Origin: Candidatus Poribacteria bacterium
Lineage (GTDB): Bacteria > Poribacteria > WGA-4E > WGA-3G
Direction: 5' to 3'
Length of the DNA: 64,000 nt
NCBI GenBank assembly: GCA_965197475.1
Contig: CBDANF010000003.1
Location: forward strand, 3,040,001 to 3,104,000
In this document: positions 1 to 64,000 of the stretch, in pieces
How the letters are laid out: each line of letters begins with the position of its first letter
Position numbering within the stretch: position 1 is the first letter of the stretch
Made by a program: the position numbers and the translations under genes
Notes under the pieces: generated by a model
Seen by the model: the letters and a program-made list of their open reading frames with translations, nothing else
Databases searched by the model: none
Told to the model about the DNA's origin: nothing

Positions 1-1017
1 GCTGAGGCAAAGGTATACCAACTCGCGGATGGAAACGAAAAAGGAACGGATGCGATCAGTTTTCGAACAGGTTCCGGATTGAATTTCACTGTTCTACCGA
101 ACCGTGGGCTGGATATATCTTACGCCGATTATAACGGAATCCCATTGTGTTGGCGTTCAGGTACCGGTGATGTAGCGGCAGCACATTACGAACCGACCGG
201 TCTCGGATGGTTGCGCGGATTCTATGGTGGGTTGCTTACAACATGTGGCATGACACAAGCAGGGGAACCAAACGTAGATGAGGATGTGGAGCTCGGATTT
301 CACGGTAGAGTTTCGCACATTCCCGCGAAAAACGTCTGGGTTGACAGTCGGTGGGAAGGTGATCGTTATATCTTATGGGCGCAAGGAAAGGTTACAGAAA
401 CCGCAGCATTGGGTGAACATCTGTGCCGTACCCGCCGTATCTGGACTGAATTAGGCTCGCGTAAACTGCATATTGAAGACATTGTTGAGAACCTTGGATA
501 TCAGGATTGCCCACACATGTATCTCTTCCACATTAATGTTGGTTTCCCAATACTTGCTGATGGAAGTGAGATTTTGGCACCCTCATCTCAAGTAACACCA
601 CGAGACGAACACGCAAAAAATAATTTAACAAATTATAACTTCGGGGAACCACCCACCGTTGATTTCCAAGAACAGGTCTACTATCACGAAATGGAACCTG
701 ATGTTGACAACCACATTCGCGTTGCGCTTATCAATAGAAGTTTTAACGATGGACAGGGCATCGGAATTGCTGTACGTTACCACAAAACACAATTCCCTCA
801 CTTTGTCCAGTGGAAATTGTGTGGTCAAGGTGCCTATGTGATGGGTTTGGAACCATCAAACTGCCGAGTTGACGGTAGAGCATCGGAACGCGAACGCGGC
901 ACCTTACAGCATATTGGACCTGGCGGCCGCCGCCACTACGAAGTCGAAATCAGTGTGTTAACATCCAACGCTGAGATTGACGCACTTGAAACAAAAATTG
1001 CAAAAACACAAAATTAA
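1..1017 (+). CDS. DUF4432 / aldose 1-epimerase-like protein, 5'-truncated by the window edge
   Basis: Frame is open from base 1 (AEAKVYQLADGNEKG...). Motifs RGLDI, GGLLTTCG, HGR, HINVGFP, MGLEP. Confidence 0.85.
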   Translation, partial: AEAKVYQLADGNEKGTDAISFRTGSGLNFTVLPNRGLDISYADYNGIPLCWRSGTGDVAAAHYEPTGLGWLRGFYGGLLTTCGMTQAGEPNVDEDVELGFHGRVSHIPAKNVWVDSRWEGDRYILWAQGKVTETAALGEHLCRTRRIWTELGSRKLHIEDIVENLGYQDCPHMYLFHINVGFPILADGSEILAPSSQVTPRDEHAKNNLTNYNFGEPPTVDFQEQVYYHEMEPDVDNHIRVALINRSFNDGQGIGIAVRYHKTQFPHFVQWKLCGQGAYVMGLEPSNCRVDGRASERERGTLQHIGPGGRRHYEVEISVLTSNAEIDALETKIAKTQN

Positions 1018-1073
1018 CACCCTCGTCCGGAGAGGATATGCACTTGCTGTCCTACTCTTAAGGAGAAATTGGA

Positions 1074-2954
1074 ATGAATAAGCGTTTAACTTTATCCTTT
1101 ATTGCTGTCGTATTTTTGATAACTATTCTATTCACCACTTTTTATGTAGCTGAACCAATTAGAGCCGCAGAATCTGAAAGTATCACAGCAGAAACGACCC
1201 CTCAAAAATCTGAAGTTGCCCCAGTTGAAATTCCCGACAACAGTGTTTTAAATTTAATACCGGAAGACATATTAGGTGTCATCTATTGTCCCAGTTTGTT
1301 AGAATTGGATGACAGAATTAACACCTTCGTGTCAGAAATGATGCCGCAAGCAGGAGGATCACCTGAGCTCCTCGCGAAAATTTTGGCGAATTCCTTCGGT
1401 GCTGGATTTGAAAGTTTAGCCGAGTTGGAAGAGATTGGCTTAGATTTGAACCAAGATTTCGCAGTATTCCTAACAAGTTTGGATCCGCCGAGTCTTTCTG
1501 CAACCGTTCACCTCACAGATCCAGACGCAATGCTACAGGTAATTGAGGCAGAAGCAGAGGGAAGTGCCCCTAAGGAATATAACGGTATAACCTACTGGAG
1601 TTCTGATAAAGGTAGTGGTAGTTTTGCTATTTTGGAAAATACTCTTGTCTTTTCACAGCAGCCTGAGGTTTGTGAGAACGTCATTGATATTACCAAAGGA
1701 AAAATGAAGTCTATCGTAGCAAATCAGGATTACGCTTCATTCCTAACCAATATCTTAAACGGGGCAGATCAGATAGCGGCATATTTTAACCTTGAATCCA
1801 TGATCGCTCATCAAATTGAGTCAATTAAGGTAGAATTTGAATCAATGATTGACAGTATGCAAAGTGACCCCGGAGCCATGGCTCTGGTACCAATGGTTGA
1901 GGGTATGTTTAGCCAGCTAACAGAACTTCTTGAAGAGATAAAATCTGTTAGTGCTACGCTCCGAGTTGAAGGAACAGATGTGCAATTCGCGCCGTTCCTG
2001 AAATTCGACAGTGATGGACAGATTCAAGATTTCTTAAAAAAGATGACCCCCGGTGAATTAATGATCGTCAATGACCTACCCAACCAAGGCTTTTTGAACG
2101 CTGGCTTTCAAGGTAGTCCAGATGTGCTATTTGAATGGGGCATGAATTGGCTAAAAGTTTTTACAATGGATGATTCAGGTCCCAATGCAAATTGGGAAGC
2201 ACTCCTTGAACAAATGAAAGGTTCTTTTGAATCGCTGGCTGATGAGTGGAGTTTCTCTGCTAATTTTAACGACAGTTTTGTTCCTGAATTATTGTTCATC
2301 TCTGAACTGAAAAACGAACAAAAAATGAAAACATATATGGATGAACAGTTTTTGAAACAATTCCAAAAATTAATAATACTTGCCCGAGAGTCCGTAGATG
2401 ATGCCTCTCAGATGGGTATGTTTGATGAGGCTTATGTTGGAAACCCGATGATGCATAATGGTGTTGAGATTAAAACCTTCACCTTTCCCAATTTCAGCGC
2501 AGCTTTCGAAGATGTGTCCCCCGAAGTTGTTAATTTTATGCCGCAGGAATGGCACTGGTCTTATGCTTTTTCAGAAGATCAGTTCTACTTTGCGATAGGT
2601 GGTGCAGAACTGATTAAGTCAGCACTTGATAGCAAAGCGAAAATAGGTGAAAGCATATCTGAAAACCAGAGTTATCAAAAACTCATTGAGAAATTGGGAG
2701 CGAAAAATAATCTGCTTTTAGGTTTTTCTCCACTAACTATTACTAAAAGTTTCATGGCTATAGTGGCGAAGGCTGATCCAAACGCTGCCGCACAAATTCA
2801 GATGTTCTCAGGTATCTTAATGGGTATTCCTGAAAACTACAGCATCGGTTTTTCAACCAAAGTACGGGATGGCGGGATGGGTGCTAAACTACTCATCACC
2901 CTTGGTGACTACAAACAGTTAATTCAAACATTGATGTTGTTGTCCGGAATGTGA
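1074..2954 (+). CDS. exported hypothetical protein (626 aa, N-terminal signal/anchor)
   Basis: Long ORF with AAGGAG RBS and hydrophobic N-terminus; no family recognised. Confidence 0.75.
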   Translation: MNKRLTLSFIAVVFLITILFTTFYVAEPIRAAESESITAETTPQKSEVAPVEIPDNSVLNLIPEDILGVIYCPSLLELDDRINTFVSEMMPQAGGSPELLAKILANSFGAGFESLAELEEIGLDLNQDFAVFLTSLDPPSLSATVHLTDPDAMLQVIEAEAEGSAPKEYNGITYWSSDKGSGSFAILENTLVFSQQPEVCENVIDITKGKMKSIVANQDYASFLTNILNGADQIAAYFNLESMIAHQIESIKVEFESMIDSMQSDPGAMALVPMVEGMFSQLTELLEEIKSVSATLRVEGTDVQFAPFLKFDSDGQIQDFLKKMTPGELMIVNDLPNQGFLNAGFQGSPDVLFEWGMNWLKVFTMDDSGPNANWEALLEQMKGSFESLADEWSFSANFNDSFVPELLFISELKNEQKMKTYMDEQFLKQFQKLIILARESVDDASQMGMFDEAYVGNPMMHNGVEIKTFTFPNFSAAFEDVSPEVVNFMPQEWHWSYAFSEDQFYFAIGGAELIKSALDSKAKIGESISENQSYQKLIEKLGAKNNLLLGFSPLTITKSFMAIVAKADPNAAAQIQMFSGILMGIPENYSIGFSTKVRDGGMGAKLLITLGDYKQLIQTLMLLSGM

Positions 2955-2976
2955 CAGATGTAATAAGTTCTTTCTT

Positions 2977-3009
2977 ACTCGCCCACATCACCTTGTGGGC
3001 GAGTTTTTG
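2977..3009 (+). terminator. intrinsic terminator
   Basis: ACTCGCCCACA-6 nt-TGTGGGCGAGT stem followed by a T run, just after the stop codon. Confidence 0.8.
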
Positions 3010-3050
3010 TATTAATTGTAGTAGATTTTCAATTAACGATTCACCTTGAT

Positions 3051-3073
3051 CCGCGCTTACAAAATGCACCTAC
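3051..3073 (-). repeat. GTAG REP-like palindrome, family A
   Basis: Reverse complement GTAGGTGCATTTTGTAAGCGCGG resembles copies at 4755, 9168, 31737 and 39063. Confidence 0.55.
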
Positions 3074-3196
3074 AGGTAAGTATCTACTTATTTTAGACTT
3101 TCAACACAAGTTCCCACCCCAATAGACTATAGGTTCATACTTTTCCTTGGACATCACATATATTTCCCACATTTTCAAATAATATTCATTTTTAAT

Positions 3197-3225
3197 TTGA
3201 CTGATAAGTCGAAACCGAGTATAAT
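3197..3225 (+). promoter_or_regulatory. sigma70-type promoter for the porin-BCCT operon
   Basis: TTGACT-17 nt-TATAAT. Confidence 0.7.
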
Positions 3226-3408
3226 CAACCAAATTAAGACTAAATATTGTCTTATATGATATATGATATATGCGACAAGTTTAGTATGTTTGGTTAGATA
3301 GCAACTTAAGTTACTTTACTATAGTTTCAATTGTTGAGACAAAGGTTATTCATAACAAGTAGACATACCTATATAAGGGACAGTCTATCTATAAGGGGAG
3401 CTAAATTC

Positions 3409-4736
3409 ATGAAATGTGTTTTTAAAAGAGGTCTGAACTATCAAAACCTCATAAGTATCGCAATTACGATTTTATTGATCGTTGCGTCATTCGCAATTGC
3501 AGATACAGACGAAGAACAGGCTGCTGAGGCAGAAGCACCTAAGAAAAGCCCTATAAAAATCGGTGGTGCGATGCGTCTTAACTATGTCAAAGGCACTACG
3601 AAATTGACGACAAAAATGTAGTTGATGGACGAGGTGATAACAATGGCGATGTTGATCTTGAGATTTTCCGCTTGAATGCTGACCTGGACTACAATAACAT
3701 CATAGGCAGGATTGAATACCGGTGGTATCCCAGATATTTCGGTAAAAAAAGCGGTTATAGTATGATACATACAGCCTGGTTAGGGTATAACCTTGGTGAT
3801 TTAGGTACTATCAAGGCAGGAATTGTAAGAGTGCCTTTTGGACCGAGTCCATACGGTGTTTCTACAAGTTGGTTTTTTGACCAACATTTTTATGTAGGAC
3901 TCGCTGACGACATGGATTTGGGAATTAGATGGAATGACACCTTTGATCAGTTGACACTTGATGTAGCTTACTATCTTCAGAGTGAATTTCAAACTGATGG
4001 GAGTAGTCTTAATAGTTCTCGATACGCCTATGACGTTGTCAGGTGGGAAGAAAAAGCCGATGCAGACGGAAACGTTGAATGGGGTGCCGGGGAAAACGGA
4101 TATGATGAACAGCATCAATTTAACCTCCGTGCTATCTACACCCTTGCGGACAGTGCTGACGTTGGGGTATCACTTCAATACGGATTGCTGAAAGGAACAG
4201 ATGTGGGGGACGATGATAGCGGTAACCACTATGCCGTTTCCGCACACATGAAAAACACCGTCGCCGACTTTACTCTCTATTCACAGTTTTCCTATTACGC
4301 GCATAATATCGCTGAGGATACCCCTTGGGGTACCGGGGATTTAATTCCTATGGGTGCTTACGACTTTGCGTGGCCCATCGCATCAGAAGGATTAATACCT
4401 GCGTTATCCCTCCGCTATGGCGGTATAGACACATCAGGTATTTCATGGATTGACAGCGTTACACCTTATGCAGAGTGGAGCACTATCCTCAAAACTGTAG
4501 AAGACTATAACGCGAGTACTCTCGTGACAGTTGGTGCAAGCTGGACAATCCTGGGCGCACTGTATGTCTATAGTGATGTAGCACTTTCCAATGGCAACTC
4601 ATTTGTTGGAAACAGAACAGATGATGGCAAGATAGAAGGCTACGGTAATATCTACGATGGTGCCGGAGACTTTGGTGCTAACGGAAATAATGTCTGGAAT
4701 TGGCGGCTTAATTTTAACTTCGGTTATTATTTCTAA
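3409..4736 (+). pseudogene. outer-membrane beta-barrel/porin, frameshifted near 3595 (pseudogene or sequence error)
   Basis: Signal peptide and IGGAMRLNYVKG in one frame continue as YEIDDKNVVDGRGDNNGDVDLEIFRLNADL in the frame of ORF 3672-4736. Ends in the beta-signal NFGYYF. Confidence 0.75.
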
Positions 4737-4754
4737 TCAGCGGACGCTATCCTA

Positions 4755-4784
4755 AGGCAAGCGCGCTTTGTAAGCACGCTTGCC
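4755..4784 (+). repeat. REP-like palindrome, family A
   Basis: GGCAAGCG-CGCTTTGTAAGCA-CGCTTGCC hairpin between the porin and BCCT genes. Confidence 0.55.
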
Positions 4785-4806
4785 CGTCTAAAAGGAGAAT
4801 ATTGAA

Positions 4807-6450
4807 ATGAACGAAGAAGGAAAACAACCCCAACAGATGCCACATCAGATTGATGAAGGCAGATACAAGAAATTATTTGGTTTAGAGATTTACTTGACTC
4901 CTGTATTCGTAATTTCCAGTATCACTATTATCGTTTTTATCCTAGGCTCACTTATCTTTCAAGAGCAAGCGACAACACTCTTCGGAAATGTCCGAGTCTG
5001 GCTTACCACAAACCTTGACTGGCTGTTCATGGGCACTGCCAATCTCGTCTTTCTCTTTTGCTTGTTTGTAGCAATCTCACCTCTCGGTAAAATTCGGTTA
5101 GGAGGTACAGATGCGAAACCCGAGTATTCCTACTTAACTTGGCTCGCCATGCTTTTTGCTGCAGGCGTGGGTATTGGGCTTCTCTTCTTTGGCGTGTCGG
5201 AGCCGGTTACCTATTTTCAGGGTGGTAGCTATTCGCCGCTGGGGATAGAAACGGTTTATAACGCAGAGACAGCTTACACCGCAGAAAATGTGCCTGACAT
5301 CGGAGATCCCAAAGTTCAAGCGGCGGCCTCCTTGGGTATAGCAGCAACAGTCTTTCACTGGGGACTGCAGGGGTGGGCAATCTATGGAGTCGTAGGACTC
5401 GCTCTTGCATTTTACGCATATAACCGTGGATTACCTCTCCTCATCCGCTCCGCGTTTTATCCCATATTCGGTGATCGGATTTGGGGTTGGACTGGACACA
5501 TCATTGATACATTCGCCATATTTGCAGGTATCTTCGGGTTGGCAACCTCCCTCGGTTTAGGTGTGCAACAGGTAACTTCTGGCCTTAACGATCTATTTGG
5601 GATACCTGCAAACGCCCTCACCATGATAGTGCTCATTGTAGTGATTACTGCCATCGCGCTGATATCAGTGATGACAGGCATTAATGTCGGTATCAAACGT
5701 CTCAGCCAGTTCAACATCATTCTCGCGTTCATATTGCTGGTAACTGTTTTCATTCTCGGTCCGACAGGTTATATTTTCCGTAATATTTTCACTGGACTTG
5801 GGACCTATGTCATGAAAATTGTGCCGCTTAGCAACTGGGTTGGACGTGCGGACACTGGTTTCCTACACGATTGGACAACTTTCTACTGGGCATGGTGGAT
5901 CGCTTGGGCACCGTTCATCGGCACATTCATTGCACGGATTTCAAAAGGACGTACCGTTCGTGAGTTTGTCATCTTCGTGCTTCTTCTGCCTACGCTATTG
6001 TGTCTGCTCTGGTTTAGTGCATTTGGTGGCACTGCTCTCCACCAGTTCCTCACTGGTGGCTTCACGGGCGTAACCGAACAAGTTGAGACATATAATTACC
6101 CACTAGCACTGTTCAAAATGTTTGAAGGACTCCCGTGGACAACGCTGCTTTCCTGTGTCGCAATGCTCCTGACAATTATCTTCTTCGTTACCTCATCCGA
6201 CTCTGGCTCTCTGATTATTGACATCATTGCAGCTGGTGGCAAGGTTGACGCACCGATCCCGCAACGCGTGTTCTGGTGTACCGTAGAGGGTTTAGTCGCT
6301 ATTGCGCTATTACTTGGCGGCGGGTTAAAAGCACTACAGGCTGCCTCTCTCGTTACAGGTTTCCCGTTTGCGATTGTGCTATTGGGGATGGGAGCGTGTG
6401 TCTTGGTTGGGCTTATGGAAGAAAGACGTAATTCTCTATCTGGAGATTAG
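4807..6450 (+). CDS. BCCT family (betaine/choline/carnitine) transporter
   Basis: WLAMLFAAGVGIGL, FHWG, WTTFYWAWWIAWAPFIGTFIARISKGRTVREF and FFVTSSDSG motifs. Confidence 0.95.
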   Translation: MNEEGKQPQQMPHQIDEGRYKKLFGLEIYLTPVFVISSITIIVFILGSLIFQEQATTLFGNVRVWLTTNLDWLFMGTANLVFLFCLFVAISPLGKIRLGGTDAKPEYSYLTWLAMLFAAGVGIGLLFFGVSEPVTYFQGGSYSPLGIETVYNAETAYTAENVPDIGDPKVQAAASLGIAATVFHWGLQGWAIYGVVGLALAFYAYNRGLPLLIRSAFYPIFGDRIWGWTGHIIDTFAIFAGIFGLATSLGLGVQQVTSGLNDLFGIPANALTMIVLIVVITAIALISVMTGINVGIKRLSQFNIILAFILLVTVFILGPTGYIFRNIFTGLGTYVMKIVPLSNWVGRADTGFLHDWTTFYWAWWIAWAPFIGTFIARISKGRTVREFVIFVLLLPTLLCLLWFSAFGGTALHQFLTGGFTGVTEQVETYNYPLALFKMFEGLPWTTLLSCVAMLLTIIFFVTSSDSGSLIIDIIAAGGKVDAPIPQRVFWCTVEGLVAIALLLGGGLKALQAASLVTGFPFAIVLLGMGACVLVGLMEERRNSLSGD

Positions 6451-6480
6451 GATTTTTTAATCGGTGATAACCTTAAAATA

Positions 6481-6519
6481 ATAGATGAGGTGGACAACTA
6501 AAGTGTCCACCTCATCTAT
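6481..6519. terminator. 16-bp perfect hairpin, probable terminator
   Basis: ATAGATGAGGTGGACA-7 nt-TGTCCACCTCATCTAT downstream of the BCCT gene. Confidence 0.7.
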
Positions 6520-6549
6520 CGTTAAAAAGTTTGAAATGCATCTTAGCCA

Positions 6550-6740
6550 TAACGTGAGTTTGATATTATACCATTTCTAAGTTATTATATTGCATTAATT
6601 CGTCCGTTGGGTAGAGTTTGCGAAACCCATTATGTGTCAACTTAAGGTAATTTACCCTTATTTGTATGTATTTCAGCCCCAGCGGGACTAAAGATGTGTG
6701 TTTTACCGTTTTCTATAAACATTCCGCCCCGTTGGGGCTG
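6550..6740. repeat. MITE-end and palindrome remnants
   Basis: TAACGTGAGTT at 6550 matches the ends at 56453/56796 and 63087. The CAGCCCCAGCGGG...CTATAAACATTCCGCCCCGTTGGGGCTG stretch shares CTATAAACAT with the 56.6 kb cluster. Confidence 0.5.
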
Positions 6741-6878
6741 CTCTTTGCTACTATTGAGGTTTTTCAGTGAGTTACGTCCTCGCGCAAAACTCGCTGAAAA
6801 TCAAAACGGACTTGAAAACTCAACATGAAACTGACATAAATTGCCCAAACTTTTGTAATATTATCAGGCATATTGACA

Positions 6879-8021
6879 ATGAAAATCACTGCAATACACA
6901 CTTTCATGGCGAACTTTGGCAACCGTCCACGTGGTCTGATCAAAGTCGAAACGAATGAAGGTATCCACGGATGGGGTGAAGCATATTCTACAGGACCAGA
7001 TCTCTCTGTTGAACCGATTGCCAACTATATCTTTGAGATGATTCAGGGGGAGGATCCGCGTCGGATAGAATACATCATGCTAAAACTACATCAGCAGTTT
7101 CGTTTTCCACCGGGTGGTGCCGGTCTCGCTGTCATCTCAGCAGTTGACCACGCACTCTGGGACATCAGTGGAAAAGCAGCTGGATTGCCGGTGTACATGC
7201 TACTTGGCGGACACGCCCGGGACCGCATCCGTGTTTATCACGGTATCGGTGGGAGGGACGGTATAGAAGCCTCCGATCAAGCCCGTAAACTTAATGAGGA
7301 ATGGGGGTTCACCGCTTTCAAAACAAGTCCTTATCAACTCAATCCGGATGCAGACCGATGGGGCAGAGTCTGCACTGCGGCTGCTAACTACTTTGAACAA
7401 CTACGTCAGAATACACCGGACGATTGGGAGTTCGCATTTGACCCGCATGCCAAAATCTTTGAGCCGATTCGTGCACTTCAACTCGCCAATGCGCTTGCGC
7501 CGTACGATCCGTTCTTCTATGAGGAACCGCTGCGTCCCGAACATATCCCTGCGTGGTCGCGTCTCCGCTCACAGATGCAGGTGCCGCTCGCAACAGGTGA
7601 GTCCTTGTACACACGGTCTGAATTCCTTGATCTTATTACTGCACAGGGGGCAGACATCATTCAGCCTGATGTGTGTGTCTGCGGCGGATTGTTAGAGATG
7701 CGCAAAATCGCAGCGATTGCTGAGGCGCACTATGTGACCGTTGCACCACACAACCCGATGGGACCACTGGCAACTGCTGTCAATGTTCACTTCGCTGCCG
7801 CGACTCCGAACTTTAAAATCCTTGAATATCTTCTCCCGACTGATAGTGTTTGGAATTCATGGGTAGATGAACCCTACATGCCTAAAAACGGGTATTTGGA
7901 GTTGCGAAACCGCCCGGGATTTGGTGTTGAAATTGACGAAGACGCAATAACAGCCAATGACTACGTTCATTGGCAAAGAACCTGTCCTATCAGACCAGAT
8001 GGTTCTACAGGTTATATTTAG
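6879..8021 (+). CDS. mandelate racemase/muconate lactonizing enzyme family, galactonate dehydratase-like
   Basis: GWGE, ISAVDHALWDI, DPH, YEEP, ATGE, IIQPD and APHNP motifs. Confidence 0.9.
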   Translation: MKITAIHTFMANFGNRPRGLIKVETNEGIHGWGEAYSTGPDLSVEPIANYIFEMIQGEDPRRIEYIMLKLHQQFRFPPGGAGLAVISAVDHALWDISGKAAGLPVYMLLGGHARDRIRVYHGIGGRDGIEASDQARKLNEEWGFTAFKTSPYQLNPDADRWGRVCTAAANYFEQLRQNTPDDWEFAFDPHAKIFEPIRALQLANALAPYDPFFYEEPLRPEHIPAWSRLRSQMQVPLATGESLYTRSEFLDLITAQGADIIQPDVCVCGGLLEMRKIAAIAEAHYVTVAPHNPMGPLATAVNVHFAAATPNFKILEYLLPTDSVWNSWVDEPYMPKNGYLELRNRPGFGVEIDEDAITANDYVHWQRTCPIRPDGSTGYI

Positions 8022-8087
8022 GTACTTCACAAAACTATAGAACTATGGCTTAGCTTAATCTAAAACTAAAACATACATGGAGACTTT

Positions 8088-9146
8088 ATGAAACCAGTAA
8101 AATTAGGTGTTATTGGATGTGGTGTCATTGGAAGTAGACATCTCAGTATAGCATCAGATTCTGATCATATTGAGTTGGTCGCTGCGGCAGATTTAATTGA
8201 AGCAAACAGGGAGCGAGCTGCCGAACGCTTCAATCCCCCAAAAATGTATACGACTGACGTTGATCTTCTTGACGACGAAGATATTGAGGCTATCGTGCTT
8301 GCATTTCCAACGCAATACCGTACTGAAGTTGCATTACGTGCCTTTGAAAGAGGAAAACATGTCCTGATTGAAAAACCGATTGCAATGAACGTTGATGAAG
8401 TGAATCAACTGATAGCTGCACGCGGAGATTTAGTTTCTGGCTGTTGTTCATCTCGTAACCGTTTTAACAAATCTGCCCGTCTCGTGACTCAACTCATCAC
8501 AACAGGTGGGTTAGGAGAACTACGTACTGTGCATTGCAGAGCCATTAATGGTGCAGGAAAAGAACCGGGATCACCTCGGCCCGCGTGGCGACTGGCGAAA
8601 GCACTCAACGGTGGCGGTATCCTCGTTAATTGGGGGTGTTATGATATAGACTTCCTACTCGGGATGACTGGCTGGAAACTGAAACCGCAAACCGTATTTG
8701 CGCAAACATGGACAGTGCCACCTATATTTGAATCGCATATCGCTGCTGGTTCTGACGCTGAGACACACTATTCGGCACTGATCCGGTGTGAGGATGGAAC
8801 GATGATTACCCTTGAACGTGGTGAATTCATGACAATGCATTCACATTCCGACTGGGAGGTTATCGGTTCGGAAGGTTCACTCAAACTCAAAATGGGAGAC
8901 GGTAACCCAGCTAGTGTCGTCCATAATCAGACCACAACGGTAGACGGAGTGAGCTCGGATGCGCTTGCTGATACCAGGGATACTGAAGGTCCACATCACG
9001 GTAACCCAACGTCCGATTTTGCAGCAGCAATCCGAGAAAACCGCCAACCCATAACTGGCTTGGAACAAGCACTTGTCGTTCAACAAATTACGGATGCTAT
9101 CTACGCATCTGCTGAAAGCGGGAATGCTGTGGAAATAGCAGATTAA
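8088..9146 (+). CDS. Gfo/Idh/MocA family oxidoreductase
   Basis: GVIGCGVIG, GKHVLIEKP, GGGIL. Confidence 0.9.
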   Translation: MKPVKLGVIGCGVIGSRHLSIASDSDHIELVAAADLIEANRERAAERFNPPKMYTTDVDLLDDEDIEAIVLAFPTQYRTEVALRAFERGKHVLIEKPIAMNVDEVNQLIAARGDLVSGCCSSRNRFNKSARLVTQLITTGGLGELRTVHCRAINGAGKEPGSPRPAWRLAKALNGGGILVNWGCYDIDFLLGMTGWKLKPQTVFAQTWTVPPIFESHIAAGSDAETHYSALIRCEDGTMITLERGEFMTMHSHSDWEVIGSEGSLKLKMGDGNPASVVHNQTTTVDGVSSDALADTRDTEGPHHGNPTSDFAAAIRENRQPITGLEQALVVQQITDAIYASAESGNAVEIAD

Positions 9147-9167
9147 GGAAAAAATAGGCACCTGCTG

Positions 9168-9192
9168 GTAGGCATGTTTTCTAAGCGCGCCG
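9168..9192 (+). repeat. REP-like palindrome, family A
   Basis: GTAGGCATGTTTTCTAAGCGCGCC just after a stop codon. Confidence 0.5.
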
Positions 9193-9583
9193 ATCAACGG
9201 TATACCGTTTATTGTAAAATCTTCCATAATTGCTTGATTGATGACAAAGATATAAATCTCAAGGATGCGGTTCACCCGCTTTCAGTTTCTCTTTAGGAGC
9301 GTTAGAATCCTTCCCAAAACGGATATGTAGTGATGCGCCAGGGGCATGTTGTTTTCCAAAAAGCGCGTGCTTGATTCCCAGAACGCCAATGTTGTCCCTA
9401 CCATCACTACAAAACCCCATAGCGACACTATCCACAACCATTCTGTGAACGAGAATTGATTCCCTGTCTGTTAACGTTGTTCCAGATTAAACGGGCTGTC
9501 TTTTCCGCTCCATCGGAGCGGAAAATGTAGTGCAATATAGTCATTTTTTCCAATAAATTAAAACTATCATACCATCTCAAAAC

Positions 9584-10936
9584 ATGCTTAAATGGTTTTC
9601 CCAATCCACATACCTCCTATTACTTGTATTTATCCTTCTGATGCTGTTCGTTCTGACTGAAGTGCATCCATCAGATTGGCAAGACTTTCTCGGACCAGAG
9701 CGAAATGGAAAATCGAAAGAAAAGATCAACATCACGCCGTGGAAAAAGACAGGTCCGCCAATACTTTGGTCAAAAGAAATTGGTACGAGTTACGGTGCTC
9801 CGACTATCGCAAACGGACGAGTATATATCTTTGCACGCCATGGGGACATAGCACGTCTTACCTGTTTAGAAAGCGACATTGGTAACGAACTTTGGCGATT
9901 TGAATATCCCACAGACTATGAGGATATGTATGGCTACAATAACGGACCGCGGTGTTGTCCTGTCGTAGATGAGGATCGTGTCTATATTTTTGGAGCAGCG
10001 GGGATGTTACACTGTGTTAACACGCAGAACGGGAAACGCATCTGGAAAATAGACACTGCAGCGAAGTTTAATGTCGTTCAAAACTTCTTCGGTGTGGCTT
10101 CAGCACCGGCAATTGAGGGTGAATTGCTTATCGTTCACATAGGCGGCTCACCGCCGGGAACTTCAAAGAATATCTGGGTATCAAACGGTAACCCTAAACC
10201 GAACAGTAGCGGCATCGTTGCTTTTAACAAACACACAGGTGAGGTCGTCTACCGAATCGCCGATGAACTTGCGAGTTATGCAAGTCCTGTTTTTGCTACC
10301 ATCAACGGAAGACGTTGGGGATTCGCTTTCTTGCGCGGCGGACTTGTAGGATTTGAACCTGCAACAGGCAAAATTGATTTCCACTATCCGTGGCGAAGTC
10401 GTAAGATTGAATCTGTCAACGCATCATGTCCGGTAGTCGCTGACGATCTTGTTTTCATTAGCGAATCTTATGGGATCGGCAGCTCAGTCGTTCAAGTGCG
10501 TCCAGGTGGATATAAAGTCGTTTGGAAAGATCAACCGAACACCCGAATCAAGGCAATGGAACTGCACTGGAATACTGCTATCCATCATGAGGGTTACCTC
10601 TATGGTAGTAGCGGCAGACATCCTGGTGGTGCTGAACTCCGATGTGTGGAATTCAAGACCGGTAAGGTGATGTGGCGGCAGCGTGTAAACGAACGCGCAT
10701 CATTGCTCTGGGTGAACGATTACTTCATCTATCTTGGTGAGTACGGACGTTTGATGTTACTGAAATGCACGCCTGAAAAAGCTGAACTTGTCTCTGAATC
10801 AGTGCCGACAGATGAAAATGGCAAACAGTTAATAAACTATCCTGCTTGGGCGGCACCTGTGTTAGCAGATGGTCGTTTGTATATTCGCGGCAAAAATCGG
10901 CTTATCTGTTTTGCATTGGATTCAGATACGGACTAA
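9584..10936 (+). CDS. PQQ-like beta-propeller repeat protein (exported)
   Basis: Signal peptide, DWQDFLGPERNG, repeated G..W motifs, terminal WAAPVLADGRLYIR. Confidence 0.85.
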   Translation: MLKWFSQSTYLLLLVFILLMLFVLTEVHPSDWQDFLGPERNGKSKEKINITPWKKTGPPILWSKEIGTSYGAPTIANGRVYIFARHGDIARLTCLESDIGNELWRFEYPTDYEDMYGYNNGPRCCPVVDEDRVYIFGAAGMLHCVNTQNGKRIWKIDTAAKFNVVQNFFGVASAPAIEGELLIVHIGGSPPGTSKNIWVSNGNPKPNSSGIVAFNKHTGEVVYRIADELASYASPVFATINGRRWGFAFLRGGLVGFEPATGKIDFHYPWRSRKIESVNASCPVVADDLVFISESYGIGSSVVQVRPGGYKVVWKDQPNTRIKAMELHWNTAIHHEGYLYGSSGRHPGGAELRCVEFKTGKVMWRQRVNERASLLWVNDYFIYLGEYGRLMLLKCTPEKAELVSESVPTDENGKQLINYPAWAAPVLADGRLYIRGKNRLICFALDSDTD

Positions 10937-10947
10937 CAGGTTTTCAC

Positions 10948-12036
10948 TTACGGCTGCCACAATGTTGCTTCAATAAATCGTTCACCGTCTGGTTCTTCAT
11001 CAAAATAGTAAACCGTTACCATGACACCGTCAGGACGTTGAACGGTGCGAGGATATCCGATATCATGATCACCACCATTATCCCGTAAAACAATTTCTTC
11101 ACCCCACGTTTTGCCATCATCTCTGCTCAACTTCGCACAGATGTGATGCGGTGCGTCCCGAAATCCGTAAGTAAGACATAGCCTGCCATCAAGTAGATGG
11201 GTTAACGTTGGTGGATTTCCACCGCGCCCTGTATCCTCAACAGGTTGGTTCATATTATACCACGTCTGTCCATTATCATCTGAACTGTAAAGATCAATCC
11301 AGTTTTGCAAGTTTTGCCAATCTTTGCCTGACTGGCTACTTCTACCGCGGCATCGGACAGCAACTAAAATTTGCGAAGCAGTGAGTCGAACACTTGCAGG
11401 CATAATCGCGAAACCTTCTGGCTCCGGTCCAATTTGAGAGAGCAGCGAAAAGGTCTTGCCACCATCGGTAGTACGTGCACAGAATACCAAACCCTCCTGT
11501 CCATTTGCTTTAGAAGCAGTCAAAAAAAGTAAACACACATCAGAACTTGAAATGAGATAGTCTGTCCGTGCTGCAATACCCGTATAACCGAACATCGGTA
11601 GTTGGAACGGACCATCCCAGCTGTAGCAACGATCGGTAGAGGTATAAAACCATGAGTGTGCGCCAGCTTTCAGACCAGACCTGCTGCACATCATTGCGAA
11701 ATCTGGATGTTCAAAGTTGACACTTTGCGGTGTGCTAAAGGCAGTATCCTCTTGTAGTCTGTGTTTGTTCTGTACGTGTTCGTCTGCAGATAAAGTTCCT
11801 GTTCCCGGCAAGCGGCATGGTGTTTCGGACACTGTCCACGTTTCGCCACCATCTGTGCTTCGTGCTTGCATTGCTGTAAAGGGTTTATCCTTGTCACGGC
11901 GATGAAACCCTGCATCTGATTTGTGATAACCTACGGTAAAACCGACAACGATTTCGTTGTCCCAAGACCAGACACCGTAGTTTGCTGGCCATCCAGCATA
12001 ACGTCCTTTTTCACGATAAATTGTAACCTGTCGCAT
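10948..12036 (-). CDS. BNR/Asp-box sialidase-like protein
   Basis: Asp-boxes STDGGETW, TTDGGKTF, SDDNGQTW, SRDDGKTW and DIGYP. Start placed at MRQVTIY. Confidence 0.85.
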   Translation of the reverse strand: MRQVTIYREKGRYAGWPANYGVWSWDNEIVVGFTVGYHKSDAGFHRRDKDKPFTAMQARSTDGGETWTVSETPCRLPGTGTLSADEHVQNKHRLQEDTAFSTPQSVNFEHPDFAMMCSRSGLKAGAHSWFYTSTDRCYSWDGPFQLPMFGYTGIAARTDYLISSSDVCLLFLTASKANGQEGLVFCARTTDGGKTFSLLSQIGPEPEGFAIMPASVRLTASQILVAVRCRGRSSQSGKDWQNLQNWIDLYSSDDNGQTWYNMNQPVEDTGRGGNPPTLTHLLDGRLCLTYGFRDAPHHICAKLSRDDGKTWGEEIVLRDNGGDHDIGYPRTVQRPDGVMVTVYYFDEEPDGERFIEATLWQP

Positions 12037-12108
12037 CTTTACGCTCCAATAGTAGTTTTTTGGATAGTATAGCAGCACCGTATTGAATTTTCAATCTTCA
12101 TGTTTTCC

Positions 12109-12137
12109 TTGACAAGAGACAGAATATCGCATAAAAT
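12109..12137 (+). promoter_or_regulatory. sigma70-type promoter
   Basis: TTGACA-17 nt-TAAAAT upstream of the Ldh_2 gene. Confidence 0.6.
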
Positions 12138-12197
12138 ATGAACATACTTTCGCAATTTTATTGTAGAACAGACATACTTTTTCAAAGGACAGAATAT

Positions 12198-13268
12198 ATG
12201 GAAAAAACACATCTTTTTCACGCGCCGCACCTTCATGCAATTGCACGAACCATCTTTGTTGCTGCTGGAACATCTCAACACATTGCTAACGACGTTGCCG
12301 AGATTCTTGTTAAAGCGCATCTTGCGGGTCATGATTCACACGGAGTGCTCCGAATCCCAGCGTATATCAGAGGTGTTGATGCTGGACACATAAAACCTTC
12401 TGCTGAGCCTGAAGTTGTTGCTGAAACCGATAACACCTTACGCGTTGAGGGAAACGGTTGTTTTGGACACTATGTTTCACGTTGGTCAATGCGAAAAGCC
12501 ATAGCGAAGGCAAAAACATCTGCTTCTTGTTGTGTGAGCATCTTCAATACTGGACATATCGGTCGTTTGGGTGAGTATGCGGAAGACGCGGCGGGAGCAG
12601 GTTGTATCGGGCTTATTTCTGTCGGAATGGGTGGAAAAGGTGCGGGACCGACAGTGCCTTATGGCGGTTCACAAGGCACTTTCAGCACGAATCCTATCGC
12701 TATTGGTGTTCCTACAGGTGATGATACACCTTTCATTGTTGACTATGCTACGAGCGTGATTGCTGAAGGTAAAATACAGGTTGCGCGTAGCAATGGGACT
12801 GAACTTCCAGAAGGATGCATTTTGGATAAGCATGGCGCACCAAGTATCAAACCTGCTGATTTCTACGATGGAGGCGCGCTCCTGGCATTCGGCAAACATA
12901 AGGGATATGCCCTCGCAATGTTTACATGTCTGCTCGGAGGATTGGCGGGAACGTTTGATGCTGAAACCGGACGGATGGGCGGCATCTTCATGCAAACAAT
13001 TGATGTCAATGCCTTTACACCTGTTACAGAATATCAGAAAGGTGTTCGTGCTTTTTTGGATGTCATTAAAGCTACACCACCTGCTACCGGATTTGATGAA
13101 GTCTTGGCTCCAGGGGATTTTGAATCCCGCTACCGTGCTGAACGTCTTAAGAACGGCATTGAAATACCAGAAACGATCAAAAATCAACTGCAGGAATGTG
13201 CAGAAAATCTGAATATCTCAATAGGTGAAGAAATAATTGAAGTAGAGGATAAGGTGCGTTACCAATAA
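12198..13268 (+). CDS. Ldh_2 family (malate/L-lactate/ureidoglycolate-type) dehydrogenase
   Basis: GHDSHG, HIGRLGEY, TNPIA and HKGYAL motifs. Confidence 0.9.
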   Translation: MEKTHLFHAPHLHAIARTIFVAAGTSQHIANDVAEILVKAHLAGHDSHGVLRIPAYIRGVDAGHIKPSAEPEVVAETDNTLRVEGNGCFGHYVSRWSMRKAIAKAKTSASCCVSIFNTGHIGRLGEYAEDAAGAGCIGLISVGMGGKGAGPTVPYGGSQGTFSTNPIAIGVPTGDDTPFIVDYATSVIAEGKIQVARSNGTELPEGCILDKHGAPSIKPADFYDGGALLAFGKHKGYALAMFTCLLGGLAGTFDAETGRMGGIFMQTIDVNAFTPVTEYQKGVRAFLDVIKATPPATGFDEVLAPGDFESRYRAERLKNGIEIPETIKNQLQECAENLNISIGEEIIEVEDKVRYQ

Positions 13269-13286
13269 TTTTTATGAGAGTTTCTT

Positions 13287-13361
13287 GTAGGAGCGGTTTT
13301 CAACCGCGATTTTTGATAATTTATGTGAGAATCTTTTGTAGGAGCGGTTTTCAACCGCGAT
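13287..13361 (+). repeat. two tandem GTAG REP-like palindromes, family B
   Basis: GTAGGAGCGGTTTTCAACCGCGAT at 13287 and 13338. Confidence 0.7.
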
Positions 13362-13443
13362 TTTTTAAGGACACCTCTGTAAACCTATCTCTTTCTAACT
13401 TTCGAGCGTTAATTGTGCCAACCTTCCCAGGATAAAAAATCTC

Positions 13444-15951
13444 ATGCAACACAGATACCTATTTCTCACAATTACGTTTCTCATAATCTTTCCACTCATT
13501 ACCACTGCTCAAGACCACACCGCATTAACCCACGGCGGCAGTGTTCAAGCGGTGGCATATTCACCTGTCAATTCTTCACTTATTGCCAGTGCTGGCGGCA
13601 ATCACACGGTTAAATTGTGGGATTTGGCAGAGGGAGTTGTAACAACTTTAGGTAGCCATAGCGAAATTGTCAATTCAATCGCTTTTTCACCGGATGGACA
13701 GCGGCTTGTTAGTGGTAGCGATGATGCCACCCTAAAATTGTGGGATGTGACAGGTAAACGCCACCTTTCGACGCTTTCACATATTACCGACCGTGCCCGA
13801 TCACAAATCAAAGCGGTTTCCTTCTCATCTGATGGGCAAAAAATAGCCACATCTGGAATACACGTAAAGATATGGGATATCCATACGCTCAGAGAAATTA
13901 TGACACTTAGACATAGTGAATGGATTTTTGCTGTAGCGTTCTCTACGGATGGAAAATTCCTCGCCACAGGGGATGCAAGTGGTCAGATAAACGTAAGGAA
14001 TCTCCAAAGCCAACAAGATGTTGTCCAATTCCAAGGTGATCCTGATTTTATAACTACTGTTAAGTTTTCACCTGATGACCAAACACTTGCAAGTGCTGGG
14101 TATAACGGGGGTGTAAAGTTATGGAAACTATCGAATTGGGAACTCATTGGGACGTTACCTACTAAAGGGACAGTTTCTGACCTCACTTTTTCGCCAGATA
14201 GTAGCATATTGGCTGGCACAGATTATGAAGCAGTGAACCTTTGGACAACTCACAACGGCGAAAATATCGCGACACTTCTTGGACACGAAGGGTGGGTGTA
14301 TGCTGCTTCTTTTTCGCCTGATGGGACTTCCCTAACAAGTGGAGGTAGTGATGGAACGTTACGGCTCTGGGATGTAACGCCTTATCAATCTGTTCCGCAT
14401 GATATGGTGAGAATTATCTATTTCATTCCACGTGACCGTGCTGCGCAACTCAATATGTGGACAAAACTAAATCGTCTCATCAGAGATGTACAGGACCTTT
14501 ATGCTGACCAGATGGAAGCGAATGGCTTCGGCAGAAAAACATTTACGTTTGAAACTGATGATAACGAACAAACCGTTGTCTATCGCGTTGATGGAAGGTT
14601 TCATGACCTTTACTATCACACGGATACCACCAATAAGATTCGTGCTGAAGTTGTTTCGCAGTTTGATATGGAAAAACACGTTTATCTGATTGTTGCAGAG
14701 GTCAGCAGCCAAGCCATTGAACAAGAGGATGTGTGTGGAGTCGGTGGCAGTGATTGGCTTGTATTAGATCGTCAGGTAAAATCACGTGGTGGATACGCGG
14801 TTATCCCCGCATCCGGAGACTGTTTTGATGGTGATGCAGGTAAATACGTCACAGCCCATGAACTTGGACATGCTTTCGGATTAGACCACGACTTTCGAGA
14901 CGATAGATACATCATGTCTTACGGTGCGGCTCCGGATCGGTTTGCCGAATGTGCCGCAGAATGGTTGAGTGTTAGTCGGTTTTTTAATACAGACAATATT
15001 GCCTTTAATGATCTGACTATGCTACAGATGCTTACTTCAGAGACTTATCCACCAAATGCCACCAGTTTCCCAATTATATTTCAGATTACTGAACTTGATG
15101 GCATTCATCAAGTTCAGTTGCTTGTTCAAACAACTGAAAATGACCCTGCATCCGGTACCAAGTTACATAGTTGTCAACGAATCGAGGCACAAAGTAGTAC
15201 TGTAAAATTCGATATTTCTTTCTTAACAACACTACCTACAAGCACTATTACGTTAAAAGTAATTGATGTTCTTGGAAATATTACACGTCAAGAATTTGTG
15301 CTAAGGGCAGGGGAATCCCCATCAGTCGAAAACCGAGCTGATATAAACGAAGATGGAACGGTGGATACGACCGATCTTGTACTTGTTGCAGCACATTTTG
15401 GCGAAACAATTATTGGAAGTGTCAACCCGAATCCTGATGTGAATCAGGATGGTATTGTGGATATTCTTGATCTGTTATTGGTGGTAAATGAACTTAATTC
15501 TACTAATGCTGCACCAGCCTACTCTCATCAGATTGCTACACTTGATGTGATAACGTTACAATTATGGATTGAGCAGGCAAAACGACTCCCGAATAGAGAT
15601 GCAACCGTAGAAAAAGGGATTGCAGTTCTTGAACAACTGCTCGCAGCCTTGATGCCAACCGAAACATGCCTCTTGGAAAACTATCCGAATCCGTTCAATC
15701 CAGAGACGTGGATTCCGTATCAGTTAGCAACTGCCTCTGATGTTACGATAACAATATATGATGTGCGTGGAAACCTTATCCGAACGTTAGATTTGGGACA
15801 TCAACCTGCTGGCACATATCAGAATCGCAGTAGCGCAGCCTATTGGAATGGTCGTAATGAAAATAGTGAACTGGTCGCAAGTGGTCTCTATTTTTATACC
15901 TTATCTGCAGGTGATTTCACTGCGACTCGGAAGATGCTGCTGAGGAAGTAA
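13444..15951 (+). CDS. secreted WD40 repeat + zinc metallopeptidase + dockerin-like + C-terminal FlgD/T9SS-like domain protein
   Basis: Signal peptide, WD40 repeats, HELGHAFGLDH with Met-turn (YIMSY), DINEDGTVDTTDL / DVNQDGIVDILDL, and NYPNPFNPETWIPYQL...TRKMLLRK. Confidence 0.88.
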   Translation: MQHRYLFLTITFLIIFPLITTAQDHTALTHGGSVQAVAYSPVNSSLIASAGGNHTVKLWDLAEGVVTTLGSHSEIVNSIAFSPDGQRLVSGSDDATLKLWDVTGKRHLSTLSHITDRARSQIKAVSFSSDGQKIATSGIHVKIWDIHTLREIMTLRHSEWIFAVAFSTDGKFLATGDASGQINVRNLQSQQDVVQFQGDPDFITTVKFSPDDQTLASAGYNGGVKLWKLSNWELIGTLPTKGTVSDLTFSPDSSILAGTDYEAVNLWTTHNGENIATLLGHEGWVYAASFSPDGTSLTSGGSDGTLRLWDVTPYQSVPHDMVRIIYFIPRDRAAQLNMWTKLNRLIRDVQDLYADQMEANGFGRKTFTFETDDNEQTVVYRVDGRFHDLYYHTDTTNKIRAEVVSQFDMEKHVYLIVAEVSSQAIEQEDVCGVGGSDWLVLDRQVKSRGGYAVIPASGDCFDGDAGKYVTAHELGHAFGLDHDFRDDRYIMSYGAAPDRFAECAAEWLSVSRFFNTDNIAFNDLTMLQMLTSETYPPNATSFPIIFQITELDGIHQVQLLVQTTENDPASGTKLHSCQRIEAQSSTVKFDISFLTTLPTSTITLKVIDVLGNITRQEFVLRAGESPSVENRADINEDGTVDTTDLVLVAAHFGETIIGSVNPNPDVNQDGIVDILDLLLVVNELNSTNAAPAYSHQIATLDVITLQLWIEQAKRLPNRDATVEKGIAVLEQLLAALMPTETCLLENYPNPFNPETWIPYQLATASDVTITIYDVRGNLIRTLDLGHQPAGTYQNRSSAAYWNGRNENSELVASGLYFYTLSAGDFTATRKMLLRK

Positions 15952-15958
15952 AACATGA

Positions 15959-16369
15959 CTACTGCCGCAAATCAATTCCCATTATCGTAAAGTGGCGGTC
16001 AAACGCAAAAGCCTCAGAGACGTTATTAAATCGACATATCACAAAACTGGTGCAATCCGTAAAGGATAAACGTGCCGAGTCATACTGGCAAAAAAGAGTT
16101 TTTGCCTTTGTAAACGCCATTTCGTCAATTTCTGCAAGGGTTAATACTCCTGTCTCCACAAGGAGGTCAATACGGTTCAGGAATTGAACTGCAAGGGAAT
16201 GGTTCGTGTCATACCTGAGACGGGTAGCGGTTTCATCAATCACATAATCTGTAGTTAGGAGGCGAATTTGCTGTTGTTGTAAACCTTCAAACACAGCCAC
16301 AGCATCACGATGATGTTGATCCCTTTGATTTAAGAGAGCGAGCCAAGCACCTGTATCAACAAAGATCAT
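15959..16369 (-). CDS. vapC: PIN-domain (VapC-like) ribonuclease toxin
   Basis: MIFVDTGAW, TTDYVIDE, LSFTDCTSF and AFAFDRHF carry the acidic catalytic residues. Confidence 0.9.
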   Translation of the reverse strand: MIFVDTGAWLALLNQRDQHHRDAVAVFEGLQQQQIRLLTTDYVIDETATRLRYDTNHSLAVQFLNRIDLLVETGVLTLAEIDEMAFTKAKTLFCQYDSARLSFTDCTSFVICRFNNVSEAFAFDRHFTIMGIDLRQ

Positions 16370-18177
16370 GTTTTAGACTGTGTTTCATAGATAACGTCAT
16401 CGTGATTGACAGAGCCATCAGTCGGACCAGAGTCGGCGATTCCAATCATCTCACCCATAGTAGCATATCCTGCCGCCATCTGATTCTTTTCAACAAATTC
16501 GCGGATCCGACCATTTTTTATAAGCGTAATAAAGAAATCAAGTACGTTCGTTGCACCGTTGAGAATTTCGATAAACACATCGCGTAGGCTTTGGGTTTCA
16601 ATGTCGAAATGCTTTGCAATTTTCAAATAGTTACGCCCTTTTCGATGTGCACTTCCACTTGAGCGTAGACTTTGGAGTTTTTTCAGAAAAGTAATGTGGA
16701 CATCTGCGCCTTCAATGCCGTTCACATGTAGGGTAGTCTCAAGTAGTCCGATACCTCTTTTACCTTTAAACTCTTTCCGTTTCTCAAAAGGAATTAACTT
16801 TTTCAAATATGCTTCATTCAGGGAATCAATTAGAACCTTTGTCAGACTCAGAACTACTTCATCAAAGTCGCGCTGTTCATCAGTTGCGGGAATTCTCAGG
16901 CATTCAAGATGATATGCATCTGCAGTGCTTAGTGGTAACAACCACTGTTCACCAAGATGATCTTGACTCACCTTTTGTAAATCACGATAACGTTGTTCAA
17001 AAATATGCTCAGGCATATCTGAATTTTTGAATTGGGCACCCAACTGACGGTCAAAAAACGTTTTGCTTATCCCACCTGTTGGTGGAATATTATGTAGTCG
17101 CCAATGTTGCTGTTCGCTATAAGGCAGATCACGTCCAAGATCACCTAACCACATACAAACTTTATCTTTGTGATGGTTATCAATAAAGACACACCACAAA
17201 CTACCGCACGTTAAAATAGAATCCTCAACGCTGTATTTTTCTTCTTGAATGTATTTGCCTAAAACTTTCTTACTGAAATGGACGGGAGTTAGATAACTTG
17301 GGGCATCATTATCCACACCACGAATATTTTCTGGATCGGCAGGCGTTTTTAGTTCATCTGGATTGGAAGTGTAGATAATTTCATCTCCGTTTTCATCAAC
17401 ATCAATAATGAATTCCTCAAATTTCTCTTCTGTTTCCTCCGCGAAGGGCCAGAAACCACTTTTTGCCTTTGGTAACGGTTCAACTAACCTTTTTCCGACC
17501 AAGCGACTGAAAGCATGACAATTATTTATTCCGTGGAGGTCACCATACCGTAGCATCCAACACATCAGTCCATCCTGAAAATTTTCGTCGCCAGCCTGCA
17601 AGTCTAGTTCTTCCAACGAATGTAATGAAGTTTCACTAAAAATGAATTGAATAGCAAGATGCATCTCCTTGACTGCCAAGAATTGACGAATTTCTTTGAG
17701 CCGAATCTGGATGCGGTCTGGTTTGACAATTGCCACGATCTCCTCATTTCCAACGTCATCTATCTTGAGGTATTGATCCGTTTTTCTATCGTGATAGAGC
17801 TCGTGGAACAAGCGAAATTCTTCGGATATTTCCCTATAATCATCCTTTATTTTATGAAAATTTCTATCAATAATCAAAGGTTCAACACCATTATCAACAC
17901 CATAACGTAAATATTCGCGTTGCAATTCACCTTGTTTGTGGTACGTTACACCACTTGGCATGCCATCAGAAAGTTCCAAATTCCAAGTTGAGTCAGCAAG
18001 CGAATCCTGAATTTGAGAAGATGGAATCAGAGCACAAAAGATGTAACGTTTACTATGTTTTTTTGTATCTTTGTCCACTCTATACACAGTGACCATATCA
18101 TTTGACTTTAACTCGCGCTGCATTTCTGCTAATGTATGTGTTTGCGAAAGTCGTTTTTTGTCTGTATTGATACTCAT
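16366..18177 (-). CDS. large conserved hypothetical protein with HEPN-like RxxxxxH motif and antitoxin-like C-terminal tail
   Basis: AAAGGAGG RBS before ATG 18177; LQSLRSSGSAHRKG; tail IGIADSGPTDGSVNHDDVIYE; ATGA overlap with the PIN gene. Confidence 0.7.
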   Translation of the reverse strand: MSINTDKKRLSQTHTLAEMQRELKSNDMVTVYRVDKDTKKHSKRYIFCALIPSSQIQDSLADSTWNLELSDGMPSGVTYHKQGELQREYLRYGVDNGVEPLIIDRNFHKIKDDYREISEEFRLFHELYHDRKTDQYLKIDDVGNEEIVAIVKPDRIQIRLKEIRQFLAVKEMHLAIQFIFSETSLHSLEELDLQAGDENFQDGLMCWMLRYGDLHGINNCHAFSRLVGKRLVEPLPKAKSGFWPFAEETEEKFEEFIIDVDENGDEIIYTSNPDELKTPADPENIRGVDNDAPSYLTPVHFSKKVLGKYIQEEKYSVEDSILTCGSLWCVFIDNHHKDKVCMWLGDLGRDLPYSEQQHWRLHNIPPTGGISKTFFDRQLGAQFKNSDMPEHIFEQRYRDLQKVSQDHLGEQWLLPLSTADAYHLECLRIPATDEQRDFDEVVLSLTKVLIDSLNEAYLKKLIPFEKRKEFKGKRGIGLLETTLHVNGIEGADVHITFLKKLQSLRSSGSAHRKGRNYLKIAKHFDIETQSLRDVFIEILNGATNVLDFFITLIKNGRIREFVEKNQMAAGYATMGEMIGIADSGPTDGSVNHDDVIYETQSKT

Positions 18178-18307
18178 GATGTCCTCCTTTCTGTCATTCG
18201 GATAGAACATACACATTAATTATACCACATTTTTCCTTGCATTCCAAAAGAATATCCACTAAACTAATGCACCGATACAATTGTATTTCTCATAAGGAGA
18301 TAACGAT

Positions 18308-19393
18308 ATGGCAGTACGAGTAGGTATTATTGGTACAGGTGGCATTTCACGTGCACACCGTAGTACCTATGAGAAAGTAGGCGGTTTTGAGATCATCGCG
18401 GTGTGCGACATCATCAAAAGTAGGGCGAACCAAGCCGCTGAAGAGTGGGGGGTCCCGAAAAAGAACGCCTTTTCAAGTTACAACAAGATGCTCGAAATGG
18501 ACGGACTTGATGCTGTAAGTGTCTGTACTTACAATCAGGGACATCGGCGGCCGACGGTTGCGGCATTGAACGCTGGTAAACACGTCCTCTGTGAAAAACC
18601 GATGGCAGCGACGCTTCCAGATGCGACCGCGATGGTACGGGCAGCAAAGGCATCAGGCAAAATCTTACAAATCGGTCTCAATCCCACGTTTAGTCCGAGA
18701 CTCCAATTCGCGAGGAAGCTGATTGACGAAGGATTACTCGGTGATATCTATTACTCTGAATCCGCAGGGTGCAGGCGACGAGGAAATCCGGGACATACGT
18801 TCATCTACAAAAAGACAGCGGGCGCGGGGGCAACCGTCGATATCGGTGTCTACAATATGCATAGATCGCTGTATGCGATGGGGTATCCGAAACCGGTGCG
18901 TGTCTCTGCTATCACAGAGGATTATATCTCGCAGCAAGATCCGAGATTTCGCGGTATCATGGATGTTGAAGAGTTCGGTGTCGCATGGGTCCGATTTGAA
19001 AATGGTGGCGTAATGGTGTTTAAGATCTCTTGGGCAGTGCATGCGAACTCACTCGGTGGCAACTTCTGTCTCGGTAAAAAAGCGGGGATTTCTTTGGATG
19101 GACCGGTTATTTACGCCGATGCGTATGCAGGTGATCTCAAGAAGTTTGTCGAATCGGAGGGATTAACAGCGGAACCGAACCCACCAGAAGGGATGACGAC
19201 TATCCAGTTCTCAGGATTCCCAAATGAAGATAACTGGGCGGCACAGATGATTGCATTCCGTGAAGCCGTCAAAGCAGACGCGCCATCGCCGATACCACCG
19301 GAGGGTGTACTCCTCACGAATGTGATTATGGATGGTATCTTCCGCTCGCATGCAGCGGGCAAAGAGGTTGCGGTGAGAGTGCCTGAAATCTAA
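18308..19393 (+). CDS. Gfo/Idh/MocA family oxidoreductase
   Basis: GIIGTGGI, GKHVLCEKP, DIGVY. Confidence 0.9.
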   Translation: MAVRVGIIGTGGISRAHRSTYEKVGGFEIIAVCDIIKSRANQAAEEWGVPKKNAFSSYNKMLEMDGLDAVSVCTYNQGHRRPTVAALNAGKHVLCEKPMAATLPDATAMVRAAKASGKILQIGLNPTFSPRLQFARKLIDEGLLGDIYYSESAGCRRRGNPGHTFIYKKTAGAGATVDIGVYNMHRSLYAMGYPKPVRVSAITEDYISQQDPRFRGIMDVEEFGVAWVRFENGGVMVFKISWAVHANSLGGNFCLGKKAGISLDGPVIYADAYAGDLKKFVESEGLTAEPNPPEGMTTIQFSGFPNEDNWAAQMIAFREAVKADAPSPIPPEGVLLTNVIMDGIFRSHAAGKEVAVRVPEI

Positions 19394-19407
19394 AGAATCA
19401 ATATTTT

Positions 19408-19470
19408 GTAGAACGAGGTCCCCGTGCCTCGTTCCAAATCATTGTAGGGCGAGGTCTCTGAGCCTCGCCA
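19408..19470 (+). repeat. two GTAG REP-like palindromes, family C
   Basis: GTAGAACGAGGTCCCCGTGCCTCGTTCC and GTAGGGCGAGGTCTCTGAGCCTCGCC between convergent genes. Confidence 0.7.
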
Positions 19471-19471
19471 T

Positions 19472-20524
19472 TTAGAAATGATAAATAACAAAAATCCTTC
19501 CCCGCTTCCCACCAACATCTACATTAACCTGCTGCCTCGTTTTTAACGATTCCTGCTGTTTGAGTATTTTGTCTAAAAGTGTATGATTTAATGTAAGCAG
19601 CACCATTTTCCCGCCCGACTTGAGGACATTTTCAAACTGACTAACACATTGCCGATATAGATATGCAAGGTGAGAGGTATTTCCGTTTCTTTCGGGTATT
19701 TGTAGATTACATACAATTTTGTCAATCATGTTCGGTTGCAGTGGCAATTTTTGGGCATCCCAATGAAAGAATTGACGTGGTTGATGCTGCCTCCCAAAAT
19801 TTTTCTGAGTAGCGTCTAATGCATCTTCAGAAATATCCCCACCGATAAGGTGACGATAACGACCTGTAACAGCACGCTCCAACAGAATCGTCCCCGAACC
19901 ACACATCGGATCTAAGTATATATCGTTCGGATGCGGTTGCGAAAGCCACACCATGCTATACGCCAAAGTTGGTTTAGTTGATTGTGGCACGCGTACTAGT
20001 TTGTTGGAACGTTGCGCCATGTCAGTCTTTGAAAGCCGTATACTGATATAGCCATCCTCACCATGCACCTCTGCCCACACGTCTAACCCCGAACTTGACT
20101 GTGTCAAATGCCAACCTCGATTGATCAATGCCCTTTCAACAATTTGCTGTAAATCCCGTTTTTGAAAGTTGCGAAATCCGGTCATCCTACTAATGACACG
20201 AAACGGAATCCGTTTCCGCATGCTGATACCGATTTGCCGACAACAGGCTAACGCTTTCGCAAAGTTGAACCGAGTAAGCGAACTACTAATAGCAGATAAT
20301 GATCGGCGCGAACGGGTCATTTTAGGAATATGTTTTACCACAAGGAACAGATGTTCCGCTGCCCGCAGTGATAGTAAATCTTTTGCATTGCCAGAATATT
20401 GGAACACAATTCTTTGTGGTTTGCGCATGAGGATTTTGAATTGTTCTGTATCCCCGAAGCGCGAAATTATTTCTTGGCGTGCTATGTTTTCAAGTCCAGC
20501 AGAGACGAAAATTGAATATATCAT
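19472..20524 (-). CDS. THUMP-domain RNA methyltransferase (Trm14/RlmL-like)
   Basis: AGLE...EI N-terminus, DPMCGSGTIL, GGDIS, WDA. Confidence 0.8.
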   Translation of the reverse strand: MIYSIFVSAGLENIARQEIISRFGDTEQFKILMRKPQRIVFQYSGNAKDLLSLRAAEHLFLVVKHIPKMTRSRRSLSAISSSLTRFNFAKALACCRQIGISMRKRIPFRVISRMTGFRNFQKRDLQQIVERALINRGWHLTQSSSGLDVWAEVHGEDGYISIRLSKTDMAQRSNKLVRVPQSTKPTLAYSMVWLSQPHPNDIYLDPMCGSGTILLERAVTGRYRHLIGGDISEDALDATQKNFGRQHQPRQFFHWDAQKLPLQPNMIDKIVCNLQIPERNGNTSHLAYLYRQCVSQFENVLKSGGKMVLLTLNHTLLDKILKQQESLKTRQQVNVDVGGKRGRIFVIYHF

Positions 20525-20535
20525 TAAAAACCTTT

Positions 20536-22791
20536 CTATGGTTGCGACCAATTTAGATGTTGATGCAGGAATTGAAATGTGCCATCAGAATTAATCTGAT
20601 GGCCACCATTAAAAAATTCTATCTCAGTTTTCTCTGGGATACCGAGACAGACGTAAAGGCATCGCACCGTTGCGAATTCATGTGCAACCCATTCATCTGG
20701 TGCGACACCATCATCATGACCGCGTTCCACCATAAACGGACGTGGTGCGATTAATCCTGCCATCTCCGAATAGTTGAACGTGTTGCCCAAATCGAACTCC
20801 GGCATCTCATATTCGCCAGTGAACATGTAGCTATACCGAGAATCAAAAACAGCATTTTTCACAATCCATTCGTTGAAATCAGCTGAGCAGATTGAACAAG
20901 CGTATCGTTCAAGCAATGCTGGCACACGCATCGCTGTTTTACCACCGTAAGAGAGTCCATAGAAACCGATTCGGTCTTCATCAACGTGCGGTAGTTCTGC
21001 TAACCAGTCAAGCGTGCGTTCATGCTGGCGGACTATCAACGAAAAAAGCGACCACTTGATTGGATTCGCTTTACGTTGTATAACGCGGAAAGCGTCTTGA
21101 CCGATATACGGGTTCTGCGGTGCGTAAGTGATAAAACCCCTATCTGCCAACTGTGCTGCATAGGAATGATAGACAGATTTTATGTTCGGATTGGCGGTAT
21201 CCTGTGGTCTACCCTCTAATCCGTGCTGACAAACGACAACAGGACGTTGTTCCTCTGGCTCAAGGTCGTTCGGAAGTAGCAAGATGCCGTAAGCAAATAC
21301 GTCCTTCCACACATCAAGCACAACTTCATATCCTTTCCATTTGGGTTCGTCATAAATCAGACGCGTTCTCGGATTAGCAGTAACGTCAGGTGCGGGGCAC
21401 CGTCCGATAACCTCATCCCAAAAATAGGTTTTAGCATCTGCACATGTCTCTTCCCATTTTGTGAGGGAAGAGGTATCAGTCTTTTGCCAGAAGAACTGCT
21501 GCCTTCGCGTCGCTGCTTCCCGCAAAAAACGTTGCGTCAGATTGACAAGTTGCATAAACTGCCGATGTTGACGTGCTTCGTAATCAAAAGGCTCAGTTGT
21601 TTCTTGCATAAGTGGCTGATCTTTGTCAATATGCGTATTTTCAATACCGAGACTCGTGAGAAAAAAGGTTAATGTTTCTGCCGAACCGGGCAATCTGTCT
21701 TCTGGACAAGTCAGATACAAATTATCTTCACAACTGAGTTCTTTAAAAACATGCTGTGCACGATTAAACTCAACTTCTACGGATTCGATCGGTGGCGAAA
21801 CAAGTTGTCCAGGTGCTGCCCCTCCGCGTCCGTCTCGTGCAGGTGGAGGTCCTGCCACCTCAGGTCCTCGACTCGCCTCAACAATTAAAGGGCGTGGCGC
21901 AATAAGGCTTGCAATTTCAGCATCGCCAAATTCATGGAGCAGTCCCCACACGTTACGATATATCGGTTCACGCCATACATCTTGGCGCGATTGAAAGTAA
22001 CCGCTGACAACCGTTGCCTGAATTCGTTCGTCTACGGCAGCACTATAGAAGGCAATCAGTCCGCCTTCGCCGTAGCCCATAACCCCGATAGGTTCATCAA
22101 ATGAAGACAACCAGTCTACAAGTGATAAGACTTTCTGCACCTCATAACCGATAATATGTCTTCCCAATTGATATGCCATTCGGTAGACGAATTCACGATG
22201 GGGTTGGTTGGTAAATGCACCAATTTTTGGATTGCCAGAGTAGGTATCCTCACGATTAATCAGAAGTGGTACCACGACACGACATCCAGCACTCGCTAAA
22301 TGTCGGGCAAACTGCGCGGATGACGGAAGTTCATCGGTTATGCCTGCGACCATCTCAGGGGTCCAATCCGCATCTGGCAATGTGATAACCTGAGCAACAA
22401 CAGGCACGTTGTCCTTCGGTTCTAACAAAAGACCCTCTCCTTCAATCTCATCAAAAACATTCCACCGAACGCGCGATACGGTGTAATTTTCACCTTTTGC
22501 AATATGTGCGGGAGTATTTGTCGAAGAAACATAAGATAGCGTATCATTCGGCAAACGTTCATCAAGGCATCCAATCTGCTTTCTGAAACGATGTCTATTC
22601 GGTTCAACAGATTCAGTGTAGGCAGTGTGGGAACTATAGTCTTGATGCCACAACGTTTCCCGTTTTTCAGCGGTGATTTCTGTGGCGCGGGTTACGTAGT
22701 TATCAAGGTCTTCAACCATCTGTGCGGCAAGATCACCCTCAAATGTTAAAGGAGCAGTGCCTTGTAATTCTGGAGCATGATTTTTTGACAT
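20536..22791 (-). CDS. tandem alpha/beta-hydrolase (dienelactone hydrolase-like) protein
   Basis: Two hydrolase halves: GYGEGG, and VCQHG plus GLSYGG nucleophile elbow. Confidence 0.8.
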   Translation of the reverse strand: MSKNHAPELQGTAPLTFEGDLAAQMVEDLDNYVTRATEITAEKRETLWHQDYSSHTAYTESVEPNRHRFRKQIGCLDERLPNDTLSYVSSTNTPAHIAKGENYTVSRVRWNVFDEIEGEGLLLEPKDNVPVVAQVITLPDADWTPEMVAGITDELPSSAQFARHLASAGCRVVVPLLINREDTYSGNPKIGAFTNQPHREFVYRMAYQLGRHIIGYEVQKVLSLVDWLSSFDEPIGVMGYGEGGLIAFYSAAVDERIQATVVSGYFQSRQDVWREPIYRNVWGLLHEFGDAEIASLIAPRPLIVEASRGPEVAGPPPARDGRGGAAPGQLVSPPIESVEVEFNRAQHVFKELSCEDNLYLTCPEDRLPGSAETLTFFLTSLGIENTHIDKDQPLMQETTEPFDYEARQHRQFMQLVNLTQRFLREAATRRQQFFWQKTDTSSLTKWEETCADAKTYFWDEVIGRCPAPDVTANPRTRLIYDEPKWKGYEVVLDVWKDVFAYGILLLPNDLEPEEQRPVVVCQHGLEGRPQDTANPNIKSVYHSYAAQLADRGFITYAPQNPYIGQDAFRVIQRKANPIKWSLFSLIVRQHERTLDWLAELPHVDEDRIGFYGLSYGGKTAMRVPALLERYACSICSADFNEWIVKNAVFDSRYSYMFTGEYEMPEFDLGNTFNYSEMAGLIAPRPFMVERGHDDGVAPDEWVAHEFATVRCLYVCLGIPEKTEIEFFNGGHQINSDGTFQFLHQHLNWSQP

Positions 22792-22909
22792 AATTTTTCT
22801 CGCTTATTTTAGTAAGTAGATAATTTATAATTATCAATATTTTGATCCTAATGCGATTTCATATACACTATGTGAATGTAAGAGGCGCGTGAATTGCGCG
22901 ACTACAAAG

Positions 22910-24097
22910 TTAAATGATTCCTTCCTGCCTTAAGTGTTCCATTTCATCCGGAGATATTTTCAACACATCTGTCAACACCGCAACCGTATGTTCTCCAAGA
23001 CTTGGAGCGGGGACATTTACATGACCGGGAGTACCAGAGAGTTTAATCGGCAGACCCGGCACCTCAACTGCACCTGTAAGTTGATGCATCACTTGCGTAA
23101 TCATATCCCGTGCTTGCACCTGCGGATGACTGACAACCTTGTCAATAGTGTTTATAGGACCGCACGGCACTCCTATTTTTTCCAGTGCGCCAATCCATTC
23201 ATCTGTTGTGCGTTGACGCATAATCTCTGAAAGAATAGGAAACAACTCACTATGATTTGCAGTTCGTTCGCCGTTGGAGCTAAACCGTGAATCAGAGATA
23301 AGATTTTTCTGATCTACATGCTCACAGAATTTTGCCCATAACGTATCGTTGCCGATAGCAATGATAATGTGTCCATCTGCTGATTCAAACGCTTCAAACG
23401 GTGTTATCGCAGGGTGTCGGCTGCCCAAAGGTTGAGGAATTTCGTCCGTGGCGAAATAGCGGACAATAGCATTCTCCAATACTGCCACAAGACTATCCAG
23501 CATGGCAACATCCACAAACTGACCTTTTCCGGTGCTGTTGCGATGGTGCAAAGCGGACAGGATACCGATTGTCGTGAATAGCGCAGCCGTGATGTCGCTG
23601 ATAGATGTTCCTACACGCACCGGCGGTCCATCCGGCTCACCAGTGATACTAATGATACCCCCCATCCCTTGGATAATCATATCATAAGCTCCCTTTTGTG
23701 CAAAGGGACCTGTATGTCCAAAACCGGAGCATGCAGCATAAATGAGAGACGGATGTTCAGCAACAAGTGTATCGTAATCTAAACCAAACTTTTTCATAGT
23801 CCCTGGACGGAAATTTTCTACTAAAACGTCACACTGTTTGACAAGTTCCTTGAATATATGTTTTCCACGTTCGGTTTTTAGATTGAGCGTCACACTCCGC
23901 TTACCACGATTCACACTCATAAAGTAAAGACTAAAGCCGTTCTTGAAAGGACCGAAATTTCTCGATTCATCGCCAATCCCTGGTTGTTCAATTTTTATAA
24001 CTTCTGCCCCGAGATCGCTAAGGATCATCGTTGTATAAGGTCCCGCCAGCACTCTCGTTAAATCTAAAACCTTTATTCCGTCCAACGGACCTACCAT
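22910..24097 (-). CDS. CaiB/BaiF family (class III) CoA-transferase
   Basis: PLDGIKVLDLTRVLAGP, NRGKRS, ENFRPG, YD, APSLGEHT. Confidence 0.95.
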   Translation of the reverse strand: MVGPLDGIKVLDLTRVLAGPYTTMILSDLGAEVIKIEQPGIGDESRNFGPFKNGFSLYFMSVNRGKRSVTLNLKTERGKHIFKELVKQCDVLVENFRPGTMKKFGLDYDTLVAEHPSLIYAACSGFGHTGPFAQKGAYDMIIQGMGGIISITGEPDGPPVRVGTSISDITAALFTTIGILSALHHRNSTGKGQFVDVAMLDSLVAVLENAIVRYFATDEIPQPLGSRHPAITPFEAFESADGHIIIAIGNDTLWAKFCEHVDQKNLISDSRFSSNGERTANHSELFPILSEIMRQRTTDEWIGALEKIGVPCGPINTIDKVVSHPQVQARDMITQVMHQLTGAVEVPGLPIKLSGTPGHVNVPAPSLGEHTVAVLTDVLKISPDEMEHLRQEGII

Positions 24098-24240
24098 GTA
24101 TTCATTCCTTTGTGTTAGAAAAAGTTGCTATTATGTTGCAGACATGCTAATATAAAACCACACCATATATTAGCAACAAATGGTGTCTATGTCCATAGAT
24201 TTTTAATTCGTGAGTGTTAGCATTTTAAAGGAGCACATGA

Positions 24241-25317
24241 ATGGATAAGCTAAAAATCGCGCATATCGGGACAGGTAACCGCGGAACCAATACATATCTT
24301 CCGCTTATTTCAAAACTAACAGATGATTTAGAACTCGTTGCAGTGTGTGATGTACACGAAAGAAGAGTCACAGAGCAGGGAGATAAGTATGAAGTGTCAG
24401 CTTACACAGATACAGAAGAGATGTTGGAAAAGGAAAAACCAGATATCTGCTCTATTGTGATTACAGCGAGCAACAATCATATCCCCGGTTTTCTCTGTTC
24501 GCAACGCGGTGTGAGTTATTGCACAGAGACACCTGTAAATACCGATCTGGGACGTGCAGATAAAATGATTGAAGCTGCCAAAGAACACGGTGTGAAGTTA
24601 GAGGTCAACGAAAACTATTACCGTCGCCCATCCGAGCGAATCAAACGTGCGATGATTCTTGAAGGGGTATTTGGGAAGGTGAACGTTGCTCACAACGATT
24701 TTCGAGGCCACGGCTACCACGGTATCAGTCTTTTACGGAGTTACGTTGGCTTTGATAACGAACCGGTGCAGGTTTACGGGTTCCGAAAAGGGTTTAGGGT
24801 TCAGGAACACGTGTGGCGCAAAGGACAACCGCAGCGTAAGAATGAGGATTGGCAGCACGCAGTGATTGAATTTGCTGACGGTGCCGTTGGAATTTTCAAT
24901 TTCAGTAGTCTCTCCTACGGTTCGCCGCTGCGTGGTTTTAATGGGACGAAATTTTATGCGGAGCGCGGAATGTGCTTTTGTGACGATGCTGTCATCTTAA
25001 ACGATGATGCGGACGAACAACGTCAGGTAACTATCACGCGCAAAACAAACAACGTTGATGGATATGAAACGCTTGCTGCACTTGTTGCTGATACGGAACC
25101 TGAAGTAGTTTGGGAGAATCCATTGCAGTATTATCCGCTTAGCGATAGCGAAATTACCGTTGCATCGGAATTAATGAGTCTTGCAAATGCAGTTCGCAAC
25201 GATACTGAACCAGAATATGGCGCATACAATGGGCGCAAAGACAGAGAAATTGATATTGCCATGGCAAAGTCATGGAATAATAACGGTGCTGCCATTTCCT
25301 TCCCGCTTGAGTACTAA
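24241..25317 (+). CDS. Gfo/Idh/MocA family oxidoreductase
   Basis: IGTGNRG, LVAVCD, ETP, ENY. Confidence 0.85.
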   Translation: MDKLKIAHIGTGNRGTNTYLPLISKLTDDLELVAVCDVHERRVTEQGDKYEVSAYTDTEEMLEKEKPDICSIVITASNNHIPGFLCSQRGVSYCTETPVNTDLGRADKMIEAAKEHGVKLEVNENYYRRPSERIKRAMILEGVFGKVNVAHNDFRGHGYHGISLLRSYVGFDNEPVQVYGFRKGFRVQEHVWRKGQPQRKNEDWQHAVIEFADGAVGIFNFSSLSYGSPLRGFNGTKFYAERGMCFCDDAVILNDDADEQRQVTITRKTNNVDGYETLAALVADTEPEVVWENPLQYYPLSDSEITVASELMSLANAVRNDTEPEYGAYNGRKDREIDIAMAKSWNNNGAAISFPLEY

Positions 25318-25433
25318 TTAAGAGAAGAATATATTTCCATTTCATAACATTGTCTGCCACATTTTTCTTGTTATGATCATCATATTGGAGTATACTTAAG
25401 AGATAGGTTAAAATAAAATTGGAGGATTCAAAG

Positions 25434-26327
25434 GTGTTGAAATATTTTCGATCTATTTTCACATTGCTGCTTGTTTTTGGTTTTAGTGTAACCATACTCG
25501 GCAACGAATGGGCAAACTTCTATTTCCCGGATAAACTTGGAAGTTTTTGGGTTTATGAAGATCAAGAAGGAAACGAATTAACTCGATATGCTGTTGAGGA
25601 AGAAGAGATAGATGGAGAAACATATCGTTCCTTCAGTTATGAACCTGCCATAGATGATTGGGAAAAATATCAGTATGCTGTGCATCCCTTTCTCTATCAA
25701 GTCGGTGAAGAATGGGTGGCACTTTATGTTGGCGATGAAATAGAAAAAGCTACAAAGGCAATCCTGAGTAAAGAAATCGATAAAACGATCACTACAATGC
25801 GTCAGCAGATCACGCAACAACTTCCTGCCGGTATAACAATTGATATTGACTACACTGTTGAGCCTAAAGCACAAGATTATTTTTATCTTTTACCGACACC
25901 TGTTACTTTTAATGAAGAATGGGTTGCGATGCAGCTTGACGTAAAACTTGAATGGACTATGGACATTCAAGGTGCACCAGTAGAAATTCCAGAAGAACAG
26001 AAGTCTATAGCCTCTACTACCAATGTTATTGAAACTGGTAACGTTATCGGAAAAGAAACTGTTGAAGTTGAAGCAGGGACGTTTGAAGACTGCATAAAAA
26101 TTGAGTATCGTACCAAAACAACGATGGATACTGGCCTCCCCGCCGAGATCAAACAACTCCTCCCCGAACAACAAACAAACGAATCACTTACAACATTGTG
26201 GTTAGCACCAAACGTCGGAATTGTCAAATTCAAGAGTGAAAATGAGCAATCCGATGAGGTGGTTACATTAGAATTAAAAAGTTATGAAATCAAATCGGAA
26301 GAATCGGAAAACGAAGATAGCAATTAA
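25434..26327 (+). CDS. secreted protein, tandem paralogue 1 (DUF3108-like C-terminal motif)
   Basis: GTG after GGAGG; signal peptide; [34 protein letters not shown]. Confidence 0.8.
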   Translation: MLKYFRSIFTLLLVFGFSVTILGNEWANFYFPDKLGSFWVYEDQEGNELTRYAVEEEEIDGETYRSFSYEPAIDDWEKYQYAVHPFLYQVGEEWVALYVGDEIEKATKAILSKEIDKTITTMRQQITQQLPAGITIDIDYTVEPKAQDYFYLLPTPVTFNEEWVAMQLDVKLEWTMDIQGAPVEIPEEQKSIASTTNVIETGNVIGKETVEVEAGTFEDCIKIEYRTKTTMDTGLPAEIKQLLPEQQTNESLTTLWLAPNVGIVKFKSENEQSDEVVTLELKSYEIKSEESENEDSN

Positions 26328-26389
26328 TCCGGCAAAGTGTCCCTAAACTATCTGTCCCAGATTAATTATCCTTTTTCTGAGGAACGCCA

Positions 26390-27355
26390 ATGTTGAAAAA
26401 ACTGTGTCTTTTCATGATATTTTTGCTGATCTTTTGTTTCAGTGCAGCACTGCCCGGAAATGAAGTGGAAACCCCAAAATATTTTCCAGCTGTGATCGGC
26501 AGTTATTGGGTTTATGTAGACCAAGATGGAAACGAACTGACACGCCGTGCGATTGAAGGTGAAGAAATTGCGGGTGAAATATATCACGGGTTCAGTTACG
26601 AACCTGAGTTAGAAGACTGGAAAGATTTTAACCGTTATATGTTTCCTTCTCTGTATAATATTGGAGAGGAGTGGGTTACGTTCCTTGTCGGTGATGAGGT
26701 TGAGAAAGCTGTGAAGGCACGTCTCACCAAAGAGATGGAAACTTTCACTCAATTGGCAAAGAAGACTATAGAAACTAACGCTCCATCCGAATTTGACATT
26801 ACCTTTAATCTCAACTATGATGTGGAGGTAGAGGCAGAGGGCCAATTCTATTTACTTGATATTCAAGCAACTCTGGATGAAGAATGGGACGCAACACAGA
26901 TTAGTGCCAGAATCACAATGGAGTTTGATATACAGGGTTTACCAGACTTTCAAGGTGCCGCTGAAATACCAATAATTACGCTTGGTTTTAATATCCGCGA
27001 AACAGGGAAAATCATCAACACAGAAACCGTTGAGACTGCCGCAGGCACATTTGAAGACTGTTTGAAAATTGAATACCAAACGGAAACAGAAATGATAGCA
27101 TCCGAACAGGGAGGACCAGAAAACCAGCCTGGTGAATCAGTGACAACCTTATGGTTAGCACTTAACATTGGTATTGTCAAATTTCACCAAGAGGCTGAAA
27201 AGATGTTTATGCATACTATGTCTGAAAGAGAACTTGTTGAAGCATCAGTATCCGAGGAAGAAGCTGCTGAGATCATTGCTGCTTCGGTCAAAACATTTGA
27301 ATTAAAGAAATACGAAATAGCTCCTGATGTGTCGCAAGACGATAATAGTAATTAA
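26390..27355 (+). CDS. secreted protein, tandem paralogue 2
   Basis: Same conserved blocks as paralogue 1. Confidence 0.8.
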   Translation: MLKKLCLFMIFLLIFCFSAALPGNEVETPKYFPAVIGSYWVYVDQDGNELTRRAIEGEEIAGEIYHGFSYEPELEDWKDFNRYMFPSLYNIGEEWVTFLVGDEVEKAVKARLTKEMETFTQLAKKTIETNAPSEFDITFNLNYDVEVEAEGQFYLLDIQATLDEEWDATQISARITMEFDIQGLPDFQGAAEIPIITLGFNIRETGKIINTETVETAAGTFEDCLKIEYQTETEMIASEQGGPENQPGESVTTLWLALNIGIVKFHQEAEKMFMHTMSERELVEASVSEEEAAEIIAASVKTFELKKYEIAPDVSQDDNSN

Positions 27356-27413
27356 CAGGTTACCTTGAGACTTACATCAACGAAATCAAAAAACCGAAAA
27401 TGGAGAATTCCTG

Positions 27414-28331
27414 ATGTTAAAAAAAATTTGTGTGGCATTGATATTTTTGCTGGTCTTAAGTTTTAGCGTAACCTTGTTAGGGAACGAATCGGCACAAAAA
27501 TATTATCCCAGCACGTTAGATAGTTTTTGGGTTTACGAAGACCAAGATGGAAACAAACTGACAGGTCGTGCAATTGAAAGTGAAGAGATTGCTGGGAAAA
27601 CTTTTCCTGCTTTCAGTTATGAACCTGAGTTAGAAGATTGGACAGAATATAACCCTTTTATGCATCCCTTTCTATATCAAATTAGCGATGCGGGGATTAC
27701 CCTTGTTGCTGGTGATGAGGCAGAGAACGCATTCAAGGCACGTCTTAAAAAGGAGATGGATACTTTCGTCGATATAATCAAAGGACAAGTTCCTCCAGAA
27801 ATTGATCTTAACCTTTTTCAATTAGATATTGAGATTGAAGTCCAAGGGCAAGACCATTTGTTCCTACTTCCAGAAGAAATTGTCGTTAATGAGGAGTGGG
27901 AAGTCAACCAGATTGAAGCCAACATGAAGTTGATCCCTCGCGGTGCCGATATCCCAGGAGATGAGCAATTGACAATAGATTATACCATTATTGAAACAGG
28001 GATTGTTCTTGGGACAGAAACTATTGAAACAGACGCTGGCACGTTTGAAGACTGCTTAAAAGTTGAGTATCGCACTGAAACAACGGCAGTAATGACACCC
28101 ATCCCTGAACCTGATGAAATAGCCCCTCCGGGAGAAACAGTAACAACCTTATGGTTTGCCCCCAATGTCGGAATTGTAAAATTCCAAGAAAAATCGGGAC
28201 ACATTTTCTTGGACATGATACCAGATGATGCGGGTTTTCCTATTGTTATTCCTCCAAATCCTGAAAAGATTTTTGAATTAAAGGAATTTGAAATCAAAAC
28301 CACAGATTCTGAGAGTAATGGTAGCAATTAA
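27414..28331 (+). CDS. secreted protein, tandem paralogue 3
   Basis: Same conserved blocks as paralogue 1. Confidence 0.8.
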   Translation: MLKKICVALIFLLVLSFSVTLLGNESAQKYYPSTLDSFWVYEDQDGNKLTGRAIESEEIAGKTFPAFSYEPELEDWTEYNPFMHPFLYQISDAGITLVAGDEAENAFKARLKKEMDTFVDIIKGQVPPEIDLNLFQLDIEIEVQGQDHLFLLPEEIVVNEEWEVNQIEANMKLIPRGADIPGDEQLTIDYTIIETGIVLGTETIETDAGTFEDCLKVEYRTETTAVMTPIPEPDEIAPPGETVTTLWFAPNVGIVKFQEKSGHIFLDMIPDDAGFPIVIPPNPEKIFELKEFEIKTTDSESNGSN

Positions 28332-28386
28332 GGTGTAGGACACAAATCTTAAGCATTAATTTGATTCCTAATTGGAGAAATACATC

Positions 28387-29298
28387 ATGTTGAGAAAAGT
28401 TCGGACTGTTTTTGTATTATTGCTTGTTTTTAGTTTTAGTGCAACATTGATGGGAAATGAATCGGCGAAAAACTATTTTCCGGCAACAGTTGGAAGTTTC
28501 TGGGTATACGAAGACCAAGATGGAAACGAATTGACACGCCGTGCTGTTGAAGGCGAAGAGATTGCAGGTGAAACGTATCACGCTTTTGAGTATGAACCTG
28601 CCTTTGAAAATTGGGAGAATTACGAGTATTACGTCCATCCCACGCTTTTTAAGGTAGATGACACAGGAATTAAGTTTCATATTGGTGATGAGGTTAAGAA
28701 AGCTTACAAGAAACGCCTTACAAAAGAATTGGAGGTTTCTATGGAAGAGTCCCGACAAAGAATGCCTGCTGAAGCGAACTTCAATCCTACATTTGATGTG
28801 GAAGTTGAGATAGAAACGCAAGACCATTTCTATATGCTGTCAACTCCCGTTACCCCTAATGAAGAGTGGGATGCAATGCGAGTCAAACCGACAATTAAGG
28901 TTAAGATAAGTTATACAGAAAACAATTCTGAAGTGGATCCAGAGTTAGCTGGACAATCTAGGTATTCTTCTCTCTATTTCACGATTTTGGAAACAGGAAA
29001 AATCTTAGGAACAGAAACTGTTGAAATCCCTGCAGGAACATTTAAAGACTGTTTGAAAATTGAATACCGCACTGAAACTGTGATGCCAAAATTACAAAGA
29101 TCAAGTTCCGGCGATCCTAAAGCAGGTGAATCTGTTTCTACGTTGTGGTTAGCTCCTAACGTAGGGATTGTAAAGTTTCGCCAGGAAGCAGATAGACCTT
29201 TGTTACAAGAAATGGCGAATGCTGATTCCACAACCCAAGTGAAAACACTTGAATTGAAAAAATACGAAATTAAATCGGATGCGGCGGAGAGTGAATGA
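28387..29298 (+). CDS. secreted protein, tandem paralogue 4
   Basis: Same conserved blocks; stop overlaps the hemB start (ATGA). Confidence 0.8.
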
Positions 29299-30272
29299 GC
29301 GTATTTCCAATTTATCGTCCAAGGCGACTACGTGCAAATGAAAACCTTCGGCGACTTGTTCAAGAAACTAATCTATCGGTGGATGACTTAATCTATCCGA
29401 TGTTTGTTGTCCACGGGCAAAGGACAGCAATCGAAATTTCTTCTATGCCGGGATGTTACCAATACTCAGTGGATAGGCTCGTCTACGCTGCAAAAGAACT
29501 TGCATCACTTGGCATTCCCGGAACGATCCTGTTCGGAATTCCTGAAACGAAAGACCCACTTGGGTCTGAAGCTTATTCCGAAGATGGAATCATTCAGCAG
29601 GCTGTTCGTGCCATTAAGGATGCTGTCCCCGACCTGCTTGTGATGACAGACGTTTGTCTCTGTGAGTATACCGATCACGGTCATTGCGGTATCGTTGAAG
29701 ACAACGAGGTGCAGAACGACCCTACGCTTGATCTGCTTGTTAAAGAGAGTTTGTCGCATGCACAGGCGGGGGCTGATGTCATCGCACCTTCGGACATGAT
29801 GGATGGTCGTGTCGGTGCAATTCGCGATGCCTTAGACGAAGAAGGCTATGAAAATATTCCAATAATGGCGTATTCCGCAAAATATGCATCCGCTTTCTAC
29901 GGTCCCTTTCGTGAAGCAGCAGAATCCGCCCCTCAATTTGGTGACCGCCGCTCATATCAGATGGATCCCGCTAACTCTGAAGAGGCATTACGGGAAGTGA
30001 CGTTGGATATAGAGGAAGGCGCGGACATTGTGATGGTCAAACCTGCCCTCTCTTACCTTGATGTCATCTATCAAGTGAAAACGGAATTTCAGATGCCTGT
30101 TGCAGCGTATAACGTCAGCGGCGAATACGCTATGATAAAGGCAGCAGCGCAAAACGGGTGGGTTGACGAAAAGCGGGTTGCGCTGGAGGTATTAACAAGC
30201 ATAAAACGTGCAGGAGCAGATATAATTTTGACCTACTTCGCAAAATCAGTTGTAGAATGGCTAAAAGATTAG
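29295..30272 (+). CDS. hemB: porphobilinogen synthase
   Basis: [40 protein letters not shown]. Confidence 0.98.
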
Positions 30273-30296
30273 CTTTTGTCAATTGGAGACTCTTCT

Positions 30297-30353
30297 GTAG
30301 GAGCGACCTTGAATCAACACCGAATGCGCGTATGGTATTCGGTGAGTCGCGAT
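30297..30353 (+). repeat. REP-like palindrome (family B-related) enclosing an inner hairpin
   Basis: GTAGGAGCGAC...GTCGCGAT around CACCGAAT...ATTCGGTG. Confidence 0.5.
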
Positions 30354-30417
30354 TTCTTTGTAGGACAATTTCAATGCCTTAACTTTACAAATTTAAATCT
30401 TGAATTGGAGGAATGAA

Positions 30418-31701
30418 TTGGAGAGCAGCAAATCTTTATCAGCTTGGCAAAAATCGCAGCAATTTATCCCTGGTGGTGTTAACAGTCCTGTCCGTAATTT
30501 CAGCAAGGTCGGCGGACATCCGCGTTTTGTTGAACGAGGTAACGGGTCAAAAATTTACGACATTGATGGAAACGAGTATATTGATTATGTCGCTTCGTGG
30601 GGTCCGTTAGTATTGGGGCATGCACACCTAGATGTAGTGGAAGCTATCAACACCGCAGCCGCAAGTGGAACCAGTTTCGGTGCACCGACTACATTAGAAA
30701 CTGAACTTGCGGAAATAATTGTAAATGCAGTGCCTTCCATTGAGCAAGTTCGACTTGTCAACTCAGGCACCGAAGCCACGATGAGCGCGATTCGCGTCGC
30801 ACGTGGATATACCGGACGCAACAAAATTGTTAAGATAGATGGGTGCTACCATGGACATGTAGACTATCTTTTGGCAAAAGCGGGTTCCGGTGTTGCTACC
30901 TTCGGTCTTTCGGATAGTGGTGGTGTTCCAGAGGACTTCGCTCGCAATACACTTATTATCCCATTTAACGATCCTGAGGCACTGAAAACAACCATTGATG
31001 CCAATCAGGATGAAATTGCGTGCCTCATTCTTGAGCCAATTATGGGAAACATGGGTATCATCCCACCGAGCGAAGGTTATCTCAATGAACTCCGTGAAAT
31101 CACGGAAGAACACGGTATCGTGTTAATCTTTGATGAAGTAATTACAGGTTTCCGTGTAGCTTATGGCGGTGCACAATCATACTATAACGTCATACCGGAC
31201 ATGACCTGTTTAGGAAAGATTATCGGTGGCGGTCTACCTGTTGGTGCTTACGGTGGAAAACGAGAGATTATGCAGTGCGTCGCGCCAGAAGGTGATGTCT
31301 ATCAAGCAGGGACGTTATCAGGAAATCCGTTAGCCGTCACTGCAGGAATAACGACTTTGAAGAAATTGGCAGAACCGGGGGTCTACGAACAACTCGAAAA
31401 CAGTGCATCTGTCCTTGCAGATGCACTTGCCGAAGCGACTCAAAAATACAGAATTGACGCGTGGCATAGCCGTGTCGGTTCAATGTTGATGCTCTATTTC
31501 ACACCAGAATCCGTTACAGATGCCGATGGTGCACGGACTGCGGATACAGAACGTTTCCGTCAATATTTCTGGGGATTGCTGGAACGCGGTGTATACGTTG
31601 CTCCTTCCCAATTTGAAGCAGGATTTGTGTCCTTAGTTCATTCTGAAGAGGACATCACCACAACCGTTCAAGCCGCAACTGAAGTAATCGCTAATCTCTA
31701 A
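30418..31701 (+). CDS. hemL: glutamate-1-semialdehyde 2,1-aminomutase
   Basis: [39 protein letters not shown] start 5 nt after GGAGGA. Confidence 0.97.
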
Positions 31702-31736
31702 ACTATAGTAAAGTATACAAATAAGAGATACTGACG

Positions 31737-31760
31737 GTAGACCGCTTTGTAAGCGCGCTA
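31737..31760 (+). repeat. REP-like palindrome, family A
   Basis: GTAGACCGCTTTGTAAGCGCGCTA. Confidence 0.5.
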
Positions 31761-31810
31761 TCAGGGTACCTCAATAATTACAAACTTTGCTATAAAAGAA
31801 AAGGAATTGA

Positions 31811-32788
31811 ATGTCAAGTTTCGATCAAATTGTCAAATTAATTGTTGACGATCTTAGTGCTGTAGAGGCGAAACTTACTGAAAATACAGCGAGTGAATAT
31901 AGTTTTGTAGATATGGCGGTTCAACATGTTGTTGAAGGTGGTGGTAAACGGCTCCGTCCAATTCTTGTTCTGCTTTCCGCAAAAACGTGTGGATACGATG
32001 GAAGCGACGCACACACACTTGCCGCTGTTGTTGAGTTAATCCATGTTGCATCCCTTGTTCACGATGATGTTCTTGATGAAGCGGCAATCCGCCGCGGTCG
32101 TGAAACATTGCAGACAAAATGGGGCAATAAGGTTGCTGTGCTTGTTGGCGACTATCTACATGCACGCGTGCTATCAATGCTTGTGTCTCGCCGTGCAGAT
32201 GATCCCGCAATGGCGATACTTGCTGACACCACGCAGGCAATGTGTGAAGGTGAAGTAATACATGCCTACAAAAGCGGTGATTTCGATATATCCGAAGACG
32301 AATACCTTAAGATTATCAGTTTCAAAACTGGAAAACTGATTGCTGCCTCTTGCACTCTCGGTGCACACTTAGGGAAAAACGATCAACAGACAGATGCCCT
32401 CACAACTTACGGTCAGCAAATTGGAACAGCCTTTCAAATCGTAGATGATCTGCTTGATTTCGTAGAAGACTCTGAGAAATTGGGAAAAAATGCCTTCGGT
32501 GATCTTCGCGAAGGGAAACTTACCTTTCCTATTATACATACCCGAAAGGTATGTGATGACGATGAAAAACAGACACTTGAAAAAGTGCTAAATCCTAACA
32601 GCGATGAAACCGAGGCTATTACCTTTGTAGAATCTTTATTCCAAAAATACCATGTTGAAACCGACTGTTTGAAAGTTGCCCAAGGATACGCAGACCGGGC
32701 AAAAGCGGCTTTGGTAACGGTTCCACAATCAGATGCACGGATTGCTTTAGAAAACCTTGCGGATTATGTCGTTTCACGGGATTCATAA
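31811..32788 (+). CDS. long-chain polyprenyl diphosphate synthase (IspB/HepT-like)
   Basis: GGKRLRP, ASLVHDDVLD, RRG, AVLVGD, FQIVDDLLD, DLREGK. Confidence 0.93.
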   Translation: MSSFDQIVKLIVDDLSAVEAKLTENTASEYSFVDMAVQHVVEGGGKRLRPILVLLSAKTCGYDGSDAHTLAAVVELIHVASLVHDDVLDEAAIRRGRETLQTKWGNKVAVLVGDYLHARVLSMLVSRRADDPAMAILADTTQAMCEGEVIHAYKSGDFDISEDEYLKIISFKTGKLIAASCTLGAHLGKNDQQTDALTTYGQQIGTAFQIVDDLLDFVEDSEKLGKNAFGDLREGKLTFPIIHTRKVCDDDEKQTLEKVLNPNSDETEAITFVESLFQKYHVETDCLKVAQGYADRAKAALVTVPQSDARIALENLADYVVSRDS

Positions 32789-32861
32789 GTAATAGGAAAC
32801 GTTATATAATTTCTCATTTTAAAGAGTTCCCAATCTAATACCCCATTTTAAAGAATTCGCG

Positions 32862-34022
32862 ATGTTTTATCCGGTGTACATAAATCTTCAAAATAGAAAA
32901 TGTCTTGTTGTTGGTGGCGGCACTGTTGCTGAACGAAAAGTTGTCTCTATGCTCATAAGTGGTGGCGACGTGACTGTAATTAGCCCCGATGCCACCGAAT
33001 TGGTAACCTTCCTTGCAGAAATAGGAACAATTCGTTGGCACAAACGGCAGTTGAAAATAGGCGATACGCACGGGTATTCTCTTGTCTGTGCCGCAACCGA
33101 TTGGACTGCAATTAACACCGCAGTATACACCGAAGCACACGAAAAAAACAGAATCCGCTTAGTCAATGTGGTGGACGTTATTCCGCAATGCACCTTCGCT
33201 GCAGCCTCTGTTGTAACGGATGGTGAAATCATGATCAGCATCTCAACCAGCGGCAAAAGCCCCGCGACGAGTCGGCGTATCCGAGAGCATTTTGAAGAGA
33301 TGGTAAACACGTCATCTTTATATACGCTTGGATACGAAAATGGGGAACCAGTACCAATTGAAAATCTTGGGTTGCCCTATCCGGTTTATCTCCTATTGGA
33401 AAATAGGAAATGTGTAGTTTTGTGTCAGGAAGAAACAGTAGAAATCAAACAGCGGGTATTACTACTTCGGCAATGTGGTGGTGATGTTTTATGTATGAAT
33501 TCTAACAACGTAAAATCTCAGAATATTGAAGACGCTTTTCTTGTTATCTCCGCAGAAAGGTCTCTTTTAGATATTCCGCTTGAGGATGGTGTTGGATTTA
33601 TCCATGAATTTCTTGATGAGCCAAGTGCAGGAACACACTTCACACCGCATCTTGTCATAGATGATAACCTCATAATAAGCATATCCGCAAGGAGCAGTAC
33701 GGGTGCTGAAAAAGCGGAATGTCTCTATAGAAAACTATTGAATAAATTTGAAAATAAAGGTTACGGTGCCTTTATTGATCTTCTTGGCACACGCCGTCCG
33801 GAGGTTCTCAAAACTTTTCCTACGTCAAAGATGCGTGGCGATTTTTTTGAGGCACTCATCGGATACGTTGCTGATAGCCCGCAATCGGAAACATGTTGCT
33901 TAAGCCTCACGAACCCCGATTGTTCCGCCGAATGCCTTTTCAATTGGGTGCGACACGGCAAAAATGAACATGCCAACAACTTTATATCTGATCTATTAAG
34001 CACTCATCGTGCAAACCTATAA
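32862..34022 (+). CDS. sirC: precorrin-2 dehydrogenase/ferrochelatase (SirC/Met8/CysG-N type) with internal duplication
   Basis: YPVYINLQNRKCLVVGGGTVAERK, VNVVD and ISISTSGKSP; a second degenerate copy begins YPVYLLLENRKCVV. Confidence 0.85.
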   Translation: MFYPVYINLQNRKCLVVGGGTVAERKVVSMLISGGDVTVISPDATELVTFLAEIGTIRWHKRQLKIGDTHGYSLVCAATDWTAINTAVYTEAHEKNRIRLVNVVDVIPQCTFAAASVVTDGEIMISISTSGKSPATSRRIREHFEEMVNTSSLYTLGYENGEPVPIENLGLPYPVYLLLENRKCVVLCQEETVEIKQRVLLLRQCGGDVLCMNSNNVKSQNIEDAFLVISAERSLLDIPLEDGVGFIHEFLDEPSAGTHFTPHLVIDDNLIISISARSSTGAEKAECLYRKLLNKFENKGYGAFIDLLGTRRPEVLKTFPTSKMRGDFFEALIGYVADSPQSETCCLSLTNPDCSAECLFNWVRHGKNEHANNFISDLLSTHRANL

Positions 34023-34039
34023 CTAATATTGGTAAAACC

Positions 34040-34879
34040 ATGCAATTTCTATTTCTCCTGACCGTTTTAATATATTTAGCCACAAGCATTTTTCAGATCC
34101 TTTCACTAGCTATCGGAAATCGTACTGAAGCATCAGTTATTCGCCCAACAATTGTACGTATTGCCTTTTGGGGTACAATCCTTGGATTTGCCTTGTTAAC
34201 ACTTTTTATTATACTCTGGTGGTCACTGCAAGGGCATTTTCCGATGACACACTGGACAGACTCAACCGCCTTATTTGCATGGGCAATCACGTTAATTTAT
34301 TTGATTATCATCCGTTTAACAGACCTACGCGCCCTCGGTAGTTTCGTTATGCCAGTCGCATTCATTGCAATCCTGATTTCGTATAGTTTCTCTGTAGACA
34401 CCTCAACACCTTCAGAACTCTTGAAAACCTACTGGATAATCCCTCACGTCACACTCATTATTCTCGCCTATGCGGCATTTATCGCCGCATTCGGATTTGG
34501 GTTGATGTATCTGATGGCAGAAAAGAAAATTCGCGAAAAGACACATAGCCCTTTCCACAATTTGCTGCCTTCCCTCGGCATTTCCGATGAATTCGGGTAT
34601 CGTTGTACAATACTTGGTGTAATTCTGTTTACGATGGGAGTCATCATTGGGAGTCTCTGGACACAATATATTCAAGAACTACCTTGGAAATGGTTAGATC
34701 CAAAGGTTATCTCCACGTTGATAACATGGTTAATCTATGTTGCACAAATCGGGATACGCCAATTTTGGGGGTGGCGAGGTAGAAAAGCGGCGTATGCGTC
34801 AATCATCGGTTTCATCGCTTTCCTCTGTAATTTTGTCGGGGTTGACATCTTTTTGGAAAGCATGCATGAATTCCAGTAA
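34040..34879 (+). CDS. cytochrome c assembly protein CcsA/HemX-like
   Basis: Multiple TM helices, conserved His (IPHV), W..DPK..TLITWLIY, GWRGRKAA, terminal MHEF. Confidence 0.9.
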   Translation: MQFLFLLTVLIYLATSIFQILSLAIGNRTEASVIRPTIVRIAFWGTILGFALLTLFIILWWSLQGHFPMTHWTDSTALFAWAITLIYLIIIRLTDLRALGSFVMPVAFIAILISYSFSVDTSTPSELLKTYWIIPHVTLIILAYAAFIAAFGFGLMYLMAEKKIREKTHSPFHNLLPSLGISDEFGYRCTILGVILFTMGVIIGSLWTQYIQELPWKWLDPKVISTLITWLIYVAQIGIRQFWGWRGRKAAYASIIGFIAFLCNFVGVDIFLESMHEFQ

Positions 34880-34897
34880 GATGAAAAAAATTCTGTT

Positions 34898-34926
34898 TTG
34901 ACATCTATCCTAATGTGTGATATAAT
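34898..34926 (+). promoter_or_regulatory. consensus sigma70 promoter upstream of hemA
   Basis: TTGACA-17 nt-TATAAT. Confidence 0.8.
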
Positions 34927-34977
34927 TACCTCAAATTGTGGATATGTCGCATTTTTAGATACTGTTGAAGTAAAAAA

Positions 34978-36279
34978 ATGAATCATATTGTTTCCATCGG
35001 AACAAGCCACCATATCGCTCCCATTGAATTCAGGGAAAAACTGGCATTTTCCGAAGAACAACTCATCGAATCCCTCCACTCTCTTCGTGAATCTTATCAG
35101 GTTCAAGAGGCAGTGATCCTTTCTACTTGCAACCGTGTTGAAGTTTTTGCGGTTGCGAATTCACGCCGCGCTGCCGAGACACCCGGTAAAACACTGATGG
35201 AATTCCTGTCAAACTATCATCGGGTCGGTGTGGACACACTTAAAAAATGGAGTTATCTTCACCACGGCTTAGAGACAATCCGCCATCTCTTCAGAGTCAC
35301 TGCGAGTCTTGATTCCATGGTAGTTGGTGAATCCCAAATCGTCGGTCAGGTTAAAGAGGCTTACGATATATCACGTTCAGCAGGCGGAGCGGGTGTCATC
35401 CTAAATCGTCTTTTTACCAAGGCGTTCAGCGTCGGTAAACGGATTCGGTCTGAAACAACTATTGCTGCGGGAGCTGTCTCTATTAGTTACGCCGCTGTTG
35501 AACTTGCCAAAAAAATCTTCAATACGTTGGAAAACAAGACGGTCGCGATTATTGGTGCAGGTGAAATGAGTGAGTTGACAGCAAAACATCTTGTCGCTAA
35601 CGGTGTTTCAAAAGTTATCGTTGCAAATCGCACCTATGAACGCGCTGTCAAAATTGCCGAAAAATTTAAAGGAACTCCTTTCGCTTATGAGAATGACCTT
35701 GAGTTTCTGATTGATGCTGACATTGTTATTAGTTCCACGAATGCTTCCGATTACCTTATCAAACGTAAACCTCTTGCTGATATTATGAGGAAACGCAAGC
35801 ACCGGTATATGTTTCTCATTGACATCGCTGTTCCCCGTGACATTGATCCAGACGTAAGCAAAATTGACCATGCCTTTTTGTATAACATTGATGATTTGGA
35901 AACTGTCGTTGCCTCTAACCTCAAAGAACGGCAACAGGAGGCGGTTCGCGCTGAGCAGATTGTCTCGGAAGAGGCAAGACGGTTCCATGACCAATTGCAA
36001 ATTCTTGAAGTCAACCCCACCATTAAAGCACTGCATCAGCAGTTTCAGCTGATAGCCGAAACCGAACTCAAAGCGTGCATCGGTAAAACTATGTTGTCGG
36101 ACACACAAGAAGAAGTCGTTGCATCTATGACGCAGGCAATAGTCAAAAAACTCCTCCATCACCCAATAGAAAATTTACGCCACGCAGTCAACGACGGTAA
36201 TGCCGATCACGGGCAGTATGTTCATGCACTGCAAGAACTGTTCGCGTTAGATGATAATGACGATAAGGAACAGGAATGA
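34978..36279 (+). CDS. hemA: glutamyl-tRNA reductase
   Basis: STCNRVE, SLDSMVVGESQI, IGAGEM, DIAVPRD. Confidence 0.98.
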   Translation: MNHIVSIGTSHHIAPIEFREKLAFSEEQLIESLHSLRESYQVQEAVILSTCNRVEVFAVANSRRAAETPGKTLMEFLSNYHRVGVDTLKKWSYLHHGLETIRHLFRVTASLDSMVVGESQIVGQVKEAYDISRSAGGAGVILNRLFTKAFSVGKRIRSETTIAAGAVSISYAAVELAKKIFNTLENKTVAIIGAGEMSELTAKHLVANGVSKVIVANRTYERAVKIAEKFKGTPFAYENDLEFLIDADIVISSTNASDYLIKRKPLADIMRKRKHRYMFLIDIAVPRDIDPDVSKIDHAFLYNIDDLETVVASNLKERQQEAVRAEQIVSEEARRFHDQLQILEVNPTIKALHQQFQLIAETELKACIGKTMLSDTQEEVVASMTQAIVKKLLHHPIENLRHAVNDGNADHGQYVHALQELFALDDNDDKEQE

Positions 36280-37190
36280 ACAGCTCAGTTACAATCGGCA
36301 CGCGTGGTAGTCAACTCGCCCTTTGGCAAGCACAATATGTTGAACGACAATTAGCGCGCCATTTCCCTGATCTTAAGGTTGACCTCAAGATTATCAAAAC
36401 CACCGGAGATACTATCCAAGATCGTTCTTTACTTGGACTTGGAAAAGGTATTTTTACCAAAGAGATAGAAATCGCGCTTTTAAATGGTGACATAGACCTC
36501 GCTGTTCATAGCCTCAAAGATCTCCCTACAGAATTGCCAGAAGGACTTTGTATCGCCGCTATCCCCAAGCGGGAGGATCCGCGCGATGTGCTTGTTACCT
36601 CCACTGGATTTCCTTTAGAAGATTTGCTGAACGGTGCTAAAATTGGCACCACAAGCCCACGGCGAAAGTCACAAATCCTCCACATACGTCCCGATTTGCA
36701 AGTTGTTGATGTCCGAGGTAATGTGGATACTCGGTTACAGAAACTTCATGAAACAGACCTTGATGGGATTATCCTTGCTGCCGCTGGAATTAAACGTCTC
36801 TTCAAGCGGGAGATTATCACCCAATATTTTGATACAGAGCAGATGGTTCCCGCAGTCGGTCAAGGTGCCTTGGCTATTGAAGCACGTGAAGGCGATAGTG
36901 TTGTTATGAATCTACTCGCGCCACTAAACGATAGTGAGACAACAGCTGAGATTACCGCTGAGAGAGCAGTTTTGGAGAGCCTTGGCGGTGGATGCCAAGT
37001 ACCGATTGGTGCGTATGCTAAACTTGTTAATAATGATGAACTTTCACTCATTGGTACTGTATGTCATCCTGAAGGTAAACTACGTATAGTGGAAAGAACT
37101 ACAGGAAAGTTAGACAATGCGAAGCGTTTAGGGATAATCGTCGCCGAAAAACTGCGTAATAGCGGTGCGAATGAATTATTGAAAGCATAA
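36276..37190 (+). CDS. hemC: hydroxymethylbilane synthase
   Basis: GTRGSQLALWQA, AVHSLKD, RGNVDTRL, GGCQVP. Confidence 0.98.
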   Translation: MNSSVTIGTRGSQLALWQAQYVERQLARHFPDLKVDLKIIKTTGDTIQDRSLLGLGKGIFTKEIEIALLNGDIDLAVHSLKDLPTELPEGLCIAAIPKREDPRDVLVTSTGFPLEDLLNGAKIGTTSPRRKSQILHIRPDLQVVDVRGNVDTRLQKLHETDLDGIILAAAGIKRLFKREIITQYFDTEQMVPAVGQGALAIEAREGDSVVMNLLAPLNDSETTAEITAERAVLESLGGGCQVPIGAYAKLVNNDELSLIGTVCHPEGKLRIVERTTGKLDNAKRLGIIVAEKLRNSGANELLKA

Positions 37191-37206
37191 TAGAACGGTT
37201 TAAAAG

Positions 37207-38796
37207 ATGTCTTTAAACTCAACACACCCTGGTATTGTTTACATTGTGGGAGCCGGTCCAGGTGATAAAAAACTTATTACCCTAAAAGGATTAGAGTGTC
37301 TACAGCGAGCCGATGTAGTTATTTATGATCTGTTGTTAAATGACGCGTTACTGGAACATTGTCCTGAACACACCGAAAAGATCAAAGCACCCGACCCGAG
37401 AATCCGCACTACGCGCCAAGCTGAACTCAATCATTTGCTTGTTGAGCACGCTAAAGCTGGTAAAGTCGTTGTCCGTCTAAAGGGTGGCGACCCTTATATC
37501 TTCGGACGCGGAGGCGAGGAAGCGATGGCACTTGCCGAAGTAGGCATCCCGTTTGAAATTGTTCCGGGTGTTACCGCTGCAATTGCTGCGTCTGCATACG
37601 CCGGAATTCCGGTTACGCATCGAGACTACGCTTCGTCGGTTGCTTTTGTCACAGGTCATTCCGCTGCATTGCACCCCGATTCAAATATCAAATGGGAATC
37701 TCTCGCGACAGCTGTAGACACCCTTGTCGTCTATATGGGCGTTGCGCACCTCCGCCAGATTGTGGAACGTTTAACAGCTCACGGCAGAGCTCCACAAACC
37801 CCCGTGAGTTTGGTACGTGTCGGAACAACACCTCAACAATTTGTAGTCCAAGGCACCCTTGCAGATATTGTGGAAAAAGTTGAGACAATTCAACTGAAAA
37901 GCCCTGCAATAATCGTTGTGGGAGAGGTGAACCGACTGCGCGAACAACTTCAATGGTTTGACACTAAGCCCCTCTTCGGAAACCGTATCCTTGTTACACG
38001 TGCCCGTGCACAAGCAAGCGAATTCGCAGACCTTTTAGAGACAAAAGGTGCCGAAGTTATCCAATTTCCCACTATAGAAATTCACCCTATAACGGATGCT
38101 CCTCAAAAACTTGTAGCACAAGGTCCCCGTGCCTCAGCACAAAATCAATTGAACATTACCGAAACAATTGATATGTTGGAGGAATACGATTGGGTTATCT
38201 TTACAAGTGTCAATGCTGTTGAGATATACTATGAACGTTTACGAGAAAAAGGAAAGGACGCGCGAGTTTTCAGAGGAAGCAGCATTTGTGCAATTGGACC
38301 GAAAACGGTTGATGCACTAAACAACATCGGTATTCATCCCGATTTTGTGCCTTCACATTCCAGCGGACGAGTTGTTGCAACAGAAATTGAAAATGTGCAA
38401 GGTAAGAAAATTTTGCTCCCGCGAGCGAAGATCGCCACTGCTGACCTGCCTAACACCTTGCGCGAGAGAGGCGCGCATGTTGATGATGTTCCTCTTTACG
38501 ATACCGTCAAAGTGAAAAGCGAACACAGCGACGCTATCGAAAAAGATTTGTTGGATGGCAGAATTGACTACGTTACGTTTACAAGTTCCTCTACCGTTAA
38601 AAACTTTCTTGAGATGTTCCCAACACATTCGGCTAAGGATTTGTTGGAAAATGTTCAAGTTGCAGTTATTGGTCCAACAACAGAAGCAACGGCGAAGGAA
38701 CATGGCATGCGCGTTGATGTAATAGCGAAGGCAGCCTCAGTAGAGAGTCTTGTGGAAGCGATAATTGTTGTGTCATATAAAAATCCATTGCCATAG
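37207..38796 (+). CDS. cobA: uroporphyrinogen-III C-methyltransferase / uroporphyrinogen-III synthase fusion (CobA-HemD)
   Basis: VGAGPGD, RLKGGDP.IFGRGGEE, then PLFG.RILVTR, IFTSVNAV, FTSSSTV, IGPTT. Confidence 0.95.
   Translation: MSLNSTHPGIVYIVGAGPGDKKLITLKGLECLQRADVVIYDLLLNDALLEHCPEHTEKIKAPDPRIRTTRQAELNHLLVEHAKAGKVVVRLKGGDPYIFGRGGEEAMALAEVGIPFEIVPGVTAAIAASAYAGIPVTHRDYASSVAFVTGHSAALHPDSNIKWESLATAVDTLVVYMGVAHLRQIVERLTAHGRAPQTPVSLVRVGTTPQQFVVQGTLADIVEKVETIQLKSPAIIVVGEVNRLREQLQWFDTKPLFGNRILVTRARAQASEFADLLETKGAEVIQFPTIEIHPITDAPQKLVAQGPRASAQNQLNITETIDMLEEYDWVIFTSVNAVEIYYERLREKGKDARVFRGSSICAIGPKTVDALNNIGIHPDFVPSHSSGRVVATEIENVQGKKILLPRAKIATADLPNTLRERGAHVDDVPLYDTVKVKSEHSDAIEKDLLDGRIDYVTFTSSSTVKNFLEMFPTHSAKDLLENVQVAVIGPTTEATAKEHGMRVDVIAKAASVESLVEAIIVVSYKNPLP
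38113..38140 (+). repeat. family C REP-like element in-frame within cobA-hemD
   Basis: GTAGCACAAGGTCCCCGTGCCTCAGCAC shares GTAG and an identical 15-nt core with the intergenic copy at 19408. Confidence 0.65.
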
Positions 38797-38819
38797 TGGG
38801 TTCTGAAGTGTTAACCTGT

Positions 38820-38945
38820 CAGCTCCATCTACGTTTTAATTCACTGGAAACATCCCAACCGCCGCTTGCGATAATCCTACCATTAGGACTAAATGCTACA
38901 CAAGTGACACCTTTTTCTCCCCAGTAAATTGTGTGTAGTGTGAAT
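38820..38945 (-). pseudogene. WD40 repeat gene fragment
   Basis: Minus strand reads GEKGVTCVAFSPNGRIIASGGWDVSS, with no full ORF. Confidence 0.6.
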
Positions 38946-39062
38946 AGAACGAAATTTGCTTGAAAATGAATCACTGATAAATTTGTGTACATTCACAAAG
39001 CCTGGTTATGATATAATGATTCAATAGGTTTACAGTGAAACATAAAAAATTGACACTTTTTG

Positions 39063-39086
39063 GTAGGCGCGCTTTGTCAGCGCGCT
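39063..39086 (+). repeat. REP-like palindrome, family A
   Basis: GTAGGCGCGCTTTGTCAGCGCGCT. Confidence 0.6.
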
Positions 39087-39106
39087 GATAGATGGAGTAT
39101 CGTTAA

Positions 39107-40192
39107 TTGGATAATTTGCCATTTATTAAAGTTTCGGAGAAAGCGTTGATTAACGAAGCGTCCCTAAAATCACTTTTTTCAAAATTTCAAGAACTTCAAA
39201 TCCTTGTGGTAGGGGATTTTTACTTAGATGCCTACTGGTACATTGACAAAACACGCTCAGCATTGTCGCTGGAAACACCGTGGCATACCTATCCTGTTGT
39301 TGAACAACACTATAGTCCGGGTGCAGCCGGAACAGTTACAAATAATCTAAAAGCATTGGGTGTCGGAAAAGTCTATGCTTTAGGAGTTATTGGTGAAGAC
39401 GGATTTGGGGAAACACTTGTTGCGTGTTTGCAAGAAAGGGGATGCCTCACAGATTTCATGGTGCAAGTACCGAATTGGGTTACCCCTACTTATCTGAAAC
39501 CTATTCACCGAGGCTATGAGGGTGTAGAAATCGAGGGACCGCGTTTTGACATTGAAAACCAAACGCCGATGGCTGACAGTGTTGAAACTGATGTGCTGAA
39601 TGCTCTTGAAGCATGTATTCCACAAGTTGATGGAATCATCATTGGAGACCAGATGCCTCATGATAATTTGGGGGTTATCACCGACCGTGTCCGGAAAGAA
39701 TTGTGTGAATTACCCCTTTCGTATCCAGATATGATATTTTTCGCTGATTCCCGCACCCGGATTGGAACTTACCAAAACGTAATCATAAAACCAAATCGTT
39801 TTGAAGCACAACACGCACTTATTCCGAATTGGGATGGAAAAACAGTTGACCTTGAATCAGCCAAACGGTCTGCGATTGCGTTGGCAGAACAGACGCGAAA
39901 CACAGTATATGTAACACTTGGTGAAGACGGAGTAGTTGTGTATTCCAACAAAGAACTGACACATATTCCAGGAATTCAGATTGATGACAAAATTGACCCG
40001 GTTGGAGCGGGGGACAGCGTTTCTGCGGGAATAGTGTCTACGCTCTGTAGTTTAGGTGCTGAGGCTGTAGTTGAAGCCGCATATCTTGGAAATCTGGTTG
40101 CTTCAATTACCGTAACAAAAATTGGCACGACAGGAACAGCCTCACCAGAGGAAGTTCTGGAAAGGCATCGGAGTTTAAATGGACGTATTTGA
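39107..40192 (+). CDS. PfkB family kinase (RfaE/HldE kinase-domain-like)
   Basis: VVGDFYLD, PGAAG, KPN..E, VTLGEDG, DPVGAGD. Confidence 0.88.
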   Translation: MDNLPFIKVSEKALINEASLKSLFSKFQELQILVVGDFYLDAYWYIDKTRSALSLETPWHTYPVVEQHYSPGAAGTVTNNLKALGVGKVYALGVIGEDGFGETLVACLQERGCLTDFMVQVPNWVTPTYLKPIHRGYEGVEIEGPRFDIENQTPMADSVETDVLNALEACIPQVDGIIIGDQMPHDNLGVITDRVRKELCELPLSYPDMIFFADSRTRIGTYQNVIIKPNRFEAQHALIPNWDGKTVDLESAKRSAIALAEQTRNTVYVTLGEDGVVVYSNKELTHIPGIQIDDKIDPVGAGDSVSAGIVSTLCSLGAEAVVEAAYLGNLVASITVTKIGTTGTASPEEVLERHRSLNGRI

Positions 40193-40964
40193 AGCAATAA
40201 TACAACGTCGGAGCTATCGTGGTGAATTTCAGAATCGTCCAATTGATGAAGCTGATCTGAAAAGGCTCATCGAAGCAGCGCGATGGACACCTTCCCCTTT
40301 TAACGTTCAACCGTGGGAATTGCTCATCATTCAAGAGTCTGAAGGAAAAGATGTCCTGGCAGATATGACTGAACAGGCAATCGTTGAACAGTTCAAAGAT
40401 ACAAAGTTTCTGGAGGACAATAGTCTATGGATGTGTTTAAACGAAACGGAATGGAAAGATCGTGGAGATGGGGTGTTGCTCACAGATCATGTTATCCTAC
40501 CGAAGTTGCTTCAAGATTGTCCTGAGAAGCTGACCGGTAGCATTTTGAAGAGGTTACTAAAAAACGCGAAGTCATTAACTATTTTGGGACATCTGGGGGC
40601 AGGGAAGCTGCCTGCGAAAGAGATTGCTACACAGGTACGCGAAGCACCATTGCTGATATTGGTTACGATGAATACTAATAGACAGCCGCCAGGTGAAGGG
40701 GCTACTCGATGGATGTGGCTGAGCATGGGGATGTTAATTCAGAACATGCTTCTCGCTGCGACATCCCTGGGTATCGGTGTGCAATTTGTCAGTGCACCTT
40801 TAGAATCTGAGAAGGATCGCGAGCTTATCCGCCAACTTTTCAATATCCCTAATTATCTTGAGGTGATGACACTCTTAAGAATGGGGTACGTGAGTTCAGA
40901 GGATGGGAGTTCTGTCAGATTGAAACCGTCTGAGTTTGTTCATTTTGAAAAGATTGGGGATTAG
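40179..40964 (+). CDS. nitroreductase family protein
   Basis: RRSYR, AARWTPS.FNVQPW, QNMLLAA..LGIG. Confidence 0.9.
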   Translation: MDVFEAIIQRRSYRGEFQNRPIDEADLKRLIEAARWTPSPFNVQPWELLIIQESEGKDVLADMTEQAIVEQFKDTKFLEDNSLWMCLNETEWKDRGDGVLLTDHVILPKLLQDCPEKLTGSILKRLLKNAKSLTILGHLGAGKLPAKEIATQVREAPLLILVTMNTNRQPPGEGATRWMWLSMGMLIQNMLLAATSLGIGVQFVSAPLESEKDRELIRQLFNIPNYLEVMTLLRMGYVSSEDGSSVRLKPSEFVHFEKIGD

Positions 40965-41535
40965 GTGCGAAGCAGTCAGGGAAACACTTCACAAGCAGAT
41001 CTACCAATCCGTACGAGTCCTCTTGTGGGAGGGCTTTGTCCGCCCGATTTATACGTGCACTCAACGGATCCGTGCCTACTACTTTTAAGGACCATTTATA
41101 GTAAAATTTAAAACACCTATACATTTTAGATTTGCGGCGTTTGTAGTCACCGAATGTCATACGGGCGGAATGCCACACGTACATTTGGCATTGATTTGGC
41201 ACATTCCCCTTAGTTATCAGCTCTATTTGTTTGCTATTCACTGCAACTCCTTTGTCAAGATCAGAAATTTTTGTACTCTGTTCCGTAAGCATTCCGCAGG
41301 TGCTGCTGTCGGATCAAGACTTGTCCTACCATATTGGATATTGTGGTCTTTACCCGTGTGCCAACCTTTGCGAGTATAGCAACATTCCATCACTTGTGCT
41401 AAACCTGGCTATTTCAGATACGCCTGTGACGAAATATTTACACGCCCTATCACACCCCAAAATTTGCAATATCCCCCCAAATATGTTAAAATATAAGGAG
41501 TCAAAAATAATGACGTAACCATTTGGAGGGAATTC

Positions 41536-42588
41536 ATGTATAAAATCGGTCTCATCCCAGGCGATGGAATCGGCCCCGAAGTAACACGTGAGGCTATGAA
41601 AGTCTTCGGGGCGGCAGCTGCACAGGAAGGAATTCAATACGAAACAGTTGAATACGATGTCGGTGGAGACCGATATCTGGCAACTGGCGAAGTGTTACCG
41701 GATTCTGTATTGGAAGAACTACGAGAACTTGATGCTATTTATCTCGGTGCAATCGGACATCCAGATGTCAAACCAGGTATTCTGGAAAAAGGCATCCTAC
41801 TAAAAGTACGGTTTGAACTTGATCTCTATATAAATCTACGTCCTGTCAAACTCTATCCGGGTGTACCTACACCGCTCAAGGACAAGGGACCCGAAGATAT
41901 TGATTTTATCATCGTTCGTGAAAATACGGAAGGACTATACGCCGGAATCGGTGGATTTTTAAAACGAGGCACCCGTGATGAAGTCGCAATTCAAGAGATG
42001 ATTAACACCTATAAAGGTGTGGAGCGATGTGTACGCTATGCGTATGAACTTACCCGGAAGCGCAACAAGGAAAACACCTTAACCCTATGCGATAAGGCAA
42101 ACGTCCTGACTTATGCACACGACTTGTGGCGGCGCGTCTTTGACGAAGTCGGAGAAGACTATCCAGATATTAAAAAGGAATACGCATTCGTTGATGCTAC
42201 GACGATGTGGATGGTCAAAAATCCAGAATGGTTTGATGTGATCGTAACCTGTAATATGTTCGGAGACATTATCACTGACCTTGGAGCGATGATTCAAGGC
42301 GGTATGGGAGTAGCAGCATCAGGTAATTTGAACCCAGAGAGTGTCGCCATGTTTGAACCGATTCACGGTTCTGCCCCACGTTATACAGGAAAAAATCAGA
42401 TTAACCCGATTGCAGCTATCGGTGCTGCAGGTATGATGCTTGACCACCTTGGACACTCTGAAGCAGCAGCTAAAGTTGAGAAATCAATCAGTGATCTACT
42501 GGCAAGCGGGAAAATTAAAGATCTGGGGGCAGGACGAATGGGATATACAACTGAAGAAGTCGGAGATCTCATCGCACAAGATTTGTAA
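41536..42588 (+). CDS. leuB: 3-isopropylmalate dehydrogenase
   Basis: [41 protein letters not shown]. Confidence 0.9.
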
Positions 42589-42604
42589 GCCATTTCAATG
42601 GCTC

Positions 42605-43357
42605 TCACGCTAATTGTGCGGTAAAGTTTATCCGATCTGAAGCGCGAGTACACCGATTGAAGGTATACATATTGAAAGCACTCAGCATCTTGTAGCCTGT
42701 AGCTTTCAGTAATTCATTCACCGTTTGCACCTCAAAGATTCGTTGCTGATGGACCTCTTCGTAACGTCTAAACAACTCACCTTCTCGGAGAAAAAATGTT
42801 AGAAAAGTTCTGCACATCTTGGAATGATAGAGGTAATTGTTCTTCCAAACGTAGGAAAAATCCTCGTGGTTCTCGGAAAAAGTCTTGTTGTGAAAATGCT
42901 CTACGATATTTCGTTCTGTTGTTACATCAAAGATAAACAACCCACCAGGTGTGAGATGCTCTAATACAGTTTTGAACACACTGCTTAATTCATTTTCGTT
43001 AACCGCATAATTTATGCTGTCATAGGTGCAAAGGATAACGTCGAACTGCTGATTTAACCGAAAATTGAGCATATCTCCATGATGGAATGCAATTTGTAAA
43101 TCCTGATTTTCTGCTTTTTCTTGAGCAACATTTAACATTCCTATTGCTCTATCTATCCCAGTCATCGTATATCCTTTTGAAGCTAATAGGAGGGTCAATG
43201 CCCCTGTGCCACACGCCAAATCAAGGATATTACGAGGTTTACAACCGTATTTCCCGAAAAGAGATTCGATATAATCACCCCATCGAGGATAGTTGACGTT
43301 TCGCATCATCCGGTCATAGGCAAAAGCAAATTTTTCATAAGGTGGCGTTATATGCAT
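42605..43357 (-). CDS. class I SAM-dependent methyltransferase
   Basis: LDLACGTG, GDM, DSINY, LTPGGLFIFD. Confidence 0.9.
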   Translation of the reverse strand: MHITPPYEKFAFAYDRMMRNVNYPRWGDYIESLFGKYGCKPRNILDLACGTGALTLLLASKGYTMTGIDRAIGMLNVAQEKAENQDLQIAFHHGDMLNFRLNQQFDVILCTYDSINYAVNENELSSVFKTVLEHLTPGGLFIFDVTTERNIVEHFHNKTFSENHEDFSYVWKNNYLYHSKMCRTFLTFFLREGELFRRYEEVHQQRIFEVQTVNELLKATGYKMLSAFNMYTFNRCTRASDRINFTAQLA

Positions 43358-43366
43358 TGATATTAA

Positions 43367-43756
43367 TTACTCAATTTCCCGTTTATATCCCACAGAAGCG
43401 TTGAGCATCCTCAAGAGAGTATTGATTTCCACTGCTTCCCAACTTTCGTCAGCATTTGCTGCAATAGCATATTCACCTGCAGCTTTGATTTTCCGAAGGT
43501 TGATCTTTCCTGTGATAAAACTAAACGGAAGTTGTTGCGCTCTACTTTTGACTCGTTCAAATGTATTTATTATATCATCACGGTTTACACCTACTGGTGC
43601 CTGTCTAACCATAGCATCCTTCAACATCTCCGTGCCAAAACCGAAAAGTGCTTTGATAATAAACCACTGTAAGATTGAAAGGCAAACCATAAAAATTAAT
43701 AATATCGTTAACGCTTTGGTCAGATGACGTTTCCAAGTCGGGGTCTCGGTACTCAT
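43367..43756 (-). CDS. hypothetical membrane-anchored protein
   Basis: 129-aa ORF with AGAGGT RBS and one TM segment, co-oriented with the methyltransferase. Confidence 0.7.
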   Translation of the reverse strand: MSTETPTWKRHLTKALTILLIFMVCLSILQWFIIKALFGFGTEMLKDAMVRQAPVGVNRDDIINTFERVKSRAQQLPFSFITGKINLRKIKAAGEYAIAANADESWEAVEINTLLRMLNASVGYKREIE

Positions 43757-43916
43757 TTTCGCTTACCTCTAAATAATGCTCAGCTTAATCACTAATATTA
43801 ATGAGATGAAATATAATCAAATATATTAGCATTTTATAGGGATGTTGTCAATCTAAAACTAAATGTTCTTTTGATCTACCAGAACACTTAACCACAAAAC
43901 AAAGCCGATAACCATT

Positions 43917-45026
43917 ATGAAAATAGGTATTGTAGGTAGACCGCATGTCGGGAAAACGACAGTTTTCAACGCTTTAGCACATTCTAATGCTGAAATTGGG
44001 GACTACACCGGCAAGAAACAGATAAATCTTAGCACTATTTCCATCCCAGACGATAGGTTGGAACCGTTACGTGATGTTTTTCAGGCAAAAAACATTGTCC
44101 CCGCTACGATTGATTACGTTGATAGGGGCGGTACTTCTCGCTCCACAATGCGTTCTGATGTTGATCAACTACAACCCGTAGAATTAGATGCTAACGTACT
44201 CGCAGAACTCCGCACTGTTGACGCGCTTGCACATGTTGTCAGGCTTTTTGAAGATGAGACAGTGCCACACGTTGACAGAAACGCTAACGGTGAACGGGAC
44301 ATTGAAACTGTAGATTTAGAGTTTGCTTTCGCAGACCTACAGATTATTGAAGGTCGACTCAATAGACTTGAAAAACTTCTGAAAAACCAGAAGACCCCTG
44401 AACATCAAAATGAATTTCGGATTTTAGAGGAGTGTCAGCAGACCTTACAGCACGGAAAACCGCTTCGCTCCCTTACAATATCAGATAACGAGGAAAAGTT
44501 AATACGCGGTTATGGGTTCTTAACACAGAAACCTCTACTACTTATCTGCAACATCAGTGAAACGCAACTGCATGAAACGGATGAAATTTTTAAGCGTTTT
44601 GCCGAATATGAAGCACGACCACAAACCGCTATCATCGTTCTCGCCGCGCAATTAGAGATGGAAATCGCTCAACTTGATCCTGATGACGCAGAAGTTTTTA
44701 TGGTTGAGATGGGATTGAATGAATCCGCTTTAGAAAGGTTTATAAAGATTTCCTATCAACTCATGGGATTGATAACATTTTTTACGGGCGGTCCAAAAGA
44801 AGCGAGGGCATGGACGCTTCGGAGTGGGCAAACTGCTGTTGAAGCAGCGGGGGTAATCCATACCGATTTTGAACGCGGATTTGTTCGTTCTGAGTGTATT
44901 AACTGGGAAGATTTAGTAAATTGTGGTAGCTATACCCAGGCACGCAGCAAAGGACTGTTGAGAGCCGAAGGAAAAACATATCAGGTTCAAGAGGGTGATG
45001 TTTTGACAATCTTAGCGAATCCATAG
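43917..45026 (+). CDS. ychF: YchF/Obg-like ATPase
   Basis: GIVGRPHVGKTT, HVVR.F, LTQKP, FFT.G..E.RAW, AGVIHTDFERGF, EGK.Y.VQ.GD. Confidence 0.88.
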   Translation: MKIGIVGRPHVGKTTVFNALAHSNAEIGDYTGKKQINLSTISIPDDRLEPLRDVFQAKNIVPATIDYVDRGGTSRSTMRSDVDQLQPVELDANVLAELRTVDALAHVVRLFEDETVPHVDRNANGERDIETVDLEFAFADLQIIEGRLNRLEKLLKNQKTPEHQNEFRILEECQQTLQHGKPLRSLTISDNEEKLIRGYGFLTQKPLLLICNISETQLHETDEIFKRFAEYEARPQTAIIVLAAQLEMEIAQLDPDDAEVFMVEMGLNESALERFIKISYQLMGLITFFTGGPKEARAWTLRSGQTAVEAAGVIHTDFERGFVRSECINWEDLVNCGSYTQARSKGLLRAEGKTYQVQEGDVLTILANP

Positions 45027-45077
45027 ATGTCAATTTAAAAGTACTAAACATTCGCTTCGCGCGGTAGGCACGGCAAC

Positions 45078-45737
45078 CTAAACACTAATTAGCGACTCAT
45101 TTCGCAATTTTGCTATAGCATCCATCATCTGTACGCCCATCTGTTGATACATTTCGCGTTTTACATCAGACTCAACGATTTCGGAAAAATCAATCGGTTC
45201 TCCAAACGTTACTGTCACCTTTGCGCGACGAGGGCGTTTACTCCCACGAGATAACATTTTTCCTGCCCCATTATGATAAACCGGAATTGTTCGCACATTT
45301 GCGCGGTGTGCTATAAAAGATGCGCCATCATGCGCTTTACCCAAACTACCATCAACACTCCGCGTGCCTTCTGGAAACATCAGCACAACATTACCGTTTT
45401 TCAGAAGAGAAATCGTTTTTCGCAATGCCCCTAAGTCGGGTGCGCCTCTATTTACGGGATAAGCATTATAAGCAGTGATAAGCTTACCTAAACCCGGAAC
45501 ACCGAAAACATTGCTCCGTGCCATAAAATGTATTTCACGATTAGCGGCAGAGCCCACTATAACCGGGTCCAATAGACTGATGTGGTTTGATACAATCAAT
45601 ACGCCACCTTCCCTTGGAATATGATGAACACCTTGTGCTTCAAGGTGTCCCATTACTTTACAAAATAGATTTGTGAGTCTATGTCCCCACCGATATACTC
45701 GGTTTGGTGTCCAGAATTGATTATTGGTATACCACAT
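45078..45737 (-). CDS. plsC: 1-acyl-sn-glycerol-3-phosphate acyltransferase
   Basis: NHISLLD, FPEGTRS. Confidence 0.92.
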   Translation of the reverse strand: MWYTNNQFWTPNRVYRWGHRLTNLFCKVMGHLEAQGVHHIPREGGVLIVSNHISLLDPVIVGSAANREIHFMARSNVFGVPGLGKLITAYNAYPVNRGAPDLGALRKTISLLKNGNVVLMFPEGTRSVDGSLGKAHDGASFIAHRANVRTIPVYHNGAGKMLSRGSKRPRRAKVTVTFGEPIDFSEIVESDVKREMYQQMGVQMMDAIAKLRNESLISV

Positions 45738-45754
45738 GAAAACGTGTCGTAGCG

Positions 45755-46462
45755 TTAGTGCTTAACCCTCCGTGCAATATTTTGAGCTTTTCCAATCCCG
45801 ACTTTTATCTGTGCAACTATAAAATCAACCACTTCGTCAATCGTTTTACCCGTTGTATCTATGCAGATAGCATCCTCAGCAGTTCGCAGGGGACTGTGTT
45901 CTCGTGATGTATCCTTCTTATCGCGTGCACTAATTTCAGCTTCAACGGACTCTAAAGTCGTATTCACATTTTGGGCTTCAAGTTCAGCAAATCTCCGTTT
46001 AGCACGTTCTTGGACAGAGGCATCAAGATAAAATTTTAAATCTGCGTTTGGAAAAACGATAGTCGTCAAATCGCGTCCTTCTGCGATGATACTTCCTTCT
46101 TCGCCAATTCTCCGTTGATGCTTAACAATCTCATGCCGAATCTCTGGAACTTTCGCAATATCAGCAACTAATTTGTTTACTTCAGGGGTACGTATTTGAA
46201 CTGAAACATCGTCAGAATTGAGAAGAATTGTTTTGCCATTATCCTGAAATTCAATATGACACGTTTTTACAAGGTTAATGAGTTTAGGGGTATTATCCTC
46301 TACGCCATTTTGTATTGCCAGCACTGTTACCGCTCGGTACATCGCCCCGGAATCAAGGTAAAGCAATCCGAGTTTTTCAGCAACGCGTCGCGCCACAGTG
46401 CTTTTCCCAGATCCGGCAGGACCATCCATCGCAATCGTCACGTGATCTCCAATCTTTATCAT
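45755..46462 (-). CDS. cmk: cytidylate kinase
   Basis: DGPAGSGKST, LDSGAMYR, EGRD, RD..D..R..SPL. Confidence 0.97.
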   Translation of the reverse strand: MIKIGDHVTIAMDGPAGSGKSTVARRVAEKLGLLYLDSGAMYRAVTVLAIQNGVEDNTPKLINLVKTCHIEFQDNGKTILLNSDDVSVQIRTPEVNKLVADIAKVPEIRHEIVKHQRRIGEEGSIIAEGRDLTTIVFPNADLKFYLDASVQERAKRRFAELEAQNVNTTLESVEAEISARDKKDTSREHSPLRTAEDAICIDTTGKTIDEVVDFIVAQIKVGIGKAQNIARRVKH

Positions 46463-47395
46463 CTACTTCCTAATGTTCTCTCTGTTTATAACTATATCTT
46501 GGGCTTCCGTAAGTACCCGTTTAATTTCAGCATGATCATAATTTTTAAGAAAGGTTTTGAATTCGGTCAAATTTTCGACGAACACGTCCATTAAAGGCAA
46601 AAGGACATCCGCATTCTGCGTAAAAATACCGGTCCATAATTCAGGCGAACCTGCAGCGATGCGCGTGGTATCCTGAAAACCGGTCGCTGTAAAGTCCAAC
46701 GCCTTACTATCAAGTGTCTCCACATCTGCCACGCTGTTGGCAAGTATACTTGCAATCAGATGGGGCAGGTGACTTGCAGCACCGATGAGCTGATCATGAA
46801 CTTCAGGCGAACACACATAAGGCACTGCACCGACAAATTCCCATAGGTGCTTAACCAACTGTAAGGCATCCGCATCTGTGTGTTCTGTCGGGGTTAAGAT
46901 ACACTTCGCATTTTCAAAAAGGTCCGCCCGCGCAGCACCAACACCTGTTTCGTGTGAACCTGCCATCGGGTGCCCTCCTACAAAAGAAATACTTGATGAT
47001 GGCATCATCTGTAATTGTGTCTCAACTGACTTAACTAATCCCGATTTCGTGCTCCCCACATCCGTAAGCACGATTTGTTTTTTTTGTGTTCCAACCAATT
47101 CAATGATACGTTTAACGAACATCGGAACAAGTGCCACAGGTGTGCAGAGCAGAACAAGGTCGCTGTCGCAAATTCCCTCTGTCGCCTCAGTTGTGACATG
47201 ATCAACTGCATCCTGCTGTTGTGCGTATTCAAGTCTGCTGATGTTCCGTCCTAAACCGACGCGTTGCCCCTGAAATCCGTTTTTTTTCAGTGCCAACCCA
47301 AGCGAGCCGCCTATTAACCCGACACCCCATATTGTAATTCTACGAATTTTTCTTATTTGTTGTATGGCAAGGTTCGGTTTGTGTTTTGAAAACAT
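46463..47395 (-). CDS. tyrA: prephenate/arogenate dehydrogenase
   Basis: GVGLIGGS, DVGSTK, GGHPMAGS, HD...SHLPH, DTTRIA. Confidence 0.93.
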   Translation of the reverse strand: MFSKHKPNLAIQQIRKIRRITIWGVGLIGGSLGLALKKNGFQGQRVGLGRNISRLEYAQQQDAVDHVTTEATEGICDSDLVLLCTPVALVPMFVKRIIELVGTQKKQIVLTDVGSTKSGLVKSVETQLQMMPSSSISFVGGHPMAGSHETGVGAARADLFENAKCILTPTEHTDADALQLVKHLWEFVGAVPYVCSPEVHDQLIGAASHLPHLIASILANSVADVETLDSKALDFTATGFQDTTRIAAGSPELWTGIFTQNADVLLPLMDVFVENLTEFKTFLKNYDHAEIKRVLTEAQDIVINRENIRK

Positions 47396-47732
47396 ACAGC
47401 AGGATTCCTATGGACAGTGTTCATTCTATTTTAAGGGAATCTTATCGCCTATGTCAAGCGAAAACGTCAAACTATTTGATTTTTCACCGACTTCAATGAA
47501 CATCTGGAATTAACTTTCAAACATCAGCAAGTAATATTTGTAGCGTCTTCATTCTCATTTCTCTGACTATCCCCAGGGTTATTTAGTTTTCGATTTTTCT
47601 ATTGTAATTTATCACAAACGTTAATATTTTATGATATGCAGATGTAGCATGACTTTTCTCGCTACATCTGCTATACTTCGCCTTAAAAAACAAACTCTTT
47701 TGAGGTGAAACAAGACAAGACACTCCTCTTGC

Positions 47733-47860
47733 CACTTGATTAATATGTTAGCAGAAGTGCCAGATCCACGCAATAAAAAAGGCAAATGACATCCGTTGAA
47801 GTCAATCCTTGCCCTTATCGTCATCGGCTTGATATGCGGTCATTAAGGTTATACTTCCGA
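47733..47860 (+). pseudogene. ISAs1-family transposase N-terminal remnant
   Basis: HLINMLAEVPDPRNKKGK*HPLKSILALIVIGLICGH*GYTS, with two in-frame stops. Confidence 0.8.
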
Positions 47861-47989
47861 AGTGGTGCGGATTGAAGACGATATACCGCGAAGACTATAC
47901 ACACTCATCGAACCGAATACCCGGAATACAGAGCATTTTGCGATGGGATTGGAGGAAATTGATCCGAATAGCGAGATTCCGATATCTGT

Positions 47990-49045
47990 TTAGTGGCTAT
48001 TTGCCCTAAAGAAGGCATATTGCCAACCAAGCGTAATCTGCCATCTGTTTTTGAGTTGTATTCCTTCAAAATATTGAACGATGGGGAGATGAAACTCAAC
48101 TGCCAGACGTTGACCTGCAAATGTACCTTTCGGTATGAGTAGGTTGCTTGAAATCAAGAGGTCCAATCGTGTACTGCCGCGGAAATCTGGACGATGACTT
48201 GGACTCGTTTTTTGATTCAAGTTGGGATGGCTGCCGCTGATATTTCCTATGTGTGAAAACAGAAGTCTGCCGCTAAGACTAATCCAGTTGCTTATGCGCC
48301 GCGCGCTCCATGTGGTGGCATTAACAAAGTTCCCCTGCCGGTATTCATTCGCGTTTGTATGTAGTGGAAAGGCACCGCGTAGTTGGATGCCGTAAGACCA
48401 ATTGCCACGATGTGAAAATAATGTAATGCCTGGCCTTCCCTCAAAAGATCCACTACCAAGTTGCATCGGATAAGGAAACGTGTGTCCATCAGCGTCCTTT
48501 TGTGTGATTGATCCTGTTGGGATTGAAAGACCGACGTTGCCGATTAGTGAAAGGTTTTCTGTTTTCCACAATGTGAGCAGAGAATCCAATTTAACATCAC
48601 CGATGCCTGAACTTGACATCTCATGGATGCCTACGGGGTGTGCATGGTGCCCTTCTTTATGATGATGTGCGCCCTCCATTTCCATGTGGCGTTGTTGAAA
48701 ATTTGCCATCCCCATGAGGGTGACTTTGTTATGTATTGCAAACATTGCTCCGAGCATGTGCATCTGCATCCCCATCTGTGTCGGTGCCACCATAAAATCT
48801 TTGAGTACATCAACAGTTTCAAGGGGGGTGTTGCCAGATTGTAGTCCTTGCATATTCATCGTCATAAATCGGTATGCAAGCATCATTTCACCTGATTTAT
48901 GTGCATGGTCACCCATTACACCGATAGGGGCGTGGCTATCGGGACAAGAAGTTGTTGCATCCGCTAAGAGGAAAGTTGCCGTACTGAGAAATAAAAAAAT
49001 AGCGATGTTCGTTCTATTAGGTTTCAATCTTTTCTCCTTTTTCAC
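47990..49045 (-). CDS. Met/His-rich outer-membrane beta-barrel ('transporter' family), possible copper binder
   Basis: Signal peptide, DSHAPIGVMGDH, MGMQMHM, HHHKEGHHAH, GIGD, YPMQLGSGS, terminal GWQYAF. Confidence 0.8.
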   Translation of the reverse strand: MKKEKRLKPNRTNIAIFLFLSTATFLLADATTSCPDSHAPIGVMGDHAHKSGEMMLAYRFMTMNMQGLQSGNTPLETVDVLKDFMVAPTQMGMQMHMLGAMFAIHNKVTLMGMANFQQRHMEMEGAHHHKEGHHAHPVGIHEMSSSGIGDVKLDSLLTLWKTENLSLIGNVGLSIPTGSITQKDADGHTFPYPMQLGSGSFEGRPGITLFSHRGNWSYGIQLRGAFPLHTNANEYRQGNFVNATTWSARRISNWISLSGRLLFSHIGNISGSHPNLNQKTSPSHRPDFRGSTRLDLLISSNLLIPKGTFAGQRLAVEFHLPIVQYFEGIQLKNRWQITLGWQYAFFRANSH

Positions 49046-49160
49046 TGAAAATTCTGATTAAAACAATTGAATATGCGCGTTCTGAAATGCAAGTTAAAGT
49101 GAAAAGGCAGGTAGGGCACCTGCCTATGTATTGAGGATTTCTGATGGCAACCTTTACACA

Positions 49161-49478
49161 CTATCGACTGCCGCAACCACACCCACGGGCTGTCTGAGGT
49201 CCTGTTTTGCGTGCAATGGGAACCACTGGACGTGTCGCTTGTTGTGAAGTGGCGGAACGTTGCACTTTCTGAGGGGTGGAACCGCAACAACCACCTATAG
49301 AGCCAGTCGTTGTTTTGCTAACCGTGGCGGGACCACAACAACTATTAGTAGTCGCAGTGGGTTGCTCTGTTTCGTCCGACATCGTAGTTGAAACGTTCTG
49401 TTGTGTGAGAGCGAAGACCGTTATACTTCCAGCCAATAGAATGAGGATAGCAAGTTTCCAGATCCATTTTTTTCTCAT
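49161..49478 (-). CDS. small exported Cys-rich protein
   Basis: AGGAG RBS, signal peptide, SCCG, GGCCG, GCGCG. Confidence 0.75.
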   Translation of the reverse strand: MRKKWIWKLAILILLAGSITVFALTQQNVSTTMSDETEQPTATTNSCCGPATVSKTTTGSIGGCCGSTPQKVQRSATSQQATRPVVPIARKTGPQTARGCGCGSR

Positions 49479-49657
49479 GAGAATATTCTCCTATCCGAAA
49501 AATTTGGTAAACCAATTCGTATTCTTAATCGTTCATCATCCAAGGCATCCACCCTATTTTGAGATGAGGATTTTCTGCCTTCATAGTTAACGAATGCAAA
49601 TTGTAGGTGAAACTCTCATAAAATCCAATTTTTTCTAAGAATTAAAATGAGGAAGCT

Positions 49658-50194
49658 TTAAAAAAACTGTAACCTTCCACCTCGCAAAATGATGTCTTTT
49701 CCTTTTTTGTACAGTGTAACCTGCTTTGATTGAATCTGTTTCACGCGCACATCGTCAAGGATGTCCCCTATTTTGACGATATGCAAGCGATTTGAACGCC
49801 GCTCCAATATAAACGCCTTTGAATCCGCTGCATGCTGTGAAACGGCTGTGCCGATGAGGGTATAGTCCGGCTGTTTTTTAGGCGGATGCCAACCAAGCGG
49901 ACGGAAGATATTGTTGTCAATAATGAACTGGTAAAACTCATCAGGAGTTTTCGGGGTTGTGCTGCTGAAACGTACTGGATTTCGTTTCCTTTTACTATCT
50001 TGAGGCGGAAACTGAACCGCTGTTTTTTTCTCAATCGGATTTGTTGCAGGTAGTTTTTGGACGGTTTGCATTTTTTGAAAACCGATATCTCTGTGTAACT
50101 TAGCGGGCATCTTTCCTTGCGCGGACAGATACAGCACACCAGCAATGACAAACAGAATAATGATCATACTTATAACACCGGTTTTTATGGACAT
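49658..50194 (-). CDS. GspC/PilP-like membrane-anchored protein
   Basis: N-terminal TM, NIFRP, YTLIGT...AFI, VKIGD, VKQI...VTL pattern. GGAG RBS before MSIKT. Confidence 0.65.
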   Translation of the reverse strand: MSIKTGVISMIIILFVIAGVLYLSAQGKMPAKLHRDIGFQKMQTVQKLPATNPIEKKTAVQFPPQDSKRKRNPVRFSSTTPKTPDEFYQFIIDNNIFRPLGWHPPKKQPDYTLIGTAVSQHAADSKAFILERRSNRLHIVKIGDILDDVRVKQIQSKQVTLYKKGKDIILRGGRLQFF

Positions 50195-50344
50195 GTTGTG
50201 ATCTCCCAATATAAAGGAAAAGGCAGATAACACGTTATCTGCCTTGATTACCTTGTACCTTTAATGTTAGTCCTTACTATCACATGAGTGTGGAAGGTTA
50301 ACACGTTAGTATTCACTAATTACATGTCGGAAAACCTCTGTAGA

Positions 50345-52286
50345 CTATGGACAGCAGCAGTAGTTTTCTCCACACTCGGTGCTTGGAACACCGGAGGCGG
50401 ATCCTATCGTACAACTACCTTGGTCGTTGCAATAGTCTGCATATTCGCTTTGACCACACCCATAGGAAGCTCCACCGTTATTATTTGCACACAAACAGTA
50501 CCGATGTCCACAAGGTCCGTTACTTGTTGAGTCGGATGTTGTTGTGCAGGAACCGCTGTCTGAACAATAGTCATGCTCAGCGTTATAATCACAACCGTTG
50601 CTACTGGTACCTGTGTTGGTGCTAATGATAGTATCAGAACTGGTGTCATCGGAAGTGCCACCATCGTTCCCGTTATTGCTGGTGTCTTCGGAAGTACCAC
50701 CGTTATAATTTGCACACAAGCACCACCTATGCTCACAAGGTCCGTCACTTGATGCATCAGATATTGTTGTACAGGTGCCATCGTCTGAACACCAATCATG
50801 TTCAGCAACGTTATTGCATCCGTATGAGGCACTTGTGGTAGAGATGTCGTCTCTATCGGGGTTTATCACAGGACTTGTTGTGGTTTCACTGCTACCCTGC
50901 CTATTACTATCGCTCGGAGCTCGGATGATATTACCGTCTGCATCCGAACCTCTTTCAGGAGGTATTCCATTGGGTTCTGGTCGCTGGGGAAACGAAGGGG
51001 ACTTCAAATCGTAATCCTGTAGATGATGAGTGTGATATTGACTCTCCAAGTCAGACAAAGCATCAGCGACTGGCCACATATAGCAGTTCATGTCGCTCTC
51101 ATTCCAACTAGGGCAATGGCGTAGATGGACCCCATGTCCAATTTCATGGGCAATTGTACTAGCTACAGATTCGTCAATGGTGTTATTGAGCTGAGCTTGT
51201 GTCCAATTCCATTGGTTCTCACTATTCCACCTTGTCCAATCTTCCACCGCAGCCCCAGTATAAATAAAACCTTTGGTTCCAGAATAGGGAGGAGCCAGTA
51301 CTCATTTCTCCAAATCCCTCTACTGGTGCGTTATTTATGATTGTCCTGGTTTCCTGTTGGAGTCTGATTCCGTAAACGGGAAAAACCCCTTGCTCCATTG
51401 GGGCTGCAGATGCCTTATATTTATAGACAATACCGTAATCAAAATTAACTTCATTGAAATTCATGAGGTGGGGCATCATCTCGGGGAGCCCCGATGCTTT
51501 TCCGTAACCATGGGGTGTTCCATCAGTTTTTATGATATCGGATGTGATGAAGACATCCCATCTTTCGGGGTCAGTATCTGTCCAGGAGCCGTCAACCTCA
51601 ATCCCTCTATATTCGTCAAGTACAGTAAGTCCATCTCCACGTTGGGTATTTGGGGAATCGGGCCCAATTTCTTCATCCCAATTCGCTACATAGTTTTTGG
51701 AGGGGTTGTTGTTATTTGGATCTGCGGTGGTTTCATCGTTTCGCCATGAATCCGCAATCTTGTTGCCGTTGATGTCGCGAGGTATGATGATCGATACTGG
51801 GTACGCGTTGCCAGTGGATCCAGTTGCGTCCAACGTTAATACGCCATAAGCTGCGTAGTCTGTACTGTCTACTTGGATGGATTTGTAACTCGTCACCGTA
51901 GAACTTGTATTATTTGGCAGTATTTCTTGACTAAGTCTTGTCTTAGATGACTCCACTTCCCATCCCGTGTTAATAGAATTGTCGCAAAAGAGGACGAGGT
52001 CCGGATTCAAAGATCTAGCTGTGAGACAATTTCCACATGCCCCGGTGTAATTCGTTACGCCAGAAAGCGTTGCGTAGAGGTCCCCGCCAGAGTAATAGGG
52101 TGGTTTTGTGATTTTTATCGTGAAAGTAAGGGAGTTATTTGATTCTGGATGCCACGTCACAGGCAGCTCCCTGGAAAGATGCGGTACTGCTAGTTGTACT
52201 TTTTGTTGTTGCACTTCTGCAATATTTTCGATGTTAAAAAAAACAAAATGGCATAAGATGCCGACTAAAATGTATGTGAGTCTCAT
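50345..52286 (-). pseudogene. secreted metzincin-like protein with three C-terminal 6-Cys repeats, frameshifted near 51295
   Basis: ...GEMSTG in the 51222-52286 frame continues as PPYSGTKGFIYTGAAVEDWTRW in the 50345-51247 frame. HEIGHGVHLRH plus CYMWP Met-turn. Confidence 0.7.
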
Positions 52287-52401
52287 AAAAAATTCTCCTT
52301 TTTATTTACAAACGGGTTATATTGGGCTTTTCTTTTTAGTAAAGTCATAACACGTTGAGCACACAGTATCTCAGCAAACACGGTCTGTTGACCTGGTAGA
52401 A

Positions 52402-53922
52402 TTATTTCCCCTCCATTTGCGGCGTATTGCCTGATGGAGGTTGTTTTTCCTTGATAAGACGTTCTACCTCTGCTGCGAGTTCAGGGTCTTTCTCTTTGAG
52501 ATGTTGGAGTCCTTTCGTTCCACCGTAGCGTTCGATCATTTCAAAGGCACGGACAAGACGTTCGGGTGCCACCGTTGTTTTTCCACCTTTGAGGTGTGCT
52601 TCAAGTTCTTTCGTCAGAAAATTGTTGGTGTCAATCGGAGAGTCTTCATTCATGATACTTTCTGCCCATTCGAGAAATTCGTAAAACTCCTGCTGCGTAG
52701 CTCTTTGTTGGCGTTGGAATTCGGCGCGTGCGGCTCTAGCATGATCTATCTTTCGTTGTTCTTTGTTTGAAGGTTGATTTTCCGTTGGCTGCGATTCCAA
52801 TGGCGGAAGTTCGGGCATCCATGGTGTTTCCTCAACAACCTGCACAGGGTTTTCTCCAGTACGTATTGCCTTTGTCCCTTGTTGCTGAAGTTCCTCTTCT
52901 GGGGACTTAAGTGTTTTGCGTTCGTACTGAATAGGACGGTAATTAAAACGGCCTGCTTCAATCGCATGTATATGGTTGATCACGCGCGATCCATTCGAGA
53001 CCGTTTGTTGTTTTCTGTAATAAAGCCAAGCGGTTTTAACATCACCGAGTCTCTCATAAGCCATTCCTAAGCTGAAAAATCCGCGCGTGGGGTCAAGTTG
53101 GTTTGCTTTTTTAAGGTGTTGGATGGCTTCTTCAGGGTGATCGTAAAAGATCACAGATCCTAATCCACTAAGTGAGGGTGAGTGCTCAGGGTACATAGCG
53201 ATAATTTCTCGGTATTTCTCAGAGGCTTTTGCCTTGTCCAGTTCGTAACTCACCATGCAGGCTCTGGCATCTGGATTATCCGGATCTTCCGCAAGCACGC
53301 GTTCCGCATAGGCTTTATCTTTATGGTATGCCCGAACTGCATATATGTATTCAAAGGCACGGCGAGGTTCAAGTTGGTCCAAGATAGCAGCATTATAGAT
53401 TTGATGTTTTTCAAGGAAAGTGAGGGTTTCCTCCAGAGTTTTGTCACCAGAGAATATCTCAAATTCTTTTTCTGTGAGTTCTTCTTCGGACATTGGGTTT
53501 TCATTTAGGTCGTTGCGGATATGGTACTCCAGAAGTATTGGATCACGGAGTGCTTTTATATCGTCAGGGGGCGGCGGTGGAGGTGGTGTTTCACAGGTTA
53601 GTGGTAGTACCTTGCCATAATCCGCGGAACCTAATTTTGTTTTTGAAAAAATCGGACGAATTGGTTCAATTTTCGTTGGGGTTGCGGAAATCTTACCCTT
53701 TTTTAGAAAGAACGTTTGCTTTCTTGGTGTTGGGGCAGACAATCCGTTGTGCAATCTGCCATTATCCCTATGTTCGTCCCCATCAAAGGATTCATCTACT
53801 GAATTGTTATTAACACTTTTTGGGGGCACGGGTTGACTACGTTGTATCATAATTATACTTGAGATGCCGATACCGATAAGGATACCGAGTATCCAATATG
53901 CGTTGTTTCTAAAGAATCTCAT
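52402..53922 (-). CDS. membrane-anchored TPR-containing protein
   Basis: AAGGAG RBS, N-terminal TM, poly-Pro, TPR-like EAIQHLKKANQLDP and LGMAYERLGD..TA..YY. Confidence 0.8.
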   Translation of the reverse strand: MRFFRNNAYWILGILIGIGISSIIMIQRSQPVPPKSVNNNSVDESFDGDEHRDNGRLHNGLSAPTPRKQTFFLKKGKISATPTKIEPIRPIFSKTKLGSADYGKVLPLTCETPPPPPPPDDIKALRDPILLEYHIRNDLNENPMSEEELTEKEFEIFSGDKTLEETLTFLEKHQIYNAAILDQLEPRRAFEYIYAVRAYHKDKAYAERVLAEDPDNPDARACMVSYELDKAKASEKYREIIAMYPEHSPSLSGLGSVIFYDHPEEAIQHLKKANQLDPTRGFFSLGMAYERLGDVKTAWLYYRKQQTVSNGSRVINHIHAIEAGRFNYRPIQYERKTLKSPEEELQQQGTKAIRTGENPVQVVEETPWMPELPPLESQPTENQPSNKEQRKIDHARAARAEFQRQQRATQQEFYEFLEWAESIMNEDSPIDTNNFLTKELEAHLKGGKTTVAPERLVRAFEMIERYGGTKGLQHLKEKDPELAAEVERLIKEKQPPSGNTPQMEGK

Positions 53923-53935
53923 GTCAGTTTCTCCT

Positions 53936-54118
53936 TTATTTGCCTGCCTCGCCCGTGCAAGGCGGCACTGTCGATTTTGGACAAGGAGTTTCCTGTTTTT
54001 TCAGTATACAGTCCGGCTTTTCTGTGCAATCCATCTCTGTCTGCGTTGCATTCAGAATCTTGATAGAGCCTAACAGCAGAAAACTCCCGATGCAAAGAAT
54101 TATAAACGTATAAATCAT
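53936..54118 (-). CDS. small exported Cys-containing peptide, 5' end abutting the IS end
   Basis: Hydrophobic N-terminus, four Cys in the mature part; stop abuts the RBS of the TPR gene. Confidence 0.5.
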   Translation of the reverse strand: MIYTFIILCIGSFLLLGSIKILNATQTEMDCTEKPDCILKKQETPCPKSTVPPCTGEAGK

Positions 54119-54164
54119 CGCAATGAGTAGTTTTGGACTTGAAATTTTTTCTCAAATTTTTCAC

Positions 54165-54194
54165 TTGACACTCAAATTCTTTCCATGTTATACT
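54165..54194 (+). promoter_or_regulatory. promoter driving the IS passenger genes
   Basis: TTGACA-18 nt-TATACT with extended -10 TG. Confidence 0.6.
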
Positions 54195-54386
54195 ATTCTC
54201 AAGTTCGTTGGGCAGGATTTCTATCGCAACACTCCTTGTGTTGTGTCCTGCCCTCACCCATAGAAAGGTGTAAACGAACCTACGAACGATACCCGTTTAA
54301 CGTATCAATTTTATATGCTTGAACAGTGCATAACGCACTGGAAATACGCTATGCACCAATTTATCTCAAGCAAAGTGAGGTATACT

Positions 54387-54518
54387 ATGGCTAAAAAAGC
54401 CACTGGCACGCGTGTACGCGATGCCAAAGATGGACGGTTCCTTCCCAAAGGCACGGACAAACGCCGTCCCGCCACAACGGTGAAAGAAACTGTCAAACCT
54501 CACAAGCGGTGTAAATAA
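54387..54518 (+). CDS. small basic protein (43 aa), IS passenger
   Basis: GAGG RBS; RDAKDGRF...RRPATTVKET; followed by a hairpin at 54532-54559. Confidence 0.7.
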   Translation: MAKKATGTRVRDAKDGRFLPKGTDKRRPATTVKETVKPHKRCK

Positions 54519-54588
54519 TCCGCTTGCAAACATGTAGGGGGTCTTTTGATCCCCTACATACACATTTTACCTCACAAAAGGAACATTG

Positions 54589-54975
54589 ATGAAAACTTTG
54601 TCGTTTATAATGGTTGTGATGTTATTCACTACGCCATATCTCACACTTGCACAACAAACAAGTGATGCTGCGCAAGCAATATTTGATGCACGACGTGATG
54701 CAACACTTGCAAACACTCAAATATGGGGAACTGTTGGTTGTCTACTTGGTGTTACCGGTATGTTAATTGCGTATGTTGTCACACCAACGGTACTACCAGA
54801 AAAATTGCTTGGAAAATCACCAGAATATGTTGCTTATTACACAAGCATTTATCAAAAACTTGTGAAAAACGACCAAATAACACATGCTACAATAGGATGT
54901 GTTATTGGAACTGGCACTATGGTGGGACTTTGGATAATTTTAATTTCAGCTGCTGATTCTCCATACGGGTATTAG
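54589..54975 (+). CDS. hypothetical membrane protein, IS passenger
   Basis: AAGGA RBS, signal peptide, two Gly-rich hydrophobic segments around LLGKSPEYVAYY. Confidence 0.75.
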   Translation: MKTLSFIMVVMLFTTPYLTLAQQTSDAAQAIFDARRDATLANTQIWGTVGCLLGVTGMLIAYVVTPTVLPEKLLGKSPEYVAYYTSIYQKLVKNDQITHATIGCVIGTGTMVGLWIILISAADSPYGY

Positions 54976-55031
54976 CAATTCCAACCAACGAGGGGACTCT
55001 GTCCCCTCTAACCCCAAAGGAGACTAAACCC

Positions 55032-55304
55032 ATGTGGGTAATATTCAAGCCGCCTTCCGATCCTGTTGATTTTTCACTTTTAGCCTTACATACAGAGAGT
55101 TTTGTAGAACTCGCCCTTGTAAAACTTGATACAAATTTTCGCGTAGTGATTCAGAAACCTTTTGACACGGACAATGAGAGGTTGGAATTTGCTCTTGACA
55201 TGATCGATGCTCTGAAAGATGGAAAGCCAACTTTTGAACTTCCACAGCATTTTCCCTCAAATCCTGATGACAAAAAGAACAAGATTGATAAGGCATACCT
55301 TTAG
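55032..55304 (+). CDS. hypothetical protein, IS passenger
   Basis: AAAGGAG RBS, 90 aa, convergent with the transposase. Confidence 0.7.
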   Translation: MWVIFKPPSDPVDFSLLALHTESFVELALVKLDTNFRVVIQKPFDTDNERLEFALDMIDALKDGKPTFELPQHFPSNPDDKKNKIDKAYL

Positions 55305-55313
55305 TTGTGTCCA

Positions 55314-56195
55314 TCACCGCATACTTTCATTAACAAACTTATCAAAGATACTGTCAATGCTCCTATAGTTGTATTTATAGCACGCCTCTGCTACATACAG
55401 GGGCGTATATTCAGTCCAGTAGTGGTGATGACTTCCATACCAAGCTCGTTTGAGTAGACTCCAAAACCCCTCAATTGTGTTTGTGTGGACATCACCCTCA
55501 ACAAATTGCGTTTGATGATCTATGATATGGTGTTTCATCTCCTTGCCGATAGCGAGATACGCCTTATACTCATCGGTCATCAACTCCGAATCCTCAACTT
55601 TGACGACTCTTCGGATAAAGTCTAAAATAGTCCGTCCTGTCAAATCTTTAGCGAGTTGTGCTACAACTTTCCCGCCCCGCTGTACTGCCCCGATAATAGC
55701 GTCTTTCTCTGTTCCACGTCCACGCTTGGCAGGCACGTGGTCTTCCTTCTTATTAGGCTTACGAGGTTTACCCCCGATGTAAGTTTCATCTGCCTCTATG
55801 ATGCCTTGTAGTAGCACGTTACCTTTCTTTGCCATTTCAGCACGGATACGAGTCATGATATACCATGCTGTCTTTTGATTCAAGTCTAAATCGCGCGCAA
55901 GTTGATGACTTGACAAACTTTTCTTCGCATTCGTTATCAACGAAATAGCCAAAAACCACTTCTGTAACGCTATCTTTGTCCCGTGAAACACCGACCTGCA
56001 CGTCACCTTGAAACTCACTTGGCACTCGTGGCAGTTCCAACGACCGATACGACCGATTTCTGTTTCTGTCCGTTCTCCTATATGATCGCTTTCACAATGC
56101 GGACACACAGGTTTACCTCGCCACCGAATCTTCTCTAAATGCGAAATACAACTCTCTTGATCGGGAAAACGCTCCATCACCTTCAACAAATCCAT
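55314..56195 (-). CDS. IS1595-family DDE transposase
   Basis: Zn ribbon CPHC...CHEC, EADETYIGG, TDEY, HTNTIEGFWSLLKR. Start at ATG 56195 after AAGGAG. Confidence 0.95.
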   Translation of the reverse strand: MDLLKVMERFPDQESCISHLEKIRWRGKPVCPHCESDHIGERTETEIGRIGRWNCHECQVSFKVTCRSVFHGTKIALQKWFLAISLITNAKKSLSSHQLARDLDLNQKTAWYIMTRIRAEMAKKGNVLLQGIIEADETYIGGKPRKPNKKEDHVPAKRGRGTEKDAIIGAVQRGGKVVAQLAKDLTGRTILDFIRRVVKVEDSELMTDEYKAYLAIGKEMKHHIIDHQTQFVEGDVHTNTIEGFWSLLKRAWYGSHHHYWTEYTPLYVAEACYKYNYRSIDSIFDKFVNESMR

Positions 56196-56452
56196 CAGAT
56201 AACTCCTTGAAATAGGAGTTGCTTTTTCTGACGGATTTCTGATATAATACCAGATAAGATTAGAACCGTCAAAAAGCAACTCGCTTTTTGTGTTCATTTA
56301 GGGGGCTACCAACCCCCTATTTTCTTATCTATATTATACCATATAAACCCAGTGGACACAAGGCTTTATAGCGATTTTTTAAAATTTTTCTCAAGTCCAA
56401 AACTACTCATTGCGAAAATATATACAAGAAAAATTACGTTAATATGGTATAA

Positions 56453-56796
56453 TAACGAGAGTTCAATAATAGTATATTATCGAAAGTTTGACTTAATAAT
56501 TTAGAGGAATCCAACACAATATATCCCGTCTATCCAGATTTGATGACGAACAATTGCAGCACTCCAGAGGAGTGCTATGTCTATAGAAAACCAGATGCCC
56601 AAGTTTGCGCTCCGTAGGAGTGCTATGTGTGTGCTGAAGCCACATACCGCTCCTACGGAGCGGAGTGCTGCGTTGGATGGTTGCTATAAACATATTGCTC
56701 CTACGGAGCAAAGGTATTTGTTTTGGTTTCTGTGGTTAGATGGACGTAAGCGAAACACAACATCCAAATTTGAATTCTTTTATTGAACTCACGTTA
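56453..56796. mobile_element. MITE-like element containing four palindromic units
   Basis: TIRs TAACG(A/T)GAGTTCAATAA match 16/17. Internal GCTCC-N3-GGAG palindromes at 56559, 56607, 56647 and 56696. Confidence 0.65.
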
Positions 56797-56875
56797 AAAT
56801 AGATATTTTCGAACCACGTTAAAGTAACAAATATAACATGAAATGAGCAGAAAATCAATAGAATTCTAAAACTCG

Positions 56876-58330
56876 TCAATCCAACGGAAACAGCGGTCTC
56901 CGAACATTCCGATACGAAAAATGTTGTGGATTTACCGCAGTCAATCCTGGTGTATCCACCTCAATAATCCTCCCTGCGATCAGTTCATAGGCAGCGCGAT
57001 ATGCGATTGCGGCTTTGACGACAGCTATTCGCATCACCTTCGGATTGACACCGAGACTCAGCAACTGCTGCAGACTGAACGGCGTTTGACGTTTACTTGT
57101 CAAAACAACTAATGAGTCCTCTACAGCAACGACAGTTGTCAACCCTTGATTGTGATATTTTTGTCCGCCGTGCCGAGGTTCCGTCTCAATAAAATGTCCA
57201 TCGTGGATTAAGCGGACTTTGCCCCGAATTGGTACAGGATCCCCATGTTGATTGTCAGTTTTCCCACCGACTTGCAAAGATACTTGATTGCCAATACCTA
57301 TCTCAATACAAGTTTGCACGCATTCTGGATCACACAGAACAACTACAAATTCCGATGCTTTCTGACGCAGCAACTCTGCGAGAATGAAAGTGCTATCCCC
57401 CGATGAACCGCCGCCTATATTATCACCCATTTCAACAAGAATAACTGGATGTTCATTGCTTTGCATCGCTTGCTGAACAGCGTTCGCCGCATCAGGTAAA
57501 TTCAATGTTAATTGGTCTCGGACATTCCACAACATATCTGATAGCCGATCAGCTTCTGTTTGCGCAAGCTGGGGGTTGTTATCTGTCACAACAACGAATG
57601 ATGGACCTGCCTCATAGACATCTGCATACGGATAACCTGATGCAACATTCGCGACCAGAGTGTTGGAATCGTCCTCAAGCAGCTTCGCCGCATTCAAAAT
57701 AGAACGCATCGGTTCAGCACTTGTATTCTGATACAGGATGTTGAGCAGCATCGGCGGTTTGGCAAGAGTCTGCGTAGGGATTACCTCTCCTTTGAGGATA
57801 CGCATCATCAATTCTGCTGCTTGTCCACCGCGCTGCTGTTGATCAATATGTGGGTTAGTTTTATAAATCACAAGCATTGTTGATTTCTCAACCATTTGTT
57901 GAGAAACATTTGCATGATGGTCAAGTGTAACCACAATTGGCAGAGATTGTCCGAAGGTGTCTTGAAGCCTTCGCAACACTTCTCCATCACCGTCGGGATA
58001 ACTCTCAACCACCATTGCACCGTGCAATGCAAGCAGTAGTCCATCCAGTTCTGGTATGGCTTTGAGTTGTTGGACAAGCATATCGGTAAGTTTATCAAAG
58101 GCAGCATCAGTTACGGGACCAGCAGGTGTCGCAGTAGCCATTAAGGTCGGACAAGTAGTATAACCGTGCAGAACTACGCCTTGTATAAATCCACCCATCT
58201 CATGGTGTGTGTCCTTCCAAATCGACAATAATTCATCTCCAATTGTGTAAGAAAACGCCTCAAAATCAGTAAAAGTATTGCAAAACGTATTTGATTCGTG
58301 CATTATCCCGCCAATAGCAATTGTAGCCAT
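56876..58330 (-). CDS. M81 family metallopeptidase (MlrC-like)
   Basis: HESNTF, LHGAMV, LDHHAN, YKTNPHID, DNIGGG. Confidence 0.92.
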   Translation of the reverse strand: MATIAIGGIMHESNTFCNTFTDFEAFSYTIGDELLSIWKDTHHEMGGFIQGVVLHGYTTCPTLMATATPAGPVTDAAFDKLTDMLVQQLKAIPELDGLLLALHGAMVVESYPDGDGEVLRRLQDTFGQSLPIVVTLDHHANVSQQMVEKSTMLVIYKTNPHIDQQQRGGQAAELMMRILKGEVIPTQTLAKPPMLLNILYQNTSAEPMRSILNAAKLLEDDSNTLVANVASGYPYADVYEAGPSFVVVTDNNPQLAQTEADRLSDMLWNVRDQLTLNLPDAANAVQQAMQSNEHPVILVEMGDNIGGGSSGDSTFILAELLRQKASEFVVVLCDPECVQTCIEIGIGNQVSLQVGGKTDNQHGDPVPIRGKVRLIHDGHFIETEPRHGGQKYHNQGLTTVVAVEDSLVVLTSKRQTPFSLQQLLSLGVNPKVMRIAVVKAAIAYRAAYELIAGRIIEVDTPGLTAVNPQHFSYRNVRRPLFPLD

Positions 58331-58545
58331 AATATGTTCCTTTCTGAAGATACGCGCCTTAAATAACACCACTAAGAATGCCCATTACTGGATATCCTTC
58401 TCTATCAAAGATTTCACATTTTAAAATATCTTGACGACATGAGTAAAAATAGTGTATCATTTAACACAGTTTTTAGTTTCAATTTTTTAACAAAAGGTTT
58501 TGAAAACTGATAGTTATAGGCGCGAATTGAGTAGCGATAAAACGC

Positions 58546-59154
58546 ATGGCGGAAAATGGCACCCGAAAAAACCGTATTGAAGAAGCGATAGAAGTCGCCG
58601 CACAGGCACATGATGGGCAATTTCGGAAAGGCACGCACACACCGTATATCACACATCCGTATGCTGTTGGTCTGATGTTGATGAACGCAGGATGCTCAGA
58701 TGCAGTGGTTATAGCGGGGATTCTGCACGATACGGTTGAGGACACCGACCTAACATTAGAATGTATCCGAAAAAACTTTGGTGAACCTATCGCAGACATT
58801 GTTGATGGATGTTCTGAAAATAAGTCCTTGCGGTGGCGGGAACGAAAGACCGAACGGATTGAAGCACTGAAAACTGCTACTACCGAAATTTGCCTTGTAA
58901 CATGCGCTGACAAACTTCACAATCTACGAACCGTGATTTCGGAATACGATGACATCGGTGATGCAGTCTGGGAGCGTTTTCACGGTGGGGTAGAGGCACA
59001 AGCATGGTACTATCAAAGCGTTTTAGAAAGTTTGCGAATGCATATAAAATCTGATAGAATGGCAAAGTGTGACAGCGCAGCCATCCAACAATTCAACTTA
59101 ATTTTTCAGCAACTGCAGCATGCTGTAGTATATCTATTTGATGAAGAGACTTGA
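58546..59154 (+). CDS. HD-domain protein, Mesh1/small alarmone hydrolase-like
   Basis: AHDGQFRKG..PYI.HP, LHDTVEDT, ADKLHN. Confidence 0.88.
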   Translation: MAENGTRKNRIEEAIEVAAQAHDGQFRKGTHTPYITHPYAVGLMLMNAGCSDAVVIAGILHDTVEDTDLTLECIRKNFGEPIADIVDGCSENKSLRWRERKTERIEALKTATTEICLVTCADKLHNLRTVISEYDDIGDAVWERFHGGVEAQAWYYQSVLESLRMHIKSDRMAKCDSAAIQQFNLIFQQLQHAVVYLFDEET

Positions 59155-59218
59155 TAAAGATTGCGTATGTTTTTCAGAACGGTTTCAAAAAACACTGCAT
59201 TACTGGACATCAAAAAAT

Positions 59219-60265
59219 ATGACAAACAAAAAGATCCGTCTTACAGCGACCGTCAAATGTGCGGGGTGAGCGTCAAAATTAGCTCCGGGTGAGCTGGCAC
59301 ACATTTTAAGTAACCTGCCCAAATCCACAGATCCCAACCTGCTTGTCGGCACAGAAACCTCTGATGACGCGGGGATATACCGCATTTCCGATGATCTCGC
59401 CCTCGTGAACACTGTGGACTACTTCACTCCTATCGTGGACGATCCTTATACATTCGGTGCGATTGCAGCGACAAATTCACTCAGTGATGTTTATAGTATG
59501 GGTGGCGTTCCGAAAACAGCACTGAATATTACCTGCTGGCCCAAAAATGATCTGGAACTCTCGATTCTTGGGGATATTGTCAAGGGTGGTGCAGAAAAAG
59601 CTGCTGAAGCGGGAGCAGCACTTCTCGGTGGACACACTGTGGATTCACCTGAACTGATGTATGGACTTGCAGTGACAGGTGTTGTGCATCCGGAGAAATT
59701 TGTTAGAAACTACGGTGCGCGTCCGGGTGATGTTTTGATTTTAACGAAAAATCTCGGGATCGGCATCCTCACAACAGGATTGAAATTTGACAAAATCAGT
59801 GATGAAGTCTTACCGCAAGTAGTTGAGTCAATGACGCGGCTTAATACTACTGCTTCTGAAGTTATGTTGAAGTATGGTGCAACTGCTTGCACGGATGTCA
59901 CCGGATACGGTTTACTCGGTCACGCATCGGAGATGGCGGCAGGCAACAATGTGCGGCTAAAAATAAATAGCGGTGCCGTTCCTTACTTTGAAGATGCTCC
60001 TTGGCTCGTTAAAAAGAAAACTTATACACAAGCCTATCTTGCCAATACAGATTTTCTCTCAGATAAGGTCACGTTCAAATCTTCAGTTACAGAGGAGATG
60101 CGTCACATTTTGATGGAAGCTGAAACGTCTGGCGGATTGTTATTTGCGCTGCCAGCGGAAAATGCTGAGGCTGCAGTCAAAGAACTCCATTCCCTTGATT
60201 GTCCTGAAGCTGCTGTTATCGGTGATGTTGTCGCAGCAGATGCTGCACATATTGACGTGCATTAG
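59219..60265 (+). CDS. selD: selenophosphate synthetase, selenocysteine-containing (UGA at codon 17)
   Basis: MTNKKIRLTATVKCAG-TGA-ASKLAPGEL...SDDAGIY is in frame with TVDYFTPIVDDP, ANSLSD-like motif, GGHT, TDVTGYGLLGH and ETSGGLL. Confidence 0.93.
59281..59295 (+). promoter_or_regulatory. candidate bacterial SECIS hairpin
   Basis: AGCTC-CGGGT-GAGCT begins 11 nt after the in-frame UGA and has a G-rich loop. Confidence 0.6.
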
Positions 60266-60296
60266 ATCACTTCCAATTCCAAAATGGTGACCCAAC

Positions 60297-60818
60297 ATGA
60301 CAAAAACTGAGTTGGCAAAGCAGATTCGTGCCGTTTCATATCTTACAGGCGAATTCAAACTCCGCTCTGGAAATATCAGCAACTTCTATTGGGATAAATA
60401 CCGGTTTGAAAGTAATCCTGTACTGCTTACTGCAATTGCCGAAGAGATAGTGAAACTTCTTCCGTCTATATTTGACGGTTTGGCAGGTTTAGAATTAGGG
60501 GGTATTCCGATCGCGACCGCGATTTCTTTACAAACGGGACATCCCTGTTTTTATGTACGTAAAGAAGCAAAGACTTATGGCACCTGCAATCTTATAGAGG
60601 GAGGTGTAAAGGAGAACAGTCAACTCGTTGTAATAGAAGATGTTATCACGACTGCGGGACAGGTTTGTACTTCTATTGAACAGATTCGCGCAGCAGGACA
60701 CACAGTGGAAAATGTTGTAGCAGTTATTGACCGACAGGCGGGAGGAGAGGAAAAAATTAATGCACTCGGATGTTCATTCGCATCAGTTTTTACACTTGAT
60801 GCATTAGAAAAAATATAA
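60297..60818 (+). CDS. pyrE: orotate phosphoribosyltransferase
   Basis: GEFKLRSG, RKEAK.YG, VIEDVITTAG. Confidence 0.92.
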   Translation: MTKTELAKQIRAVSYLTGEFKLRSGNISNFYWDKYRFESNPVLLTAIAEEIVKLLPSIFDGLAGLELGGIPIATAISLQTGHPCFYVRKEAKTYGTCNLIEGGVKENSQLVVIEDVITTAGQVCTSIEQIRAAGHTVENVVAVIDRQAGGEEKINALGCSFASVFTLDALEKI

Positions 60819-61001
60819 ACACACTTTTATTATTCAGGTAAGATACTCAAACACACTTCACAAGTGAATTAATAAGCAACTCGACAAAATACCTTGCACA
60901 GTGGATTAAGATTTGAAACACAAGTTGTGATAAAAAATTCCGCTACAGTAAAAAAGCACGAGCAAAAACGTAAAATATTACGAGAAATGTGATGAAAAAG
61001 A

Positions 61002-61790
61002 ATGAAAATACTTTTTATTGGAGATATAGTCGGAAATCCGGGGAGAAGAGCAGTAACCGAATTTTTGAAAGAACTTCACAAAACTTCTGCAAATTCGTAT
61101 GACTTCATCGTTGCCAATGGCGAAAACGCCGCAGGAGGAAAAGGTTTAACATTTGAAATTGTTGACCAGTTGTTGGCTTCAGGTGTTTCTGCGATTACGA
61201 CTGGAAACCACGTCTGGGATCAGAAAGAAATTTTAGACTTCATTGACACAACGCCGCAGTTGATTCGACCTGCTAACTATCCAGCGGAAGTGCCTGGACG
61301 TGGGTTTACCATCGTTCTTTCAATGGATGGACGCTTCAAACTTGCAGTCATCAATTTGGCAGGTCAGATATTCATGAATAGATATACGAATCCGTTCCAT
61401 GAATTGGATGCGATTCTATCTAAAGTGAAAGCGGAAACTCCTTATGCGATTTTGGATTTTCATGCTGAAGCCACTTCAGAAAAGATCGCAATGGGATGGC
61501 ATGCAGATGGTAAGGTAGGTGCAGTTATCGGAACACACACGCACGTTCAAACAGCAGATGAGCGTGTACTTCCGAAAGGCACCGCTTATATTACGGATGT
61601 TGGTATGACAGGCCCCCACGATTCGGTTATCGGTAGTAGAAAAGAGCAAGTGGTTCAAAGTTTTTTGACACTGATGCCTGCGCGCTTTGGTGTTGCAAAA
61701 GATAATATTAAACTATGCGCAGTCCAGATTGAATTAGATGATGAAACAGGATTAGCTGTCAGTATTTCAAGGATTCAATATCAGATCTGA
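61002..61790 (+). CDS. ymdB: YmdB/TIGR00282 metallophosphoesterase
   Basis: GDIVG.PGR, NGEN, GNH, DFHAEATSEK, GTHTHV, TDVGMTG. Confidence 0.95.
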   Translation: MKILFIGDIVGNPGRRAVTEFLKELHKTSANSYDFIVANGENAAGGKGLTFEIVDQLLASGVSAITTGNHVWDQKEILDFIDTTPQLIRPANYPAEVPGRGFTIVLSMDGRFKLAVINLAGQIFMNRYTNPFHELDAILSKVKAETPYAILDFHAEATSEKIAMGWHADGKVGAVIGTHTHVQTADERVLPKGTAYITDVGMTGPHDSVIGSRKEQVVQSFLTLMPARFGVAKDNIKLCAVQIELDDETGLAVSISRIQYQI

Positions 61791-61857
61791 AAATCTTGTG
61801 AGATAATAGATTAGTAGACAAAATTCACATAAAACTCTCGTTTTAGGGATAGAAAAA

Positions 61858-63078
61858 ATGCAATTAGAGATACCGCTGCCTCGCACCATCTTCAGTGTAA
61901 CTGAAATAACTAAGACCTTAACCCGTATAATTGAGCAGCAACCACGCCTTCAAAACGTATGGGTAAAGGGACAGATTTCAAATCTCAGTCGTCCCGCGTC
62001 TGGTCATATCTATTTCACACTTAAAGATGAGAACAGTAATATCAGGGGCGTTTTGTGGCGGAATAGCGCATCCCGACTCCAATTTTTGCCGCGTGACGGT
62101 GACGAGGTGTTAGTGCAAGGACGGATCAGCATCTATGCTGCAGGTAGCGAATATCAGATTGTTGTCAATACTGTAGAACCCCTTGGGATCGGTGCACTGC
62201 AGAGAGCTTTTGAAAAACTGAAACTGAAACTTGCGGATGAGGGACTATTTGATGATCGTCATAAAAAGCCGTTACCCATGTTTCCGAAGAAAATCGGTGT
62301 AATCACCTCTGAAACAGGTGCCGCAATTCAAGATATACACCAACAACTTCAAAAACGCTATCCGTTAGCTGAACTCCTGCTTTACCCGACACTTGTTCAA
62401 GGCGACCGTGCTGCGGCACAAATCGCAAACGCCATCCGTGCAATGAACACAAGAGCTGATATAGATGTATTGATTGTAGGTCGTGGAGGAGGTTCCATTG
62501 AAGACCTATGGGCATTTAATGAAGAAGTTGTAGCGCGTGCGATATTCAGCTCCGAAATTCCTGTTGTTTCTGCTGTTGGACATGAAACAGATTTCACCAT
62601 TTCAGATATGGTTGCGGATCATCGGTCTCCAACACCTTCTGCCGCAGTAGAACACGTTGTCCCTGATAGATTAGAACTATTGGCACAGTTAGATGGCGCG
62701 AAAAATCGTTTGAACGAACTCATGATGCGCCGGCTCACTATGCAACACGCTGAAATAGATGCTTTGGAATCGGGGCTTTCACCAACGAAACGTAAAGAAA
62801 CCATCTATCAGTTGTCCCAAACTATTGACAGACTTGAGGAGGCTTATCAAAAAGCAATAAACGATAAATTAGGCGTGCAGAATAATCGCTTACAGTCCTT
62901 AGCCGCGCGGTTAAATGGACTTAGTCCATTAGCAACCTTAAAGCGGGGATATAGCATTAGTAGACGTTCTTCCGGAGATATTGTAACATCAAGCCATCAG
63001 GTGAATATCGGTGAAAGGCTTGATGTAAAACTCTCACAAGGAAGTCTCGTTTGTACTGTTGACGAACGTTTAGATTAA
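61858..63078 (+). CDS. xseA: exodeoxyribonuclease VII large subunit
   Basis: SGHIYFTLKD, RGGGSIEDLWAFNEE, VGHETDFT, LSPL..L.RGYS. Confidence 0.97.
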   Translation: MQLEIPLPRTIFSVTEITKTLTRIIEQQPRLQNVWVKGQISNLSRPASGHIYFTLKDENSNIRGVLWRNSASRLQFLPRDGDEVLVQGRISIYAAGSEYQIVVNTVEPLGIGALQRAFEKLKLKLADEGLFDDRHKKPLPMFPKKIGVITSETGAAIQDIHQQLQKRYPLAELLLYPTLVQGDRAAAQIANAIRAMNTRADIDVLIVGRGGGSIEDLWAFNEEVVARAIFSSEIPVVSAVGHETDFTISDMVADHRSPTPSAAVEHVVPDRLELLAQLDGAKNRLNELMMRRLTMQHAEIDALESGLSPTKRKETIYQLSQTIDRLEEAYQKAINDKLGVQNNRLQSLAARLNGLSPLATLKRGYSISRRSSGDIVTSSHQVNIGERLDVKLSQGSLVCTVDERLD

Positions 63079-63122
63079 AATATAAGTAACGTGAGTTCAA
63101 AATAAGAAATCAACCTGCAATA

Positions 63123-63170
63123 CTGTCACAAGGTAGCCTTGTTTGCACAGTTGACGAATGTTTAGATTAA
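63123..63170 (+). repeat. diverged duplicate of the last 48 nt of xseA
   Basis: 41/48 identical to 63031-63078; translates LSQGSLVCTVDECLD*. Confidence 0.8.
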
Positions 63171-63216
63171 AAGATTGACGAAAATTATATGATGTTGTTA
63201 GGTAAGGAGAAACCGT

Positions 63217-63447
63217 TTGACTTTTGAAGAAAAACTTGAAAGACTAAAAGAGATTGTAGAAACGTTGGAGTCACCAGATACGTTGGAATTAGACGCTTCT
63301 CTAACACTCTTTGAGGAAGGGGTTGGTTTAGTCCGTTCGTGTAGGAAACTCCTTGAATCTGCAGAGGTGAGAGTGCAAAACGTGTCCCAAGAAGATATCA
63401 ATGATATCGGATCAGAATCTATACGCGAAAATGAAAACGGAGAATAG
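63217..63447 (+). CDS. xseB: exodeoxyribonuclease VII small subunit
   Basis: TFEE.L.RL.EIV..LE, L..SL.LFEEG, C...L..AE; AAGGAG RBS. Confidence 0.93.
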   Translation: MTFEEKLERLKEIVETLESPDTLELDASLTLFEEGVGLVRSCRKLLESAEVRVQNVSQEDINDIGSESIRENENGE

Positions 63448-63449
63448 GG

Positions 63450-64000
63450 ATGGTTTTGGAAAAAATTAAGTCACCAGCAGACCTAAAAACGTTAAATATA
63501 GACGAACTCAATACTCTCGCTGACGAAATGCGTGCCTATCTATTGGCAGTGCTATCCAATCATCCCGGTCACTTCGCACCGAACTTTGGTACAGTAGAAT
63601 TAGCGATCGCAGCGCACACCGTTTTCGACACACCACGCGATAAACTGATATGGGATATTGGTCACCAAGCCTATCCACATAAACTGCTTACTGGTCGCGT
63701 TGACACCTTTGATACGTTGCGGCAAACCGATGGAATCAGTGGCTTTTTAAGTCGTGAAGAAAGTAAGTACGATGTCTTTGGGGCAGGACACTCAAGCACC
63801 TCAATTTCCGCTGCGTTAGGTATTGCGGCTGCACGAGATGTTAACAATGATGACTACAAAGTTGTTGCTATCATTGGTGATGGTGGGTTGACAGGGGGAA
63901 TGGCACTTGAAGGGTTAAACGCCGCTGGTGATTTCAAAAAGGACATGATCGTTATTCTAAACGACAATCAGATGTCTATTTCCGCTACTGTCGGGGCATT
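63450..64000 (+). CDS. dxs: 1-deoxy-D-xylulose-5-phosphate synthase, 3'-truncated by the window edge
   Basis: SPADLK, GHF...GTVEL, WDIGHQAYPHKLLTGR, GHSSTSISAALG, IGDG, LNDN.MSI. Confidence 0.97.
   Translation, partial: MVLEKIKSPADLKTLNIDELNTLADEMRAYLLAVLSNHPGHFAPNFGTVELAIAAHTVFDTPRDKLIWDIGHQAYPHKLLTGRVDTFDTLRQTDGISGFLSREESKYDVFGAGHSSTSISAALGIAAARDVNNDDYKVVAIIGDGGLTGGMALEGLNAAGDFKKDMIVILNDNQMSISATVGA

Follow-up and report, generated by a model that had tools for sequence, protein, structure and literature searches.

Described systems closest to the locus

Autoregulation is a usual trait of type II toxin–antitoxin systems, among which VapBC comes closest to the locus described here, found in a window (the whole stretch of DNA that was analysed) of 64,000 nucleotides from a Candidatus Poribacteria bacterium. 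As in VapBC, the toxin is a PIN protein with four conserved acidic residues, the nearest solved one being VapC20 of Mycobacterium tuberculosis (PDB 5wzf), the upstream partner gene overlaps the toxin start, and the C-terminal peptide of the partner is common to small free-standing antitoxins of related PINs. Unlike in VapBC, the partner comprises 603 aa without a recognisable DNA-binding domain, and its putative toxin-binding peptide forms the end of a protein that otherwise comprises 558 aa (hereafter the carrier) and comes from an unrelated and unnamed family.

PanA of Corynebacterium doosanense, an antitoxin extended by Phd-C (Ernits et al. 2023, PMC10440598), resembles our locus, in the part of that report drawn on here, in that a short C-terminal neutralising element follows a globular domain not itself predicted to neutralise. 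There, however, the small Panacea domain serves as carrier and Doc is the toxin, instead of a 558-aa family and a PIN. HEC-03, as far as the excerpt of its preprint goes, likewise pairs a VapC-like PIN with a large non-VapB partner in a defence context, the partner there being an ABC ATPase unrelated to VapB antitoxins (Payne et al. 2024, bioRxiv 10.1101/2024.01.29.577857), whereas the partner here bears a VapB-like tail. PrrC and other nucleases are embedded in restriction-modification operons, according to the portion of Anantharaman et al. (2013, PMC3710099) used here; similarly, a tail-less carrier relative with the invariant R-x5-H near its C-terminus lies between hsdS and hsdR, but the carrier family, a candidate RNase, differs from PrrC in having neither an ABC ATPase domain nor a HEPN profile match, and the window's copy is not beside restriction-modification genes. 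By word search, no VapB-like peptide fused to such a large protein was found in the literature, a kind of search that cannot prove absence.

We propose that the locus is probably a VapBC-type (type II) pair whose antitoxin is a 45-residue tail on the 558-residue carrier, and that this tail peptide most likely restrains the PIN. The toxin would be an ordinary PIN/VapC ribonuclease, and the part of the antitoxin would be played by the C-terminal peptide of the carrier, not by a small DNA-binding protein. Translation of the carrier and PIN genes would be coupled, the tail would bind the PIN and keep it inactive, and the PIN may act once the supply of tail stops or the tail is removed.

Gene layout and the PIN toxin

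The features of the locus are collected in Table 1. From its first ATG the carrier ORF spans 16366-18216 on the minus strand and encodes 616 aa; the true start is likely the ATG at 18177, since it is this codon, and not that at 18216, which AAAGGAGG precedes, and the equivalent Met is also the start in carrier homologues. A promoter-like site is located ∼40 nt upstream of the carrier start codon, sites of this kind showing no excess over shuffles in the whole region. Read from the sequence, the carrier ends with a TGA at 16368-16366 and the PIN gene begins with an ATG at 16369-16367, and through this overlap the locus possesses the upstream coupled partner gene of a VapBC pair. The original prediction, namely that an ORF of ∼600 aa overlaps an intact PIN gene by ATGA with no separate small antitoxin gene present, was thus confirmed by the ORFs and the sequence, and the ORF list holds no separate antitoxin-sized ORF between the two genes. 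When searched against Pfam and NCBIfam (E up to 1), the 603-aa protein yielded no N-terminal DNA-binding domain of the AbrB, RHH, HTH or Phd type, so autoregulation has no visible basis here. No second copy of either gene was found in the same genome. RNA-library contigs identical to the window span the tail-PIN junction, which is weak evidence because libraries of this kind can contain DNA; that they leave most of the carrier gene uncovered speaks neither for nor against the pair.

Table 1. Positions of the genes, protein segments and signals of the locus in the window
Feature	Position	Strand	Basis
Carrier-plus-antitoxin gene, 603 aa	16366..18177	minus	ORF list and homologue starts; family uncharacterised
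C-terminal domain of the carrier, about residues 390-558	16504..17010	minus	retained in ∼220-240-aa reduced forms; holds the invariant R-x5-H
R505-x5-H511 (RSSGSAH)	16645..16665	minus	alignment of 72 diverse family members
C-terminal tail, residues 559-603, proposed PIN-neutralising antitoxin peptide	16369..16503	minus	co-occurrence, homology, deletion series
ATGA overlap of carrier stop codon and PIN start codon (translational coupling)	16366..16369	minus	sequence
PIN-domain (VapC-type) toxin gene, 136 aa	15959..16369	minus	Pfam PF01850 match and conserved acidic residues
Shine-Dalgarno-like AAAGGAGG, 5 nt upstream of the ATG at 18177	18183..18190	minus	sequence read directly
Promoter-like TTGGAA-17-TATAAT, TG before the -10 hexamer	18219..18247	minus	consensus match only, 10/12

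The PIN gene matches Pfam PF01850 with an E of 2.2e-9 (38.4 bits against a curated cut-off of 23.6), whereas its score with the NCBIfam VapC equivalog, 16.4 bits, falls well short of the cut-off of 80. Its acidic residues D5, E46, D105 and D124 are invariant among 35 aligned sequences. Among proteins of solved structure, VapC20 (5wzf, E 5.6e-15) and AF_1683 come nearest to it, and a sequence similarity to VapC20 of this degree does not fix the target specificity that the PIN may have.

The tail and its partner

Species-representative genomes supplied 80 loci in which to follow the co-occurrence of tail and PIN; 41 of these loci are tail-bearing and 39 tail-less (related loci are designated by L numbers below). 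A PIN match lay directly downstream in 39 of the 41 tail-bearing loci versus 0 of the 39 tail-less ones, which bears out the expectation that a PIN gene follows the tail-bearing homologues, and the 4-base carrier/PIN overlap was present in 37 of the 39 loci with both tail and PIN. Such recurrence argues that the tail-PIN arrangement did not arise by chance. Evolutionarily, the co-occurrence appears to reflect just ∼2–4 independent events: the tree of tail states needs at least four changes, well-supported branches force only two, and a sign test is not significant because only 2–4 independent pairs are available.

The tail is acidic, as had been predicted (8 Asp/Glu versus 3 Lys/Arg), and six of its positions are invariant among 34 aligned sequences. 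Its relation to antitoxins of the same group, a VapBC feature, is seen at locus L095, where a free-standing 76-aa antitoxin joins this tail (tblastn E 7e-11) to an unrelated N-terminus and is followed by an orthologous PIN that shares 63% identity with the one in the window; for more distant free antitoxins the HMM support is weak, with E values of 0.058–0.076 for the tail HMM, and with the tail ranking 2nd of 100,365 ORFs, at E 0.37, for a reverse HMM of free antitoxin ends. Furthermore, within the same phylum, paralogous PINs are preceded by small ORFs that share the terminal pattern G...S.NHD..[LI]Y with the tail, in agreement with the antitoxin C-terminal motif given in the original prediction; one of these ORFs weakly resembles MazE/AbrB and another DUF2281, neither match reaching the cut-off. 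When short tail-carrying proteins were sought by word matching, a method of low sensitivity, only three matches were returned. The HMM of free antitoxin ends also picked out an orphan antitoxin-like ORF without a downstream PIN on another contig of the same genome.

The codon of Met567 lies at 16479, just where an ATG had been placed from which a free 37-aa antitoxin might arise. This internal start was rejected, Met being present in only 7 of the 34 aligned tails and the mini-antitoxins keeping the original start of the gene.

A natural deletion series was found among the relatives. With the tail profile, 64 matched among 176 genomes across the phylum, and the 61 strong matches fell into frames of at least 480 aa (34), 385 aa (1), 217–316 aa (13) and at most 106 aa (13). 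Loci L087, L090, L098 and L108 encode forms of ∼220–240 aa consisting of the C-terminal domain and the tail only, and L106 encodes a ∼66-aa form made of the first 10–17 residues plus the tail; each is accompanied by a full-length PIN without stops. By synteny these deletion derivatives occupy the same chromosomal site, and up to ∼540 aa of the carrier has been lost. On the PIN side, L002 and L009 have lost the gene, L016 has a frameshift in it, L017 a stop, and L064 a shortened copy, with the tail kept in all five, while no intact orthologous PIN without a tail was seen, the best 30 PIN loci all having the tail directly upstream. L173, which is tail-less, also lacks PIN residues 1–25. An opposite assignment of roles, with the PIN as the antitoxin of a toxic large protein, was rejected, given that the large gene stays open in L002, L009, L016 and L017 where the PIN is lost or broken. 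As the locus is decaying in many relatives, selection may not maintain the module in all genomes.

Taken together, the co-occurrence with the PIN, the homology to the C-termini of free antitoxins and the constant retention of the tail with an intact PIN point to the tail as the antitoxin. That tail and PIN are always found together would equally suit a docking peptide which, instead of inhibiting the PIN, recruits the active enzyme into a two-nuclease complex, and PIN and HEPN domains are indeed fused in eukaryotic Swt1 according to the part of PMC3710099 used here. Docking alone, however, does not predict that decay is one-sided, with the PIN lost while the tail is kept and never the reverse, it leaves the 66-aa tail-only partners of intact PINs unexplained, and the tail shares homology with the C-termini of ordinary small antitoxins, so we consider this reading very unlikely.

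The repeated internal deletion of the carrier with persistence of tail and PIN, the many decay states of the locus, the occurrence of the tail on a small unrelated N-terminal part in L095, and the replacement of R or H of the R-x5-H motif in the shorter subfamily L111, L112 and L115, where a PIN still follows, would all fit a selfish addiction cassette fused by accident: a VapBC would have been joined by recombination to an unrelated gene at its 3′ end and the pair would persist as an addiction module, the function of the carrier being unconnected with the PIN. This is a real possibility, yet one we hold to be somewhat doubtful, since the full-length fusion with its 4-base overlap is kept across four phyla, down to 47% identity, more than half of the strong tail matches still lie in the longest class of frames, and a link to Type ISP genes (see below) suggests more than chance placement.

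The carrier family and its neighbourhoods

The carrier belongs to a family of 1827 representatives at 50% identity that has no name or domain assignment, and most members are ∼550 aa long and without a tail. No domain was found in the carrier with Pfam and NCBIfam (E up to 1), neither carrier nor PIN matched PADLOC-DB 2.0.0 (E up to 1), the PDB sequences gave no match to the carrier protein or the family profile, PHROGs gave no real match to the large protein (E 0.1), and the phage collection searched gave none. The family is thus unnamed in Pfam, NCBIfam, PADLOC and PDB sequences; it may or may not be the same as GAPS2, presented in the part of its preprint used here as a domain-less single-protein system of GMT islands (bioRxiv 10.1101/2023.03.28.534373).

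Across 72 diverse family members only nine columns are invariant, and R505 and H511 are two of them. Rx4-6H is the signature of HEPN RNases, whose fold is a four-helix up-down bundle with the motif at the usual HEPN position. Several reduced forms (L108, L174 and L113) have a degenerate version of the motif, and its decay after loss of the N-terminal 390 residues suggests that it works together with the N-terminal part. Neither ten isolated C-terminal domains (E up to 10) nor the 72 whole members matched a HEPN family of Pfam. By hhalign, in which DUF4145 and DUF4209 were the HEPN families compared, the C-terminal domain and the full family alignment gave probabilities of 0.45% and 0.16% with DUF4145 (an alignment of 24 of its 31 matches, 30 as loci, with internal-stop and weakest matches left out), and of 0.15% and 0.08% with DUF4209 (all 11 matches). 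The original prediction of a HEPN-like large protein therefore stands as to the invariant R-x5-H and falls short as to any profile match; this motif is the one feature from which a HEPN reading of the carrier would follow, and the carrier may be an RNase.

As for the neighbourhoods, the window's module and most Poribacteria copies are flanked by housekeeping genes, so that the suggested location in a defence island does not hold for the window's copy, whereas some relatives do adjoin restriction-modification genes. A tail-less carrier relative (X) at L054 is part of the type I operon hsdM-hsdS-X-hsdR. By phmmer, type I restriction-modification genes were detected in 9 of the 39 tail-less loci, and a Type ISP enzyme gene in the vicinity of 12 of the 41 tail-bearing loci, with the carrier directly downstream of it where gene maps were inspected. 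Restriction-modification families were also the commonest Pfam matches among 131 flanking proteins, and on a Pseudomonas syringae plasmid one carrier homologue occupies the first cargo position of a GMT island, such islands being rich in defence genes as far as the portion of bioRxiv 10.1101/2023.03.28.534373 used here tells. Hence, in other bacteria, a minority of the carrier-family loci examined adjoin restriction-modification genes or a mobile island.

These neighbourhoods, together with the invariance of R505 and H511, the decay of the motif after the N-terminal deletion, and the linkage of at least 16 HEPN clades to restriction-modification systems with PrrC as the model (PMC3710099, in the part used here), argue for a guard-type defence with two RNases, in which the carrier would be a HEPN RNase and sensor whose phage-triggered change or loss frees the PIN as a second effector and leads to abortive infection. 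Against this stand the negative Pfam, hhalign (below 1%) and PADLOC results, the housekeeping surroundings of the window's and most Poribacteria modules, and the fact that an intact PIN can be retained where the carrier is lost, and we regard this explanation as unlikely. A wider version, to which we give slightly less credence still, would make the ∼550-aa family an undescribed defence sensor or nuclease, often placed in restriction-modification operons, of which the sponge-symbiont copies captured a VapC by way of a grafted VapB peptide; the PIN would then be kept on a leash until infection altered or destroyed that large protein, the whole acting as a guard-type two-effector abortive-infection module.

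If the tail is the antitoxin, as we propose, a VapB-type toxin-binding peptide can be transferred to a large protein of another family and yet stay associated with the toxin, and the natural deletion series would map the needed part to ∼45 residues without experiment. The restriction-modification and GMT-island neighbourhoods make the carrier family a candidate defence gene. Should the carrier sense infection, the locus would provide a simple natural example of toxin–antitoxin pairs wired into immune sensors.

Organization of the carrier and PIN genes

As the original prediction had it, a ~600-aa ORF overlaps a PIN gene: a 603-aa protein (hereafter the carrier) is followed directly by a 136-aa VapC-type toxin candidate, and the carrier TGA stop and the PIN ATG share four bases (ATGA). 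Its details on the RSSGSAH motif, the acidic tail and Met567 were also correct, and no small antitoxin ORF stands between the two genes among the window ORFs, the separate antitoxin gene being indeed missing. ATG 18177 is the likely carrier start, because AAAGGAGG and a promoter-like site lie ahead of it and the carrier homologues share the equivalent Met as first residue.

Features of the carrier–PIN gene pair in the window
Feature	Position	Strand	Remark
Carrier ORF, full open frame	18216 to 16366	minus	ORF read from sequence
Carrier start codon, ATG	18177	minus	likely start, giving 603 aa
AAAGGAGG	18190-18183	minus	precedes ATG 18177
Promoter-like TTGGAA-17-TATAAT	18247-18219	minus	upstream of ATG 18177
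RSSGSAH, R505-H511	16665-16645	minus	carrier motif
Acidic tail	carrier residues 559-603	minus	C-terminal end of carrier
Met567	16479	minus	inside tail
PIN ORF, 136 aa	15959-16369	minus	PF01850, E 2.2e-9, above cut-off

Residues D5, E46, D105 and D124 were invariant across 35 PIN sequences, and the nearest solved relatives were Archaeoglobus AF_1683 and Mycobacterium tuberculosis VapC20 (5wzf, E 5.6e-15), whose PDB name, 23S rRNA-specific endonuclease, does not fix the target of the window's PIN. One study of sponges contributed four metatranscriptome runs with contigs identical to parts of the window, and two of them bridge the tail–PIN junction (16205-16410 and 16288-16457), a weak hint of co-transcription, weak because DNA can occur in RNA libraries.

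The genes around the module encode an Ldh_2 dehydrogenase, a WD40 protein, a GFO/IDH/MocA oxidoreductase, a methyltransferase and an esterase-like protein; these look housekeeping or non-defence, and so the window's copy lies outside any defence island. The WD40 protein (835 aa, 13444-15951, plus strand) has its propeller at the N-terminus (residues ~20-315) and a long C-terminal part without cover in the listed Pfam matches, and its gene converges on the PIN gene with the stop codons 7 bases apart.

Association of the tail with intact PIN genes

A one-genome-per-species scan yielded 206 carrier relatives, the best 80 of the 206 loci being kept. The tail was present in 41 of the 80, from Poribacteria, Latescibacterota, Caldilineaceae and Nitrospinota MAGs, and a PIN match began at the stop or no more than a few bases from it in 39 of these 41 (37 with the 4-base overlap) versus none in the flanks of the 39 tail-less loci, in agreement with the expectation that tail-bearing homologues precede a PIN gene. 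Both exceptions are deletions, keeping the first 11 PIN residues (L002) or “MI” (L009); elsewhere the PIN is frameshifted at its start (L016, possibly an assembly error), interrupted by an in-frame stop (L017) or cut to 118 aa (L064). A carrier tree computed with the tail removed requires at least four changes of tail state, only two of them forced by well-supported branches, giving 2–4 phylogenetically independent contrasts, so that a sign test cannot reach significance and the raw 39/41 versus 0/39 overstates the independent evidence. The weight of the tail–PIN evidence lies in the persistence of the arrangement down to 47% identity.

Of the 176 genomes in the phylum of the window, 98 gave matches to a PIN profile. 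Among the 30 best PIN loci there, window included, the tail stood directly upstream of the PIN in all 30: the carrier extended back as far as the fetched flank permits in 23, had an internal deletion of ~100 residues in one (L109), was left as residues ~381/393-602 in four (L087, L090, L098, L108), and was represented by the tail alone in two (L095, L106), the PIN being full-length and without stops in all six of the latter reduced forms. The ~66-aa product of L106 fuses the carrier's first 10-17 residues (MSINADKKRL...) to the tail. Further reduced forms occurred among weaker PIN matches (L172, L174, L177-L182, L186), with the PIN decayed in several. Except for L095, L108 and L179, the reduced forms adjoin the same oxidoreductase gene as the window's module, and L106 the WD40 gene as well; they are therefore in-place deletion derivatives, not different genes. 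The tail profile matched in 64 of the 176 genomes, and the stop-to-stop tail frames of the 61 strong matches measured 480 aa or more in 34, 385 aa in one, 217-316 aa in 13 and 106 aa or fewer in 13. Thus, of the upstream protein, only the tail is retained wherever the PIN is live. No intact orthologous PIN without the tail was found among the PIN loci of the phylum; L173 lacks the tail and PIN residues 1-25 too, and L185, with the first half of the tail in its upstream ORF, is a PIN paralogue. Such one-sided loss, the PIN being lost while the tail stays, is what a toxin–antitoxin relation predicts.

At the Poribacteria site syntenic with window 15959-18177 (L081-L110, L172-L186), with oxidoreductase and WD40 genes on either side, related genomes display full modules, internal deletions, PIN stubs and near-total loss, L183 retaining PIN residues 108-134 only.

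Upstream of weaker, paralogous PIN matches, for which 20 loci were fetched, stand small separate ORFs. Most of 17 aligned free C-termini have a G, ~10 residues, S-x-N/E/Q-H-D, two residues, L/I, and a Y near the stop, the antitoxin ending that the original prediction had described, and the window's tail has the same pattern. Profile matches were weak in both directions: E 0.058-0.076 for the tail profile against the paralogue-upstream ORFs among 101,919 ORFs, and E 0.37 for the profile of the 17 free C-termini, by which the window's tail ranked second of 100,365 own-genome ORFs, at the exact C-terminus. Two free antitoxins had weak, below-cut-off matches to MazE/AbrB and DUF2281. The orthologous-PIN locus L095 gave a stronger tail–antitoxin link than these paralogue matches: its 76-aa protein shares the tail (tblastn E 7e-11) but not the N-terminus, which is unrelated, and the PIN downstream is 63% identical to that of the window.

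Two further features belong to the window's genome but not to the window itself. An orphan 99-aa ORF (contig C2, 1258596-1258892), with two DPLLAL.GTL copies and an ERHDDYI ending, resembles the antitoxins that precede one group of PIN paralogues and has no PIN downstream. At least six near-identical short hydrophobic N-terminal peptides (KIRRILMKK...), 1.5-3 kb apart on contig C3 (~1755600-1768200), turned up as noise matches to the tail, which points to a tandem gene family.

The carrier family and its HEPN and defence readings

The carrier had no match in Pfam, NCBIfam or PADLOC at E up to 1, in PDB sequences by single-sequence and family-profile searches, or in the phage collection, and a single weak one in PHROGs (E 0.1). 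At E up to 0.001 a word-indexed search matched 1754 proteins, all named just “hypothetical protein”, and an exhaustive search matched 1827 of the 50%-identity representatives (1205 at 1e-10, 666 at 1e-30). Members are mostly ~540-565 aa, their matches stop near carrier residue 558, and few among the best 150 reach residue 602. A shorter subfamily of ~370 aa (L111, L112, L114, L115; genomes G065-G068) is related to carrier residues 257-602 only (34-37% identity), with a downstream PIN ~50% identical to the window's; the motif R or H is replaced in all three members read, and L112 has a degenerate tail.

When 72 diverse members sharing 31-85% identity with the window's carrier were aligned, nine columns proved invariant, R505 and H511 among them. 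This R-x5-H, which the original prediction took as the HEPN RNase signature (Rx4-6H), is what stands of that claim: Pfam assigned no HEPN family to the carrier, the 72 members or isolated C-terminal domains, and against alignments of DUF4145 and DUF4209 made for this comparison, hhalign gave probabilities <1%. The motif has decayed in some forms without the N-terminal part (L108, L174, L113) and in the shorter subfamily (L111, L112, L115), a point in favour of a HEPN RNase or defence protein. Gene orders of relatives favour the same reading, with the family member (X) in hsdM-hsdS-X-hsdR (L054) or hsdM-Bro-hsdS-X (L067), or just downstream of genes for a Type ISP enzyme and Uma2 (L020). By a conservative phmmer screen, type I genes occurred in 9/39 tail-less and a Type ISP gene in 12/41 tail-bearing loci, and the commonest Pfam families among 131 proteins flanking tail-less loci were Methylase_S (7), N6_Mtase (5) and HsdM_N (4), with MmeI_Mtase, HsdR and recombinase families next; the restriction-modification link is, however, limited to a minority of loci. 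Genes embedded in R-M operons are reported to be often defence genes (bioRxiv 10.1101/2024.01.29.577857), and at least 16 HEPN clades have been linked to R-M (PMC3710099). The Pseudomonas syringae pv. maculicola plasmid pPma4326F has a tail-less homologue (L190, 137914-139494) with 41% identity to the copy from Shewanella. It comes directly after the GmtY, VPA1269-family and GmtX genes and ahead of a run of hypothetical proteins; this position makes it the first cargo gene in a GMT island, and such elements are reported as rich in defence systems (bioRxiv 10.1101/2023.03.28.534373). Some relatives sit beside R-M genes or in a GMT island, and the window's copy does not. Taken together, a HEPN RNase identity of the carrier is possible but less likely than not.

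L067 and L068 hold an identical family member in MAGs labelled Clostridiaceae and Lentisphaeria, with hsdM and hsdS flanks arranged alike, which points to transfer in the very recent past or to misbinning.

Proposed mode of action

The best-supported reading is a pair of VapBC type in which a large protein bears the neutralising peptide. Comparison shows that the carrier and PIN are coupled as a gene pair, that the tail is homologous to antitoxin ends, and that the tail region suffices for coexistence with an intact PIN. The tail would bind and inhibit the PIN, and a release step would free it. As rival readings, the carrier may sense infection, as in a guard model, the pair may be only an addiction cassette attached to a neighbour gene, or the tail may merely dock the PIN. 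The components are already known: PIN toxins, antitoxins of modular build, and neutralising extensions at the C-terminus, of which Phd-C on PanA is a reported example (PMC10440598). Grafting of a neutralising peptide onto such a carrier had no description in the literature covered, supplementary tables, which possibly name the family, excepted. What is new is such a peptide grafted onto a 558-aa unnamed protein family, together with a deletion series that maps that peptide.
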